A stretch of DNA of 63,062 bases, counting the filler. It is 5 parts of 5 records of this genome, joined end to end, with 100 filler letters (N's around TTAATTAATTAA, not from the genome) between each part and the next. Parts side by side here need not be neighbours in the genome. Positions count along the whole stretch, not along the records: positions 1 to 22,855 come from SRR2962707_671; 4 more parts are not named here. One strand, 5' to 3'. The notes beneath the pieces were generated by a model, which was not told the DNA's origin, did no database searches, and worked only from the letters and a program-made list of their open reading frames with translations. The stretch's first letter is position 1, and every line of letters starts with the position of its first letter. The translations under genes and the position numbers were made by a program. Shown here piece by piece: positions 1 through 63,062 of this stretch.

Positions 1-264
1 TCCTGTCCAGAAATCTTCAATCGCAAACATCGATACATGCTCAACCCCATTCCGATCAAGAGAATATACTTTTAGGCACCCTTTTGTTACAAAGTACTCA
101 TACTTGGCAATTTCACCAGGCTGCATCACGAACTCCTTTCGCTTTGCACTGCCCTTCTTTAAGAGAGAGATATATAGCTCCTTCTCCTCATCATTTAGAT
201 CGATAAAGCGAGCGACGTTCTTAAGTATTAAATCATATGGGGATTCGGCAGCCTGATCTTCCAT
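1..264 (-). CDS. Crp/Fnr-family cyclic-nucleotide-binding regulator, 5' part only (runs off the window start)
   Basis: Not in the ORF track. Manual translation from ATG 264 is open to base 1: MEDQAAESPYDLILKNVARFIDL...KRKEFVMQPGEIAKYEYFVTKGCLKVYSLDRNGVEHVSMFAIEDFWTG, a typical Bacteroidetes cNMP-binding N-terminus. Confidence 0.85.
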   Translation of the reverse strand, partial: MEDQAAESPYDLILKNVARFIDLNDEEKELYISLLKKGSAKRKEFVMQPGEIAKYEYFVTKGCLKVYSLDRNGVEHVSMFAIEDFWTG

Positions 265-446
265 TTAGATTAAAAATAGGAGATAATAATTCAAAAAAGT
301 AAAACACTTCCCATGAGTCTGTAGGACTCAATGATAGTGAGGATTAAATTAAAGGTTTAAATTTCAAAAAATGTTATTTCGGCAAATTCACCCTTACTGA
401 TCTATTAAGCCGATGGATTAACTTTTTGAAATAGCTTAATTTTAAT

Positions 447-1142
447 ATGATGGAACTTAACAATATAAAAACAGCAAGACTAACAGGTATCTTGTACCTG
501 TTGGTCATTATCTGTGCAGGATTTAGCCAAGGCTATGTACGAGGCACCTTGTTTGTTCCCGGTGATCCGGAAACCACTTTGGCTAACATTGTGGCATCAG
601 AAGGCCTATTCAGGCTAGGACTGGCAACCGACCTCATTGCCTTTTTACTGGATGCAGTTATTTCCATTCTTCTGTATCAGCTGCTCAAAGAAGCGAATAA
701 AACCCTTGCGATCGTAGCAGCCACTTTTCGGCTTCTCGCCCACCCGGCCATTGCCAGTCTAAACTTGCTAAACCACTACATGGCGATCGAAACGGCGACT
801 TCCGGCGGGTATCTTTCCACATTGGGAATGGAACAGCAAGAAACCTGGACCATGCTCTTTTTGCAAGCCCACAATTACGGTTACTTATTAGCTGGTGCCT
901 TCTTCGGCATCCATTGTTTGTTGCTGGGAGTATTACTCTATAGGTCAAACCTGATCCCAAATATTTTTGGCATCCTGATGGTGCTGGCGGCTTTGGGGTA
1001 CCTGATTGAGACCTTTGGTAATATCTTGATACCGGGAAAGGAAGGCTTGCTGGCAAACATCGTTGGCTTCTCTGCTGCGATTGGTGAAGTTTCCCTGACG
1101 TTTTATTTGATCATTAAGGGAGTGAGGTCAAGTGACATGTAA
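447..1142 (+). CDS. DUF4386-like multi-pass membrane protein
   Basis: About 6 hydrophobic segments; N-terminal ARLTGILYL and LFRLG...D patterns. Confidence 0.75.
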   Translation: MMELNNIKTARLTGILYLLVIICAGFSQGYVRGTLFVPGDPETTLANIVASEGLFRLGLATDLIAFLLDAVISILLYQLLKEANKTLAIVAATFRLLAHPAIASLNLLNHYMAIETATSGGYLSTLGMEQQETWTMLFLQAHNYGYLLAGAFFGIHCLLLGVLLYRSNLIPNIFGILMVLAALGYLIETFGNILIPGKEGLLANIVGFSAAIGEVSLTFYLIIKGVRSSDM

Positions 1143-1236
1143 GATTAGAAATGCATATAAAGACGCAGCTCCGCAAGATTCGGGTGTTTTCCATTTATAC
1201 CCAACGCTAGTTTTACCTTCGTAAACAAGCACAACG

Positions 1237-2076
1237 ATGGAAACACAAAACAACATCAACTTCCAGCGAATCGAAAACGCTATCGGATACATCCGGGAAA
1301 ACTTCAAGCAACAGCCCAACCTTGATGAGGTAGCTGAACACGTACACCTGAGTCCGTTTCATTTCCAGCGAATGTTCACAGACTGGGCGGGTGTAAGTCC
1401 GAAAAAATTTCTTCAGTATATCAGTACAGCCCATGCAAAGAGACTTTTAAAAGAAGAGCAGGCTACCCTGTTTGAGGCCTCCTACGAAACGGGGCTTTCA
1501 GGAACCAGCCGGTTACACGATCTCTTCGTCAACATCGAAGGAATGACCCCAGCGGAGTACAAGAATGGAGGTAAGAATTTGTCTATCAACTACAGTTTCG
1601 CGGATAGTCCATTCGGAGAGATCATCGTAGCTTCTACGTCGAAAGGTATTTGTCATTTGGCCTTCTTTAGCAATAAAGCGGATGCGATGCATGACCTCAC
1701 AAATCGCTTTCCAAACGCAAGTTTCAATCAGCACCTGGATATGATTCAGCAGAATGCGTTGTTCATTTTCACACATGACTGGAGTAAACTCCACGAAATC
1801 AAGCTACACCTGAAAGGCACGGACTTCCAACTGAAAGTCTGGGAAACGCTAATCAAAATACCATCGGGTGGCCTTTCCACCTATGGAAAGATTGCACAGC
1901 AAATAAGCAAGCCCAAGGCATCACGAGCGGTGGGATCTGCTGTTGGGGATAACCCGGTCGCTTACCTCATTCCTTGCCATCGGGTGATCCAGTCTACCGG
2001 GCAAATTGGGGAGTACCACTGGGGCAGCAACCGGAAAACAGCCATGATTGGCTGGGAAGCTTCGCAAGCACAATAA
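1237..2076 (+). CDS. ada: AraC-HTH fused to methylated-DNA-protein-cysteine methyltransferase (Ada/Ogt type, without the N-terminal Zn domain)
   Basis: N-terminal HTH (LSPFHFQRMF...GVSPKKF); GTDFQ..VW; RAVG; active-site IPCHRV. Confidence 0.92.
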   Translation: METQNNINFQRIENAIGYIRENFKQQPNLDEVAEHVHLSPFHFQRMFTDWAGVSPKKFLQYISTAHAKRLLKEEQATLFEASYETGLSGTSRLHDLFVNIEGMTPAEYKNGGKNLSINYSFADSPFGEIIVASTSKGICHLAFFSNKADAMHDLTNRFPNASFNQHLDMIQQNALFIFTHDWSKLHEIKLHLKGTDFQLKVWETLIKIPSGGLSTYGKIAQQISKPKASRAVGSAVGDNPVAYLIPCHRVIQSTGQIGEYHWGSNRKTAMIGWEASQAQ

Positions 2077-2109
2077 GGGTCATTTTTTATACTAAAACTG
2101 CAATTTGTA

Positions 2110-2802
2110 ATGCATACATTACCCTGGGAGAAAATAGGCAAGTCCCTGAACGAAAGAGGCTTTGCCTCACTGCCTGCTTTAATTGATCCTAAAACCTGCG
2201 AGGAGCTGATCTCACTTTATCCCGAGGAAGGCATCTACCGAAAGACAGTTGTAATGGAGCGTCATCGGTTCGGGTTGGGTGAATACAAGTATTTCAACTA
2301 CCCACTGCCTACATTCATTCAGGAGTTGAGAGCAAACATGTATTCCCACCTGGTCCCCATCGCAAATCAATGGATGCGCACGCTTGGGATGGACATCCAA
2401 TATCCGGAAGATCATGAAACATTTCTTGACACCTGTCACAGTCAGGGTCAGCAAAAGCCTACACCCCTGATCCTGAAATATGGTAAAGGAGGCTACAACA
2501 CCCTGCATCAGGATCTTTACGGTTCGGTGTACTTCCCTATGCAGCTGGTGCTGTTTCTCTCAGACTATGGCTCGGACTATGAAGGTGGTGAGTTTGTAAT
2601 CACTGAGCAGGTGCCACGCTCACAATCAAAAGCCCTTGTAATCAAACCTCAAAAAGGTGACGCGCTTTTACTTGCCACTTCCTTCCGCCCCGTCAAAGGA
2701 TCGCGGGGATATTACCGTGCCAATCTACGACATGGAGTGAGCGAGGTGACCTCAGGAATTCGGTACACCATGGGGATCATCTTTCATGATGCCACAAGCT
2801 GA
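2110..2802 (+). CDS. 2OG-Fe(II) oxygenase, DUF2086-like
   Basis: HxD in LHQDLYG, distal His in RHGVS, Arg in RYTMGIIFHDA; FGLGEYKYF motif. Confidence 0.85.
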   Translation: MHTLPWEKIGKSLNERGFASLPALIDPKTCEELISLYPEEGIYRKTVVMERHRFGLGEYKYFNYPLPTFIQELRANMYSHLVPIANQWMRTLGMDIQYPEDHETFLDTCHSQGQQKPTPLILKYGKGGYNTLHQDLYGSVYFPMQLVLFLSDYGSDYEGGEFVITEQVPRSQSKALVIKPQKGDALLLATSFRPVKGSRGYYRANLRHGVSEVTSGIRYTMGIIFHDATS

Positions 2803-2803
2803 C

Positions 2804-3046
2804 ATGATCGCTCATCTATCCATCTCTGATCGAATGCTTTACCAGGCGATAAAGTCCGGTAAAATTCTGTGGGGAGGAAACAAACGTTTGAAAATATACG
2901 GGACGCTAAATTGCAGGTCAGGTAAACGAATACATAAACAAAACCGAGTGTTCTTTGTGAATGAGGATGAGGCTATTACAGCTGGCTATAGACCGTGCGG
3001 TCATTGTATGCGAGAGAAGTATAAATTATGGAAGAATAAGATTTGA
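2804..3046 (+). CDS. Stand-alone Ada-type metal-binding domain protein
   Basis: NRVFF..E.EA..AGYRPCGHC matches the Ada Zn-binding domain. ATG 2804 follows the upstream stop directly (track start is 2786). Confidence 0.8.
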   Translation: MIAHLSISDRMLYQAIKSGKILWGGNKRLKIYGTLNCRSGKRIHKQNRVFFVNEDEAITAGYRPCGHCMREKYKLWKNKI

Positions 3047-3048
3047 AC

Positions 3049-3666
3049 ATGGAGTTGTTTGAGCGAGCCACCGATCCCGGGAAAAACTGGTTACCATATG
3101 ATGGTACTGTCAACTATTACGGTAAAATCTTCGATCCATCGGAAGCTGATCGCTTGCTTCATATTCTGCTGAGCACGATTGACTGGCAGCCCGATCAGGC
3201 CGTCATCTTTGGGAAGACCATCGTCACAAAGCGGAAAGTGGCCTGGTATGCGGAGAAGCCTTTCCCTTATCGCTACTCCGGAACCACCAAAGTAGCCCTC
3301 CCCTGGACGGAAGAACTTCGATTAATCAAGGAACTGGCGGAAAAGCACTCTGGTCATTTCTACAACTCCTGTCTGCTTAATTTGTATCATTCCGGCGAAG
3401 AAGGCATGGCCTGGCATAGCGATGGAGAAACGGAATTGAAAAGAGATGGAGCCATTGCCTCGCTGAGCTTTGGTGCCGAGCGTAAGTTTTCTTTTAAATA
3501 CAAGCAAACCAAAGAACGCATCGACTTGCGATTGGAGCATGGAAGCTTGATGGTAATGAAAGGGGTCACTCAAACACACTGGCTTCATCGTCTGCCACCC
3601 ACAAAAAAAGCCAACCACCCCCGTGTAAATCTAACCTTCCGACAGATGGGTAATAATCCCTCATAA
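3049..3666 (+). CDS. alkB: AlkB-family 2OG-dependent dioxygenase (ALKBH2/3-like)
   Basis: NSCLLNLY, WHSD (HxD), IASLSFG, H in WLHRL, RVNLTFR. Confidence 0.92.
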   Translation: MELFERATDPGKNWLPYDGTVNYYGKIFDPSEADRLLHILLSTIDWQPDQAVIFGKTIVTKRKVAWYAEKPFPYRYSGTTKVALPWTEELRLIKELAEKHSGHFYNSCLLNLYHSGEEGMAWHSDGETELKRDGAIASLSFGAERKFSFKYKQTKERIDLRLEHGSLMVMKGVTQTHWLHRLPPTKKANHPRVNLTFRQMGNNPS

Positions 3667-3683
3667 TCCACATTCTTACCACT

Positions 3684-3721
3684 CCCCTCAAGCGCGGAAG
3701 TTACTTCCGTGATCAAAGGGG
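3684..3721. repeat. Intergenic inverted repeat (REP-like or terminator-like hairpin)
   Basis: CGGAAG-TTA-CTTCCG (3695-3709) inside outer arms CCCCT...AGGGG; no U-tract. Confidence 0.5.
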
Positions 3722-3823
3722 TTAAGTCAGGGCAGGGAAAATAGTCCATCTGGTTGCGTTAAATATCCATTTTAAGACTCCTGCGGGGCATTGAAATTTG
3801 TGTCAAATTAAAATTCAATAATT

Positions 3824-4378
3824 ATGACACGATTAAATGCACTTGCGCCGGAAGCAGCTTCTGGCAAAACAAAAGAACTATTTAAAGGCATTCATGCCAA
3901 GCTGGGAATGGTCCCTAACATGATGCGAACAATGGGAAACTCATCCGCCGTATTGGATGGATATTTGGGTCTCAGCGCATCTCTTGGAAAAGGAACTCTC
4001 GGCGCGAAGCTGGGTGAGCTAATCGCAATGACAGTAGCAGAAACAAATGCTTGCAATTACTGTCTTTCTGCACATTCGTTTATTGGTGAAAAGCTGGTGG
4101 GAATGAGTCCCGAAAGCCTGACTGAAGCGAGAGAAGCAAACCATGCCGATGAGAAAATCAAAGCAGCACTACTCTTTGCCAAAACTTTGGTGGAAAAGAG
4201 AGGACAAGTAAGTAATGAAGATGTGATTGGAATTAGAAATGCCGGTTACACAGAAGGTGAAGTGGCTGAGATTGTTGCACATGTGGCACTCAACATTTTC
4301 ACTAATTACATAAACAACACGGCCAACACGGAGATCGACTTTCCGGAAGTGAAAGCGCACGAAACTGCTGTGGTCTGA
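3824..4378 (+). CDS. AhpD/carboxymuconolactone decarboxylase-family protein
   Basis: GMVPN and ELIA..VA..NACNYCLSAH (CxxC..H). Confidence 0.88.
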   Translation: MTRLNALAPEAASGKTKELFKGIHAKLGMVPNMMRTMGNSSAVLDGYLGLSASLGKGTLGAKLGELIAMTVAETNACNYCLSAHSFIGEKLVGMSPESLTEAREANHADEKIKAALLFAKTLVEKRGQVSNEDVIGIRNAGYTEGEVAEIVAHVALNIFTNYINNTANTEIDFPEVKAHETAVV

Positions 4379-4409
4379 TGGTAATTCTTAGTTAACAAAA
4401 TCTAAAATC

Positions 4410-4868
4410 ATGAAAAATTTCATTTTAACCATTGCTGTTGTAATTAGCAGCATAACTATTGCGCATGCACAGGTTCAGCCTGTTGATGAGAACGGTCTTG
4501 CGATCGGAGGATATGATGTGGTGGCATACTTTTCAAACACTGCAGAGAAAGGAAGCACTCGATACACTGCAACCTACAATGGGGCCACTTATCAGTTTAT
4601 TAACGCCCAGAATAGGGATGCATTCAAGAAGGAGCCGACCAGGTACTTGCCTCAATTTGATGGATATTGTGCATGGGGAGTAGCTGCAAAGGATTCCAAA
4701 TTTCCTATCAATCCGGAAACTTTTGATGTCATTGACGGAAAGCTGTATTTGCTCTTCAATGGAGATTTTGGCGGTGAGCAATTCAACACTGCTCCACTAT
4801 GGAATGCAGAGACTTCTAAACTAAAAGCAGCGGCTCATGAGAAATGGCCTTCTGTTAAAAATAAATAA
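4410..4868 (+). CDS. Secreted YHS-domain protein (Cys form)
   Basis: Signal peptide; GYDVVAYF, YLPQFDGYCAWG, IDGKLYL. Confidence 0.85.
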   Translation: MKNFILTIAVVISSITIAHAQVQPVDENGLAIGGYDVVAYFSNTAEKGSTRYTATYNGATYQFINAQNRDAFKKEPTRYLPQFDGYCAWGVAAKDSKFPINPETFDVIDGKLYLLFNGDFGGEQFNTAPLWNAETSKLKAAAHEKWPSVKNK

Positions 4869-4878
4869 TTACACTGCT

Positions 4879-4921
4879 GGTAAGTGAGCTGCGGAACCAT
4901 CAGGTTCTGCATTCACTGACC
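4879..4921 (+). other. Intra-operon stem-loop
   Basis: TGCGGAACC-ATCA-GGTTCTGCA with outer AGTGA/TCACT and GGT/ACC pairing. Confidence 0.5.
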
Positions 4922-4944
4922 CGCATAAAGAAAACCCTGCAACT

Positions 4945-5367
4945 ATGAATCAACTGGAAATCAAACCTCCTCTTCCTCCTTTTGACCTGGAGACCGCCAA
5001 ACAAAAAGTGCAAATGGCTGAAGATGCCTGGAACACCCGGGATCCTGAAAAAATATGTCTTGCATATACCATTGATACAGAATGGCGCAACCGAAGTGAG
5101 TTTCTAAATGGACGAGAGGAAGTAAAGGCTTTTCTTAAGCGTAAATGGGAAAAAGAGCTGGATTATAAATTAAAAAAGGAACTTTGGGGTTTTAGAGAAA
5201 ACCGAATGGCGGTTCGGTTTGAGTATGAATACCGGAACTCAGATAATCAATGGTTTCGTGCCTATGGCAATGAATTATGGGAATTTGACGAAAACGGCCT
5301 GATGCAAAAACGATTTGCCAGCATCAATGACCTACCAATAAATGAATCAGAAAGAAGATTAATTTAA
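4945..5367 (+). CDS. DUF1348 / SnoaL-like NTF2-fold protein
   Basis: PPLPPF..ETA..KV..AEDAWN; WRNR; W.RAYGNE.WEF; RFASIND. Confidence 0.9.
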
Positions 5368-5371
5368 CACA

Positions 5372-6265
5372 ATGGATATCCTGAACAATGACGAAAACTT
5401 AACGCTTGTAGATAAGCAAAACGGAAACCTGGCATTGAAGCTCTTCTCTTTCAATGACCTAAGCCGATTTGATCATATCCAGCGAGTTAATTATTATTCG
5501 CTTATCTGGATCAGAGAAGGAGCAGGTCAGGTAAAAGCCGACTTTTCGGAATACGAGTGGGATGCGGATTCATTGTTGGCGTTTACTCCCTATCAGCCGT
5601 TCATGCTCTCATCCAAAAAGCCTGTTCAGGGTGTCTCTCTAAACTTTCACCCTGATTTCTTTTGCATTCATAAACATCATGAATCTGTTGCCTGCAATGG
5701 GGTGCTCTTCAATAATATCTACGATTCACCTGTACTGAAGCTTGATGATGCCGTATCAAAGCAATTTCAGTCACTCATTAAGCAAATGAAGGATGAGATG
5801 ATGCATGGTGATCTTGCCCAACAGGAAGTACTGGTTTCATACCTTAAAATCTTTTTGATTGCGGCTTCACGAAAAAAGGTTCAGCAACAGCCAGAAAGTA
5901 TTGAAATATCTTCATCGATCGATTCTGAGCCTTACATTCTTCAAAACCTGAAACAACACATCGAAACGCATTTTCGTACCAAGCATTCAGCAAGTGATTA
6001 TGCGGATATGCTCAATATCTCACCAAAAGCACTGGCTAAAGCGACAAAGAAACACTTCAATAAAACGGTTTCTGACCTTATCTCCGCCAGAATCATCATT
6101 GAGGCGAAACGAGAATTGTATCTCACCGATAAACAGGTCAAGATGATTGCGAGTGAGCTTGGATATAACGATGAATACTACTTCAGTCGTTTTTTTAAAA
6201 ATCATGCGGATGTTTCTCCACAAATGTATCGTGAGACAGTGGGGTTCAATAGAGCTTCAGCATAG
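5372..6265 (+). CDS. AraC-family transcriptional regulator
   Basis: C-terminal HTHs (EAKREL...IASELGY.DEYYFSRFFK). Confidence 0.92.
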   Translation: MDILNNDENLTLVDKQNGNLALKLFSFNDLSRFDHIQRVNYYSLIWIREGAGQVKADFSEYEWDADSLLAFTPYQPFMLSSKKPVQGVSLNFHPDFFCIHKHHESVACNGVLFNNIYDSPVLKLDDAVSKQFQSLIKQMKDEMMHGDLAQQEVLVSYLKIFLIAASRKKVQQQPESIEISSSIDSEPYILQNLKQHIETHFRTKHSASDYADMLNISPKALAKATKKHFNKTVSDLISARIIIEAKRELYLTDKQVKMIASELGYNDEYYFSRFFKNHADVSPQMYRETVGFNRASA

Positions 6266-6404
6266 CCAACAGGTGAATCAACCCGGAGCTAACCTTCCGT
6301 AAAAAAATGATCTTATCCATTCGAATAACCACTCATCTATTTCTTGCTTGCCGATGCAAATCAAGTAGTGCAACTTTTGATTACAATCACAAACTCAAAA
6401 CAAA

Positions 6405-7538
6405 ATGAAAAAGCACTACTTACTCTCACTCTTATTTGCATTCACTCTTTTCACGTTTGCCCAAGCACAAACGGATCAGGCTATACAGGCAGCATTGGAT
6501 AGCATCCGCGAAGCATCCGATTTCCCCGGCGTGGTATTCACCTATATCGATTCGGAAGGTGGCGTTCATGCATTTGCCAGCGGCATGGCTGATAAAGAAC
6601 AACAAGTACCGATGACCATCGAACACAAGCTTCATGGTGGCAGCACTGGAAAAACGGTAGTATCAGCTGTAGTAATGCAGCTAGTCAGCGAAGGCCAATT
6701 ATCACTTGACGATAACGTTTCGAAATACCTTGGCAACTACAACTGGTATTCACGTCTGGCTAATGCGCCGGATATCACTATTCGTCAGCTTCTTCAACAC
6801 ACTTCGGGAATTGTGCGATATGAATTCAAGGAGGAATTCCTGGAAGACCTGGCGGCCAACCCATCACGTACGTGGAAGCCGGAAGAACTCCTTGCTTATG
6901 TGTTGGATGATGAACCACCATTTGAGGCTGGCAAAGGTTTTACCTATGCGGATACCAATTACATTCTTTTGGGTATGATCATCGAGCAGCTCACGGAAAG
7001 TACGTTCTATGAGGAAGCGGAAAAGCGAGTGTTAAAACCACTAGAAATCACCAGTTTCTCACCGACCAATACCAAAGTCATATCGAATATGGCGCAAGGA
7101 TATTACTCGGAAGGATCTGAATATGCACTCGGTTTTAAAGCACCATTTCTGGTAGATGGCAAGGCACAAAATAATATGCAGTTTGAATGGACCGGAGGTG
7201 GTTATGCTTACGAGAATGCAGACTATGCACGCTTACTCAAAAGCATTTATGAAGGTGAAGCCTTTGACATGGGAGCTCTTGAAGAGGAATTTTTCGATTA
7301 CGCCGATGCGGAGGAGATCGGTGGCATGTATGGACTTGGTGTGATTAAGTATGAGTTCCCCGGCCTGGGTACCTTCATTGGGCATTCTGGCTTTTTTCCG
7401 GGATACAATACTGCAGGATTCTACCATCCGGATACAAAACAGACTTTCACGATGCAGATCAATTCTACGGAAGCTCAGCATCTACAACAATTCTTTAGAA
7501 ACTACCTCGGATTGATTCGAATGATTCTGGCAGATTAA
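6405..7538 (+). CDS. Secreted serine hydrolase, beta-lactamase/PBP-like
   Basis: Signal peptide; SxxK (GSTGK), LLQHTSG, YADTNY, HSG. Confidence 0.88.
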   Translation: MKKHYLLSLLFAFTLFTFAQAQTDQAIQAALDSIREASDFPGVVFTYIDSEGGVHAFASGMADKEQQVPMTIEHKLHGGSTGKTVVSAVVMQLVSEGQLSLDDNVSKYLGNYNWYSRLANAPDITIRQLLQHTSGIVRYEFKEEFLEDLAANPSRTWKPEELLAYVLDDEPPFEAGKGFTYADTNYILLGMIIEQLTESTFYEEAEKRVLKPLEITSFSPTNTKVISNMAQGYYSEGSEYALGFKAPFLVDGKAQNNMQFEWTGGGYAYENADYARLLKSIYEGEAFDMGALEEEFFDYADAEEIGGMYGLGVIKYEFPGLGTFIGHSGFFPGYNTAGFYHPDTKQTFTMQINSTEAQHLQQFFRNYLGLIRMILAD

Positions 7539-7550
7539 AAAGTAAATAAA

Positions 7551-7592
7551 GATCAGCCCTCTCATCTCATTTGAGAGACGAGGGGGTTGATC
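7551..7592. terminator. Stem-loop after the serine hydrolase gene
   Basis: GATCAGCCCTCTC pairs with GAGGGGGTTGATC (two G-U pairs) around an inner TCTCA/TGAGA stem; no clear U-tract. Confidence 0.45.
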
Positions 7593-7703
7593 CATCCTAA
7601 ATAATATTTTCAAATTCAAAATGAACCGTTTTATCTATTATTAAACAAATAATGTTGTCAGTGGTAGTTAATTGTGATAATTTAAGTTTTTTAGTGTTCC
7701 CAC

Positions 7704-8078
7704 ATGAGTGACCTTAGTATCCTACTGATCGACGATGACCCATCCATCAACTATTTGAACAAAATAGTGATAGAAAGGGCCGAAATAGGTGCACGGGTTA
7801 TTGAGCATACTGATCCACAAAAAGTTCTCGAACAATTAAAATCAGGGGAGCTAAGGCCAAACATTATCTTACTGGATGTGAATATGCCTGAAGTAAATGG
7901 TTGGGACTTTATGTCTTCTCTTCATGATTTTCCTTCTGATTTTCAGCCTCCAAGAATTGTTTTACTTACTTCATCAATTAATCCTTCTGACAAAAAAAGA
8001 GCACAATCAGATGCATTGATCGATGCATTTCACAGTAAGCCATTAACCATCGAACTCGTTAAAGAAATAGCCTCTTGA
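7704..8078 (+). CDS. Single-domain response regulator
   Basis: LLIDDD, ILLDVNMPEVNGWDF (phospho-Asp), LTSS, KPL. Confidence 0.92.
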   Translation: MSDLSILLIDDDPSINYLNKIVIERAEIGARVIEHTDPQKVLEQLKSGELRPNIILLDVNMPEVNGWDFMSSLHDFPSDFQPPRIVLLTSSINPSDKKRAQSDALIDAFHSKPLTIELVKEIAS

Positions 8079-8099
8079 ATTTAACAGGATCACCCTACT

Positions 8100-10652
8100 T
8101 TGTTTAAAGTACACCTACGATATCCCCTCTTTTTTCTGCTCGGCATCTTTTTTACTTTAGATGCGAACAGTCAGTATTTTCCATCCAGACAATACACCAC
8201 TACCGATGGAATGCCATCTCCTGGTGTTTTCGATATTACCCAATCGGCCAATGGAGTAATGTGGTTCATGACTAAATCAGGACCTATGTACTACAATGCC
8301 AAAGAGTGGGTGACATTTCCTGATTCTCTGAACCTACCCTCTTCCAGCAATTCCAAAATTGTGTCTTTCGGAAATGCCATATGGGTGGCTGGTCTCAGCG
8401 ATACGACCTTATCTATCCAGTATTTTAATGATCAATGGCATAAAATACCACCCCCATTCGAATCACAAGATTTGTATTATGACATTTCATTCAACGTCTG
8501 CGAAAGCAATGGAGCGAGAAGAGTGCTACTCGGAAATAAGAATCGGCTGTGGATCTATCATACTGATGATAAGATATGGAAGAACTTCTCATTTGATGGT
8601 CAAAGAATCAATGATATTCGAACCATTGGTGACCAGTGTTTGGTAACAACATCCGATGGGGTTTTTGAATATAAAGATGATACGCTTGAAGTATTCAAGC
8701 TCCCCTATGATCGATTACCTAATAAAAGCATTTTAACCCTTGTCAAGTCAAAAGAAAAAATGCATTTACTCGGATCCGACTGGTATGCCGAAGTAATTGG
8801 AGACAATATTGAATGGCTCATCAAGGGAATTGGACTGAGCGAAGTTCCTAAAGGCTATCAAAGTTCCCTGGTTGTGAATGATGATGTTATCCTGTTTGGT
8901 GCACACACGCCTGCACGAATCATTGATCGAAAGAATAAAACCTGGAACGACCTGCCTATCGGTGGCGAAATAGTCAACATTGGAAGCACCCGGATATTTA
9001 AGGATCAGGAAAGCAATATTTGGGTCAGCGATTCCAGAGGTTTATTCAAGTTCAATATTTTACGATTCGTCAACTACAACAAGAACTCAGGTCTGGCAAA
9101 AAATGAAGTTTCTGCTATCAAAGAGCTATCCAACGGCCTTATGATAGTAGCCAACCCAAGGCATTTAAATATTATGGATGGGAATACCATCGAGAACATT
9201 CGTTTAAGTCCCGAAGAAGATCTCGGGTATCGGGTATTGGACATTGAAGAGGACCCCCAACTGAAAGAGGTCTACATGGCGAATAGTCTTGGTGGGCTAT
9301 TGATCTATAAAAATGATCAGTTTTCACAACCAATTCAGACCATTAATTTTGATCGCTTCAAAATCACCTCTGTTGAGCGACACAACGGCAAGTTATATAT
9401 CGCAGGGTTTTACGGACTCTATCAATTAATCAACAGAAAGCTCCAGATAGTGGACTCACTGAAGAGCATTCGAAACATCATCAGTTTAGGGGACAAGCTT
9501 GCATTGCTATCTAATTCAAAAGGGATGTACATCCATGACGGAAGTTCATTCATTCACTATAGCTCAAATAACTTTGACTTAAACAGTGTTTATGATATCG
9601 CAATATATAATGGAGACACATTACTTGCCACGCGGGATGGGACAGGAATTGCAAAAAATGGAGTCATAAGTCATGACCTTAAATATACCCAGAAGTATCC
9701 TACGTATAGCTTGCTTTTGGATAGCAAGGGTAGATTGTGGAGTGGTACGGATCGCGGGATTTTTATGTTTGATAATGGTAAAAGCAGCTATTTTGGAGTA
9801 GATGAAGGATTGGCTGGAAGAGAAGTCAACAGAAACGCATTTTTAGAGGATCGTAATGAAAATATCTGGATAGGTACTGAGAGCGGGGCATCTGTATTTA
9901 AAGGAGGACACACTTCACAGTATTTAAACCTGAATGTAGAGATTACAAATGTCATCAGTGGAAAAGGAAACCAATTGACTCAATCAAACACGATCACACT
10001 ACCCTACGATGACAATGAAATGCGGATTACATTTCAGTGTGCTTCTTATGTCAACGAAGACAAAATCAATTTCAGGTATCGCATAGGTCAGTCCGGTAAA
10101 AAATGGGTGAAGCTATCAAACGCTCAAAATGACATCATCTTCAGAAACCTGGGCTATGGTGACGCCACATTCGAAATTCAAGCCCGATATGGATTAGAAG
10201 CATGGGGACCGGTCACCAGGTTTGATTTCACCGTCCTGAAGCCGTTTTACTTAAAGTGGTGGTTTATCGCGTTGGCATTAATCGCTGTTTTTATTGCAGG
10301 GAGAACCATCTTCTATTTCAGGTATCTGTACCTGATCAGACAGAAAGAAAAGCTCAAAAGGGAGGTGCAGGCCAGAACAAAAGAAATATCCGAGCTTAAT
10401 GAGAACCTGGAGGAAAAGGTGATTCTACGTACCCGTGAGCTGGAGGAAAAGAATAAAAGACTACAGGAGTATGCCTATATAAATGCTCACTACTTAAGAG
10501 GTCCGCTTACGAAGATCATGAGTGTGCTTCATTTACAAAAGCTGGAGCGTGAAACTCAAATCAATAAAAAGTATATCGAGATCTTGCAAGAGGCAGTAGA
10601 CGAGTTGGATGAAGTTATTCACTCGATTACCGATCGTCTGGATTTAGATTAA
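8100..10652 (+). CDS. Periplasmic beta-propeller/YYY sensor with TM helix, coiled coil and HisKA (DHp) domain, no HATPase domain
   Basis: Propeller-type repeats (D..G.LW.GT..G, D...NIWIGT); YYY-like NFRYRI...FEIQAR; PFY..WWF TM; H-box NAHYLRGPL; stop about 50 aa later. Confidence 0.85.
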   Translation: MFKVHLRYPLFFLLGIFFTLDANSQYFPSRQYTTTDGMPSPGVFDITQSANGVMWFMTKSGPMYYNAKEWVTFPDSLNLPSSSNSKIVSFGNAIWVAGLSDTTLSIQYFNDQWHKIPPPFESQDLYYDISFNVCESNGARRVLLGNKNRLWIYHTDDKIWKNFSFDGQRINDIRTIGDQCLVTTSDGVFEYKDDTLEVFKLPYDRLPNKSILTLVKSKEKMHLLGSDWYAEVIGDNIEWLIKGIGLSEVPKGYQSSLVVNDDVILFGAHTPARIIDRKNKTWNDLPIGGEIVNIGSTRIFKDQESNIWVSDSRGLFKFNILRFVNYNKNSGLAKNEVSAIKELSNGLMIVANPRHLNIMDGNTIENIRLSPEEDLGYRVLDIEEDPQLKEVYMANSLGGLLIYKNDQFSQPIQTINFDRFKITSVERHNGKLYIAGFYGLYQLINRKLQIVDSLKSIRNIISLGDKLALLSNSKGMYIHDGSSFIHYSSNNFDLNSVYDIAIYNGDTLLATRDGTGIAKNGVISHDLKYTQKYPTYSLLLDSKGRLWSGTDRGIFMFDNGKSSYFGVDEGLAGREVNRNAFLEDRNENIWIGTESGASVFKGGHTSQYLNLNVEITNVISGKGNQLTQSNTITLPYDDNEMRITFQCASYVNEDKINFRYRIGQSGKKWVKLSNAQNDIIFRNLGYGDATFEIQARYGLEAWGPVTRFDFTVLKPFYLKWWFIALALIAVFIAGRTIFYFRYLYLIRQKEKLKREVQARTKEISELNENLEEKVILRTRELEEKNKRLQEYAYINAHYLRGPLTKIMSVLHLQKLERETQINKKYIEILQEAVDELDEVIHSITDRLDLD

Positions 10653-10665
10653 GATTAATTAAAAT

Positions 10666-10689
10666 AAAAAAGAGCCCGCAGGCTCTTTT
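10666..10689. terminator. Bidirectional intrinsic terminator
   Basis: AAAAGAGCC-CGCA-GGCTCTTTT between convergent genes. Confidence 0.8.
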
Positions 10690-10708
10690 AGGTTGAGGTC
10701 ATTCAAAC

Positions 10709-11824
10709 TCAATAATGTTGATACTCAGCTATCTCTCCGGTCTCACTAGTCACTCTCATCGCAAGATGCCCTTTATCATCAAATTCGTAAGTATAAGTAC
10801 TTTGAGTGTTGGTTGTCTCTGTTTCTACTTTTAAGAACCCTAGAAGTGTATTCTGTGCCCGAACGGTTGGGACAACTTCATATGGATAGCTATTGGGTTT
10901 GTCGATATAGTCCCCATATGTTCTGGTAGAAATCCATTTAAAATCATCCCCTTCCGGTACATAGGTAAGGATTTTTTTTAGGTTTCCATCAGTATTGTAA
11001 GTAAAGGTTAGTGCAACTGTGATTTTATAAGTTCCATCCTGCTGCAGGCTATATGTTGTCTTCTCTCCAATATTTCCAACTTCATCATAGGAATAGGTGT
11101 AATATGATTGTTTCACCCCATTTTGAAATCGTTCTGATTTTACAACTTTATTATTATCCCAGAAATAATTTTCATATAACATTTCATTGTAGTGAATGAC
11201 GGATAATTGCCCATTTTCGTACAAATAAGTGTCCGTTCCTGATTGGTAATGAATGCTCTTGTTCTCCCAATTAATTTTGTAAATACGGCCGAATTCATCG
11301 TATTCGATTGACCTGCTACTTGATACAATTCCTTGTGTAGAGGAGAACGATTTTAACTTACCATACATCTCATCATCGATCACTTTGAGACTAAGAACTT
11401 TCTTACTTCCTATCTCAAATGCCTCAGATACTTTGTCAATTTTGATGGTATAGACACGCTCCTCATCTGCCAGAATATTATCAATGATTTCGACAGTGAT
11501 TGTGGTCGATATGGCTCCCTTCTCAACAAAAAGGTCAATATTTCCAGAATCGTCCATATATGGAATGTCAATCCCATCTAATGTTGCCGATTGAACCAAA
11601 AGTGAAATCTCACCTTCACCCTGACTTGGATTGTCAAACTCCAGTACAATGTCTTTCAAACCATTGTTTTCTAAAACAATGATATCCTCACCGAATTCGA
11701 CGGTGACTGGTACAAGCTCTTCAGGAGTGGGTTTCGTATCCTCCTCCTTACATGAAATGATACCTACCATCACCATGATAGCCAGTATCTGCATATGCCT
11801 TGATAACATAAAAGTATGCCGCAC
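10709..11824 (-). CDS. Lipoprotein with Calx-beta-like N-terminal domain and Tyr-rich beta-strand repeat C-terminal domain
   Basis: Lipobox IISC followed by KEED; V.IIDN..D...VIDDE pattern; repeated YSYD/FTYN/YEFD..G motifs. Start codon uncertain. Confidence 0.65.
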   Translation of the reverse strand: MRHTFMLSRHMQILAIMVMVGIISCKEEDTKPTPEELVPVTVEFGEDIIVLENNGLKDIVLEFDNPSQGEGEISLLVQSATLDGIDIPYMDDSGNIDLFVEKGAISTTITVEIIDNILADEERVYTIKIDKVSEAFEIGSKKVLSLKVIDDEMYGKLKSFSSTQGIVSSSRSIEYDEFGRIYKINWENKSIHYQSGTDTYLYENGQLSVIHYNEMLYENYFWDNNKVVKSERFQNGVKQSYYTYSYDEVGNIGEKTTYSLQQDGTYKITVALTFTYNTDGNLKKILTYVPEGDDFKWISTRTYGDYIDKPNSYPYEVVPTVRAQNTLLGFLKVETETTNTQSTYTYEFDDKGHLAMRVTSETGEIAEYQHY

Positions 11825-11901
11825 ATTTTACAGCCAACTCATTTCATCAAAACAAATGCCAAATTGAATGTAGGGGTAATTAATATTATGGCATGAAACT
11901 A

Positions 11902-12690
11902 TCACATCACTTTGTAAACATCAATGGTGTTGGCCTGAAAGTTTCTGCGTCTTAAACAGACCTCAAATCCCTCTCTTGAGCCTTCATCATTGGTGTTTCC
12001 TTCTATCGTGTGCATCCAGTCTCCTTCCACTCCTATCACAATACCTGTGTGCACCCAATCATACTGAGTTTTCATATTCAGGAAGACGTCCCCGGGTTCA
12101 ATGAGCTTAGGATTATTTCGCAGGTTTACATTCCGGTGTAAGCGCTTCTCCTTCAATCCATGATTACCCACCACATCGCAGCTATAGGAATGCGGCATAA
12201 TCTCAGTAAAGCGTCGGCCAATCGTCGATGTAGCCTGATCCAAAATAGTTTGCACAAAGCCCATGCACCAAGCCCACTCTTTTCCTTCATTACCATCCAT
12301 ATAGGCACGTACCCACGGACCTATATTTGAATTGTAGAGCTCCCGTGGAATGTTTTGCAAATGCTGACGGGCATAGGCCACAATCAGCTGCCTTAGGTCA
12401 TTTCCATCTATTCGGCTAAATGCATTAAACAGGGGACTTGATAATGTCCTAAACGTGTTTGGCCCGACGACTCCATCTATCTCCAGGTTTTTATGTGTCT
12501 GAAAATCCCGAACCACAGCTTCGGTTTGAGGACCATAATCCCCATCTACCGACACACGGTGAAACCACCCGGGATCGACAAAACGCCAGAGGTTCAACCA
12601 CTCCTGCACTTTTTGCACGTCATATCCTTTCGCTCCTACCTTTAGTAACTTCGAAATGTTCAGCTCTTTGATGTAGTGTTTCTTTATCAT
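11902..12690 (-). CDS. Peptidoglycan-binding domain + CHAP-type cell-wall hydrolase
   Basis: VDGDYGPQTEAVVRDFQ...LEIDGVVGPNT (PG_binding_1); AWCMGFV, HTGIV, TIEGNTN (CHAP Cys/His). Confidence 0.88.
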   Translation of the reverse strand: MIKKHYIKELNISKLLKVGAKGYDVQKVQEWLNLWRFVDPGWFHRVSVDGDYGPQTEAVVRDFQTHKNLEIDGVVGPNTFRTLSSPLFNAFSRIDGNDLRQLIVAYARQHLQNIPRELYNSNIGPWVRAYMDGNEGKEWAWCMGFVQTILDQATSTIGRRFTEIMPHSYSCDVVGNHGLKEKRLHRNVNLRNNPKLIEPGDVFLNMKTQYDWVHTGIVIGVEGDWMHTIEGNTNDEGSREGFEVCLRRRNFQANTIDVYKVM

Positions 12691-12694
12691 GGTG

Positions 12695-14404
12695 TTATTT
12701 TTTTAGTCGGTCTATAAATTCAGATACACTTGACTGCAATCGTGTCAGCGGACGAAGTTTCTCTTCATGAATTTGTTTTCGCTTAATTACTTTCCGTACC
12801 GTATCTATTTCGGTAAGCAGAATGGAGTCCCATGGACTTAGTGTCTGTGTAGCCAATTCAATCCATTTTTCCCGAGCTACCGAGTCTTTTAGAGGAATCG
12901 GTTGGTACCTGAACTTGCTCAGATTAAGTGTGCTGTCATATCTGGAGAGTGAAGCGCTATCCAGCGCAACCAATGATTCATTCCATTCATGTCGAAAATC
13001 ACCGGAAACAAACCAATCGGAATGCTTCTTTGTAACGGAGGTTGCCAGGTCGAATTCATTGGTGCGAAGGGTGTCTCTTGTTGCTACCAGTTGTATTATA
13101 TCGGTTGAGTCAATATGAAAAGTATCCTTTAAGATGTTCGCCATCCCCAGCGAATAATAGCTAAATGGATATTCCACTTCCAGAAATGAGAGCTTTTTCA
13201 AACCAGCAACAAATCGCCTGAAATGCTGCGTGAGCTTTTCTGCTTTATCGATGCTCACCGTATCAATTGTGCCGAGGTATTGCTGATACAGACTATCAAT
13301 GAAAACCGCCTCATATCGATCTACAAGGGTGTCAGCCTTGATGGTCGCCAGATGTAAATCATATGGATGCGTATGAAAAGAAACCTGTAGGTCCGGTTCA
13401 TCCAGTAACAGAGAGAAAAAATTCCGTAATGCTTCCACTCCATTTCCCTCGGCTCGTTTTACAATCTCAGCCCCTCGTGCCTGTGCTAACAGCTTCTGCT
13501 TACATTGCCTCTTTACTTCTTTGGCTTCTTTAAAATCCACATCGCCGGAGAACGAAACCAGCTCAAACCCCTTAACCTTTCGTTCGGGAATAAACCATGG
13601 GTTGATATCCACATCTAAAACAGTTGGTTTGATGCCGTAGAAATGAATCATCTTTCGGTCTTCCTCATACAGGAAGTTACTCTCGTCTAATTGGCCAAAA
13701 TCAAACCCGGCTCGTACCGAACCACGCCCGATAAACACAATGTTTTTCTTTTTCTCGCGCTCCAAATCCTGCCCCACCACATACTGATAAAAAGGAAAGT
13801 AGTCATACACAAATGCCGGCACATCGAGCAGGTAAGCATTCATCGCAGAGTCCAGCCTCTCTCCCTTAAGTCGGCTTGTTTTGTTTAGCCGCTTGTATTC
13901 CTTCTTAAAGTCCTTGAGCATGCGCTTGTAGATCGTTTGCTCTACATTCCCCACAAGTCTCCCCTCTTTATAAATTCGACTCATTTTGCGGGTTAGGTAC
14001 TGATTTCCCAGACAAGCAACAAATTCATTAAAGGTATTATTTGCAGGCAGATCAAGATGAAATTCACTATTTCTCACCTTTGATTTAAGTTCATTTTTCC
14101 TGCCCCTGTTTTCCCATATTGTGAAGGCCACTTCCTGCCAGACATCTTCAGCAAAAGTGGTCAGGGTATCTGACGGAAATTCGGTTAGCTTAAACTCTTT
14201 CCAGGAAGAAATCACCTCACCGTAATATTCTGCGGTGACTAGCTGTCCGATATCCCTTACTCCAGTTACCAAGTTGGCTGTCTGTTTGGTTCGTGCATTG
14301 GTGAACATCCCAATAGGATCCCAGAAAGTAAAGGCGATAATCGCTCCCACTACGATCACAATATCGAGAAAAAGCTTCCAGTTTTTAATCAGGAAATAAA
14401 TCAT
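12695..14404 (-). CDS. Membrane-anchored DUF4230-like protein with a large insertion and C-terminal extension
   Basis: N-terminal TM; VRDIGQLVTAEYYGEV and GRGSVRAGFDF motifs; AE.N...LRNFF helix. Confidence 0.7.
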   Translation of the reverse strand: MIYFLIKNWKLFLDIVIVVGAIIAFTFWDPIGMFTNARTKQTANLVTGVRDIGQLVTAEYYGEVISSWKEFKLTEFPSDTLTTFAEDVWQEVAFTIWENRGRKNELKSKVRNSEFHLDLPANNTFNEFVACLGNQYLTRKMSRIYKEGRLVGNVEQTIYKRMLKDFKKEYKRLNKTSRLKGERLDSAMNAYLLDVPAFVYDYFPFYQYVVGQDLEREKKKNIVFIGRGSVRAGFDFGQLDESNFLYEEDRKMIHFYGIKPTVLDVDINPWFIPERKVKGFELVSFSGDVDFKEAKEVKRQCKQKLLAQARGAEIVKRAEGNGVEALRNFFSLLLDEPDLQVSFHTHPYDLHLATIKADTLVDRYEAVFIDSLYQQYLGTIDTVSIDKAEKLTQHFRRFVAGLKKLSFLEVEYPFSYYSLGMANILKDTFHIDSTDIIQLVATRDTLRTNEFDLATSVTKKHSDWFVSGDFRHEWNESLVALDSASLSRYDSTLNLSKFRYQPIPLKDSVAREKWIELATQTLSPWDSILLTEIDTVRKVIKRKQIHEEKLRPLTRLQSSVSEFIDRLKK

Positions 14405-14991
14405 ATACCTACCTCCTCTTCTGTTATTTCCGGAATCAGCTCTCCCTTGTGAAAGTCAATGTATATCTCCTGATATCCCAGGGTACGAAGCAGATTCTGC
14501 AACATCAACCGGGTTTTCTTTTCAGTTGCTTCGATGATGTTCATGTGCTTCAGAGAGTTTCTGATATCGATCTCCGCATCCTGAAAGAAGCTCTCCTGGT
14601 CTTCAAGCGAAATTTTGTTTAAAAATGCATCAGTGGAAACGAGCGTATCCATTTCAAAAAGCTCTGCAGGATAGGAAAAGTTAATAACCTCCACTGCAGG
14701 CAACATGAGTGAAATGCTTTTTCCCTGAATGTCTACATCATCTTTTTGTAATTTCTCCAGATCAACTCCTGCTTTTACAATCGCTTTGGAGTGAGCAAGA
14801 AACTTTGCCTCATTAAGCTTTACCACCCAAAGCAATCGCTTTCGCTTTACTCCATAAACAATCTTATCAATGGTGAACTCGGTAGTTGCCAGCTTAGATG
14901 CTTTTTTAATCTTACCCACCACCAAGCCACGATCATCCTTGCAGGCTGTCAGCAAGACCATTAATGAAACGATATAAATAAGCCGCTTCAT
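14401..14991 (-). CDS. DUF4230-like lipoprotein
   Basis: Lipobox LTAC; KLAT.E, A.VKAGVDL, LP..EV, LLRTLGY..I.I.F. Confidence 0.8.
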   Translation of the reverse strand: MKRLIYIVSLMVLLTACKDDRGLVVGKIKKASKLATTEFTIDKIVYGVKRKRLLWVVKLNEAKFLAHSKAIVKAGVDLEKLQKDDVDIQGKSISLMLPAVEVINFSYPAELFEMDTLVSTDAFLNKISLEDQESFFQDAEIDIRNSLKHMNIIEATEKKTRLMLQNLLRTLGYQEIYIDFHKGELIPEITEEEVGI

Positions 14992-14992
14992 T

Positions 14993-15982
14993 TTACCCTT
15001 TCATTGGATCTACGGTAGAAAAATCTTCTTTACCTGATGCTTTTGGCTTCTCCTTCGTTGATACTTCTTCAGGTTTAGAAGATTGCATGGGATCCGTCGC
15101 TCCGGCAGGTGTTGGTTCTTCTATTTCCTTTTTCACCTGCTCTGCCATGGACGGTTGAGCCGGTTGATTAGTTGGTGCCCCTTCCTTTCCTGTCGGAACC
15201 GGTGCACCGTTTGGCCTGAGGTACTGTAACGAACGACTGCCAAAATAAAAGGCAATCATCATCAGAAAAGCAGTCTTAAAAAACTCATATTGATCCCAGA
15301 AAAGCGAACTGGAATCTATTTCATTGGTCATGCCAAAGCTCACAACCAGGAGCGCAATTGCCCCAAACAGCAGAGAAAAAGCAATCATTCCTCTCACGGT
15401 CCCATTCGGCATTCCAAATGTTTCGTCTTTATAGGGATTGTATTTTGGCTCGGCTTCTATGTCATCCGGATCATAAAAGTTCCCTTGCCGTTTGTCTTCT
15501 TTAGCTTGATAGATTTTGTTCCATTCCTCATCGGTAAGTCCAAGATTGACATTGTAGTAATAGACCGCCCAGATGAAATACGAAAGGAAGATACATGCCC
15601 AGAGTGTAACAATTCCCAGCGCGATGGCTTTAAAAACAGCCTCCTCTCCGGTGTTGGTTTCAAAAACCATCATCACCCCAAATGCACCCAGAGCCAATAG
15701 AATAAAAATAATCACCCGAATACCCCAGAAGAAAAACTTCGACATGGAGTCGGGCTTCTTCTTTTCTGTTGCCGTAGTAGATTTATAAAAAGCGAATGCA
15801 CCAATGAAGAATGCAAAAGAAACAATTACAGCAATGTGGCTGCCTAAACCTCCGATCCAGGGAGTACCAAAATACTCTTTGATTAGAAGCAGGAAAAAGA
15901 GAAAAGCAAAAGATGCAACCAGCCCTTTCAGCAGGGTTCGGTTGAAAAGCAGTTTATCACGTGAACGGAATAATTCAAGCAT
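14993..15982 (-). CDS. Uncharacterised membrane protein, about 6 TM, with a Pro-rich tail
   Basis: Six hydrophobic segments; GMPNGTVRG and IAFYFGSRS motifs; translationally coupled on both sides. Confidence 0.8.
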   Translation of the reverse strand: MLELFRSRDKLLFNRTLLKGLVASFAFLFFLLLIKEYFGTPWIGGLGSHIAVIVSFAFFIGAFAFYKSTTATEKKKPDSMSKFFFWGIRVIIFILLALGAFGVMMVFETNTGEEAVFKAIALGIVTLWACIFLSYFIWAVYYYNVNLGLTDEEWNKIYQAKEDKRQGNFYDPDDIEAEPKYNPYKDETFGMPNGTVRGMIAFSLLFGAIALLVVSFGMTNEIDSSSLFWDQYEFFKTAFLMMIAFYFGSRSLQYLRPNGAPVPTGKEGAPTNQPAQPSMAEQVKKEIEEPTPAGATDPMQSSKPEEVSTKEKPKASGKEDFSTVDPMKG

Positions 15983-16163
15983 TGCCCAGGGATTTGAAGA
16001 AGTTGGAAATGGATTTGATAATAGCTTTTACAAACCCGACAATTGGGCCGATCAAGCCAACCAACCATAACCATACATCCTCCAGCAAATCCGGACGATA
16101 GATAACCAGTATAATAGAAATAGTGATTAACGCAACAAGTATAAGTATGAGTGCGTGCCTCAT
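15975..16163 (-). CDS. Small 2-TM membrane protein (62 aa)
   Basis: Two hydrophobic segments plus a basic amphipathic tail; 8-bp overlap with the next ATG. Confidence 0.7.
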   Translation of the reverse strand: MRHALILILVALITISIILVIYRPDLLEDVWLWLVGLIGPIVGFVKAIIKSISNFFKSLGNA

Positions 16164-16242
16164 GAGGTTTAAGTGATTAGGTTGGTTCTTTAAATAGAAT
16201 CAATTTTTAACCTAAATCAAATACCCAAATAGTGGTATTTTC

Positions 16243-17265
16243 TCAATTACCTCTTTCGATCGCTAATTCAATCAATTGATCAATCAAATCAGAATAGCTA
16301 AGACCTGATTCCTCCCATAACTTGGGATACATGCTGATATTGGTGAATCCGGGAATGGTATTTACCTCGTTCACCAGAATTGCGCCTTCCTCCGTAAGAA
16401 ACATATCTACTCTGGCCATGCCCTCACAATTCAAAGCGCGATACGCCTTAATGGCCGTTTGCTTTAATGCAGGGAGATATTTGTCATCAATCTTTGCAGG
16501 TATGATAATCTCTGCGTGAGACTGAGCGGCATACTTCTCCTCATAAGAATAAAAATCTCCTGATTGAACCTCCCCCACTCCGGTTGCCTTAGGATCATCA
16601 TTTCCAAGCACCGCACACTCTAATTCCTTGCCTTTAACTGCTTTTTCAACCAACACCTTTCGGTCATATTTCAAGGCATCCGATATCGCAGATTCCCATT
16701 CTGATTCATTAGTCACACGGTGTACACCAACCGACGAGCCCATGTTTGCTGGCTTCACAAACACCACTGACCCAAGTTGGCTAGCTATTTTAGTATAGGA
16801 TGGAATCTCATCCCCCTTTTGGATTTTCAGCCAGTTGGCCACCATCAGCCCTGAGTCCCTCAGCAATCTTTTGGTCACATCCTTATCCATGCAAACCGAA
16901 GAACTCAAAACTCCCGGTCCCACAAATGGAAGGTTCATCAGCTTAAGGAGCCCTTGAATTGTTCCATCCTCTCCATTCGGTCCATGAAGGATGGGAAAGA
17001 CCACTTGAAACTGAGGGATATCCTTCCCCTGACATGTAAAGCAATTGCTTTGATGAGGCTCAATCTTAACTGTACTTCCCTGGCTAGTAATTTCATCACC
17101 CAGATCAGTTTCCTCTATTAATCGCCAGGACCCACTTTTACTAATCCCAAAAAGCGTCACTGCATATTTTGAGCGGTCGATTGCGGCAAGGATGTTTTTC
17201 GTTGATCGGATGGATATCTCATGTTCCGGAGACTGACCGCCACATAGGATTAATAGGTTTATCAT
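16243..17265 (-). CDS. ddl: D-alanine--D-alanine ligase
   Basis: GGQSPEHEIS, LHGPNGEDGTIQG, KPANMGSSVG, NEVNTIPGFT..SMYP. Confidence 0.96.
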   Translation of the reverse strand: MINLLILCGGQSPEHEISIRSTKNILAAIDRSKYAVTLFGISKSGSWRLIEETDLGDEITSQGSTVKIEPHQSNCFTCQGKDIPQFQVVFPILHGPNGEDGTIQGLLKLMNLPFVGPGVLSSSVCMDKDVTKRLLRDSGLMVANWLKIQKGDEIPSYTKIASQLGSVVFVKPANMGSSVGVHRVTNESEWESAISDALKYDRKVLVEKAVKGKELECAVLGNDDPKATGVGEVQSGDFYSYEEKYAAQSHAEIIIPAKIDDKYLPALKQTAIKAYRALNCEGMARVDMFLTEEGAILVNEVNTIPGFTNISMYPKLWEESGLSYSDLIDQLIELAIERGN

Positions 17266-17296
17266 AGGTTAGTATCTAAAACGAACATACACTTTT

Positions 17297-17506
17297 TCAA
17301 TCATAAATTTCCCTCAACTCAAAGTCCTCCCCTTTTCCATACTGGATCAACTCACTCATTAAATATTTTTCCATGGAAAAAATATCTTTCAATCGATAGT
17401 CGTTTCTACCTACAACCTCTACTAAAATAAATTCACTTTTCTCACCGTAATTGATCAGACGGTATTTCTTCCCAACACGCATACTTGAAAATGCCAGTCC
17501 ACTCAT
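17297..17506 (-). CDS. Small hypothetical protein (69 aa)
   Basis: MSGLAFSSMRVGKKYRLINYGE...GKGEDFELREI. ATG 17506 avoids overlap with the divergent gene. Confidence 0.65.
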   Translation of the reverse strand: MSGLAFSSMRVGKKYRLINYGEKSEFILVEVVGRNDYRLKDIFSMEKYLMSELIQYGKGEDFELREIYD

Positions 17507-17551
17507 AACTAAGGCAATATTATTGATGCATTTTTGATTTATTTTTACAAT

Positions 17552-17983
17552 ATGAAAAAATTTATTCTTATCCTTTCGATTGTGTCCATTTGCTGGACTA
17601 CTGGGTGTAAAGACGATGACGATTCTGGTTCTTTTGTAGGGACCTGGATAGGACAAACTAAAACAGTGAGTTGCAAGGATCCATCCAAAAGTATCCCAAC
17701 TGCCGGCTTACGATGCGATGATTCATGTTATCGATTAACATTGGAAGGAAATGGTGATTTCACATATCAACAAGGGTTTTCTGAGCAATCCGGTTTTTGG
17801 GAACTGGATGGTCGATTAAAGCTATGTCAGGATGAAGAAGGAGAAACAATCTGTGAGGAGTATGATGCACAAGTCGCTCAGGGTGCCTTGACATTGGTTA
17901 CAGACTCTACATCTGCCGGTTGTGTTTCTACCTTTTTATTCTTCAAAGAAGAACCAGCTGACACAACCAGTAATGATGGATGA
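17552..17983 (+). CDS. Lipoprotein, lipocalin-like beta-barrel
   Basis: Lipobox TTGC followed by KDDDD; FVGTW motif; paired cysteines. Confidence 0.65.
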   Translation: MKKFILILSIVSICWTTGCKDDDDSGSFVGTWIGQTKTVSCKDPSKSIPTAGLRCDDSCYRLTLEGNGDFTYQQGFSEQSGFWELDGRLKLCQDEEGETICEEYDAQVAQGALTLVTDSTSAGCVSTFLFFKEEPADTTSNDG

Positions 17984-18714
17984 GCCATCAAAAGCATGAA
18001 GATAAAATACACGGCAAAAATCGATACTTAAGCCGTTTTCAGAATTACCTTGGAGAATTCGTTTATGGAGGAATAGACGGCAGTGTAACCACATTTGCTG
18101 TCGTTTCCGGCTCGGCAGGTGCAAACCTGGAAAGCTCGATTATCATCATTTTAGGATTTGCTAATCTGATTGCTGATGGATTTGCTATGTCCATTGGTAG
18201 TTACCTCTCCACCAAATCCGAAAAAGAAAACTACCTCAAACACAAAGCCATAGAGTATTGGGAGGTGGATAACCTGCCCGAAAAAGAGCGGGAGGAAATA
18301 CGAGAGATTTATGCCTCTAAAGGTTTTAAGGGTGAGCTGTTGGAAAAAGTGGTAGATGTGATCACAGAAGATAAAGATCGCTGGGTGGACATCATGATGA
18401 AGGAAGAACTGGAGATGGCGGAAGAAACCAAGTCTCCATTTAAAATGGGTGCTATCACATTTCTCAGCTTTATCCTCCTCGGCTTTATCCCCTTGCTTAT
18501 ATACGTAATTGATTATGCTAAACCCCTGGAGTCAAACTTGTTTCTCACCTCATCCATCCTCACTGGCTGCTGCTTTATAGGGATAGGATTTTTAAAAAGT
18601 GTAGTGACGAGTACCGGAAAAATCAAAAGTGTTATTGAGACGCTGCTCCTGGGAGGAGCAGCCGCGACGCTTTCTTATTATGTAGGTCACTTTCTGGAGA
18701 AGATGATCACCTAA
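17980..18714 (+). CDS. VIT1/CCC1 iron/manganese transporter family
   Basis: VYGGIDGSVTTFAVV, ANLIADGFAM..G.YLS, Glu-rich loop, MMKEEL. Confidence 0.92.
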   Translation: MSHQKHEDKIHGKNRYLSRFQNYLGEFVYGGIDGSVTTFAVVSGSAGANLESSIIIILGFANLIADGFAMSIGSYLSTKSEKENYLKHKAIEYWEVDNLPEKEREEIREIYASKGFKGELLEKVVDVITEDKDRWVDIMMKEELEMAEETKSPFKMGAITFLSFILLGFIPLLIYVIDYAKPLESNLFLTSSILTGCCFIGIGFLKSVVTSTGKIKSVIETLLLGGAAATLSYYVGHFLEKMIT

Positions 18715-18716
18715 TG

Positions 18717-19289
18717 TTACTGCCCCACTAATTCTCCCATATCGTATTCATATTCGATCGTAAGATTTCCTTCCTGGTCGTACCATCTTGCGACTCCATC
18801 AATTTTACCGTCAACATAATTAGATTCCTCCATCACTGTGCCATCTACATAAAACTTTTGTTGCAGGCCATTCAGCACACCACCTGAATAGTTTTTACGC
18901 TCTACAATCGACCTTCTCTTATAAATAAGGTACTCTCCATCCAACTGATCAATGTGGTAGGATGCCTTCGTCTCCACATAGCCCACATTGTCAAACAGCA
19001 GCTGAACTCCCTGTTTCTTTCCATTCAGATAAGTGGTAATTGATTGTATTTTTCCTTGACCATCATAGCTTGTCCATGTGCCATGATGCAAGCCATTTAG
19101 AAAGTCCCCTTCTCCCACGGTCACTTCACCTGACTTAACAACCGCCTTCTGAAGACCCGGAATAGCTTCATAATCTCGCAAAGTAGCTCCACCCGGAATC
19201 TGACTTCCTTCAATCTCGGATGATCCATTTGAATTTGAACCTCCGCATGCGCACATTACAAATGCCAAAATCCAAATCTGTTTCTTCAT
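18717..19289 (-). CDS. Lipoprotein with MORN-variant (YwqK-like) repeats
   Basis: Lipobox CAC; repeats Y.NG...G....Y/F...G. Confidence 0.75.
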   Translation of the reverse strand: MKKQIWILAFVMCACGGSNSNGSSEIEGSQIPGGATLRDYEAIPGLQKAVVKSGEVTVGEGDFLNGLHHGTWTSYDGQGKIQSITTYLNGKKQGVQLLFDNVGYVETKASYHIDQLDGEYLIYKRRSIVERKNYSGGVLNGLQQKFYVDGTVMEESNYVDGKIDGVARWYDQEGNLTIEYEYDMGELVGQ

Positions 19290-19687
19290 TTCTTCTTCAA
19301 AATTTTAGGTAAAACTTCGTTTCTGATTCTATCCATATTGTTGAAAACAACATATAAACCACAAAGAAAAACGATCAGTGCGTAATAAAACAACTGTCCT
19401 TTATCGCCCATTACCTCTATACCTAAGATAGTAAGATGCATTCCAATGGCTCCAATCATCAGCCCTACAGCCAGAACACCTCCAGCCCATGCCGTTTTTG
19501 GAATGATCAACAATATAGCTCCTATCAGTTCCAGCACGCCAATCAACCACCTTCCCCAGGGCTCCATTCCCACTGTTTTGAAAATGTACATGGACTCTGG
19601 TGACCCGGTAAATTTGAAATAAAGCGTTTGAGCCATGATAAAAGCTGCAGCTAAACGTGCGATGATGTAGGCAATTTTTCGTAACAT
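19286..19687 (-). CDS. DoxX-family membrane protein
   Basis: QTLYFKFTG..ES..IF...GMEPWGR...G..EL; 4 TM. Confidence 0.85.
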   Translation of the reverse strand: MLRKIAYIIARLAAAFIMAQTLYFKFTGSPESMYIFKTVGMEPWGRWLIGVLELIGAILLIIPKTAWAGGVLAVGLMIGAIGMHLTILGIEVMGDKGQLFYYALIVFLCGLYVVFNNMDRIRNEVLPKILKKK

Positions 19688-19722
19688 AGGTGTGATTTTA
19701 GAATACGAAAATTAGAAAGATT

Positions 19723-20151
19723 TTGAGAAAGCTTAAGAAGCTCAATAAGATATACTGGATTTACGGAGGAATTATGGGTCTGCTGATGGTTCTTTTGGAG
19801 GTGATTCACTATCGAACCATGATCAGGGACCTGAAAATTGAAATCTATGGAGCCGTGATCGGGCTTTTATTTCTTTTTCTTGGAATTTGGCTGGGAACAA
19901 GTCTTTTCCAAAGACGAAGCAAGGATACATTTGACGCAAAAAAACTAGGCTTAAGCCAACGTGAAGTAGAAGTGTTGGAGCTTTTGGCAGATGGTTTCTC
20001 AAATCAGGAGGTTGCAGATAAACTCTTTGTGTCCCTCAATACAGCTAAAACACATATTTCAAATATTTACACTAAACTCAATGTAAAGAGACGAACACAA
20101 GCCATTCAAAAAGCACGTGACTTAGCATTGATTCATCCCCAAAAAGGATGA
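19723..20151 (+). CDS. Membrane-anchored LuxR-type HTH regulator
   Basis: Two N-terminal TM; LSQREVEVL.LLA.G.SNQE.A.KLFVS.NT.KTH..NIY.KL. Confidence 0.88.
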   Translation: MRKLKKLNKIYWIYGGIMGLLMVLLEVIHYRTMIRDLKIEIYGAVIGLLFLFLGIWLGTSLFQRRSKDTFDAKKLGLSQREVEVLELLADGFSNQEVADKLFVSLNTAKTHISNIYTKLNVKRRTQAIQKARDLALIHPQKG

Positions 20152-20178
20152 TTTGAATAAAATCACCCAAAAGGATGA
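20136..20178 (+). promoter_or_regulatory. Two tandem 16-bp imperfect palindromes, putative LuxR operator
   Basis: TCCCCAAAAAGGATGA (20136-20151) and TCACCCAAAAGGATGA (20163-20178), upstream of the DUF4199 gene. Confidence 0.55.
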
Positions 20179-20225
20179 AATAAATATGTGCTGTCTGATC
20201 TTGATTTGAGAAAAATTTAAAAAAT

Positions 20226-20738
20226 ATGAAACGACTTATCTACTTCGGCTTGTTAGCCGGCATTATTAACATCATCGGTTGGCTGGTATTGGATGCTATT
20301 TTTCAAGGTGATAGCTTTGATTTTTCTCTGGGGGAAACACTAGGCTACACGGCAATGCTTCTTGCTTTGTCCACAGTTTTTTTCGGAGTAAAATCGTACA
20401 GGGATAAAGAGCTCGAGGGTAAAATTTCCTTCAAAAGTGCCTTTCTAAAAGGGCTGATTATTGTAGCTATTGCTTCATTGATCTATGTGGTAGGATGGGA
20501 AATTTACTACCCTAATTTTCAGGCTGATTTTGGTGAGAAGTATAGTGCTTATCTGATCTCCAACCTCGAAGATCAGGGGCTTTCAAAAGCAGAAATCGCG
20601 GCTGAAAAAGCGAATATGGATGATTGGATGGAAAAGTATAAAAATCCACTCTATCGAATTCCAATGACTCTTATGGAGATTTTTCCTTTAGGTCTGATTG
20701 TGTCACTAATTTCTGCACTGATATTGAAGAGAAAGTAG
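20226..20738 (+). CDS. DUF4199-family membrane protein
   Basis: GVKSYRD....G.ISF..AF..G; 4 TM; ends SLISALILKRK. Confidence 0.85.
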   Translation: MKRLIYFGLLAGIINIIGWLVLDAIFQGDSFDFSLGETLGYTAMLLALSTVFFGVKSYRDKELEGKISFKSAFLKGLIIVAIASLIYVVGWEIYYPNFQADFGEKYSAYLISNLEDQGLSKAEIAAEKANMDDWMEKYKNPLYRIPMTLMEIFPLGLIVSLISALILKRK

Positions 20739-20758
20739 ATTCTACCTAACTTTCCTTT

Positions 20759-21286
20759 ATGATGAAAAAATTAGGTATTTGTGTACTTACCGGGCTCTTG
20801 CTAGGATGTGGCTCCTCCGGGAATGAAAGTGCGGGATCTGCTACGGAGAATAGCTCTCCGGTTTTAAAGGAGAAAACGGAAGGAAACTACATTCCTGCAG
20901 AGGTCATGAGCAATTTGGCCGGAAAGAGAAGAAGTAAACTCAGTAATCTTTATTCTGATGGCCCTTCCTGGTTTAGTTTTCGTATTGAAGAACCATTCCG
21001 TGAGCTTAATATCAACTTGTTAGGTAAGAAACTATCGTATAAAATGGCGTGGAATACTGAGGCTGATAGCGATAGCGACAACCCACTGCCACTAAGTAAT
21101 ATGAATCAAGGAGATTTCATGGTTGATGTAGTTCTCACACCAGGACAGGTTCAAGTCTTTTTCAATGAAGGAATGGAAAGTTTCCTTTTCAATGTAGATA
21201 GTGAAAAAATTGATGCAAGGGTTGAAGTCTATCTGGATGGGGAATATCGTGACCTTCCGGGGGTTTTGTACGATATCGGCGTTTAA
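20759..21286 (+). CDS. Hypothetical lipoprotein
   Basis: Lipobox LLGC, Ser-rich linker, beta-rich domain. Confidence 0.7.
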   Translation: MMKKLGICVLTGLLLGCGSSGNESAGSATENSSPVLKEKTEGNYIPAEVMSNLAGKRRSKLSNLYSDGPSWFSFRIEEPFRELNINLLGKKLSYKMAWNTEADSDSDNPLPLSNMNQGDFMVDVVLTPGQVQVFFNEGMESFLFNVDSEKIDARVEVYLDGEYRDLPGVLYDIGV

Positions 21287-21382
21287 TACTTAAATCAATT
21301 ATTGACGCACATATAATTGATAAACTGGGATTTTTATACCAAAAACCATTAAACTTGAATACAGAATAGATTCAAATAACCT

Positions 21383-22267
21383 ATGAAATCACCAGGCAAA
21401 ATCCTAACCGTATTAACCCTTTTGGCTTTTATTACGAGCTGCACTGGCAGTTCATCTTCCGGAGAAAACGAAAAAAGCAAGGAAGAATTGGCCGAAGAAA
21501 AGACCATTCACGATTTGGAGAAATTGATGGCGGATCTCCCCGATCCATCTTTGGTTCCATTTACATTAAAATCTATTGATGCGCAATTCGATAAGGCACA
21601 TATCAACACACTTGATAAGATAGACAGCTATAAAAGTAACCGGGATAAGATGGCCTTAAATATGGGCGTTTATGCCTCTGACATCAGTTATCTCGCCGCA
21701 TACGGTCATGAGGAAGATTGCATCGATTATTTACGTGCCGCACATAATATGGCTGAATTTCTTGGTGACTCTGCGATTTACAATGAAGAAGACCTGAATG
21801 AGTTCAGAGGACACATCGCCAACCAAAATGAAGAAGAAATTGCTCGAATTCTAAGCAAACTATTTCTTGAAACGAGCGTGAAAATGGAAGAAGACCATCA
21901 CCTGACTATGGCCGGGCTTGCACTTACAGGTAGCTTTGTTGAGGGACTGTATCAGGCCGTCATTACCATTGAAACATACCCAAATACTCCTCAAAATGAA
22001 AGGCTTCTGGAGCCCCTCGTAAAAATTGTTTTGGATGAGGAACAGCCCCTGCTTGACATCATAGAAGTGTTGAACGACCTTCCATTCGATGATACCATTG
22101 CTGATATGATCACCGAACTCTCTATTCTCGATCGACTCTACAAGGGAGATCTTCAGGAAATAGAAGAAAAAATGAAAAGCGATCCCGATTTCGTTTTAAC
22201 TAAAGATGTGATGAGAGATATCACGCTTGAAGTAAAACGGATCAGGGAACGTATTACAGAAGAGTAA
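21383..22267 (+). CDS. Hypothetical acidic helical lipoprotein
   Basis: Lipobox ITSC; ALNMGVY.SD.SY and G.FVEGLY motifs. Confidence 0.75.
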   Translation: MKSPGKILTVLTLLAFITSCTGSSSSGENEKSKEELAEEKTIHDLEKLMADLPDPSLVPFTLKSIDAQFDKAHINTLDKIDSYKSNRDKMALNMGVYASDISYLAAYGHEEDCIDYLRAAHNMAEFLGDSAIYNEEDLNEFRGHIANQNEEEIARILSKLFLETSVKMEEDHHLTMAGLALTGSFVEGLYQAVITIETYPNTPQNERLLEPLVKIVLDEEQPLLDIIEVLNDLPFDDTIADMITELSILDRLYKGDLQEIEEKMKSDPDFVLTKDVMRDITLEVKRIRERITEE

Positions 22268-22292
22268 TACACTTAATCTACCTAATCAAAGG

Positions 22293-22319
22293 AGCGCTGA
22301 TTATTTCAGCGCTTTTTTT
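22293..22319 (+). terminator. Intrinsic terminator
   Basis: AGCGCTGA-TTATT-TCAGCGCT followed by a T-tract. Confidence 0.8.
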
Positions 22320-22326
22320 ATGGCAT

Positions 22327-22357
22327 AAAAAATCCCCAAACGGTAACCGTCTGGGGG
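22327..22357 (-). terminator. Intrinsic terminator of the Lys/Ala-rich gene
   Basis: Minus strand reads CCCCAGACGG-TTA-CCGTTTGGGG-ATTTTTT. Confidence 0.8.
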
Positions 22358-22384
22358 CTTGTTTGGCTTGATAATAAAGGATAA

Positions 22385-22807
22385 TTACTTATCCTCTTTT
22401 TTCTTAGCTGCAGTCTTTTTAGGTGCTGCTTTCTTTGTTTCTTTCTTCTCAGCTTTAGGCTTACTTTCCTTTTTGTCGTCAGCTTTCTTAGCCTTAGGAG
22501 CTGCCTTTTTCTTAGGTGCAGCTTTCTTTTCTTCCTTCTTAGGCTCTGCCTTTGCTTCAGTCTTTTCTGCCTTAGGCTCTGCTTTTTCTGCTTTTGCTTT
22601 TGGTGCTTCCTCTTTTTTAGGAGCTGCCTTCTCAGCCTTAGGTTCGTCTTTTTTAGACTTGGCCTTCTTAGCAAATTCAGCTTTTATCTCTTCAATGTCT
22701 ACATTCTTGATAGTAGGAACCGTATTTAGTCGCTTCATTGCAGCAACTCGGTTCTTTGCGACATTTTTATTTTTTCTTCCTTTTCGTTCTAATCTTGTTA
22801 CGGCCAT
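22385..22807 (-). CDS. Basic protein with an Arg/Lys-rich N-terminal domain and a histone-H1-like KAAPK tail
   Basis: MAVTRLERKGRKNK...KNVDIEEIKAEF then EKKAAPKK repeats; has its own promoter motif and terminator. Confidence 0.8.
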   Translation of the reverse strand: MAVTRLERKGRKNKNVAKNRVAAMKRLNTVPTIKNVDIEEIKAEFAKKAKSKKDEPKAEKAAPKKEEAPKAKAEKAEPKAEKTEAKAEPKKEEKKAAPKKKAAPKAKKADDKKESKPKAEKKETKKAAPKKTAAKKKEDK

Positions 22808-22837
22808 TTTCTTGGTCTTCTTATCTGAAATGAGCCG

Positions 22838-22845
22838 CAAATTTA
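22838..22845 (-). promoter_or_regulatory. Bacteroidetes -7 promoter element (TAnnTTTG)
   Basis: TAAATTTG about 30 bp upstream of ATG 22807. Confidence 0.7.
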
Positions 22846-22855
22846 GGGGATTATG

Positions 22856-22955
22856 NNNNNNNNNNNNNNNNNNNNNNNNNNNNNNNNNNNNNNNNNNNNT
22901 TAATTAATTAANNNNNNNNNNNNNNNNNNNNNNNNNNNNNNNNNNNNNNNNNNNN
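22856..22955. other. Artificial contig spacer
   Basis: 44 N + TTAATTAATTAA (stop codons in all six frames) + 44 N. Confidence 0.98.
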
Positions 22956-22956
22956 C

Positions 22957-23682
22957 GAATTCATCAGCCTGATCGGTCACTCGGGCTGCGGCAAATCCAC
23001 GGTTCTGACCATGGCTGCCGGCCTTAACCCCATCTCAAAAGGGGCGATCCGTCTGGATGGCTGGAACGTTGAAGGGGCCGATCCGGAACGCGCTGTTGTG
23101 TTTCAATCGCCCAACCTGTTCCCATGGTTAACCGCCAAGGAAAACGTCGCGATTGGCGTCGACAAGGTCTATCCCCGCGCGTCACAATCCGAGCGTCAGG
23201 ATGTCATCGAATACTACCTTGAGCGGGTCGGCCTGGCCGACAGCATGGACAAACGCGCGTCTTCTTTGTCCAACGGCATGAAGCAACGCGTCGGGATCGC
23301 ACGCGCCTTTGCCCTTTCCCCAAAACTGCTGCTTCTGGACGAACCTTTCGGCATGCTTGACAGCCTCACCCGCTGGGAGCTGCAAGAGGTGTTGATGGAA
23401 GTCTGGTCGCGCACCAAGGTAACGGCCGTTTGCGTGACACATGACGTGGACGAAGCAATCTTGCTCGCTGATCGCGTGGTCATGATGACCAACGGGCCAC
23501 AAGCAACGATCGGTAAAATCACCGACGTAAACCTGCCGCGTCCGCGCACCCGCAAGGCGCTGCTAGAGCATCCTGATTATTACACCTACCGCGCCGAAGT
23601 TTTGGATTTCCTTGAGGAATACGAACACGGCGCAAAGCCTAAACCCAAACCGCAACCCCAAGCAGCAGTGGCAGCAGAATAA
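22957..23682 (+). CDS. nrtD: Nitrate ABC transporter ATP-binding protein (NrtC/NrtD type), 5'-truncated
   Basis: Frame open from the contig edge; Walker [31 protein letters not shown]; upstream of nirB. Confidence 0.88.
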
Positions 23683-26111
23683 TGACACAAAAACTGATCA
23701 TCATCGGCGCTGGCATGGCGACTGGCCGCGCGCTGGAACATCTTTTGGACGCAGACGGCGACTTTGACGTCACCCTGTTCAACACCGAACCGCGTGGCAA
23801 CTATAACCGCATCATGCTGTCCCCGGTATTGTCGGGCGAAAAAACCTATGACGAAATCGTCACGCATACGCCCGAATGGTATGAAGAAAACGGCGTCACG
23901 TGTCGGTTTGGCGAAAAGATCAGCCAGATCGATCGCACGGCCAAAACGGTCACAGCGGACAACGGCGATGTGCTGCCCTATGACAAACTGCTGTTTGGCA
24001 CGGGCTCGAACCCCTTTATCATTCCCCTTCCCGGTCATGATCTGGAAGGCGTGATCGCCTACCGTGATCTCGAAGACACCCAACGCATGATGGGCCTTGG
24101 CAAGGGCAACAAATGCGTCGTCATCGGCGGCGGGCTATTGGGGCTAGAGGCCGCAGCAGGCATGGCCGCGCGCGGTGTCGACGTCACGGTTATTCACATC
24201 ATGCCCCACTTGATGGAACGCCAATTGGACGAGGCCGCAGGCTACTTGCTCCGCAAAGCCTTGGTCGATAAAAACATCACCGTGAAATGCTCTGCCAACT
24301 CCAAGGAAATCTTGGGCGAGAACGGCAAAGTCAAAGCGCTGTTGTTGGATGACGGCACGGAACTGCCCTGCGACCTTCTGGTTATGGCCGTTGGTATTCG
24401 CCCCAATACCCAGCTTGCCGCGGACACTGGTTTGGCTGTCGGGAAAGGCATCCATGTTGATGACCAAATGCGCACCTCTGACGATGATATTCTGGCCGTC
24501 GGCGAATGTGTTGAACATGACGGGGCGATCTTTGGCCTTGTTGCACCGCTGTATGACCAAGCCAAAGTCGTCGCCAAAACCTTGCTTGGCGAAGACGCGG
24601 CGTTTGTTCAGAAAGAGCTATCTACTAAACTAAAGGTCACGGGCTGTGATCTGTTCAGTGCGGGCGACTTTGCCGAAGGCGAAGGGCGCGAAGACATCGT
24701 CTTTCGTGATCCGGCGCGCGGTGTCTATCGCCGCCTTGTTATCGAGGGAAATTTCATCATTGGTGCGGTGATGTATGGCGACACCGCCGACAGCAATTGG
24801 TTCTTTGGCCTGATCCGCGACAAAACTGACATCGCGGACATGCGCGATACGTTGATCTTTGGACCGGCCTATCAGGGGGGTGGTGCGTCGGACCCGCTCT
24901 CAGCCGTTGCAGCCTTACCGCGTGATGCGGAAATTTGTGGCTGTAACGGCATTTGCAAAGGACAGATTGAAGACGCAATCGCGGCCGGGTCCACCGACCT
25001 TGCTGCAATCCGTGCAACAACCAAAGCATCGGGGTCTTGCGGAACATGCACCGGACTGGTCGAACAAGTCTTGGCCGTCACTTTGGGCGATGACTTTGTC
25101 ATTCCGGCAGCGGCAACTGTGTGCGGTTGCACCGACATGACCCACGAAGACGTACGTCGCATGATCAAAAGCCGCGCGTTAAAATCCATGCCAGCGGTCT
25201 GGCAGGAATGCGGGTGGAAGACATCCTGCGGGTGCCACGTCTGTCGCCCTGCCCTGAATTTTTACCTGCTCGCGGATTGGCCACTGGAATACCAAGACGA
25301 TCCACAGTCGCGTTTCATCAACGAACGCAAGCATGCCAACATCCAGAAAGACGGCACGTTCAGCGTTGTGCCACGCATGTGGGGCGGGATCACCACGCCG
25401 GATGAATTGCGTGCGATTGCCGATGCCGCCGACAAATTCGCCGTGCCGACAGTGAAGGTCACAGGCGGCCAGCGCATCGATTTGTTGGGCGTCAAAGGTG
25501 AAGACCTGCCCGCGATTTGGGATGATCTGAACAAGGCTGGCATGGTCTCGGGCCACGCTTATTCCAAAGGTCTGCGCACGGTGAAAACATGCGTCGGCAC
25601 CGATCATTGCCGCTTTGGCACCCAAGACAGCACCGGTCTGGGCATCAAGCTTGAGAAAACGCTGTGGGGGTCATGGACGCCGCATAAACTAAAGCTGGGC
25701 GTATCCGGTTGCCCGCGCAACTGCGCCGAAGCCACCTGCAAAGACATCGGCGTCATCTGCGTTGATAGCGGGTATCAGATCAGCATTGGCGGTGCCGCTG
25801 GTATGGACGTGCGTGAAACCGAATTGCTGTGTCAGGTGACCACCGAAGAAGAGGTGATTGATGTGATCAAAGCGGTCACGCAATCGTACCGCGAGAACGC
25901 CAAATATCTGGACCGTATCTATAAATGGATGGCCAAAGTGGGTCTTGAGTGGATTCAGGAACAGGTGGCTGATCTTGAAAACCGCGCCGCATTGGCCGCC
26001 CGTTTCGATCTGTCGCAGACGATCTACCGCAAAGACCCTTGGGCCCAGCATGTCGAAAAAGCTGAAACGTATCAGCCGCTTGCCAATCTTTCCCTGGAGG
26101 CCGCAGAATGA
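23682..26111 (+). CDS. nirB: Assimilatory nitrite reductase large subunit (NAD(P)H)
   Basis: FAD and NAD GxG motifs, two BFD-like Cys clusters, HANIQKDGT, KTCVG..CRFG, SGCPRNC siroheme/4Fe-4S motif. Confidence 0.96.
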   Translation: MTQKLIIIGAGMATGRALEHLLDADGDFDVTLFNTEPRGNYNRIMLSPVLSGEKTYDEIVTHTPEWYEENGVTCRFGEKISQIDRTAKTVTADNGDVLPYDKLLFGTGSNPFIIPLPGHDLEGVIAYRDLEDTQRMMGLGKGNKCVVIGGGLLGLEAAAGMAARGVDVTVIHIMPHLMERQLDEAAGYLLRKALVDKNITVKCSANSKEILGENGKVKALLLDDGTELPCDLLVMAVGIRPNTQLAADTGLAVGKGIHVDDQMRTSDDDILAVGECVEHDGAIFGLVAPLYDQAKVVAKTLLGEDAAFVQKELSTKLKVTGCDLFSAGDFAEGEGREDIVFRDPARGVYRRLVIEGNFIIGAVMYGDTADSNWFFGLIRDKTDIADMRDTLIFGPAYQGGGASDPLSAVAALPRDAEICGCNGICKGQIEDAIAAGSTDLAAIRATTKASGSCGTCTGLVEQVLAVTLGDDFVIPAAATVCGCTDMTHEDVRRMIKSRALKSMPAVWQECGWKTSCGCHVCRPALNFYLLADWPLEYQDDPQSRFINERKHANIQKDGTFSVVPRMWGGITTPDELRAIADAADKFAVPTVKVTGGQRIDLLGVKGEDLPAIWDDLNKAGMVSGHAYSKGLRTVKTCVGTDHCRFGTQDSTGLGIKLEKTLWGSWTPHKLKLGVSGCPRNCAEATCKDIGVICVDSGYQISIGGAAGMDVRETELLCQVTTEEEVIDVIKAVTQSYRENAKYLDRIYKWMAKVGLEWIQEQVADLENRAALAARFDLSQTIYRKDPWAQHVEKAETYQPLANLSLEAAE

Positions 26112-26443
26112 GCAACTGGATTGATATTGCCGCCCTTGACGCTATCCCGCAACGCGGCGCGCGTTTGGTGAAATCGGTTCATGGTTGCGTGGCCGTGTTC
26201 CGAACCGGTGCCGACGAGGTCTTTGCCTTGGACAACGCCTGCCCGCACAAACAAGGGCCTTTGGCCGAAGGGATCGTACATGGCAATGCAGTGACCTGCC
26301 CCTTGCATAACTGGGTGATCTCGTTGGAAACGGGATTGGTTCAAGGTCCCGATGAGGGCCAAGTCGCCACCTATCCAGCAAAGGTAGAGAACGGGCGCAT
26401 TCTTTTGGATGCAGCGTTCCTGAAACATCGAGCCATCGCATGA
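26108..26443 (+). CDS. nirD: Nitrite reductase small subunit (Rieske-like)
   Basis: CPH...CPLH; ATGA overlap with nirB. Confidence 0.93.
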   Translation: MSNWIDIAALDAIPQRGARLVKSVHGCVAVFRTGADEVFALDNACPHKQGPLAEGIVHGNAVTCPLHNWVISLETGLVQGPDEGQVATYPAKVENGRILLDAAFLKHRAIA

Positions 26444-29019
26444 GCTTGACGAAAACAGTCTGCCCCTATTGCGGCGTTGGATGCGGCGTGCTCGCGGGGG
26501 CGGATGGCACAATCAAAGGCGATCCCGACCATCCGGCGAACTTCGGGCGGCTGTGCTCAAAGGGCTCTGCCCTTGGGGAAACGATCGATCTAGACGGGCG
26601 GTTGCTGCGCCCGCAGATCGCCGGGAAAGATGCAGATTGGGATGACGCGCTTGATCTGATGGCTGAAAAATTCAGCGCAGCCATCCGCGATCATGGGCCC
26701 GATAGCGTGGCCTTCTATGTCTCGGGCCAGATCCTGACCGAAGACTATTATATCGCGAACAAGCTGATGAAAGGCTTTATCGGGTCTGCGAATATCGACA
26801 CGAATTCAAGGCTTTGCATGGCCTCTTCCGTTGCAGGCCACAAACGCGCCTTTGGCACTGACACCGTGCCCGGCACCTATGAAGATCTGGAACAAGCCGA
26901 TCTAATTGTGCTCGTCGGCTCGAACCTTGCTTGGTGCCATCCTGTGCTGCACCAACGGATATCTGCGGCCAAGGCGGCGCGTCCCGACATGAAAGTCGTG
27001 AACATCGACCCGCGCAAAACGGCAACGAGCGCGCTCGCGGATCATCACTTTCGGATCGTTCCGGATGGCGACATCGCCCTGTTCAACGGCTTGCTTGCCT
27101 ATCTGGCAGACACAGGCGCGGTGAATACCCGCTACGTGCGCGATCATGTTGCCGGGATGATGTCCGCGATCACGCAAGCCCGTTTGGATACCCCCGCCGA
27201 ATGCGGCCTTACCCAAGAAGAGCTCGCGCAGTTCTATCAGCTTTGGGCTGGCACACAGAAAGTCGTGACCGTCTATTCGCAAGGCGTGAACCAATCGGTC
27301 TGCGGCACCGACAAGGTCAACGCGATCCTGAATTGCCATCTCGCCACCGGACGCATCGGCACTCCCGGCTGCGGCCCGTTTTCCGTAACAGGCCAACCCA
27401 ATGCGATGGGCGGCCGCGAGGTCGGCGGCTTGGCCAATATGCTAGCCAACCACTTGGACATCGAAAACCCGGACCACCGCGACCGTGTCCAAGGGTTTTG
27501 GAACAGCCCGACAATCTGCGCGACACCCGGCCTAAAAACCGTCGACATGTTCCAAGCCTGCGCTGACGGCAAGATCAAGGCGTTGTGGGTGATGTCCACC
27601 AATCCCGCGGTAAGCCTGCCAAATGCGCAAGACGTCGCAAAAGCCATCGCGAATGTGCCCTTTGTCGCCGTGTCCGACATCATGGCGCGCACAGATACGG
27701 GCGATCTGGCCGACGTTCTTTTGCCCGCGACCGGATGGGGCGAAAAGGACGGGACAGTCACCAATTCAGAACGCCGCATTTCACGTCAACGCGCCTTTCT
27801 GCCCGTTCCTGGCGAGGCCCGGCCCGACTGGAAAACGCTGTGCGACGTCGGCAGACGCATGGGCTGGGACGCGGCGTTCAACTTCGAAACACCGGCAGAA
27901 ATCTTTGCCGAATACGTAGCCCTGTCAGAGGCCACTATGGATTTTGGCCGCGATCTGGACCTGAGTATTTTCGCCGACGTCGATTATGCGAACCTCATTC
28001 CGACGCAATGGCCAAAGGATGGCAAACGCTTCTTTTCAGATGGCCGGTTTTTTCACGCCGACGGCAAGGCGCGGATGCTGCCTGTTTCTGCGCCAGCCCC
28101 CGCACCAAACGATACATTTACGCTGAATACCGGACGCAACCGCGATCAATGGCACACGATGACCCGCAGTGGAAAAGCCCCCCGCCTTGGCGCGCATCTG
28201 GCTGAACCTTACGGCGAATTGCACCCCGATGACGCGGCCAAGATGAAAATCCGCGCTGGCGATCTTATTGAGGTACAAAGCAGGTATGGACAGGCAATTC
28301 TGCGCGCGCTGATCACTGATCGCGGCCCCAAAGGCCAGATTTTCGCGCCCATCCATTGGACCCGCCAACAAAGCAGCGCGGGGACGATCAACACCTTGAT
28401 CCCGCCTGTCGTTGATCCGTTTTCAGGTCAGCCCGCAACAAAGAATAATGCGGTCACAGCACGCAAATATCGCGCCAGCTGGTTCGGCTTTGCCGCCGCT
28501 CTGAACCCTTTGCGACCTGACAGCGCATATGCCGCCGTGGCACGGTCCCTGACAGGGTGGCAGGGCGAATATGCGGGCGTTGAAACACCGGATGACTGGG
28601 AAGAATTCGCACGTGATGTGATGGATGTAGAGGGATGCGCTGCCTCCGAAGTCCGCGACCAATCTGGAAACACCACGCGGCTTGCCTTTTACAACGGCGA
28701 TATTCTGGTCGGGTTGTTCTTTGCCAGCACCGCGCCGGTATCGCTCGCTCGTAACACGGCTATTTCGATTATCGGGACATCAACGCCGCCCTTGCAGGCG
28801 CTGGCGGGTCGCAACGGCGCGGATCAACCCGATCCGGGAACCACGGTCTGCGCCTGTTTGAACGTGGGGATCAACACCTTGCGCGCAGCGATTGCGGACG
28901 GGGCCACAACCGTCGAAGCCTTGGGCGAAGTCACCTGCGCGGGCACCAATTGCGGGTCTTGCAAGCCGGAACTTGCCAGCCTGCTTGCGCAGATGCGCAT
29001 ACCGATGGCCGCCGAATGA
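26440..29019 (+). CDS. nasA: Assimilatory nitrate reductase catalytic subunit
   Basis: CPYCGVGC...LCSKG, NSRLCMASS, GQPNAMGGRE, NTGR.RDQWHTMTR, C-terminal BFD-like CAC...CGSC. Confidence 0.95.
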   Translation: MSLTKTVCPYCGVGCGVLAGADGTIKGDPDHPANFGRLCSKGSALGETIDLDGRLLRPQIAGKDADWDDALDLMAEKFSAAIRDHGPDSVAFYVSGQILTEDYYIANKLMKGFIGSANIDTNSRLCMASSVAGHKRAFGTDTVPGTYEDLEQADLIVLVGSNLAWCHPVLHQRISAAKAARPDMKVVNIDPRKTATSALADHHFRIVPDGDIALFNGLLAYLADTGAVNTRYVRDHVAGMMSAITQARLDTPAECGLTQEELAQFYQLWAGTQKVVTVYSQGVNQSVCGTDKVNAILNCHLATGRIGTPGCGPFSVTGQPNAMGGREVGGLANMLANHLDIENPDHRDRVQGFWNSPTICATPGLKTVDMFQACADGKIKALWVMSTNPAVSLPNAQDVAKAIANVPFVAVSDIMARTDTGDLADVLLPATGWGEKDGTVTNSERRISRQRAFLPVPGEARPDWKTLCDVGRRMGWDAAFNFETPAEIFAEYVALSEATMDFGRDLDLSIFADVDYANLIPTQWPKDGKRFFSDGRFFHADGKARMLPVSAPAPAPNDTFTLNTGRNRDQWHTMTRSGKAPRLGAHLAEPYGELHPDDAAKMKIRAGDLIEVQSRYGQAILRALITDRGPKGQIFAPIHWTRQQSSAGTINTLIPPVVDPFSGQPATKNNAVTARKYRASWFGFAAALNPLRPDSAYAAVARSLTGWQGEYAGVETPDDWEEFARDVMDVEGCAASEVRDQSGNTTRLAFYNGDILVGLFFASTAPVSLARNTAISIIGTSTPPLQALAGRNGADQPDPGTTVCACLNVGINTLRAAIADGATTVEALGEVTCAGTNCGSCKPELASLLAQMRIPMAAE

Positions 29020-29957
29020 CCCTGGCCCCCTTTGTTCGCATTGTCGCCCAAGGCAAGGGCCGCGCCCGTCCCCTGACACAAGACGAGGCACTGCAGGCCA
29101 TGACGATTATGCTGTCGGGGAATGCGGCCCCCGAAGCGGTTGGCGCGCTTCTTATGGTGCTGCGATTGCGCGGCGAAACCGATGCAGAGATCGCAGGCTT
29201 TACCGCCGCTTTGCGCGCTAGCACGACGCATTTGCCCCGCGCCGATCTGGATTGGCCGTCCTACGCCGCAGGTCGCACGCGCGGATCGCCCTTGTTCCTA
29301 TTGGCCGCCCGGTTGGTTTGTGATGCAGGCTACACCGTGTCGATGCATGGCTGGAATTCGCATCAAAACGCCTTTGCTGACGTGCGCGGCGTGATGGACG
29401 ACTTGGGGCTCGCGGGACGGGGTTTGACATACACCTCTCTCGAAAACCTTAACCCCGTTGCGTTTGATCTGCTCAGGTTACGCGACACCTTTGGGCTTCG
29501 GTCCTGCATCAATACAGTTTTGCGCATGTTCAACCCGTCCGGTGCCAAGGCATCGGTGCAAGGCGTGTTCCACCCGTCCTATCGAGGTTTGCAATCGCGG
29601 GCGGCAGCGTTGCTTGGCGACGAAAACCTGACCGTCATCAAAGGTGGCGGCGGAGAGTTCGAGCGCAACCCGGCGAAAGATGCGGCCCTGTTTGGTCTGC
29701 GCGCGGGTGTTGAGCTTGATGCCGTTGCGCGTGCGCTCGTCAGCGATACGCGACGCCTGCACGAGCCAAAGCACGACATTGATTTAAAGGCGCTGTGGAA
29801 CGGTGATCTGGACGATCCTTTTGCAACGGCCACCGTCACCGGAACAGCCGCCCTTGCGCTTTGGACGTTGGGGGCGTGCCCGAATGTGCGCGACTGCGAA
29901 GACATGGCCAAAACCCTTTGGTTCGAGCGTCTTACACCCGAAAGGAGACTAGCATGA
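29016..29957 (+). CDS. YbiB-like / glycosyl transferase family 3 (TrpD-fold) protein
   Basis: G.GRAR.LT..EA, GALLM.LRLRGET, DLDWPSYA, GVFHP.Y, KGGGGEFER; ATGA overlap with nasA. Confidence 0.85.
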   Translation: MTLAPFVRIVAQGKGRARPLTQDEALQAMTIMLSGNAAPEAVGALLMVLRLRGETDAEIAGFTAALRASTTHLPRADLDWPSYAAGRTRGSPLFLLAARLVCDAGYTVSMHGWNSHQNAFADVRGVMDDLGLAGRGLTYTSLENLNPVAFDLLRLRDTFGLRSCINTVLRMFNPSGAKASVQGVFHPSYRGLQSRAAALLGDENLTVIKGGGGEFERNPAKDAALFGLRAGVELDAVARALVSDTRRLHEPKHDIDLKALWNGDLDDPFATATVTGTAALALWTLGACPNVRDCEDMAKTLWFERLTPERRLA

Positions 29958-31330
29958 AAACCTTTCCCATGTTCCTTCAAATGCGAGGCCGACGCGTTGT
30001 CATTGCGGGCGGCGGCGAACAGGCCGCGCAGAAATGTCGCTTGATCCTCAAGACAGAGGCCAAGATCACGATCCTCGCGGCGGCGCTGGATCCCGAGCTC
30101 GCTGATCTGCATGCAACGGGTCGCATCGACTGGCAAACAGGGCCCATCACGCCGGACAGTTTCGCCGACACCGCTTTGGTCTTTATTGCCAGCGGTTGTC
30201 CGGGTCTTGACGCCAGCCTGCACAAGCTGGCCAAGGCTGCGGGCGCAACTGTCAACGTCGTGGATCAGCCAGACCTGTGCGACGCGCTAACGCCGTCGAT
30301 CGTGGATCGCAGTCCGGTTGTTGTCGCGATCGGCACCGAAGGCACAGCGCCCGTTCTGGCCCGCCAAATCAAAACCAAACTGGAAACTCTGCTGGAACCG
30401 CGTCTGGGTGATCTTGCCTCAATCGCGGGCCGCCTAAGGGACCGCGCCGCGATGCGTCTTGGGTCAAGGGATCGCCGTGATCTGTGGCGTTGGGTTTTCA
30501 ATGGCCCCGTTCGCGACGCGCATGCAACCGGAGCAGAGCGTAAAGCAGCGATGATGATCAAAGAGGCCATCGACACAGGCAGCTTCAAAGAACCCCAGAC
30601 AGGATCAGTCGCGTTGGTCGGTGCCGGGCCCGGTGCGAAAGATTTGATCACCTTGCGCGGTGTCCAGCGTCTGCAAGAAGCAGATGTGATTTACTATGAT
30701 CGGCTTGTTGATCCCGAAATCCTTGATCTGGCACGGCGCGATGCGGAACGTGTTTACGTGGGCAAGGCCCCGGGCTGTCATCACTGGCCCCAAGACAAGA
30801 TTTGCAACGTCATCGTCTCTGCCGCCCAACAAGGCAAACGCGTTGTGCGCTTGAAATGCGGCGATCCGGGGGTGTTTGCCCGCGGCCGCGAAGAAGCCGA
30901 TGCGCTGAATGCAGCCAATATCCCCTATGAAATTGTCCCCGGTGTGACATCCGCCAGCGCGGCGTCGGCGGCAATTGGCGGTTTCCTGACCGAGCGCGGA
31001 ACCTGCGACACACTTGTTTTCGCAACAGGCCAGTCCGAAGACCCGAACAAGGCACCCGGTTGGGTCGCAACCTTGCGCCCCGGTACGCGTGTTGCTGTCT
31101 ACATGGGGGTCGGTTCGGCGGAAAAGATCGTGACCCATTTGCAGGCTGCGGGCCTTGCGAGCCGCATAGAGGTGGACATTGTTGCCAATGCCCAAAGGCC
31201 AGAACAAGTTGTCGCACAATGCCGCGTCAACACATTGCTCGACACTCTAGCGCGCGATAGCATTTCCAGCCCTGCGATCCTTTTCCTCACGTGGCCATCG
31301 CAACCAGCCCTGCGGGTGGCAATCTCTTAG
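29954..31330 (+). CDS. cysG: Siroheme synthase
   Basis: GGG..A..K dehydrogenase part; LVGAGPG..DLITL, RLKCGDP..F.RG, VPGVT; AGGAG ribosome-binding site before ATG 29954. Confidence 0.94.
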   Translation: MKTFPMFLQMRGRRVVIAGGGEQAAQKCRLILKTEAKITILAAALDPELADLHATGRIDWQTGPITPDSFADTALVFIASGCPGLDASLHKLAKAAGATVNVVDQPDLCDALTPSIVDRSPVVVAIGTEGTAPVLARQIKTKLETLLEPRLGDLASIAGRLRDRAAMRLGSRDRRDLWRWVFNGPVRDAHATGAERKAAMMIKEAIDTGSFKEPQTGSVALVGAGPGAKDLITLRGVQRLQEADVIYYDRLVDPEILDLARRDAERVYVGKAPGCHHWPQDKICNVIVSAAQQGKRVVRLKCGDPGVFARGREEADALNAANIPYEIVPGVTSASAASAAIGGFLTERGTCDTLVFATGQSEDPNKAPGWVATLRPGTRVAVYMGVGSAEKIVTHLQAAGLASRIEVDIVANAQRPEQVVAQCRVNTLLDTLARDSISSPAILFLTWPSQPALRVAIS

Positions 31331-31445
31331 GGTCTGCGAAAGGGAAACGATGGTAACATTGTATCCTTGCTCCAGCGCCTTCTCTAGCCGCCGTTTGAGA
31401 AACTGCACTGGACCAAATTGACACACGGACCCTGTTCGTGATCGT

Positions 31446-32510
31446 TCAATCTATGGCCCAAGCTTGCAGGTACCCTGTAATCAGGTTCACAAGCGTTTCA
31501 TGGATATCAGCACGGCTTTGCCCGCCCGCATCGTCGCATAACGGATCCATCTCTCCTTCGTTCTCTAATATTCGGGCACCTGCGGCTTTGCATTCAGCGA
31601 GGAAGCTGAAATGCGTCGCGTCAGGGACGATGGCATATGTCGACCCCGCGATCTGTTCTGCAGCGGGACGGGCGTAGACGCCTGCGGGCACTTTATCTTC
31701 GTCGCCCAGATTTATCATCAGCATCGGGATATCGATCGCGGCCAAGCTGGTGTTGGTGAGGGTGCTGACAATACCCGGGTCGATAACCACCGCGTTTGAT
31801 ATCCTTGGATCACGCAAATCCTGCGATGCAGGCGACAGATCCATCGCATGCAGATCAACCCCGAAATGCGCAAGAAAGGCGCAATCGGACATGCCTTGAT
31901 CCGTGTCATCGCAAAACCCCTGCAACCGGTCCGGATCAACCCGCGCACCGGACACAGCCAGTGCCGTATACCCCCCGGCCGAAAACCCGAGCATCGAAAT
32001 GCGGCCCGTGTCGATATAGGGATAGGCATCGCTGTTGGTGGTGATCTCGTCCAGAACGGCAGAGATATCCGCCGGACGTTCCCAAACGCGCACAGCCGCC
32101 TGCGCCGAGGCATTACCCGTCGTCGTGCCGGGATGGTTGGGCAGAACAACGACAAACCCCGCCTGTGCCAGTTCGGACGCGATCCAGCCAAATTGCCCGG
32201 CATTACCGCCCGCCCCGTGGGATATGATAACCAGCGGAAACGACCCCTGTTGATGCGGTGCACGACGCCCCGCTGGCGTTCCATAGAACACGCCGTTGCC
32301 ACCAGCCGTGACCGCTTTTCCGCCCGATGTTGCGGGGTACCAGATGTGGAACGAAATCGTATCCTCGCGGATCGGCGCATAGGCTTTGCCATAGGTGATG
32401 CCGGCGTTGCCGTCATAGGCGGGGCGCAGCACCTCATAGGTCCCCCATCCGGCGAGGCCAAGCACGGCGGCGCAAGCAGTGGCTTTGAGAATGGTTCTGA
32501 ACTTTGACAT
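31446..32510 (-). CDS. Secreted alpha/beta hydrolase (predicted dienelactone-hydrolase-like)
   Basis: ISHG.GG, GFSAGG (GxSxG), ATHFSF; N-terminal signal/anchor. Confidence 0.85.
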   Translation of the reverse strand: MSKFRTILKATACAAVLGLAGWGTYEVLRPAYDGNAGITYGKAYAPIREDTISFHIWYPATSGGKAVTAGGNGVFYGTPAGRRAPHQQGSFPLVIISHGAGGNAGQFGWIASELAQAGFVVVLPNHPGTTTGNASAQAAVRVWERPADISAVLDEITTNSDAYPYIDTGRISMLGFSAGGYTALAVSGARVDPDRLQGFCDDTDQGMSDCAFLAHFGVDLHAMDLSPASQDLRDPRISNAVVIDPGIVSTLTNTSLAAIDIPMLMINLGDEDKVPAGVYARPAAEQIAGSTYAIVPDATHFSFLAECKAAGARILENEGEMDPLCDDAGGQSRADIHETLVNLITGYLQAWAID

Positions 32511-32655
32511 CGCGGCTCTCCGGTTCCTGAGTTTGTGATGCACCAGTTATGGTACACCCGCCCGGAACCCGCGTCCTGAAACGCGATAAAGGTCGTCCTG
32601 ATACGCGATCAAGTATATCGTCGGGCCTATCTGAAACGATCAAAGTCCAGACAAT

Positions 32656-33669
32656 ATGCTATTCGTTCCCCTGCCCTTGTTCGCCACGCTGGTGTTGGCG
32701 TTCGTGTTCGCGCGCTTTGTGTCGAGCCGCGATATGACCGCGCGCCCGCATCAGTTGTTCGCGGGGTTGATCGCGCTTTATGCCATACAATCACTGCTCA
32801 CCTCACTACGCTGGGGCTATGGCATCAGTGGCGCGGCAATCGTAATGGCCGTTCTTGCACCGGTTCTGCCAGCGGTGGCTTATCTGGCATATCAAACGCT
32901 ATCGGGGCGGCAGCGGGGCCTGCAATGGTGGCCCTTGGCGGTTGTTGCCGTCAATTGGGCCGTGTTGGCCGTCGCGCCATCCCTCGCTGATCCGTTGATC
33001 CTGATGACATATCTTGGCTTTGGGGCGGTGTTGTTGCGGCTTTATTGGCGGGGCGAAGACCAGCTGACACTGTCCCCGATCAATGATGCGCGTGAAATCT
33101 TGATGGCGATGGGGCTGACGGGGGCCATGCTCATCGCCTCGGGGCTGACGGATGTCTATGTGATCTATGATTTCATCAAAACCGACGGGCGTAATGCCGG
33201 CCTTGTTTTGACTTTTGCCCAAACATTCTTTGTTCTGGTGATCGGCGTGTCAGCATTGTTTGGCAAGGCTGCTGCTGCCCCCGACAAGGAAATAGAAACG
33301 CCCCAGTTGCCAACGCAGGATGTGACGGAGGCGGATGAAGAGATTTTGAAACGTCTCGAAACGCTTTTTGACCGCGACCGGCTGCATACCACCGAAGATC
33401 TCAGCCTGCGACGGTTGTCCCGGCGTCTTGGCGTTCCGGATCGGCAGGTCTCGAACGCGGTGAACCGCATCAAACACATGAGCGTTTCGCAATTTGTTAA
33501 CGAGTACCGGATCAAAGAAGCCTGCAGCCTGCTGCACGAGACAGACGAAACCGTTCTGGCCATTTCGCTGGCGGCAGGATTTGCGACGAAATCCAATTTC
33601 AACCGCGAATTTGCACGTGTCACCGGGCAAACACCGTCGCAGTGGCGGTCAGCAAACAAAGCATCCTGA
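32656..33669 (+). CDS. Membrane-spanning AraC-family regulator
   Basis: About 7 hydrophobic segments, then an AraC HTH (FVNEYRI.EA...AGF.TKSNFNREF). Confidence 0.9.
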   Translation: MLFVPLPLFATLVLAFVFARFVSSRDMTARPHQLFAGLIALYAIQSLLTSLRWGYGISGAAIVMAVLAPVLPAVAYLAYQTLSGRQRGLQWWPLAVVAVNWAVLAVAPSLADPLILMTYLGFGAVLLRLYWRGEDQLTLSPINDAREILMAMGLTGAMLIASGLTDVYVIYDFIKTDGRNAGLVLTFAQTFFVLVIGVSALFGKAAAAPDKEIETPQLPTQDVTEADEEILKRLETLFDRDRLHTTEDLSLRRLSRRLGVPDRQVSNAVNRIKHMSVSQFVNEYRIKEACSLLHETDETVLAISLAAGFATKSNFNREFARVTGQTPSQWRSANKAS

Positions 33670-33779
33670 CAGATCGGAACAGCCCCTTGGCCGCGGATCA
33701 ACTGTTCAAGCAAACGGTTCTGAGCGCGTAGACATTATTCACATCTCCGCGCCCCACTTACCTATGCGTTTTTCGGGCT

Positions 33780-35519
33780 TTATGCTGTGTCATCTACCAG
33801 CTCGAATTCAACATGAAACGTCGAACCGACACCGACTTGGCTGTCATAGAAAACATCCCCCGACATCTGTTGGGCCAGCTTTTTCGAAATGTGCAGGCCA
33901 AGCCCGGACCCCTGGGTCGAGAACTGCCCGCCATTTTTCACCTGCTCGAAGTGGCCGAAAACTTGGCTTTCCATCCCTCCGGGAATACCGCGACCTGAAT
34001 CCTTGATCGACAGTCTGGCGCGCCCATTTTCAATCGCCAATGCGCCTTCGACCACGCCGTTTTCCTTTGAAAACTTGATGGCGTTCGAAACGAGGTTGTC
34101 AACGATCTGACGCAGAGCAAAGGCGTCGCCCACAATGATCGCCGAGCTATCGATTTTTGCGGTGACAAAACGCACGCCCCGCGTCGATGCGAACATCTTG
34201 TTTTCCTCAAGGCTCTCATCCAGCAGATCGCCCAGATCCACGGGTTTTTCGTCCAAGGGCAATGCGCCAATATCGATTTTCTGGGCCAAAAGGATATTAT
34301 CAACCAACCGCGACAGCCGGACCCCGTTCCTGTGCGCGATCTCGAGCAAAGATTTCATAGGGGCAGAGACATCGCCGAAACGGTCACTCAGCGCCAGCGC
34401 CAAACCACCGGTAAGCGAGGTCAAAGGCGTCCGCATTTCATGGCTCACCACCGAGATAAACTCGTCTTTCGCTTGGTTCGCCTCGTCTGCCGCTTGAAGC
34501 GCTGTCTCTAACGCCGCGCTGATCGCCATGCTCTCTGTGATATCGACGAAAGTGACGCTCCACCCCAGAATGGCACGATCGGGATCAAGGGGGTTTGCGA
34601 CTTCCTGCGTTCTTGCTTCGTAAAACCGCTGGCCGATCTTGAAATTCCCAACTTTTGCCGAGGCATTGGATCGGTCGATATTCTTCAACACCTCGTTTAA
34701 CAGGTGCCCTGCCCCATCGTGCAATTCGCTGTTCTTTGCCGCTGTGTTCATCTGTACGATATTGTGCGCCCGGTCGATCAAAACGACAGGTTCGCTCATT
34801 GTGTCGAACAGGATCGACGGCCCGACAGTCGCCATATCCAACGTTTTGTTCATCACCAGCAACGAACTAAAGGCGATGACGGCAACTGTGAACATAAACG
34901 CCGTGGGATCGAGGCCGAAAATCGTGAAACCCACGGTGACATAAGCCGCGTTCGTCGCAAGCGGGGTTATGGTCACCACGACCAACGTCCCCAGCAACGG
35001 CCAAGCTGAGTAATTTGAGCGCAGAAAGGCCCGGAAAAGGCACCAAAGGGTCGCGATCACGAAAGAGTATAAGGTCGCGATGATCGCATAAAACCCCGGC
35101 CCGTGAACATAGGTGACATGGTTTTGGCCCGGCAACATGCCTGTCGCTTCATCGTAAACAAGGTGGTGCCACTGGTTTGTCGCCGCAAAGGTAAAGACCG
35201 CCACAGTGACGATTACAGGCACCAAATAAACGCTGCGTTTTTTGGTCCAAGACGCATTGTCGACGTAGCCAAAAACAAAAAAACACCAGGCGACCGGTAC
35301 TGTCGCGTTGCCCAACCAAGCCAGAATCGCCAATCGGTACTGACATAGAAAACTGTCCGAAGCAGCTTCTGCGCCAACGACTACTAGGGTCCAAACCAGA
35401 GCCACAAAGGCGATTGTGTAATAGGGTTTGGCGTTAAAACTTTGGTATTTCAGCATCCAGACCATAACAAAAGCAGCCACCGCGCCGACACCCAGAACAC
35501 CTAAAAAAATAGGGTTCAT
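33780..35519 (-). CDS. 7TM sensor histidine kinase (HisKA_7TM + PAS-like + HisKA + HATPase)
   Basis: 7 TM; SHEMRTPL; NLVSNAIKF, DSGRGI, GSGLGL. Confidence 0.9.
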   Translation of the reverse strand: MNPIFLGVLGVGAVAAFVMVWMLKYQSFNAKPYYTIAFVALVWTLVVVGAEAASDSFLCQYRLAILAWLGNATVPVAWCFFVFGYVDNASWTKKRSVYLVPVIVTVAVFTFAATNQWHHLVYDEATGMLPGQNHVTYVHGPGFYAIIATLYSFVIATLWCLFRAFLRSNYSAWPLLGTLVVVTITPLATNAAYVTVGFTIFGLDPTAFMFTVAVIAFSSLLVMNKTLDMATVGPSILFDTMSEPVVLIDRAHNIVQMNTAAKNSELHDGAGHLLNEVLKNIDRSNASAKVGNFKIGQRFYEARTQEVANPLDPDRAILGWSVTFVDITESMAISAALETALQAADEANQAKDEFISVVSHEMRTPLTSLTGGLALALSDRFGDVSAPMKSLLEIAHRNGVRLSRLVDNILLAQKIDIGALPLDEKPVDLGDLLDESLEENKMFASTRGVRFVTAKIDSSAIIVGDAFALRQIVDNLVSNAIKFSKENGVVEGALAIENGRARLSIKDSGRGIPGGMESQVFGHFEQVKNGGQFSTQGSGLGLHISKKLAQQMSGDVFYDSQVGVGSTFHVEFELVDDTA

Positions 35520-35850
35520 TAGTATTCCGTCAAAGCATGTTATCATCGTCTCTGCCTAAGCCTCAATTTTACAGGCGATAAAAATCACGCGGTTGTGGTG
35601 AAAGTTTGTCCTAACCAAGACGTTAGCAATGCTCTTGCTTGCACGGAAAACTGGTTCGAACGATCACCTCACCGATTGGTCCTAGCATAAGTCGACCAAG
35701 TTAACCAAGTTGCAAGCGTTAATAAAATCAATCTGCAGTTGATTTATTTAATATCTCAACATCTGGCGAAAACTGACGCATCCCGTAACGCCGCGCGCCA
35801 GTCGCGTTGTAGCGCTAACCTTCCGGTTCCACCCGACATCTCATTTTCAC

Positions 35851-35941
35851 GACAACCCAGCCGTGGACAGGTTCCTTAAGGCCAAAAGGCTGACCTGATC
35901 AGGCACCCGTCCGGACGGGTGTGCAGGTCGGCTGGGATGTC
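35851..35941. other. Nested inverted repeats including a perfect 18-bp palindrome
   Basis: CACCCGTCCGGACGGGTG (35904-35921), flanked by GGCTGACCTG/CAGGTCGGCT and GACAACCCAGCC/GGCTGGGATGTC. Confidence 0.65.
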
Positions 35942-36297
35942 CCGTCGAATTCCTTAACGGCTTGCACATAATACGACGCCGCGACGCCCCCTTTGGGACG
36001 CAAATGCCCCGTCGCAACCGCGCTTTTCCCGGGTTCCAAAATTACGAGGCAAAGCCTCTCCAAATCCAAGGGTACCTCAATTTACTGCGGCTTTATCGCT
36101 AGGTTTTTACGCCGAAAGCTTAACCCGCGATCCAAAAGTATAGGACGATGATACCTACGGGAGCCGTGTCTACGCTCCTGCCGACTTATCCATCCGACTG
36201 TTTCAGTACAACTATAAGGACACGCCTCACAGAAAAACGATGAACAACCTACGAGCGCAGAACCGGCGTTCACTTACATGAAACAGGATGACTACCA

Positions 36298-36942
36298 ATG
36301 AAGATCACATCGCGCACACCTGACGTGACGGACATCGCCCAAAAGGGCGAGACATCAGTCGTAACCTTTGACGCCGCAGCGACAGAGCATGCGCGCGTAA
36401 CAGTGCATGAAAGCGTTGAAGATATCGCAAAGATGAGACGCAGCGGTACCGCTTTGGTGATCGAGGTGCGCAATGGTGAAATTATCTCCATTGAAGACTA
36501 CTATTCCTCCCCAGAAGAGATCACCATCTACTTCAGAGAAGACGATGGTGCCATTTTCACGCTGGAGCTTCTGTCCGCCGGAGGTTTCGCTCTGGTCCCC
36601 GCGAGCGAAGCAGTATTGGGCGGCGCAAGCCTCGCCGCGTTGGGCTTGGCCGGGGTTGGCGCTGCAGTAGCAGCTGCCAGTGCGGGTGGTGACGACGCCG
36701 CGAGCGGCGCTGCCGCTTCCCAAGACCAGTTAAACACGTTGAGCACGTTGAGCACGGGCACCGGAGGCGGTTCTACCAACAGCCGTATCATAAGCGGCGA
36801 TGCCAGTGACGGCGACAGGACCGCTTCCCAAGCAACATTAGACGCGTCGAACACCAACGATGCAACACCGGGGCTGACCGGCACCGTTGATGATCCTGCC
36901 GCCACTGTCGTTGTGACCGTCGATGGCATCGACTACCCCGCC
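36298..36942 (+). CDS. N-terminus of a large BapA/LapA-like Ig-repeat surface protein, 3'-truncated
   Basis: R.G..LVI....GE.I.I.DYY prefix, Gly/Ala hydrophobic stretch, first repeat TNDATPGLTGTVDDPAATVVVTVDG. Confidence 0.75.
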
Positions 36943-37042
36943 NNNNNNNNNNNNNNNNNNNNNNNNNNNNNNNNNNNNNNNNNNNNTTAATTAATTAANN
37001 NNNNNNNNNNNNNNNNNNNNNNNNNNNNNNNNNNNNNNNNNN
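36943..37042. other. Artificial contig spacer
   Basis: 44 N + TTAATTAATTAA + 44 N. Confidence 0.98.
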
Positions 37043-37058
37043 GCATAAATTAGTCGCC

Positions 37059-38255
37059 ATGTTGGCGGGTAAAAAAATATTATTAGCGGTTTGTGGGTCT
37101 ATAGCAGCCTATAAAACCGCTTTTTTTGTGCGTTTGCTTGTAAAGGAAGGGGCTGAAGTAAAGGTCGTCATGACTGAAAGCGCAAAAGACTTCATCACTC
37201 CCCTCACCCTCGCTACCCTTTCAAAGAATCCTGTTTATTCCTCCAACTTCAATGCCGAAAACGGCGAATGGCATAACCATGTTGAATTAGGTATGTGGGC
37301 TGATCTCATGATCATTGCCCCACTCAGTGCCAACACACTTGGTAAAATGGCCAATGGCATCTGCGATAACTTGTTATTAGCCACCTACCTCTCTGCAAAG
37401 TGTCCTGTCATGGTGGCACCAGCAATGGATCTGGACATGTATCAGCATCCATCCACACAAGACAACCTGAAAAGATTGCAATCCATCGGTAATGAAGTGA
37501 TCGAAGCTCGTGATGGCGAACTAGCCAGTGGCTTGTCCGGTCAGGGTAGAATGGCCGAACCAGAAGAACTACTGGAGATTCTAAAAAAAAAGTTCGCTAA
37601 CCAGCAAAAGCTAGCAGGTAAAAAAGTGCTGATTACTTCAGGCCCTACTTTTGAAGCAATCGATCCGGTGCGCTTCATTGGCAACCATTCCTCCGGGAAA
37701 ATGGGAGCAGCTATCGCCAAATCATTTAAAGATGCTGGGGCAGAAGTTACCATGGTATCAGGGCCATCAAAATACCTTCCGAATGGATTCAATGTAATCC
37801 GGGTGAATGCAGCCCAGGAAATGTTGAAAGAAGTGGAAGCTCTTCATGCATCAAGTGATATTGTGGTCTTCGCGGCTGCCGTATCAGACTACCGACCAGC
37901 CAATCCTGCTAAAGAGAAGATCAAAAAGAAAGAAGGAGAAGATTCCCTGCATGTAGACCTGATCAAAAACCCTGATATCGCAGCGGAGATGGGTAAGAAA
38001 AAGAAACAGCAGTATCATGTAGGATTTGCATTGGAAACCACTCAGGAAGAAGTCAACGCTAAAGAAAAGTTGAAAAAGAAAAATTTCGACCTGATTGTGC
38101 TTAATTCCCTCAATGATAATGGGGCCGGATTTCAAACAGACACCAACAAGGTCACCTTCTTTGATAATAACAATAACACACAGAAATTTGAGTTGAAGAG
38201 TAAGGACGAAGTAGCACAGGACATTGTAGTACATGTGATCAAACACCTTTCATGA
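37059..38255 (+). CDS. coaBC: Bifunctional phosphopantothenoylcysteine decarboxylase/ligase
   Basis: GSIAAYK, APAMD..M, ITSGPT.E.IDPVRFI.N.SSGKMG, AAAVSDY, VGFALET. Confidence 0.96.
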   Translation: MLAGKKILLAVCGSIAAYKTAFFVRLLVKEGAEVKVVMTESAKDFITPLTLATLSKNPVYSSNFNAENGEWHNHVELGMWADLMIIAPLSANTLGKMANGICDNLLLATYLSAKCPVMVAPAMDLDMYQHPSTQDNLKRLQSIGNEVIEARDGELASGLSGQGRMAEPEELLEILKKKFANQQKLAGKKVLITSGPTFEAIDPVRFIGNHSSGKMGAAIAKSFKDAGAEVTMVSGPSKYLPNGFNVIRVNAAQEMLKEVEALHASSDIVVFAAAVSDYRPANPAKEKIKKKEGEDSLHVDLIKNPDIAAEMGKKKKQQYHVGFALETTQEEVNAKEKLKKKNFDLIVLNSLNDNGAGFQTDTNKVTFFDNNNNTQKFELKSKDEVAQDIVVHVIKHLS

Positions 38256-39139
38256 GAAAACTTGTTATCCCATTCATTCTTATTAGCATCTATGCTTCGG
38301 CACAGGAACTCAACTGCCGGGTGATCGTCAATGCACAACAAGTTCAAACCACGGAAAGAACCATTTTCACAGATATGGAAACTGATTTTGCACAGTTTCT
38401 TAATACAACTAAATGGACCACAGACACCTATGATGCAGAAGAGGTGATTAAGTGCAACATCGTCATCACCATTAGCGAGATGCCAAGCATCGGCGTATTC
38501 AATGCGTCTGTGCAGGTGTTGTCTAGCAGGCCCGTCTATGGCACCAACTATGAAACGGTGGTTATGAATTTCGCCGACCGTGACTGGACCTTCGAGTACG
38601 TGCAATCCCAACCACTCAGGTTCAATGAAAATGCATTTACCAGCAACATTACCTCCCTCCTGGCCTACTATGCCTATATGATTATCGGCATGGACTATGA
38701 CACCTTTTCTGAGCTGGGAGGAACGCCGTACTATCAGAAAGCATTCAGAATTGTCAACAATGCCCAACAGTCCAGCTACCCGGGTTGGCAGCAGTTTAAC
38801 AGTGTGAGAAACAGGTACTGGTTGGTTGAAAGCCTGCAAAATCCACAACTTGAACCAATAAGAAAAGCCTTGTATAACTACCATCGACATGGCTTGGACA
38901 TCATGACTGATGAGCAGACAGAAGCAGAAAAGAATATTTTGGCTGCATTATCAGACATACAGAAAGCCAATCGTGCGCGTCCACGTTCCATCCTCATGAT
39001 CAGTTTTATGGATGCCAAGTCCGGAGAGCTGATCCAGACGTTCTCTGAAAGCAGCCTTCCAACCAGGAGACAAGCCTACAATTTGCTGAATAACCTGGAT
39101 CCGGCAAGATCAGATGAATATAAATCTTTGATTGAATAA
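38252..39139 (+). CDS. DUF4835-family secreted protein (PorD-like)
   Basis: Signal peptide + QELNC.V; SSRPVY..NY; LAYYAY.IIG.DYDTF; NRYWL; lies between coaBC and recN as usual in Bacteroidetes. Confidence 0.85.
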   Translation: MRKLVIPFILISIYASAQELNCRVIVNAQQVQTTERTIFTDMETDFAQFLNTTKWTTDTYDAEEVIKCNIVITISEMPSIGVFNASVQVLSSRPVYGTNYETVVMNFADRDWTFEYVQSQPLRFNENAFTSNITSLLAYYAYMIIGMDYDTFSELGGTPYYQKAFRIVNNAQQSSYPGWQQFNSVRNRYWLVESLQNPQLEPIRKALYNYHRHGLDIMTDEQTEAEKNILAALSDIQKANRARPRSILMISFMDAKSGELIQTFSESSLPTRRQAYNLLNNLDPARSDEYKSLIE

Positions 39140-39148
39140 CTCGTATCA

Positions 39149-39156
39149 TATCTTTG
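39149..39156 (+). promoter_or_regulatory. Bacteroidetes -7 promoter element for recN
   Basis: TATCTTTG about 20 bp upstream of the ATG. Confidence 0.65.
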
Positions 39157-39175
39157 CTCTCCTTCGAAAGTTGGT

Positions 39176-40831
39176 ATGATCAAATCCCTGTCCATAAAAA
39201 ACTACGCCCTGATTCGGGAACTCGAAATGAAGCCCGATCATCGGTTGAATATCATCACTGGGGAAACCGGTGCGGGGAAGTCAATTATGCTTGGAGCTGT
39301 TGGTCTTTTGCTTGGAAACAGAGCCGATACCAAGGTCTTACTGGATCAGAATGAAAAGTGCATTGTAGAAGGTGTTTTTGACATCTCCGAATACAAACTT
39401 CAGTCCCTGTTTGAGCAGGAAGATCTCGATTATGAGAAGGAATGTGTAATCCGTCGGGAAATCGCTCCTTCCGGAAAATCGCGAGCGTTCGTTAACGATA
39501 CACCTGCGAATCTTTCGGCACTCAAAGCCATCGGCGATCGCCTCATGGATGTGCATTCCCAGCATGAGTCGCTACAGCTGGGAAACAATACCTACCAACT
39601 GGAGGTGCTGGATGCCTTTGCCTCTCACCAGGAACTCGTCACTACATTCAAAGAAAAATTCACCACCTACGCCACAGCAAGTAAGCAACTAGCTAAACTC
39701 GAACGTATATCTGCGGAAAGTGCAGAAGATGAAGATTACAAACAATTCTTACTGAATGAATTGCTTGAAGCAAAGCTAGACAGCCTGAATAAGGAAGAGT
39801 TGGAAAATGAACTCGAGGTGCTGGAGAACGCTGAAGACATCAAATTGAAACTTTCTCAATCGGTAGGCATGCTAGATGAGTCTGAGGTTGCCGTGATGCA
39901 TCAGCTCACTGAGATTAAATCGTTACTCCATTCCATTTCCACTTTCTCCAAAGCGCTAGGAGATGCCAGTGAGCGAATGGAAAGCGTAACCATCGAGCTC
40001 CAGGACCTAGTGAATGAACTGCAGCGTATTCAGGATAAGGTGGAGCACGACCCGGAAAAGATTCAGGAGCTAAAAGATCGGCTCGACCTGCTGTATCGTC
40101 TGGAAAAGAAGCACAGTGTCCTTACCGTAAAAGAGTTGATTGAAATAAGAGATCAACTGGATGAGGCATTGCAAACCACCGCCAACCTGGATCAGGAAAT
40201 CAGCAAGGCGAAAAAGGAACTTGAAGTGGCTGAAAAAGCCATGCGAGATGCAGGAGCTAAGCTGACTGAATCTCGAAAACTATCGGCACTCAACTTTGCC
40301 GATGAAATCGAAAAAATCATTCACAAGATTGGGATTGAAAACGGCACCATCGACATCAAAGTGAAAGAGGCTCAGCCATCGAAAGACGGTCTGGACACCA
40401 TCGAGATGCTATTCAGTGCCAATAAAGGCATCAAGCCGCAGGAATTGAAAGAAGTAGCTTCCGGTGGTGAATTTTCCCGTCTGATCTTCGCTATCAAATA
40501 CCTGATCGCAGACAAGACAGCCCTTCCTACCATCATTTTTGATGAAATAGATACAGGAGTTTCCGGAGAGGTGGCCCTTCAAATGGTAAAGATGATGAAG
40601 GAGATGGCACAAAATCACCAGGTGATTAGCATCAGCCACCTACCGCAGTTTGCAGCTGGAGGAGATGCTCATTACTTCGTCTTTAAAGATCATAGCTCGG
40701 ATCGGTCAGTCAGCAGGGTCAGAAAGCTGGAACAGCAGGATCGCATCACTGAAATCGCCAAAATGATCGGTGGTGAAAACCCGGGTGCTTCCGCGGTAGA
40801 GAGTGCCAAGGAGCTACTTCAGTTGAATTAA
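39176..40831 (+). CDS. recN: DNA repair protein RecN
   Basis: ITGETGAGKS, coiled coil, ASGGE.SR, IFDEIDTGVSG, SHLPQ. Confidence 0.96.
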   Translation: MIKSLSIKNYALIRELEMKPDHRLNIITGETGAGKSIMLGAVGLLLGNRADTKVLLDQNEKCIVEGVFDISEYKLQSLFEQEDLDYEKECVIRREIAPSGKSRAFVNDTPANLSALKAIGDRLMDVHSQHESLQLGNNTYQLEVLDAFASHQELVTTFKEKFTTYATASKQLAKLERISAESAEDEDYKQFLLNELLEAKLDSLNKEELENELEVLENAEDIKLKLSQSVGMLDESEVAVMHQLTEIKSLLHSISTFSKALGDASERMESVTIELQDLVNELQRIQDKVEHDPEKIQELKDRLDLLYRLEKKHSVLTVKELIEIRDQLDEALQTTANLDQEISKAKKELEVAEKAMRDAGAKLTESRKLSALNFADEIEKIIHKIGIENGTIDIKVKEAQPSKDGLDTIEMLFSANKGIKPQELKEVASGGEFSRLIFAIKYLIADKTALPTIIFDEIDTGVSGEVALQMVKMMKEMAQNHQVISISHLPQFAAGGDAHYFVFKDHSSDRSVSRVRKLEQQDRITEIAKMIGGENPGASAVESAKELLQLN

Positions 40832-40866
40832 ATTAAATTCGGTCGGGCTGAATTCATTTCAGCGTC

Positions 40867-40874
40867 TATTTTTG
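40867..40874 (+). promoter_or_regulatory. Bacteroidetes -7 promoter element for fabI
   Basis: TATTTTTG about 30 bp upstream of the ATG. Confidence 0.55.
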
Positions 40875-40906
40875 TAGACGACCCAACAAATCGAAAACAT
40901 ACCAAC

Positions 40907-41719
40907 ATGTCAAATAATCTACTTAAAGGAAAAAGAGGAATCATCTCAGGCGCATTGGATCAAAACTCCATCGCATGGAAAGTTGCCGAGAAGGCCAAAG
41001 AACAAGGCGCTGAGTTTACGTTGACCAACGCTCCTATCGCTATGCGAATGGGTGAGATCAACAAGCTGGCAGAACAGTGCGGTGCAGAGATCATCCCAGC
41101 TGATGCTACTTCTATGGAGGATCTAGAAAACCTTTTCAGCAAATCACAGGAAGTCCTTGGTGGAAAATTGGATTTCGTGCTTCACTCCATCGGAATGAGT
41201 CCGAATGTTCGTAAAGGCAAGGAGTATGGAGACCTCAACTACGATTGGTTCCAAAAGACACTTGACGTTTCGGCACTCTCTTTCCACAAGATGATGCAGA
41301 CAGTAGAGAAACTGGATGCAATGAATGATTGGGGCTCAATTATTGGGCTTTCCTACATCGCGGCACAACGAACCTTCCCTGACTATTCTGATATGGCGCA
41401 GGCCAAGGCCTTATTAGAGTCCATCGCCAGAAGCTATGGTTACCGTTTGGGTGTAAGCAAGAAGATCAGGGTGAATACCATTTCCCAGTCCCCAACCATG
41501 ACTACAGCAGGTTCAGGGGTACCGGGCTTTGATGTATTCTACAACTATGCAGACAAGATGTCGCCGCTTGGTAATGCAGATGGCGAGAGCTGCGCAGACT
41601 ACTGCATCACTATGTTCTCTGATCTGACACGTATGGTTACTATGCAGAACCTAATGCACGATGGTGGCTTCAGCACGTCTGGTATAACCGATGCAATGGT
41701 GGAGGAATTGAGTAAGTAA
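40907..41719 (+). CDS. fabI: Enoyl-ACP reductase
   Basis: LKGKRGII.GA...SIAW, LHSIGMS, Y..M..AK, RVNTISQSP, HDGG. Confidence 0.93.
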   Translation: MSNNLLKGKRGIISGALDQNSIAWKVAEKAKEQGAEFTLTNAPIAMRMGEINKLAEQCGAEIIPADATSMEDLENLFSKSQEVLGGKLDFVLHSIGMSPNVRKGKEYGDLNYDWFQKTLDVSALSFHKMMQTVEKLDAMNDWGSIIGLSYIAAQRTFPDYSDMAQAKALLESIARSYGYRLGVSKKIRVNTISQSPTMTTAGSGVPGFDVFYNYADKMSPLGNADGESCADYCITMFSDLTRMVTMQNLMHDGGFSTSGITDAMVEELSK

Positions 41720-41723
41720 AACA

Positions 41724-41790
41724 GCCTTTGGCTGTTGGCCTTTAGCTATTTGCTTGCCAACGGCTAAGAGCTAAGAGTCAATAGCCAGAA
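41724..41790. repeat. Two opposed arrays of degenerate 7-bp repeats
   Basis: GCCTTTG GCTGTTG GCCTTTA GCTATTT, then GCTT, then GCCAACG GCTAAGA GCTAAGA GTCAATA GCCAGAA. Confidence 0.7.
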
Positions 41791-42572
41791 TGATCTCCTT
41801 CCCCAACGCCAAAATCAACCTTGGGCTCAACATTGTGAGCAAGCGGGAAGATGGTTATCACAACATTGAAAGCTGCTTTTATCCCATTCCCTGGCGAGAC
41901 AGCCTGGAGGTGATAGAAGCAGCTTCTTTTGCTTTTCACAGCTATGGATTGGACATTCCGGGAGACACCTCATCAAACCTCTGTGTGAAAGCCTATGAAT
42001 TGATCAAGGCAGATCATGACATTCCTTCGGTAGAAATTCACCTGCTAAAAAATATCCCCATGGGTGCCGGACTTGGTGGCGGTTCAGCAGATGGGGCATT
42101 TACCCTCACGCTGATAAATGATCTATTTCAGCTTAATCTCACCTCCTTGCAGCTTGAAGCATACGCCTTACAGCTTGGAAGCGACTGCCCGTTCTTCATT
42201 CAAAATCAGCCTGCCATTGCCACTGGACGAGGTGAAGGGTTGGAGGCCATTGAACTCAATCTGTCCGGTTACACTCTAGCTATTCACAACCCTGGCATCC
42301 ACATCTCCACGAAAGAAGCCTATGCCGGCATCACGCCCAAGCAACCTGAGGTGGATGTAGCAGACATCATCAAAAAGCCAATTCGAGAGTGGAAAGACCT
42401 CCTCCACAACGATTTCGAGGACTCTATCTTTCCTTCCCATCCAACCATTTCCCAACTAAAACAAGACATGTATGAGGCTGGAGCAATCTTTGCCTCCATG
42501 ACTGGAAGCGGTAGCACAGTGTTTGGGTTGTTTGAAGGTGAGGTTGAGGGATGGCAGAGTTTTGAGCTTTGA
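41790..42572 (+). CDS. ispE: 4-diphosphocytidyl-2-C-methyl-D-erythritol kinase
   Basis: PNAKINLGL, KNIPMGAGLGGGSAD, LGSDCPFF, MTGSGS. Confidence 0.96.
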   Translation: MISFPNAKINLGLNIVSKREDGYHNIESCFYPIPWRDSLEVIEAASFAFHSYGLDIPGDTSSNLCVKAYELIKADHDIPSVEIHLLKNIPMGAGLGGGSADGAFTLTLINDLFQLNLTSLQLEAYALQLGSDCPFFIQNQPAIATGRGEGLEAIELNLSGYTLAIHNPGIHISTKEAYAGITPKQPEVDVADIIKKPIREWKDLLHNDFEDSIFPSHPTISQLKQDMYEAGAIFASMTGSGSTVFGLFEGEVEGWQSFEL

Positions 42573-42613
42573 TTATATTCAACATTCAAGCTGTTTATTC
42601 GTATCTTCGTTCT

Positions 42614-42847
42614 ATGGGAACAGTGGAGCTAAAATCTGATCTACACCAATTAATTGACGGAATTCAAAACACTGCACTTCTTGAGTCGCTACATGAAATG
42701 TTGACTCAACGCATTCATTCAAAAGATGGCGAATTGTGGGGAAACCTAACTACTGAACAAAAAAAAGAGGTGCTAGAGGCTTATGACGAGTCTGAAAATC
42801 AGGGAAATCTAATCGCCCACACTGATATCTTGCGTGAATTCAAATGA
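42614..42847 (+). CDS. Putative antitoxin (addiction-module component)
   Basis: 77-aa acidic protein, W..LT.EQK....A..E...G; ATGA overlap with the toxin gene. Confidence 0.7.
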   Translation: MGTVELKSDLHQLIDGIQNTALLESLHEMLTQRIHSKDGELWGNLTTEQKKEVLEAYDESENQGNLIAHTDILREFK

Positions 42848-43134
42848 AGATTTATTGGACCAGGAAATCGAAAACCCGATTTCAGGAAATCAATGAATAC
42901 ATCTCAAAAGAATTTGGATCAAGGGCAGCAGAAAAATTCAGAATCAAAGTGTTTGATTTCCTTGAACTCTTGGAGCGATTCCCGGAACTTGGAACTTCAG
43001 AAGTTTCGGAAAAGAATATTTATGGATTCAATATTTCGAGACAAACTCAAATTTTCTACAGGTTGAACAAAGATCATATTAGCCTGCTTACTTTTTTTGA
43101 CAATCGTCAAAATCCAGACAAAAAACCAGATTGA
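42844..43134 (+). CDS. RelE/ParE-family toxin
   Basis: MKIYWT....F.EI..YI...F, FPELG, IFYR, FFDNRQNP. Confidence 0.82.
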   Translation: MKIYWTRKSKTRFQEINEYISKEFGSRAAEKFRIKVFDFLELLERFPELGTSEVSEKNIYGFNISRQTQIFYRLNKDHISLLTFFDNRQNPDKKPD

Positions 43135-43181
43135 ATTACCATTCACTAACTTTAAGTAATCCTCAATCATCCTTTCATTCT

Positions 43182-44276
43182 ATGAAATCCATCCTTCTTT
43201 GTCTAAGCATATGTTCGAGCCTCTTTGTTTCTGGCCAAACTAACTCCTCCAATCCATTAACTACACCGAATTCTGAGCTACAAGTAATGTCACTGGAAGA
43301 AGCGGGATTCAACAGGGATTCCATTGAAAACCTGGTGCAACTGATCAGCGATACGCCTCCACGTGATTTCAGGGGAATGGTCGTAATCAAAAACAATCAA
43401 CTAGTGATCGAAGAGTACTTTCATACCTTCTGGAGAAATACCGTCCATGATATCCGTTCTGCCGGTAAGAGTGTCACTTCTTTACTGCTTGGAATCGCCA
43501 TCAACGACGGATTGGTTGAGCATTTGGATCAGAATCTCTATGCTCTACTTAAAGACAAATACCCTTCCATGAATCCAGACTATGAAAAGATCACCCTCCG
43601 GAACCTGCTCAACATGTCTTCAGGCCTTGACGCTGACACGGATGATGGAAGTACTCCCGGCCAGGCCTCCAATTGGATCGCTATGGACAACTGGCGTGAA
43701 TACACCCTTCAAGTGCCTCTTTCCAATCGACCGGGTAAGCGTTGGGTCTATACGGATATCAATCCACTCCTGATCGCTACAGTCATAGAAGAAGCTTCTG
43801 GAATGAGCCTTAGAGACTATGCAAAAGAAAAATTGTTCGATCCATTGGGTCTCAAGCAAGTGTATTGGTATACAAATTCCGCAAACCAAACCGGTGCAGC
43901 TGGTAACCTTTACATCACCACACTCGATTTTGCCAAAATCGGACTTTTGGTCTGCAATGAAGGCAAATGGAAGAATCAGCAGCTGGTAGATTCGGACTAT
44001 CTAAATGAGATGGTGACAAGTGAAGCATTTGATCTGTCAAACAACAACCCCTACGCTGATTTCTATGGACTGCTTTGGTACAAATCTCACAGAACATTTG
44101 GTAACAAGAAAGTTGATTACCTCTTTGCATCCGGCAATGGCGGAAACCATCTGATTGTAGTGCCGGATTTGGAGATGGTTATTGCGCTAACCTCCAGTGC
44201 CTACGGTCCAGGTCCAGGTCACAGACGGTCATACAATATCATGAAAAGGATTTTTACTGCGTTGGAGGAGGATTGA
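43182..44276 (+). CDS. Secreted serine hydrolase (beta-lactamase class C / NylB-like)
   Basis: Signal peptide; RSAGKS (SxxK), LLNMSSG, LFDPLG, ASGNGG. Confidence 0.88.
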   Translation: MKSILLCLSICSSLFVSGQTNSSNPLTTPNSELQVMSLEEAGFNRDSIENLVQLISDTPPRDFRGMVVIKNNQLVIEEYFHTFWRNTVHDIRSAGKSVTSLLLGIAINDGLVEHLDQNLYALLKDKYPSMNPDYEKITLRNLLNMSSGLDADTDDGSTPGQASNWIAMDNWREYTLQVPLSNRPGKRWVYTDINPLLIATVIEEASGMSLRDYAKEKLFDPLGLKQVYWYTNSANQTGAAGNLYITTLDFAKIGLLVCNEGKWKNQQLVDSDYLNEMVTSEAFDLSNNNPYADFYGLLWYKSHRTFGNKKVDYLFASGNGGNHLIVVPDLEMVIALTSSAYGPGPGHRRSYNIMKRIFTALEED

Positions 44277-46296
44277 CTGATTTTAACTCAATCGTAAATA
44301 CCGCACCACCCTTTTCTCCATTTTCTACCTCAATGGATGCACCTAACCGATCGCACAAGGCCTTTACGATAGACAATCCCAAACCTGTTGAAGTCTCACC
44401 CCCCGTTGGTCTGGCACTAAGGGTTTTGAATTTATTGAACATCTCCTTCTTGTCTTTATCCGTGAAGCCTGGACCTGAATCCTTAATGATAAATTGTACC
44501 CTCTGATTTTTCATCTTGACAAGGACACGAACATCACTCTTAGGAGGTGAAAATTTAATGGCATTCGATACCAGGTTTTCCAGGATTCTTCGGATTGAAT
44601 TCGGGTCGGAATGAAGGGTCGCGTTCTTTGCTAGCTCATATTGTATATCAAACGTAATCTCCTTTTGCTCAGCATTGATCTGAAAGGGTTTCAAGATTTC
44701 CTTTACAAACGCTGGGAGCTGAATACTCTCAAAATCTTCGTGATTCAATGCTTTTTCACTGGAAGAGACCACCAATAAATCCTTAATCAACTGCCGACCA
44801 TTTGCTGATACTTTGCTAATCATTTCCAGGTATTCCTTCATTTGCTTGCCCGTTCGCTCTTCCTGTGCCAGGTTCACCACTCCCTGGATCGTATTGAGAG
44901 GGTTGGCCAGATCATGAGCCACAATACCCATCAGGCTATTCTTTTCATGCACCAGCTCATTCAACTTCGAGGTGCGTTCTTCTACTTTCTGTTCCAGTAT
45001 GATATTTTGCTCCCGAATGATCCGCTCATTTTCCTCAGCCTGTATCAATGCAATAGCGTGTGCATCATTTTTTTCTTCAACCAGTATTTTCATTTTATGA
45101 GATAGTGCAATCGCGAAGAAGGAAATCTCAAGAAAGCTGCCGAAGACGATTGATTTGGATCGAAAGAAATCATAAGAAATATCGGGAGATAACTGGCTTG
45201 AGTTGATGATTACCAAACCGGTAAAGTAGAACATCGTGCCAATCATAATGAATCGTGATCCTCTGACACCTCTTCGAAATGCATCAATTATCAAAAGCAA
45301 CATCAGGAAATAAAAGAGATTACCAATCAAAAAAGTAGTGAAAGCAATGGTGCCCGTCCACCATTCATAGTGCCCTGAGATACCAGCCAACAAATTGATA
45401 ACATCAAATGGTGTCAGTGCAATAATTGAGAAGTAGGCACCTTTCAATATTATGTTGTTTTGCCATTTTAGACGCAGGAAGTGATGAACGAACGCAACCC
45501 AGGCAATCGAATTCAATTGAGCAACTGTAAAGAAGTAAAAGCTAAAATGACCATTTCCTCGATACAGCCAAATCAACGGATAACCGCCGTTAAAATGAGC
45601 AATCATCAAGCAGATCGTGATGATGAAAAAAACATAATACAGATAGGCTTTTTCCCTGACACTATAAAAAACGAACAGGTTATAAATAATCATGATCATA
45701 ACAGCTCCCACATACACTGCAATGATCCAGTCATCCGCTTGCTGTCGCTTCATCATCTCATCTGATGTTGCGACTAATAGCGGTATGGTGTTTGGATAAC
45801 CAGCACTGTTAGTTTTAAGATAGAATGTCTTTGGATTAGTATCATGTGCATCTGCCAGCTTGAACATGTTTCTGTTGATGGGAAACTCACGATTCCCGAA
45901 AGGCCTGAAGTAACCCGTCTCCATCTTTTCATAACCGCCATCAGACACAGGTTGGTAGAAATCAAGAACTGCCACCATGCCATCACCAACCCTTAACATC
46001 AGATCCTTATCTGATTTGTTTTGAATGGAAAATTTCAACCAGAAATCCGATTGACTGTAATCAAAAAATGTATACTCATTCTCCCCTCTCGTCCATCTAT
46101 CGTTCAGCTCAGGAGACATCACCATCTCCAGGGTATAAGCCTTAGACTCATCTTCAAGAAAGAAAATATCTTTTCCAATCAGACCTGACTGTGCTACTGA
46201 ATTGAATTCTATGACCTGTTGAGGAGTTTGAGCGAAAACCACCCACGTCAACCCAGTAAATATGCCTGTTAGCCAGGCTCGCATTCGATTATTCAT
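44254..46296 (-). CDS. 7TM-DISM sensor histidine kinase
   Basis: Signal peptide, extracellular domain (FWLKF), 7 TM, AHDLANPL, NLVSNAIKF, DSGPG, TGLGL. Confidence 0.9.
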   Translation of the reverse strand: MNNRMRAWLTGIFTGLTWVVFAQTPQQVIEFNSVAQSGLIGKDIFFLEDESKAYTLEMVMSPELNDRWTRGENEYTFFDYSQSDFWLKFSIQNKSDKDLMLRVGDGMVAVLDFYQPVSDGGYEKMETGYFRPFGNREFPINRNMFKLADAHDTNPKTFYLKTNSAGYPNTIPLLVATSDEMMKRQQADDWIIAVYVGAVMIMIIYNLFVFYSVREKAYLYYVFFIITICLMIAHFNGGYPLIWLYRGNGHFSFYFFTVAQLNSIAWVAFVHHFLRLKWQNNIILKGAYFSIIALTPFDVINLLAGISGHYEWWTGTIAFTTFLIGNLFYFLMLLLIIDAFRRGVRGSRFIMIGTMFYFTGLVIINSSQLSPDISYDFFRSKSIVFGSFLEISFFAIALSHKMKILVEEKNDAHAIALIQAEENERIIREQNIILEQKVEERTSKLNELVHEKNSLMGIVAHDLANPLNTIQGVVNLAQEERTGKQMKEYLEMISKVSANGRQLIKDLLVVSSSEKALNHEDFESIQLPAFVKEILKPFQINAEQKEITFDIQYELAKNATLHSDPNSIRRILENLVSNAIKFSPPKSDVRVLVKMKNQRVQFIIKDSGPGFTDKDKKEMFNKFKTLSARPTGGETSTGLGLSIVKALCDRLGASIEVENGEKGGAVFTIELKSVNPPPTQ

Positions 46297-46529
46297 AGAC
46301 AAATTTTGAATTCTATAAAGCTGAAATTCAGCAGACGATTGGGTGATACACGGATTGTCAATGGTGGATAGAAACCTTGTATGAGGTCTCGACAGCTAAT
46401 TAGAAAAGCTACCCTGATTTATCAAAGTGCTTCTTCTCAATATTTAGGCCTGTAGTCCATATGTCTACACCTAATTCAGTGCCTCAATCAATAATCGGAG
46501 CGCATGGCACCTACCCTCACCAAATATTC

Positions 46530-46537
46530 TATCTTTG
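46530..46537 (+). promoter_or_regulatory. Bacteroidetes -7 promoter element for the SulP gene
   Basis: TATCTTTG about 20 bp upstream of ATG 46559. Confidence 0.65.
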
Positions 46538-46558
46538 CGCGCTTATTCAAGAACTGGT

Positions 46559-48166
46559 ATGAAAAGAATATTCCGAAATTTCACTTTTAATCCTAAGAAT
46601 GACATCCTTTCCGGGCTCACAGTGGCTTTGGCACTAGTGCCAGAGGCAGTTGCGTTCGCTTTTGTCGCCGGCGTGGATCCGATGGTGGGCCTCTATGGAG
46701 CTTTCATGATGGGGATAGTCACCTCCATGTTTGGTGGTCGACCAGGCATGATCTCCGGAGCTACTGGTGCCATGGCAGTAGTAATGGTGCACCTCATTCA
46801 GAAAGGAAATGAAGTTGGACTCGGAATGAATATCGAAAACCTGGGATTACAATGGTTGTTCATTACCCTCCTCCTTGTGGGACTTATTCAAATACTTGCC
46901 GGCGCACTACGTCTGGGTAAGTTCGTTCGTCTGATTCCTCATCCGGTGATGATGGGTTTTGTCAACGGATTGGCTATCGTAATATTTCTATCTCAGTTAG
47001 GTCTTTTCAAATCAAATGTAGGTGGAGAAATGCAATGGCTCCAAGGTGACCAACTCTGGATCATGCTTGGATTGGTTGGATTAACCATGGCTATCATGTT
47101 TCTTCTGCCAAAGCTTACCAAAAAGATTCCTGCGGCTTTGACCGGTATCATCGTAGTTGCCAGCATCACCATTTTTGGTGGCCTTGATGTTAGCACAGTA
47201 GGCTCATTCATACGAGAAGGTGGTGGTCTTGGATTGGAAGGGTCTTTGCCCTCCTTTCAATTTCAAATCTTCGGACTATTTGAAACCATGACAGGGCATT
47301 GGAGTCTTATTTTCACCACTGCATTTCTACTGGCAGCCGTTGGATTGATTGAATCCTTGATGACTCTCAATCTGATCGATGAAATGACAGATACCCGTGG
47401 AAGTGGTAATCGTGAATGTGTGGCCCAAGGTGGAGCCAATTTACTCAACGGGCTCTTTGGTGGCATGGGTGGATGCGCCATGATCGGTCAGTCAATTATT
47501 AATATCAACTCTGGTGGAAGAGGTCGGCTTTCAGGAATCACAGCGGCCATCGCTCTACTATGTTTCATACTTTTCGCAGCACCACTCATTGAGCAAATAC
47601 CAATCGCGGCATTGGTTGGTGTTATGTTCATGGTTGTGATCGGCACCTTTGCTTGGAGTAGTTTCCGCATCATCCACAAGATTCCACTGGCGGATGCCAT
47701 CGTGCTAATCTCTGTATCAGCAATCACTGTGTGGCAGGATCTGGCCATTGCTGTTCTGGTTGGTGTGGTTATGTCTGCTTTGGTATTTGCATGGAAAAAT
47801 GCAACCATGATCCGGGCAAGAAAAAGAACTAAAGAAGATGGAACTAAAGTCTATGAAATTTGGGGTCCTTTGTTCTTTGGTTCCATTCAAAATTTCAATT
47901 CTAAGTTTGATGCTTCTGGTGATCCAGAGAAGGTAGAGATTGATTTCATTGAATCAAGAGTTAGTGATCACTCCGGAATAGAAGCCATTGATGCCCTGGC
48001 CAAGAAATATCAGGATTTAGGCAAAGAAATTAAGCTCACACATCTTAGTCCTGAGTGTAAAACCCTCTTATTAAAGGCAAGTCCTGCTTTCGATAACATC
48101 ATTGAGTCTTCAGTTGATGATCCTAGGTACTATGTAGTCACAGATTTGATGGATCAGGAGATTTAA
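46559..48166 (+). CDS. SulP/SLC26 anion transporter with STAS domain
   Basis: DILSGLTVALALVPEAVAF, GGRPGMISGATG, GGCAMIGQS, GPLFFGS. Confidence 0.93.
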   Translation: MKRIFRNFTFNPKNDILSGLTVALALVPEAVAFAFVAGVDPMVGLYGAFMMGIVTSMFGGRPGMISGATGAMAVVMVHLIQKGNEVGLGMNIENLGLQWLFITLLLVGLIQILAGALRLGKFVRLIPHPVMMGFVNGLAIVIFLSQLGLFKSNVGGEMQWLQGDQLWIMLGLVGLTMAIMFLLPKLTKKIPAALTGIIVVASITIFGGLDVSTVGSFIREGGGLGLEGSLPSFQFQIFGLFETMTGHWSLIFTTAFLLAAVGLIESLMTLNLIDEMTDTRGSGNRECVAQGGANLLNGLFGGMGGCAMIGQSIININSGGRGRLSGITAAIALLCFILFAAPLIEQIPIAALVGVMFMVVIGTFAWSSFRIIHKIPLADAIVLISVSAITVWQDLAIAVLVGVVMSALVFAWKNATMIRARKRTKEDGTKVYEIWGPLFFGSIQNFNSKFDASGDPEKVEIDFIESRVSDHSGIEAIDALAKKYQDLGKEIKLTHLSPECKTLLLKASPAFDNIIESSVDDPRYYVVTDLMDQEI

Positions 48167-48371
48167 ATCGTACAACTAATCCATTTACCCATTACATATA
48201 GCACAATTAATTATTGAAATAATACAATTTATCACGCTTAGTCCGTTAAACATGATTTTGGGTTAAAGACAATTTCGAAGGATTCATCGTTGAATTCGAG
48301 TCATTTATCTACTTCAGACTATCGAAATTTCATAAGTATCTACATTTCAGGAAGATAAACCCAACAAGATC

Positions 48372-48932
48372 ATGAAAAAGATTAGCACAATCTTTCTACT
48401 GATAGTCACCCTGGTTGGGCATTCACAAATGCCTGAAGCTATCGTTGCGTCCATTAAAAAGGATGCGCTGGTTAAGTCTTCTGATTGGATCACCATCGAT
48501 CATTCATTAGGCTTAAGAAACCCTGACCCAATGTTGAGCTCAGGTTTTGAAAAAATTCAAAACGGAGATCATGAAGGAGCCATTCATGATCTATCGATCG
48601 CTTTGGACAACTCCAAGGATAATCATGAATTCATTTTCTTCTTCAGAGGCCTGGCCAAACACAACCTTGGAGATTTTAGTGGTGCATCCATTGATTTCAC
48701 TAGATGTCTGCTAACCAATTCTCGCATGGCTGATGCCTACTTCAGAAGAGGGCTTTCTCATTATGAAATGGGAAATTATAAAAGCGCTTGTAGTGATTTT
48801 GCCAAAACACTACAACCTACTAAAGCTCTGTTCACCACAGGAAGCGATAAAGTACATGAAGTGATCAATCAATTTTGCAACGATGAGCAAATTGACACAC
48901 TCATGATAGAAAGCCTTGCAAGAATTAAATAA
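48372..48932 (+). CDS. Secreted TPR-repeat protein
   Basis: Signal peptide; three TPR-like units (AYFRRG...Y..G.Y..A..DF). Confidence 0.75.
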   Translation: MKKISTIFLLIVTLVGHSQMPEAIVASIKKDALVKSSDWITIDHSLGLRNPDPMLSSGFEKIQNGDHEGAIHDLSIALDNSKDNHEFIFFFRGLAKHNLGDFSGASIDFTRCLLTNSRMADAYFRRGLSHYEMGNYKSACSDFAKTLQPTKALFTTGSDKVHEVINQFCNDEQIDTLMIESLARIK

Positions 48933-49253
48933 TTAGTCGAGGCGAACAGCTGTACCACTGGCACTCACCATGAGCATACCAGAGTCTTTGCCTACAGTCT
49001 CATAGTCGAGATCAATGGCGATAACAGCATTGGCGCCTAATGCCTGAGCGGCTTCCATCATCTCTTGTACAGCTATGTTTTTGGCATCCTTGAGAGATTT
49101 TTCATATGCGCCAGAACGGCCACCAACTATGTCGGTTATGGATGCAAAGAAGTCTTTAAAAATGTTGGCTCCAATGATAGCCTCACCAGTGACCATTCCA
49201 TAATAGGTGGAGATGGACTTTCCTTCAACAGTGTTGGTTGTAGTTAATAGCAT
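48933..49253 (-). CDS. ybjQ: YbjQ/UPF0145 family protein
   Basis: TTT..VEGK.I..Y.G.V.GE..IGAN...D...GGRS..YE; GANAV; GTAV. Confidence 0.92.
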
Positions 49254-49254
49254 A

Positions 49255-50166
49255 TTATCTTATTAAGTCTGTAGAGAGTGCTTTTTTCTTGTATCTGCGA
49301 TTCAATAACGGGTAAAGAAGAACAGAGGTTAATATTAATAAAGTTCCGACGTAAAACCCGGCACTCATTTCTTCGCTCGCACCAAATACAAGCAAGGCTA
49401 AAATGATCCCGTAAACAGGCTCAAGATTCACTACAAGATTAATAGAGAAGGCGGAGAGTCGCTTCATCAATTCTACCGAAATGGAATAGGCATACACTGT
49501 ACATAGAATGGCCAAGAGACTTAAGTAAAGCCAATCCATACTAGAAGGAAACCAGACAATGTGGTCGGTGAAGTAAGTAGCATATACAGGGTAAAACAAC
49601 AGCACAGACGCACATGCGCCAATCATCTCATAGTAAGTGATGACATACGGATCGTGCTGTTTGGAGAGTCTTCCATTGATCACAGTAAAAACTGAGGCAA
49701 TAAATGCTGAAAGCACTGCGGTAAGTAAACCTGACAAGTAATCAAACTCCACATTAAAAATGATTCCAATACCAATGAAAGCGATAACACTCAATAGCAC
49801 TTCAAATCCCTTGATTTTTCGTCCCTGAGAAAGGGGCTCTATCAAGCTTGTCCAAAGTGAGCATGTAGCCATACCAGCCAGACAAACAGATGCATTGGAT
49901 ATACGGGCTGATAAAAAGAATAAAATCCAGTGAGCTGCGATCAATACGCCAGTTCCAAGAATTGCAATCAGACGCTTTTGTGAATTTATTTTGACAGGAG
50001 TCTTTCTGAGCTTGAGCAGAAGGTACAAACCAACAGCGGAAATCAACGTTCGAAAAAACACCACTTCCACTGGAGGCACTTCAATAAGAAGCCCCAAAAC
50101 AGCTGTAAATCCCCATATGAGCACTATAAAATGGAGATGCAAGTAATCCTTTCCCTCTTGCGTCAT
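49255..50166 (-). CDS. DMT/EamA-family transporter
   Basis: About 10 [22 protein letters not shown]. Confidence 0.9.
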
Positions 50167-50723
50167 CTTGGGACCGTTTTGTAGAGGAGCACGGAAACAA
50201 TACTGAACAACAAGTTTGGAATCCATATCGCTACGATGGTATTCATGCTGCCAGCTTCTGCTATCGATTTGGCCAGTATGAAGGCAATGATGAACATGAA
50301 GGCGATGAGAAATCCGAGTGCAATTTGAAACCCTGTCCCTCTCCTTGACTTACGTGCCGATACAATCACACCAATAGCCATTAGTATGATTACAGTAAAT
50401 GGCTGCATGTACCGAATGTATTTTTCAATTTCATATAGAGGTACATCATCCGCACCTCTTGATTTTTGTAAAACAATATATTTGTTAAGTTCCGTCATAG
50501 TCATCGTTTCCCAATGACGATCCTTATTTGCAAAATCGCTAGGCGACAGTGCTAGTAGAGTGTCCAGCTCATCGCCTTCGCCAATGATCTCCCGATCGTC
50601 GAGTACGGATCTTTTCTGCCATTTCTTAAGTACCCAGGTTCTGGTTGTATCGACCCATTCTATCTGCCTGGCCGTAATCTTTTCGAGTAACTCTGTACCT
50701 CTAATTCGCTCCAGCGTAATGTT
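50163..50723 (-). CDS. LptF/LptG-family LPS export permease, 3' part only
   Basis: Frame open to the contig edge; RK.RRG.G..IA.G, WIPN; three C-terminal TM. Confidence 0.85.
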   Translation of the reverse strand, partial: NITLERIRGTELLEKITARQIEWVDTTRTWVLKKWQKRSVLDDREIIGEGDELDTLLALSPSDFANKDRHWETMTMTELNKYIVLQKSRGADDVPLYEIEKYIRYMQPFTVIILMAIGVIVSARKSRRGTGFQIALGFLIAFMFIIAFILAKSIAEAGSMNTIVAIWIPNLLFSIVSVLLYKTVPR

Positions 50724-50823
50724 NNNNNNNNNNNNNNNNNNNNNNNNNNNNNNNNNNNNNNNNNNNNTTAATTAATTAANNNNNNNNNNNNNNNNNNNNN
50801 NNNNNNNNNNNNNNNNNNNNNNN
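50724..50823. other. Artificial contig spacer
   Basis: 44 N + TTAATTAATTAA + 44 N. Confidence 0.98.
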
Positions 50824-50952
50824 TTTTTTTTTTTTCGGAATCTTTTTTTTTTTTTTCGTATCTTGTTTGTGGGGTATCCTATTTTTTTGCATCTGTTTTT
50901 TTTTATTATTTTTTTTCGTCAGACCACTGTGGCCTCTCCTTTTTTTTCGTTT
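50824..50952. repeat. T-rich low-complexity contig end
   Basis: Several long T runs. Confidence 0.7.
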
Positions 50953-51044
50953 CGGCTGCAACAACTTGCCGAGATCATTCATTCCTTCACTCACGCAGCT
51001 GCCTCACTCGCTGGCGTCGTGACCTGTGCACGTGGTCTTTGTCC

Positions 51045-54000
51045 ATGCTTGCCAACGCCACCCCCCCGCCCGCTATCTTCCGCGTCGCCACGCAGCTGGT
51101 GCGGGAGATGTGCGCAGCTTTTCCTTCGGCACCCTCGGCGAAAGACCGGGAAAGAACGAGCGGTCGATCTGCCCAGGCCTGGCTGGACGCTAAAGCGCGC
51201 ATGCTGTGCCTGCCCGCGGCTGCTAGCGCGGTTTTTAAAGGCGGTGCACCAGCCTTTCGACGGCTGGCGTGGCTGTGGGGCTCGGGGGCAGTTGAGATTG
51301 CCAATGGCACTCCTGGTGGAAGGCTGGATCTGGGCCTGGATATGGGCGAGCAGGAGGAGATGCTGCTGGCAGAAATCAGCCGGTTGAGCGCCGGTGCTGG
51401 TGACGCTGCTGGCAAGGCGGCTGAATCGGGGGCCGCCCTTTCGACTGCACGAAGGAGCACGGACAATCGAGCACCACTTTCAGCAGCGGCCGCGCTTGAT
51501 GAGACCGAAAGCGAGGTGGACGACGAAGCACTGGAAGCAGCTTTGCGCGGCATTCACCAGAACTTGCGAAAGCAGCTTGCTGTGTCGCGGGCTCGTGATG
51601 TCAGCGAGATGGAAGCGTTTGGTGGAACGTCTCGAAAGGCACCCTCGAATGCACCACGTCCTTCTTCCGAACTCTACCATGTTGTCGTGCAGGCAGCGAC
51701 AGCTGCCGAAGAAGAGTACGCGGCAAGCCAGGAGAATGTTGTGGCTGAAACCGGACAACGCGGGGAAAGTACCGAGTTCGACCACAATGACTCACAAGCA
51801 GCCCCACCGCTGCCACCTCGCGACGCAGATGAAAGCACGGCCAGCGAACCCGAGGACGATGGCATTCTTCCAGGCGCACAAATTCCTGTTGTTGTGGCGG
51901 AGCCAATGGAAGATGCGGATGTCGCAACACCGCGACTTGTAGCTGCAGTTGTGGACGATAAAACAAATGATTGTCGCGGAGCGCCCGGCTCGCCAACAGA
52001 AGCGGTACGGCGAGACATTCAGCGCAGCCCTTACTTCAACAGATTAGTCTCTGTCGTGTGCTCGGAATCCTGGTCGTCGCCGTACGAAGCACAGATTGAA
52101 AAAGACATTTGCCGCAGTCAATGCACGCCTGACTTGCAAGGTTCACTGGGCCTTGTATTGCGATGTTACGCCGCACGCGCACCGGCTGTTGGGTAGGTTG
52201 TGCTATGTATTCCAGCCGCACGACACTGTAATGCCGGTGGTGTGCCTGAGAATTGTGGTCGTCATATTTTGCTTTCAATACAGATACTGTCAAGGCATGA
52301 ATTTTTTCGCAGCGAAGGCGCTTTGCAACAACTTTACTGAAGAGGAGGTTGGGATTTTGCCTTGTGTGGCGGGTTGCAAGTTATTCGGTTGTCTCCACCT
52401 CATGAGAGTTGGTGTGTTTGGCACACGCAGGCTTTCTGGTTTCTCGTGGCGATTGTTGAGCGGGTGAGTCCCGATAAATTCACAGAAAATTTGACGGGAG
52501 TTCACGTGGATTGCGAGGTACGATCACTGGTGTCACGCCCGAACATCCTTCCATTGAGCTGGCAGCAAAGGTGAAGCTAACATGCACATGATGCTCCGGT
52601 CCTGCAGGTGGTGGGCCGACTGCTAGCTCGGTACTTGCCCAAGTTGCACCAGCATATGCTGGCAATCGAAGCAGCTCGACAGCCATTTCTGAGCGGCATG
52701 CTGATAACTTTGTTCAGCAATCAGCTCGCAAGTGACTGTGTGGCGAAGTTGTGGGATTATTGCTTTTTACTAGGGTTCGTACTGTGCCTCAATGCCACAG
52801 AGTCACCGTGCAGGATGATTGTAACAATGATTTAACTGTAACCTGCAGGTGTAGAGAAACGGTATTTGCAGTCGTCATCGACTTCTTCAATGGTGCTGGG
52901 CAACTTCTACTGTCGGCCTCGTCCAGCGATGCGTACAATCAGTTCATGGTTATGCAGATTGAAATGTGGCGAAGTGGGGCAGCTGCGCAAGCGGATCAAA
53001 TAATTTCGCGGTGTATGATGTGGCTTGTGCAGATGTATCAAGAGCCAGGGCTTTTAGAAGGTGCGGAGACGTACGGGTGTTCGTTGCTGCGTTGAAAATC
53101 GTTTTTTCCCGCTTACGGCAATGCAAAAACCGTTTAATCTTCGAACTACAGGCCTGACGTTGGACTCCGCTGCATTTGTCAAAGCGCAAGACATAAAGGA
53201 GAAGGAGCAGTTAGCAGCACGGGAAGCAACAAGTTTCAATGCAGTCATCAGAGATTTAAAGCTTTGCAGCGCTTTTCTTGGCCACAGAGCGCTCACGGCG
53301 GTTGGTACTTAACGGCTTGTTGTTGCGTGTGCGACGTTTGCAACGCATTGCGACCTAGTATAAACTGTGTTTGCCGGTGCGCACCAGGCGACGCTCCCTC
53401 AACGCACCGCACTGCAACGCGGCTGCACGGCTCTGAAGGAAACTATGGCGCGCCTTCGGCCAGACTTGGTGCAAACACGCAACCTGAATCCCGCCTTGAC
53501 ACCTCCTCAGCCTCAATTAGGTCACTCCACGGAAGAATTGGTGTTGTTGCAAATTGCTCAAGCGTTTGAAAAGCTTCTGCAGGTAAATTTCCAAATGGTT
53601 TCGTTTCACCGCGCGCAACATGTACACCAGAGCCCGACTTGACGCAGTTGCGAGGGACTTGACTATGGTTAACTGTGGCTCGTCGTTTTTGTTTCGTCAA
53701 TCGGTGGAAAACAGACTGTCCGCCTTGACACAAGTGGAATTGCAGCTGCGCAGCTCGGTTCTTCGCACCAAACATTTGTCGGGGCAGTTACAAAAATGGC
53801 GTCGTCGGCCAGAAGTCTTGCTCAGAGTGGCGTACGTGCCAAATGCGCGCCCACTACACATTCTTCATTTTTGTCTGCATTTCTGCTCTATGTGCATTGA
53901 GAAGTATCCTGTGGTTGCATGTCTCGCTTGCCGCGTGCACGTACAGTTGCCATACGTTGGCATGCGGGCAAAGTTAATGGATGAATTTTGGGCAACGGCC

Positions 54001-55534
54001 GTTGGTTCGTTTGCACCTGAGCTTGCGGTGAAGGAGTGCTGGCAAGACGCAATGACATTTTCGCGCTTCACCCCTTTGCTGATTGCCAATAGAAAACGTG
54101 GACGTTATTGACAAAAAAGGCTTTTTGGATCTTGACAGTGCCTCAGCCGACGGAACACCAAAAAAGGTTCTGTCAGCACCCACGTCTCATGTTTACACTG
54201 AAATTCATGCTCATCAACTGATATTTGTCATCAATTGTGATGCATGCACAGGGACTCAAGAGTAAACTGGAGAAGCAGCTTCTCACCGCTTTCTCGACCA
54301 AGGAAGAATTTCAGCAACGTGCAAAGGAAAAAACGGATGCGCTTCGCAAGGTGATTGCTTTTACAGGTGTCCGCAAAAAATCGCTGCTGCACAATATATA
54401 TGGTTTTGAACTTCAGCCAACACATATGGTTGCCGCGAAGGTACTGTCGAGTTGTATGACGGTGCTTCTTCTTGCAAAGATGTTCAGCATGGAGCTGCAC
54501 TACGTCAGTAGCAAATACTTTGACGATGATACAAAATTTGATTCACGGACGTTTGTGGACGATATCACAACCGTTGTGTCCGCGCAACTTTCAACTATGC
54601 TTGCTGGCAAACGTGAGGTACGGACTGTACGGACTGTTTTGATGTATTCTAATGGCTGACCGGCTGTTGCTGTGGCTCAATTGACGAAATTGCTCGCTGG
54701 ATCGGCTACCTCTTGTGCTTGAAGCCCTTCATAGAAGCCTATTTCAGCTTGTTGGCACCTTGGCGTGACGGCTCGTGTCGTTTGTTACTCTTGGGGAGCG
54801 AAGAAACCCCCTCGGCTTCAACAGGTCTGAGGCTTGCACTGTGCTTTGAACTTGTTTGTACGGGGGTAATACATCTCATGTATGGAGTCAAATCCTCACT
54901 GCTGTGTGCGTGCTCTCGTGTCGCGTGTTGACTTCGAATCGGCATGCAGGCCAAAACTACAGCAAACCCAGCAAGCATGCCGTGTCTCTGTTGGTTCTCA
55001 CTCGCTGCCTTAATCTCAGCGAGCAGATATTGTCACAGGTGCACCTGTTGCCTCGCAATCTGAAAATTCCGTTTGCCGAAAAGTTGGTAAACCTGTTCAG
55101 AGGTGGAATTGCCACTGCACAGCAGCGCATTGCCAACGTAAGGTCACATTTTGTCAACATGGTCGAAAATGCTGCCAAAGTATTGTCTTTTTTCATTGCT
55201 GTCCAATCGTTGGCATACTTCTTAGGCACGTGCGGTGGATCAGGTTCTTAAAAATTTGGAAAACATTAAGCCGTGGGTACGTCCATGTCCTTATTACAAT
55301 GAAGCTGTTCCGTCCCTGTATGCAAACGTAATGCTGTTCTTCTGTTTGCAGGTCGCGGCTGTTCGTAAGCAGCAGAGACTTTCTAAGCAGCAGCTCCTAC
55401 CGGTGTTCAATCGCACAATGTGGGTGCAGCAACAAATTATGACACTACGGGACGGAAAATGGCGAGGAATGCTTCTGAAACAGGCTCAGCGATTCGAATC
55501 AGACTTGCGGGAAGCTCTGATTGCTGCGTCGTGA
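51045..55534 (+). CDS. Eukaryotic multi-exon TBC-domain (Rab-GAP) gene
   Basis: IEKDICRS (IxxDxxR), then GYCQGMNF, EEAFW, LPKLHQH and LWD after removing GT-AG introns 52193-52283, 52348-52430, 52518-52607, 52775-52848, 53061-53151. Later exons, start and end are less certain. Confidence 0.8.
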
Positions 55535-55645
55535 TGGTCATCGTTTTCTCAATGTGTGGCTCGACAGAATAAGTCACAGAAACGGAATACACTGAGCGTT
55601 CCTGACCCAATTGCGTTAATTGCATATTTATTTTACTTGTGCTTA

Positions 55646-57229
55646 TTAGTGTGGCGTTTGGCTGTGGAAAAGCGTATTTCCGTTCCGACATGCATGAACT
55701 TGACCTCCAGCGAACGCCTCGAACAGAGAATTCGACATGTGCACAACGTCAACTCCATTTTGAATGCATCCTTGCACCGACGCGCATGCCCAAGCAATTC
55801 CTACCCGGTAATATGCGAATAAATGAAAACATGCCACATTTGACAGTTTAGCGGTCCCAAAGGTAGACGATTGCCATATTTGCAACTGACCTTGACAGTC
55901 ACTAATGTCAAGCTCTCTCAAATGCTTGAGGGCTGTGAGTTCAGCGATGGCGGCGTCAGACAACTGCCAGCATCCAGACAGGTCAATAGAGCGAAGACGA
56001 CGGCAACCGCGCGCCAAGCGTGTCAGACCTTTGTCGGACACATTGATGCACTGGGAAAGTCCCCTGTCAAAAAGCACAGCGTACGCAACAGCTAATTCAT
56101 GATACTGCCAACAGCGGCGCCGAACAATGATTACTCTGCACAACAGCGCACGCACACTCGCTCAAGTTTTGCGCTATATGTGCCGATTGCTTCCAACGCG
56201 GCGTCGGAGAGTTTTGAGCACCTTTCCAACTGCACCTCACGAAGACTCCTACCGCGAGTCACAAGTCATGTCGAGATTACGACGAGCTCGCACACACGGG
56301 CAACACCCGTAGAAAGGAAAAACTGAAAGGCCTTTACATCTAAGCCAACGAACCCGCAGTGCTCAGCGATTACTCGCACCCCGTCATTGGTAACGCGGGC
56401 GCACCGGCTAATATCAAGCATGCGCAACGCTGGGCAGCCGGTCGCGATCGAAAGCAGACCTGAGACAGTTAGCTGCGACACACCTCGCGCAATCAGTCCC
56501 AGCAGCCGGGAGCACGACTCTCCAAGGGCCTGGAAACTTCTGTCCTCCAGTAGGCGACACTCAGAGACGTTCAGCCTATGCAAACCAGGTAGCTCCTCTG
56601 CCATGGCCTGCAATAGTTGCAAGGAATCAAAGCATAGCACGAGCCAGGCAAACGCAACTAGTGCTTGGTCCACATGTGCCAAACGACCGCAACGTACAGC
56701 CAGTGCATCGTGCGACAAGTTCACACAGAGAGCGACGTCTACATCGCGGAGCCCGGTATTGGTGCGAATGATGGCCGTAAGTGCTTCGTCCGTCAGTTGC
56801 TTGCAGCCGGCAAGATTGAGGACTTGCAGCGTAGAAACCTGTGATAAAGGTCATTGAATAAATATCGTTGGAAGCTAATGAAATACAAACGGGTAATCAA
56901 CAGCGTAATCATCAGCGCGCACCTCAAGATTGCGAAACTGGTGCGGCGGAATTTCGATGCACCGGCTGAGATTGAGGGCCCGAAGGGAGAAGCAGTTTTG
57001 CAGACCAGAAATGTCGTGCAACCTGCGGGACCCGGAAAGGTCAAGCTCCAACAATGCGAAAGAGTCCATGAGGGCAGCAGTATGCTCCAGCAGGCTGTCA
57101 TGCATGGTCAGATTTTCCATATGCTCCAGACATGCCACACTGCAACGAGAAAAAATACAGTCCCCGACACCCTTTCCATCAGTTGTGGAATGTGCGGCCA
57201 TCCGCGTTGCCCGAGCTACGTATCGTTGC
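55646..57229 (-). CDS. Eukaryotic multi-exon cysteine-containing LRR (FBXL/AMN1-like) gene, 5'-truncated
   Basis: Repeats L..L.LS.C..LTD..L across exons; GT-AG intron 56839-56922 restores the frame. Confidence 0.8.
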
Positions 57230-57329
57230 NNNNNNNNNNNNNNNNNNNNNNNNNNNNNNNNNNNNNNNNNNNNTTAATTAATTAANNNNNNNNNNNNNNN
57301 NNNNNNNNNNNNNNNNNNNNNNNNNNNNN
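57230..57329. other. Artificial contig spacer
   Basis: 44 N + TTAATTAATTAA + 44 N. Confidence 0.98.
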
Positions 57330-57350
57330 TGTGTGTGTGTGTGTGTGTGT
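57330..57350. repeat. (TG)n microsatellite, probably intronic
   Basis: About 10 TG units at the contig start, upstream of CAG at 57371-57373. Confidence 0.85.
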
Positions 57351-57373
57351 TTGTTGTGTTCATTACCGGACAG

Positions 57374-60300
57374 TCCCTTCACGCTCAGAGCGGCGTAAAC
57401 CCACTTACTGATTGGGTGCACAGTTTGCAGCCACCAAGTGGCGATGCGACGGTCGAAACCTTTGGGCAGGTGGCACTATCGTCGCATGGTCAACCCAACG
57501 ACACTGTTGTTGCTACTGCGGACTCGACCCAGTTCGACAGCGATCCTCGCTCGACATTAGATCCGGAGCACACTCCTGCCCGGCAACCACACACCACGCC
57601 ACGGGCTTCGAACGGGCCAACTGCAAGTCAATCTAATGACGATGTGCCCAAGTCAGGGCGCGGCCTAGACTCCCCGATTTGCCACACAGGTTCTAGCAGC
57701 ATCGCCGCGCTGCAGGAGAATTATCGCATGTGCAAGACACAAAGCCTGCAAGCACAGGCTGCTGTTTACACACAGGCACAGCCTGCTTCACAAGGGCCGC
57801 CACCACCAACAAAATCCGATGCCAAGCTCCCCCAGTCGCATGCTTTAGCCGGCTTTATCTGCCCTACCTGCTTTCTGCCCCACACTAGTGTTGCCACGCT
57901 GCTCGAGCATTTCCAAACATGCACAGCGGGCACCCAGCAAACGGAGGCCAGATCTCGCGAGCCGCCTACTTCCGTCATGCAATCACAGCAAGGTGTGCTA
58001 TTGGCGCTCTCGTGTCGTTCTTCAGAGATTGCAGGGCGTGATCCTGCAGTCGCTAGGGCATTGCGGTCGATGAACGGCCTATCCTTGCCAGACAAAAGTG
58101 TTGCGTCGTGCTTGCACTGCGGAGCAGAATTTGGAGTTTTTAACCGACAACACCATTGTCGAGGTTGTGGCCTGGTTTTTTGTGGTGGTTGCACCCAGTG
58201 GCGCGTGCAACTCCCCGCGGCATTCCAGCAAGTGGGCACTGTGCGAGTGTGTATCATTTGCCAGCAACTTGGCAGTGAGGCCTGCAAGAACTTGTGTCCT
58301 CAACAATTGCACGCTGTGGTGACCCTTGCTGAACCTGTGCTGGAAAGTCAGAACCGCGCTTGCAACGGCAACGAAGACAACACCCGCGACGCCCAGACAG
58401 ACAAGTCCGCAGAAGGAATTGAAGCTCATTTCAAATTCTTCGACCTGTCGCCGTTGTCTGCTTCACTCAAAGAGCTGAAAGCGCAGTTTCAAAAGCGCCT
58501 TCGACAAGCGCATCCAGATACGCGGGAAACTAGTAGTGGTCCGTCAACCAAGCACGCCGCCAGCTCACTCGAGGACATCAAGGCACGGTTTGCGGCCGCC
58601 AAAGCATGGCTCAACGGACCCAGAACGCTACCCACAGCGTCCCGAACGAAAAACCGAGCACTCACGTCCACAACTGCAACTGCGACCATCAACACCGCTG
58701 ACACGGCATGCACAATATGCTTTCGCCCCTTCACAGTCGCATTCCGGCGTCATCACTGTCGCAAATGCGGGCAAGCCGTTTGTGGGGTCTGCTCGCCAGC
58801 GAAGCGGCAGCTTGAGGAATACGGGTTTGAAGGCATCGTGCGTCACTGCACCCTTTGCATCACGGATCCCGGGCGCTTCGATCGAACGCAGCAGCCGACA
58901 CTGCGCCTGGCTGATCGCATCCGTCCACCAGGCAAACAATACCTCTCGGATCTTGAGGTGACGATAGACGCGCAGTGCAGTGACCTCAAGACCGTGACTA
59001 TTGTGTGCAAGTACGCGCCTCGACGTTCTGTCGACGGCGGTTGCATCAGCGCGGCTGCTGCAGACGACGAGCTGGGCAGCTACATCCTGGTGGTCGAACG
59101 TCGCACGAAAGACATTCAGTGGCTTCAACAGAGTCTGGTAAAGGCCGGCCACTCGCGCAAAAGCATCCCTCCCCTGCGATTGGGCCAGGTGTCACCCAAA
59201 ACGCGAATTAACCGGCTGCTGGCTGTGATAGGGGGAAAGAAAGCACAGGTACAGCGCATGGACAAAGAAAATGCCATGGCCACTGCAAACGCGATTCGTG
59301 TCTTCTTGTCGGCGCTGGCGACACACCCCATGTTCCGTCGAAACCAATGGCTCTGGGCCTTGCTGAGTTTGGATGAGCTGCAGCTGGGGCGTTTGCAGAA
59401 ATTGCCGCATTCTCACACCGATCAGATACCAGTATCCAACGACACAAGCGACCTGATCGAGGCGTTCACTGCTGCCCACCCCTTACGGCACTGGATCCAA
59501 CTTCTCATCGAGCGAGACGTGGTGAACCTCAACTTGGCCGAGTTGGCTCCTCGTCGACACAGACTGGCACAGCGAGCAAGTGCAGCGAGCGATCGCAAGC
59601 AAACGCAACATATGAGGTCCGCTGCTGTCAGCCCTGCCGCGAAAACCCAATGCCACCTTGAAAGCATGTCGGGGCGTCGCCGGGAGCTTTGTGCAGCGCA
59701 GTTACAAAGTGGGAAACAGCGGCGAGTGCGGCAGGACAGCACGCCAAAGTTGGTCTGCATCGACCGCGACGATGACGAAGAAGAGTTTTCTCAGCTATGC
59801 CAACAGCGCAATGAGCACACGGCAGCGTTTTCTTCATTGTGCACCGCGTTTGAACCCGCAATACGCGCCTGCAACGACGAGTTTACTGCCAATGGCTCAG
59901 CGCATACGGCATCTACGGTGAACAAGTGTGACTGGTTACCACCGCTCCACCGCTGCATGCTGGAGAACGAAAACTTCGTGCGCGACCCAAGTGAACCTGG
60001 CGAACCGTGCCCCCGCCTGCTGGAGGATATGGAAAGGCGGCGGGGCGAACTATTTAAAGGCGTCCCTCAGCTCACTGGCGAAGCTGATGCCGAGGGCATG
60101 GAATTAGCGTTGGAGCTAGAGCGTCTTGAAACCGAGAGGGACAAAACTCTGCCACGCGTTGCGGAGGTCATCGAACTTGGAACGGCCCAGCGGGATGAAG
60201 AGGTCGCGGAGTCCGAAGCCTGCGCAACTGTGCGAAGCGAGGAACGTCGACTGCGTCGCGACAAGGAAGAGGTTGTCAACCACGACCTTGAACTACGAGA

Positions 60301-62969
60301 GAGCCGTCTGCGAGAAAGAGCAGAGCGTCAAGGCAAGCGTGCGATGGACCAGAATTCCCGCCGTGATGCCGCTATTCAACGAGACTGTGCGTACCGCCAG
60401 CGCTGCGTGGCGTGTGAAGAAGCAGCTTCTGTGTTGACCACGCTATCACAGGTGAATATTCAGCGCACTCGGAAGGCGCGAACAATGCTGGACCAGCAAC
60501 GAGGGACTGTGGTGGTGCTGAATTTCCCACGAGATGCTGAGGTGGAAGAGCGCCTCCACAACACTGAGCAGGCCGCCCAATACAAGCAATTGAGTCAGGC
60601 ACAGTTACGGCAGGCAACTGCAGACGTGACGCAGAACGAGCAAGCCATGCAGCGACTGCAGCAGGACGCGTCTCAGGTTGCTCACGAGCGTGTCGCCAAC
60701 AGCGAAGGCAACCCGCGCACCGTGCATGAGACGGTCGAGGAACCGCCCCGGGTGGACACATTTAACTGGGACGTTTGGTGCCGCCGGCAAACCGTCGACC
60801 GGGGGTTGTCGACTGAACTCGAGCGACTGTTGCAAGAACACAGCGATGTAACACGTGACGTGGAGGCACTCCGCTGCGCCCAGTCACGGGTGTCCCAGGA
60901 ACTGCGCGATATAAACCGCGTCGATGCCAGCTGTGACCGGTTGGCGTCCGCTCTAAAAGAGGAGGATGAGTTGTTCCAGAACGAGCAGGCGATATGCGTG
61001 GAGAAGAAACAGCGAGTGGTTAACGCACTTGATGCAGCAGTAGCCGTGCAACTGAAGCGCACCAGCCAAATTGCGGAGGTCCGTGCAGCTGCCATCTCGA
61101 GGATAGAATCAGTGAATGGGTGGAAACTGCGTGCCAACAGCCTCACAGGCGCAAGTCAACGCCGATGCGCAGTGTCTGCCCGCGTTGCTAACGAGCTGAA
61201 TGGCATCGAGCGCAGCTACGAAGCCCAGATTGAGCAGCAGGAGTGTGAACGCGCCCGGTTGTTTTTTCCAGAAGCAGATGTGCCCCCAATAGGTCCACTC
61301 GCACAGCAGGCGGACCGCCTTGTCAGTGAACGCTGCAGTGACGCTGGGGCGACACAGGATCTGCTGCAGCAGGTGTCGGACACCAAGGAATGGATTGCTG
61401 CCCGGCGTCAGCAACTTTTGCAGTTGTCACAGACACCGCGCGAACACACACAGCTTGATGAGTGTTGGCAAAAGTACACTGCATCTCTTCGCGCTTTGCC
61501 GCGTGATCTTGCCTCGTTCCACTGCGTGACATGGTTCAACAGTGTGAAACAGCGCGTGGACGCGTACACACAACACCATTCCGGGGACCTGAGCCGCCTC
61601 CTTCAGCAGGTCGATGAGTTGCTCGGTGAAGCTGGCTGTGCTGCGGGAGGGGTGGATGCTGCTTGTTGTGCCCTGAGAAACGCCCTGAGCGGCGAGGAAG
61701 AGCAGGAGGACTCGGCTACGCGTCTTGTGAGCCAGGTCGTGATTGCTCAGAACGAATCAAAGACACAGCGAGAGGCAAAAGAGCACAGGTTGGTTCATGA
61801 TTTGCAAGTTTCGACCAACGCGACGTCAACTCTCGAAACTGAATTGTCCAGAGTGCGCAGCAGTGTGTTTGAGGCGAGCTCTTTCATGGTTGACCTGGGC
61901 TCTCTTCAACGGGCAGCCGGGTCGCTGCGTGAGAAAGCTGGCATTGCCAAATCAGCAAGGCAGCAGCACGTGACTACTTCTGATGACGTGCAAACGGTGC
62001 TGCACATGCTGGGTCGTTTACAACACCAGTGCAGCGACGATTGCAAAACGCTGCGTGTCAGTCAGTTTGACCGCTTATTGGGCGAGCTGCGCCAACTGAA
62101 TGAGACGCTCAGGCACATGCAGACGGAAGCATCCCGCCTGCAGCCAAATCTAAACGAGCTTGGTTCAGCATGTCAATCTGTGCATCCCGACGATACGTGG
62201 TTGCAATCCTTTCGCAATGAACAGCAGCAAGCAGTCCAACAGCTTGAGCAGCTGGCTCACGGCACCACTGAAACCACCGATGAGGTCCAACGGCTCTCCG
62301 CTGCACTGCAAAACTGTCAAACGTTTGTGCGTGACTGCCACGACCTTGTTACCGAGGTGCAGCAGATTTTTTACTCTGAAATAGACAACGCTCAGTCTCA
62401 TTACGAGCGACTCCGTCGTGACGAAGAACGAAGGTTCGTGATGTTGGGTAGTGCGGACTCCGGCACGCCGATTGATTGCGTTCACGTAGTGGTTTCGCCG
62501 GTTTTGCATGCTGCCGTCGCGTCTCGATTTTTCGCTTCCTTGTGCACACATGGAATGAGTCTGTTTTCATGCGTTGCCTTCAATCCGACATTTGATAGGC
62601 GCGAAGAAGAAGAAGAAGAACGCCGACGGCTGGAAAGGCAGCGCAATTTGGAGCGGTTCGTACACACACATGGACAAGCATGCATACATGCATGCATTCT
62701 ACGCGACCACATGCATGCAATCTATTCGACCAAAAGTACACGTGTGAGACACGATTGCGAAACTCGTATCGCAGTGGCTCTTGAAAGTACAGTAGGTACT
62801 GCAGTACGTGTGTCGGTACTCGCACTCAATACGTCACGTCACGTGCGTCACGGATTTGATTGGATTTGCTTGTTGTGTTGCATGTTTGCAATATTGGTCT
62901 CGATGCTTCCGACAGCCAACAGGAAGAAGAACGGCAGCGAGAGCGGCAGCGAGAGCGGCAGCGAGAACT
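57374..62969 (+). CDS. Eukaryotic ZnF-FYVE-J-domain-FYVE-PX-like coiled-coil protein (partial; exons about 57374-62433, 62599-62655, 62916-62969)
   Basis: GFICPTC..H (57851); CLHC..RQHHCRGCG..C..C..RVC (58109-58261); HPD (58511-58519); CTIC..RRHHCRKCG (58709-58859); PX-like V.RR..DI.WL...IPPL...FL..L..HP; long heptad region. Confidence 0.8.
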
Positions 62970-63037
62970 GTATGTGTCGTTCATGTAGCACCAAAACTCG
63001 TCTCTGAGAGCAAAACAAGCATTGTTGTCTTGTCGGA

Positions 63038-63062
63038 TTGTTGTTGTTGTTGTTGTTGTTGT
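63038..63062. repeat. (TTG)n microsatellite at the window end
   Basis: About 8 TTG units. Confidence 0.85.

What the first reader, a model, noticed from the sequence alone, without database searches (positions are those of the whole stretch)
11902..16163. Phage-free five-gene envelope operon resembling a lysis or holin-hydrolase secretion cassette
Seen: five minus-strand genes with 8-bp overlap, 1-bp gap, ATGA overlap and 4-bp gap. In order: 62-aa 2-TM protein, 6-TM protein ending a helix in FYFGSR, DUF4230-like lipoprotein, TM-anchored DUF4230-like protein, and a PG-binding/CHAP hydrolase with no signal peptide. No phage, integrase or tail genes lie on this 22.8-kb contig, and the operon follows ddl. 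Known: Gram-negative lysis uses holin + endolysin + an inner-membrane/outer-membrane-lipoprotein spanin pair, and type 10 secretion uses holin + PG hydrolase. Inference: an undescribed trans-envelope system for wall remodelling, protein or vesicle release, programmed lysis or antibacterial delivery, with the two DUF4230 proteins bridging the membranes. Best candidate in the window.
Basis: partly seen in the sequence, partly recalled or inferred. Interest (0 to 1): 0.75.

Follow-up and report, generated by a model that had tools for sequence, protein, structure and literature searches.

The report
Membrane-tethered cell-wall hydrolase envelope operon
This is a conserved, phage-free operon of marine Bacteroidota in which phage-type cell-wall-cutting enzymes are attached to two unusual membrane proteins and accompanied by two envelope proteins, probably to carry the enzymes across the inner membrane and open the cell envelope in a controlled way.

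Summary
Five tightly packed minus-strand genes lie at 11902-16163: g1 (2 helices), g2 (polytopic), g3 (DUF4230 lipoprotein), g4 (TM-anchored DUF4230) and g5 (PG_binding_1 + CHAP-like hydrolase, no signal peptide).

It is the Ekhidna version of a rare conserved module. g1-g2-g3-g4 keep the same order and strand in 70 of 70 untruncated loci from Cytophagales, marine Bacteroidales, Ignavibacteriota and KSB1. Flanks are not conserved; ddl adjacency is local.

The module has two forms. In this window's form, g5 is separate and g2's tail carries DPM motifs. In the other form g5 is absent. There g2 is fused at its C-terminus to muramidase and/or Amidase_3, and g1 is fused to a DUF5675 (C82-like) domain.

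A complex prediction docks g5 onto a DPM motif of g2 (ipSAE 0.78; best control 0.00). Charge distribution places both tails in the cytoplasm. g2, g3 and g4 have no phage relatives; g5 resembles a Myxococcus phage Mx4 endolysin candidate.

Best reading (about 0.45): a holin-like system that exports hydrolases tethered to its own tails, plus an IM/OM DUF4230 pair. Topology, translocation, bridging and physiological outcome are inferred. The scan had not seen this sequence before.

The parts
15975..16163 (-). g1: 62-aa membrane protein. It has a strong TM helix (res 3-21), an acidic turn (RPDLLED), a weakly hydrophobic Gly/Pro-rich helix (31-45) and an amphipathic C-terminus (44-60).
   Evidence: Homologues were found in 78 of 80 loci. 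In the other architecture the same N-terminus is followed by a coiled coil and DUF5675 in 54 of 54 long forms.
14993..15982 (-). g2: 329-aa polytopic membrane protein of an undescribed family, with a disordered, charged C-terminal tail (res 256-329).
   Evidence: No Pfam family at E<=0.01. 229 representative clusters in 1.84 billion proteins. Relatives are fused C-terminally to wall hydrolases.
15218..15637 (-). g2 conserved core (res 116-255): TM4, a long conserved loop (YNxNxG...NPY...TFGxPxGTVRG), TM5, and the short last helix FFKTAFLMMIAFYFGSRSL.
   Evidence: 31 invariant columns in an 80-sequence alignment. Helices in the AF2 model, pLDDT 78.8. Coordinates checked.
15086..15094 (-). Internal DPM motif of the g2 tail (D297-P298-M299), the predicted docking site for g5.
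   Evidence: The predicted interface is g2 res 295-302. The motif is present in 20 of 20 loci with g5. Coordinates checked.
15002..15010 (-). C-terminal DPM motif of g2 (D325-P326-M327).
   Evidence: P326 and M327 are nearly invariant in A3.
14401..14991 (-). g3: DUF4230 lipoprotein. Lipobox Cys17 is followed by KDDRG-LVVGKI.
   Evidence: Pfam 99.7 bits. Lipobox Cys in 74 of 74 orthologues; strict K-(D/E)2 or Q-A-(D/E)2 signal in 25 of 74, including this one.
12695..14404 (-). g4: N-terminal TM anchor (res 9-27) and a split DUF4230 core carrying a helical insertion (68-216). These are followed by a C-terminal helical domain (349-520) and a 45-residue terminal helix (524-568).
   Evidence: Pfam 42.5 bits. 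AF2 model, pLDDT 86.6. Found in 71 of 80 loci.
11902..12690 (-). g5: PG_binding_1 plus a CHAP-like Cys/His hydrolase with no signal peptide. A family-specific invariant N-terminus and the PLFNAFSR linker form the predicted DPM-binding site.
   Evidence: 38.6% identical over 93% of its length to Myxococcus phage Mx4 p76, annotated 'putative endolysin endopeptidase'.
16164..16242 (-). 79-bp ddl-g1 spacer, the likely site of the operon's own promoter (not shown).
   Evidence: Sequence. In other lineages the module has unrelated upstream genes, so it needs its own promoter. The sigma-70 scan does not cover Bacteroidota promoters.

Best explanation
The five genes form one self-contained envelope system. 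Its core is two membrane proteins (g1, g2) and two DUF4230 envelope proteins (g3, a lipoprotein; g4, inner-membrane anchored). Its working parts are endolysin-type peptidoglycan hydrolases made without any export signal.

The hydrolases are attached to the C-terminal tails of g1 and g2. In most lineages the attachment is covalent. In the Ekhidna form seen here it is non-covalent: g5 docks onto short DPM motifs in the disordered tail of g2.

Both tails are predicted to start on the cytoplasmic side, each following a weak last helix. I propose that g1 and g2 act like a cargo-tethered holin. On a trigger, the weak C-terminal helix and its attached enzyme cross the inner membrane, by flipping or through a local lesion. 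The enzyme then cuts the wall at that spot. The g3/g4 pair handles the periplasmic and outer-membrane step. The result is a controlled opening of the envelope, either local release or whole-cell autolysis.

Shown here: gene linkage, fusions, motif co-occurrence, intact catalytic residues, and absence from phages. Inferred: topology, translocation, g3-g4 contact, the trigger, and the physiological outcome.
For: 1. Linkage. g1-g2-g3-g4 share order and strand in 70 of 70 untruncated loci among the 80 best of 208 related stretches. The median spacing is -4 bp, and flanking genes are not conserved beyond family level.

2. Fusions. 51 of 76 g2 genes in these loci have long C-terminal extensions and no g5; all 10 of those sampled carry Muramidase and/or Amidase_3. 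Of 48 long representatives from a library-wide profile search, 31 carry Muramidase, Amidase_3, DUF5675 or Peptidase_M15_3 after the g2 core. 17 of 18 proteins that had shown no Pfam domain (16 of the other 17 long representatives among them) carry a phage family of unknown function, phrog_30036. 54 of 54 long g1 forms carry DUF5675. A preprint describes that domain as a C82-like lysin domain (passages read).

3. Complementarity. g5 occurs only with unfused g2. All 20 such g2 tails carry a [DN]PM motif. The 2 complete unfused loci without g5 lack it.

4. Docking. The prediction for g5 with g2 residues 280-329 gave ipSAE 0.78 in three runs, against 0.00 for the best of 3 controls. That mark was reached by 51 of 78 solved complexes and 2 of 108 mismatched pairs. 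The runs agree in at least 33% of contacts, and the partner's pLDDT is at least 39. The interface is g2 295-302 (ATDPMQSS) against g5 residues 1, 7, 10-11, 81, 88-93, 152 and 155. It includes family-invariant columns of g5 (M1, F91, Q152) and adjoins invariant E9 and A90, outside the standard domains.

5. Compartment. g5 has no signal peptide in 20 of 20 orthologues, and its Met1 lies in the interface. Mean K+R counts along g2 alternate 2.98 / 0.86 / 4.56 / 0.20 / long loop / 1.65 / 2.94, which fits N-in, C-in. g1 has basic ends and an acidic turn, followed by an amphipathic C-terminus.

6. Enzyme independence. Five known hydrolase types swap while g1-g4 stay constant, which argues for generic carrier and envelope roles rather than enzyme-specific regulators or immunity proteins.

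7. Precedent. A natural TpeE-family holin-endolysin fusion, and a model in which cargo bound to a holin's C-terminus is flipped across the membrane, are described in PMC9527704 (passages read).
Against: - No experiment, and no RNA data were found.
- The topology rests on the positive-inside rule only. The TM4-TM5 loop is net acidic, and the last g2 helix has only about 13 hydrophobic residues. A C-out topology, with the fused enzymes resting in the periplasm, is therefore not excluded.
- g2 has 31 invariant columns among sequences only 35-45% identical overall. That is unusual for hole-formers and hints at a specific ligand or partner site that this model does not explain.
- g1 and g2 match no holin family, and g3 and g4 match no spanin family.
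- The g5/DPM form is a single clade on the g4 tree (SH-aLRT 100). The motif-g5 co-occurrence is therefore one evolutionary event, not 20 independent ones.
- The docking test is uncalibrated for disordered peptides, the partner's pLDDT is about 40, and the alignments were not used.
- The window's g3 has a K-(D/E)2 surface-export-like signal, which would not fit simple periplasmic bridging.
- Solo DUF4230 genes in other Bacteroidota show no hydrolase neighbours.
Confidence: 0.45

Rival explanations
1. A resident wall-remodelling complex. Here g1 and g2 are simple anchors whose C-termini face the periplasm. They hold hydrolases at the membrane for routine tasks such as daughter-cell separation, wall turnover or making room for envelope machines. 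g3 and g4 act as periplasmic regulators or scaffolds.
For: The module is inherited stably within families such as Cyclobacteriaceae, with shared flanks. The fused enzymes would be directly useful in the periplasm. The last helices of g1 and g2 are weak, so an odd number of membrane spans is conceivable. The strong conservation of g2 fits a regulated partner site.
Against: g5 has no signal peptide in 20 of 20 orthologues, and its first residue lies in the predicted interface. The form in this window therefore still needs a non-Sec export step. The charge pattern favours C-in. The module is rare: 208 related stretches across the species genomes of the collection and 229 clusters in 1.84 billion proteins. 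It cannot be a general housekeeping function.
Confidence: 0.2
2. A programmed whole-cell suicide module. The same parts would be used for altruistic lysis, either as abortive infection against phages or to release DNA, enzymes or vesicles for kin.
For: The enzymes are endolysin-type and interchangeable, as in lysis cassettes. The IM-anchored protein plus lipoprotein pair recalls spanins. The module has crossed order and phylum lines, since both tree clades mix Cytophagales and Bacteroidales, and Ignavibacteriota and KSB1 also appear. A His_kinase/LytTR pair was confirmed by Pfam beside one locus, and related histidine-kinase genes lie in seven more.
Against: No PADLOC model matches. The flanks are housekeeping genes rather than defence islands. 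No sensor or nuclease is conserved in the module. Two-component adjacency in 8 of 80 loci is within what such abundant regulators could give by chance.
Confidence: 0.15
3. An antibacterial delivery system. The hydrolases would be exported and handed, through surface-exposed g3, to neighbouring cells.
For: DUF5675 is weakly related to the Tlde1 domain (E 4e-4 and 1.5e-3). The window's g3 has a K-(D/E)2 surface-export-type signal.
Against: No immunity gene is conserved, even though the enzyme types vary. The enzymes are tethered to inner-membrane proteins. The strict surface signal is present in only 25 of 74 g3 orthologues.
Confidence: 0.05
4. A decayed prophage lysis cassette left behind in the chromosome.
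For: g5 resembles Myxococcus phage Mx4 p76 (38.6% identity, E 1e-45) and matches endolysin PHROGs.
Against: g2, g3 and g4 have no relatives in 50,697 phage genomes or in IMG/VR pattern scans. All catalytic and core residues are conserved across orders. There are no phage genes on the contig. The position is stable within families.
Confidence: 0.03

Closest known systems
Type 10 secretion systems / phage-derived holin-endolysin-spanin cassettes (Serratia ChiWXYZ recalled from memory; Yersinia entomophaga lysis cassette and Salmonella T10SS seen as search listings and abstracts)
   Same: A small membrane protein, a signal-less wall hydrolase, and an inner-membrane protein plus lipoprotein pair sit in one tight chromosomal operon with no phage around.
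   Different: None of the non-enzymatic parts belongs to a known holin or spanin family, and none has phage relatives. A second, large and highly conserved polytopic protein (g2) is present. The hydrolases are physically tethered to the membrane proteins. The lipoprotein and IM proteins are 3-10 times larger than spanins and are DUF4230 paralogues. No cargo gene is conserved next to the module.
Natural TpeE-family holin-endolysin fusion of Clostridium sporogenes and the 'membrane-weakening and C-terminal flipping' model (PMC9527704; passages read)
   Same: The enzyme is attached to the C-terminus of a small membrane protein whose last helix is amphipathic or weak. This implies one cargo per carrier and transport without a large hole.
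   Different: That case is a single-gene, Gram-positive, phage-type holin. Here there are two unrelated carrier proteins and up to three enzyme domains, with a non-covalent DPM-docked variant. Two extra envelope proteins are present in diderm bacteria. Homology to TpeE was not tested directly; no Pfam holin family matched.
Lambda Rz/Rz1 two-component spanins (abstracts seen in the search listing: PMC6139136, PMC5295617)
   Same: An N-terminally anchored inner-membrane protein with helical periplasmic parts and an outer-membrane lipoprotein are encoded by overlapping genes.
   Different: There is no sequence or detectable fold similarity. g3 and g4 share a globular DUF4230 domain. The lipoprotein gene comes first. 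The sizes are 196 and 569 aa. g3 may be surface-exposed.
Myxococcus phage Mx4 p76, annotated 'putative endolysin endopeptidase'
   Same: A full-length homologue of g5: 38.6% identity over 93% of the protein.
   Different: It is a phage protein with no g1-g4 homologues detected in phages. Whether it has the DPM-binding surface was not examined.
Paceibacteria operon of a membrane-anchored two-headed wall hydrolase with a DUF4230 partner
   Same: It pairs a DUF4230 protein with a membrane-anchored peptidoglycan hydrolase.
   Different: I did not see its sequence.

Membership tests
Phage-type lysis cassette / T10SS | Holin belonging to a recognised holin family | tested here: not met
   g1 and g2 have no holin hit in Pfam, NCBIfam or PHROGs at E<=0.1. 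g2 has no relatives in phage genomes or IMG/VR.
Phage-type lysis cassette / T10SS | Endolysin-type peptidoglycan hydrolase lacking a signal peptide | tested here: met
   g5 has PG_binding_1 at 2.1e-14, endolysin phrog_9589 at 5.8e-13, and a phage Mx4 homologue. No signal peptide in 20 of 20 orthologues.
Phage-type lysis cassette / T10SS | Two-component spanin (i-spanin plus o-spanin) of a known family | tested here: not met
   g3 and g4 give no spanin PHROG or Pfam hit and have no phage relatives. Only the anchor types (lipoprotein and N-terminal TM) are analogous.
Phage-type lysis cassette / T10SS | Adjacent secreted cargo gene (chitinase or toxin) | tested here: not met
   No flanking gene family is conserved beyond family level in the 80 loci.
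DUF4230 (PF14014) | Score above Pfam's gathering cut-off (27 bits) | tested here: met
   g3 scores 99.7 bits and g4 42.5 bits.
CHAP (PF05257) | Score above the gathering cut-off (26 bits) and a catalytic Cys/His pair | tested here: inconclusive
   The window's g5 scores 22.8 bits, below the cut-off; orthologue L063 scores 29.3 bits. Cys142, His214, Glu230 and Asn232 are invariant in 18 of 18.
PG_binding_1 (PF01471) | Score above the gathering cut-off (23 bits) | tested here: met
   53.9 bits at residues 22-83 of g5.
TpeE/BhlA-type cargo-carrying holins | Short TM helix followed by an amphipathic helix, with the cargo at the C-terminus | tested here: inconclusive
   g1 has a TM helix, a second weak helix and an amphipathic C-terminus. 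There is a C-terminal enzyme fusion in 54 of 54 long forms. No sequence match to any Pfam holin family was found, and TpeE itself was not compared.
Bacteroidota surface lipoproteins (LES-dependent) | K-(D/E)2 or Q-A-(D/E)2 next to the lipidated Cys (abstract of PMC5080379) | tested here: inconclusive
   The window's g3 reads C-KDD-RG. The strict motif is present in 25 of 74 orthologues, and 42 of 74 have at least 2 acidic residues. Surface exposure cannot be tested with these tools.

The most novel reading that the evidence does not exclude
This is a previously unknown kind of envelope machine of the FCB group. Two dedicated carrier proteins hold folded, signal-less wall hydrolases on their cytoplasmic tails, either covalently or through a DPM docking motif. 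They move the enzymes across the inner membrane by flipping their weak last helices. A DUF4230 inner-membrane/lipoprotein pair then couples this to the outer membrane. The result would be a non-lytic, localised opening of the wall, which amounts to a new protein-translocation and secretion principle rather than a domesticated phage cassette.
Probability: 0.25. Interest if true: 0.85.

Novelty: new variant of a known kind. Interest (0 to 1): 0.7.

Why it matters
How folded, signal-less wall hydrolases cross the inner membrane without killing the cell is an open question for holins and type 10 secretion. This module offers a natural and very clear case for studying it. The same conserved membrane proteins carry at least five different known hydrolase types on their C-termini, and in one clade they carry a short docking motif instead.

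That makes the cargo-on-the-tail idea directly testable with peptides, point mutants and topology reporters.

The work also gives a first functional context to several uncharacterised pieces:
- an undescribed membrane protein family (g2);
- two DUF4230 proteins;
- DUF5675;
- the phage family phrog_30036, which is predicted here to be another wall hydrolase.

Finally, it points to a regulated autolysis or release route in abundant marine Bacteroidota.

Tried and rejected
- Whole-genome search: no genome is held for the window.
- PADLOC: no hit for any of the five proteins.
- Fold searches gave nothing informative. For g2, Foldseek PDB found nothing at E<=0.001, and VIA wide gave a best Z of 9.6 among generic helical bundles. 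For g4, Foldseek PDB and BFVD found nothing at E<=0.001, and VIA wide gave a best Z of 7.3. A ring-building-motif-like row (5tcr_b: Z 6.6, rmsd 2.2, 68 aligned) is within the noise band the tool describes, so I do not use it.
- PDB sequence searches found nothing for g3 or g4. For g5 they matched only the PG-binding domain.
- Protein atlas: only the proteins' own clusters came back.
- g1 'longer' homologue search: none scored. This is weak evidence, as the tool itself states.
- RNA: no RNA holder listed.
- General link between DUF4230 and hydrolases: DUF4230 occurs in 28 of 121 sampled Bacteroidota genomes. The 102 neighbouring ORFs scanned within about 1.5 kb include no wall hydrolase domain. 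I therefore dropped the idea that DUF4230 is a general hydrolase partner in this phylum.
- Enzyme-specific immunity or inhibitor role for g3/g4: rejected, because five enzyme types swap while g3 and g4 stay constant.
- Prophage remnant: rejected (see rivals).
- LytTR two-component adjacency as a conserved regulator: seen in only 8 of 80 loci, so it is not treated as part of the system.
- The sigma-70 promoter scan is uninformative for Bacteroidota: 20 sites found against 16.3 expected.
- Literature: searches for DUF4230, DUF5675 and holin-endolysin fusion terms found no description of this module. Subscription journals are outside the library, and bioRxiv supplements could not be seen.

Full report
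OBSERVATION

Domain searches gave the following:
- g3: DUF4230 at 2.1e-28, plus a lipobox.
- g4: an N-terminal TM helix, and DUF4230 at 9e-11.
- g5: PG_binding_1 at 2.1e-14, and a CHAP match just under Pfam's cut-off (22.8 against 26 bits).
- g1 and g2: no family at all.

NCBIfam, PADLOC and PHROGs add only endolysin-type matches for g5.

The window is a chain of contigs separated by N runs, the first ending at 22855. Its other 21 ORFs are ordinary chromosomal genes without phage functions. Close homologues at 95-98% identity are labelled Ekhidna sp..

A CONSERVED FOUR-GENE CORE

A pattern scan of one genome per prokaryotic species, using a g2 alignment, found 208 related stretches. I examined the best 80. 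I searched their ORFs with the window's proteins and counted the results:
- g1 in 78 loci, g2 in 76, g3 in 74, g4 in 71.
- All four together in 70 loci, and in all 70 in the same order and on the same strand.
- Median spacing of -4 bp.
- The 10 incomplete loci are all cut by contig ends.

Clustering of all flanking ORFs showed no further family shared beyond family level. ddl is upstream in only 7 loci. The carriers are Cytophagales (Ekhidna, Reichenbachiella, Marinoscillum, many Cyclobacteriaceae, Catalinimonas, Persicobacter), marine Bacteroidales (Draconibacterium, Marinifilum, Salinivirgaceae, Lentimicrobiaceae), a Melioribacteraceae MAG and a KSB1 MAG.

The family is rare. A profile search of 1.84 billion representative proteins gave 229 clusters at E<=1e-3.

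TWO ARCHITECTURES THAT COMPLEMENT EACH OTHER

In 20 loci, including the window's lineage:
- g1 is short (60-96 aa);
- g2 is unfused and ends in a disordered charged tail;
- a separate g5 follows g4.

In 51 loci g5 is absent and g2 carries a long C-terminal extension. All 10 such g2 proteins tested have Muramidase (PF11860), Amidase_3 (PF01520) or both. In these loci g1 is 200-300 aa long. 54 of 54 long g1 proteins consist of the g1 membrane part, a coiled-coil linker and DUF5675, with a nearly invariant His/Cys motif. A 2026 preprint that I read in passages describes DUF5675 as a C82-like lysin domain.

Of 48 long representatives from the library-wide search:
- 31 carry Muramidase, Amidase_3, Muramidase+Amidase_3, Muramidase+DUF5675, DUF5675 or Peptidase_M15_3 after the g2 core;
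- the other 17 showed no Pfam domain. Scanned against PHROGs together with one shorter protein (18 in all), 17 carry phrog_30036, a phage family of unknown function.

Two loci (L022, L038) have an unfused g2, no g5 and a DUF5675-bearing g1. So every complete module has at least one wall hydrolase, and that enzyme is either fused to g1/g2 or encoded as g5.

THE DPM MOTIF AND DOCKING

Unfused g2 tails end in a conserved x-D-P-M-x motif. Ekhidna-like tails have a second, internal copy: residues 297-299 and 325-327 in the window (coordinates checked).
- All 20 loci with g5 have a [DN]PM motif in the tail.
- The two complete unfused loci without g5 have none.
- Two further motif-bearing loci end before g5 could appear.

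A complex prediction of g5 with g2 residues 280-329 supports binding. ipSAE was 0.78 in three runs, against 0.00 for the best of three controls. That mark was reached by 51 of 78 solved complexes and 2 of 108 mismatched pairs. The runs agree in at least 33% of contacts, and the partner's pLDDT is at least 39.

The confident interface is g2 295-302 (ATDPMQSS) against g5 residues 1, 7, 10-11, 81, 88-93, 152 and 155. That surface includes g5 columns that are invariant across the family (M1, F91, Q152) and adjoins invariant E9 and A90, and it lies outside the PG-binding and catalytic domains.

Caveats:
- The test is not calibrated for disordered peptides, and it did not use my alignments.
- On a g4 tree the g5/DPM form is a single clade (SH-aLRT 100), so the co-occurrence is one evolutionary event.

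WHERE THE ENZYMES START

g5 has no signal peptide. The ORF begins 4 bp after the g4 stop, and 20 of 20 orthologues start with the same conserved N-terminus. That N-terminus is part of the predicted docking surface.

Across 80 g2 sequences the mean K+R counts of the loops are:
- before TM1: 2.98
- TM1-TM2: 0.86
- TM2-TM3: 4.56
- TM3-TM4: 0.20
- TM5 to last helix: 1.65
- after the last helix: 2.94

This is the pattern of an N-in, C-in protein. The 56-residue TM4-TM5 loop is acidic and uninformative.

The AF2 model (pLDDT 78.8) shows helices at 8-38, 46-70, 79-109, 113-145, 193-217 and 227-247. The last helix has a polar first half and only about 13 hydrophobic residues.

g1 has a basic N-terminus, a strong TM helix, an acidic turn, a Gly/Pro-rich weak helix and a strongly amphipathic C-terminus.

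The simplest reading is that all hydrolases, docked or fused, begin in the cytoplasm on tails that follow weak last helices. This is inferred and not shown.

WHAT IS NOT PHAGE-LIKE

- g2, g3 and g4 have no relatives in 50,697 phage genomes.
- Pattern scans of IMG/VR with the g2 and g4 alignments also found none.
- Only g5 has phage kin: Mx4 p76, with 38.6% identity over 93% of the protein.
- Within families the module is stable and the g4 tree follows genera. Both major clades mix Cytophagales and Bacteroidales, and reach Ignavibacteriota and KSB1, so older horizontal transfer is likely.

MECHANISM PROPOSED

g1 and g2 are carriers that hold endolysin-type enzymes on their cytoplasmic tails and take them across the inner membrane. 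This parallels the cargo-on-the-C-terminus flipping model that Brüser and Mehner-Breitfeld derived from a natural TpeE holin-endolysin fusion (PMC9527704; passages read).

g3 and g4 stay constant while the enzymes swap, so they are unlikely to be enzyme-specific inhibitors. Their anchors, a lipoprotein and an N-terminal TM helix, and their translationally coupled genes suggest a paired role in the periplasm and at the outer membrane. The g4 model has a split DUF4230 core, a helical insertion, a helical C-terminal domain and a 45-residue terminal helix (pLDDT 86.6). No structural relative was found.

The window's g3 reads C-KDD. This matches the K-(D/E)2 lipoprotein export signal defined in C. 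canimorsus (abstract of PMC5080379). Only 25 of 74 orthologues have the strict motif. Its location is therefore open.

COMPARISON AND NOVELTY

In logic this resembles holin-endolysin-spanin cassettes and type 10 secretion. It fails the membership tests for known holin and spanin families, and it has no conserved cargo. It differs in four ways:
- a second, highly conserved polytopic carrier;
- tethered enzymes;
- a short docking motif;
- DUF4230 partners.

I found no description of it in searches for DUF4230, DUF5675 and holin-endolysin fusions. The scan's own notes hold no look-alike sequence. One unchecked note reports a DUF4230 partner beside a membrane-anchored hydrolase in Paceibacteria. 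Solo DUF4230 genes of other Bacteroidota have no hydrolase neighbours.

VERDICT

I rate it a new variant of a known kind, interest 0.7, with confidence 0.45 in the tethered-export mechanism.

Noticed in passing
P0339-P0369 (distant g2 relatives): 17 of 18 long g2-family proteins that have no Pfam domain carry phrog_30036 where other members carry a wall hydrolase. phrog_30036 is a 234-position phage family of unknown function. By its position it is predicted to be an unrecognised endolysin-type domain. It has no PDB or NCBIfam match.
   Followed up: partly
L041 (PBTY01000090.1, labelled Rickettsiales bacterium NP5): Its module and three flanking gene families (clusters c67-c70) match Marinoscillum pacificum L045, and the two are sisters on the g4 tree. 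The contig is probably a Bacteroidota contig placed in the wrong bin.
   Followed up: partly
window 22855-22955, 36942-37042, 50723-50823, 57229-57329: Paired N runs separate the window into several contigs. GC jumps from about 0.39-0.47 to 0.57-0.60 after the first break, so the pieces may not be neighbours in the genome, or even come from one organism.
   Followed up: no
L011 12092-13883; L038 11332-14072; L063 4625-6562 and 12323-14539; L017 14491-16419: A TPR/His_kinase (PF06580) sensor lies next to the module, with a LytTR response regulator beside it in L011 and L038. The sensor family (c14) occurs in 8 of the 80 loci; the Pfam domains were confirmed for L038 only. The adjacency is not conserved across the family, but it may point to a local regulator.
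   Followed up: partly
window 10709-11824 (-): The gene downstream of g5 encodes a lipoprotein-like protein with a weak RHS-repeat match (E 8.8e-4). It is not conserved next to the module elsewhere. The GTG start at 11824 is probably too early, since a lipoprotein signal begins a few codons in.
   Followed up: no
G001:C1:3916585-3917040 (L083): The related Ekhidna genome has a third, solo DUF4230 gene (298-aa frame), lying between an acyltransferase gene and an SBF-family transporter gene. In other Bacteroidota, solo DUF4230 genes recur beside GSCFA and Biopterin_H genes or YbbR-like genes.
   Followed up: partly
window 20226-20735 (+): This is a DUF4199 (PF13858) membrane protein gene. The same family is pre-annotated on four g2 homologues (P0158, P0193, P0196, P0205). 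That hints at a distant likeness of the variable N-terminal helices of g2 to DUF4199.
   Followed up: no
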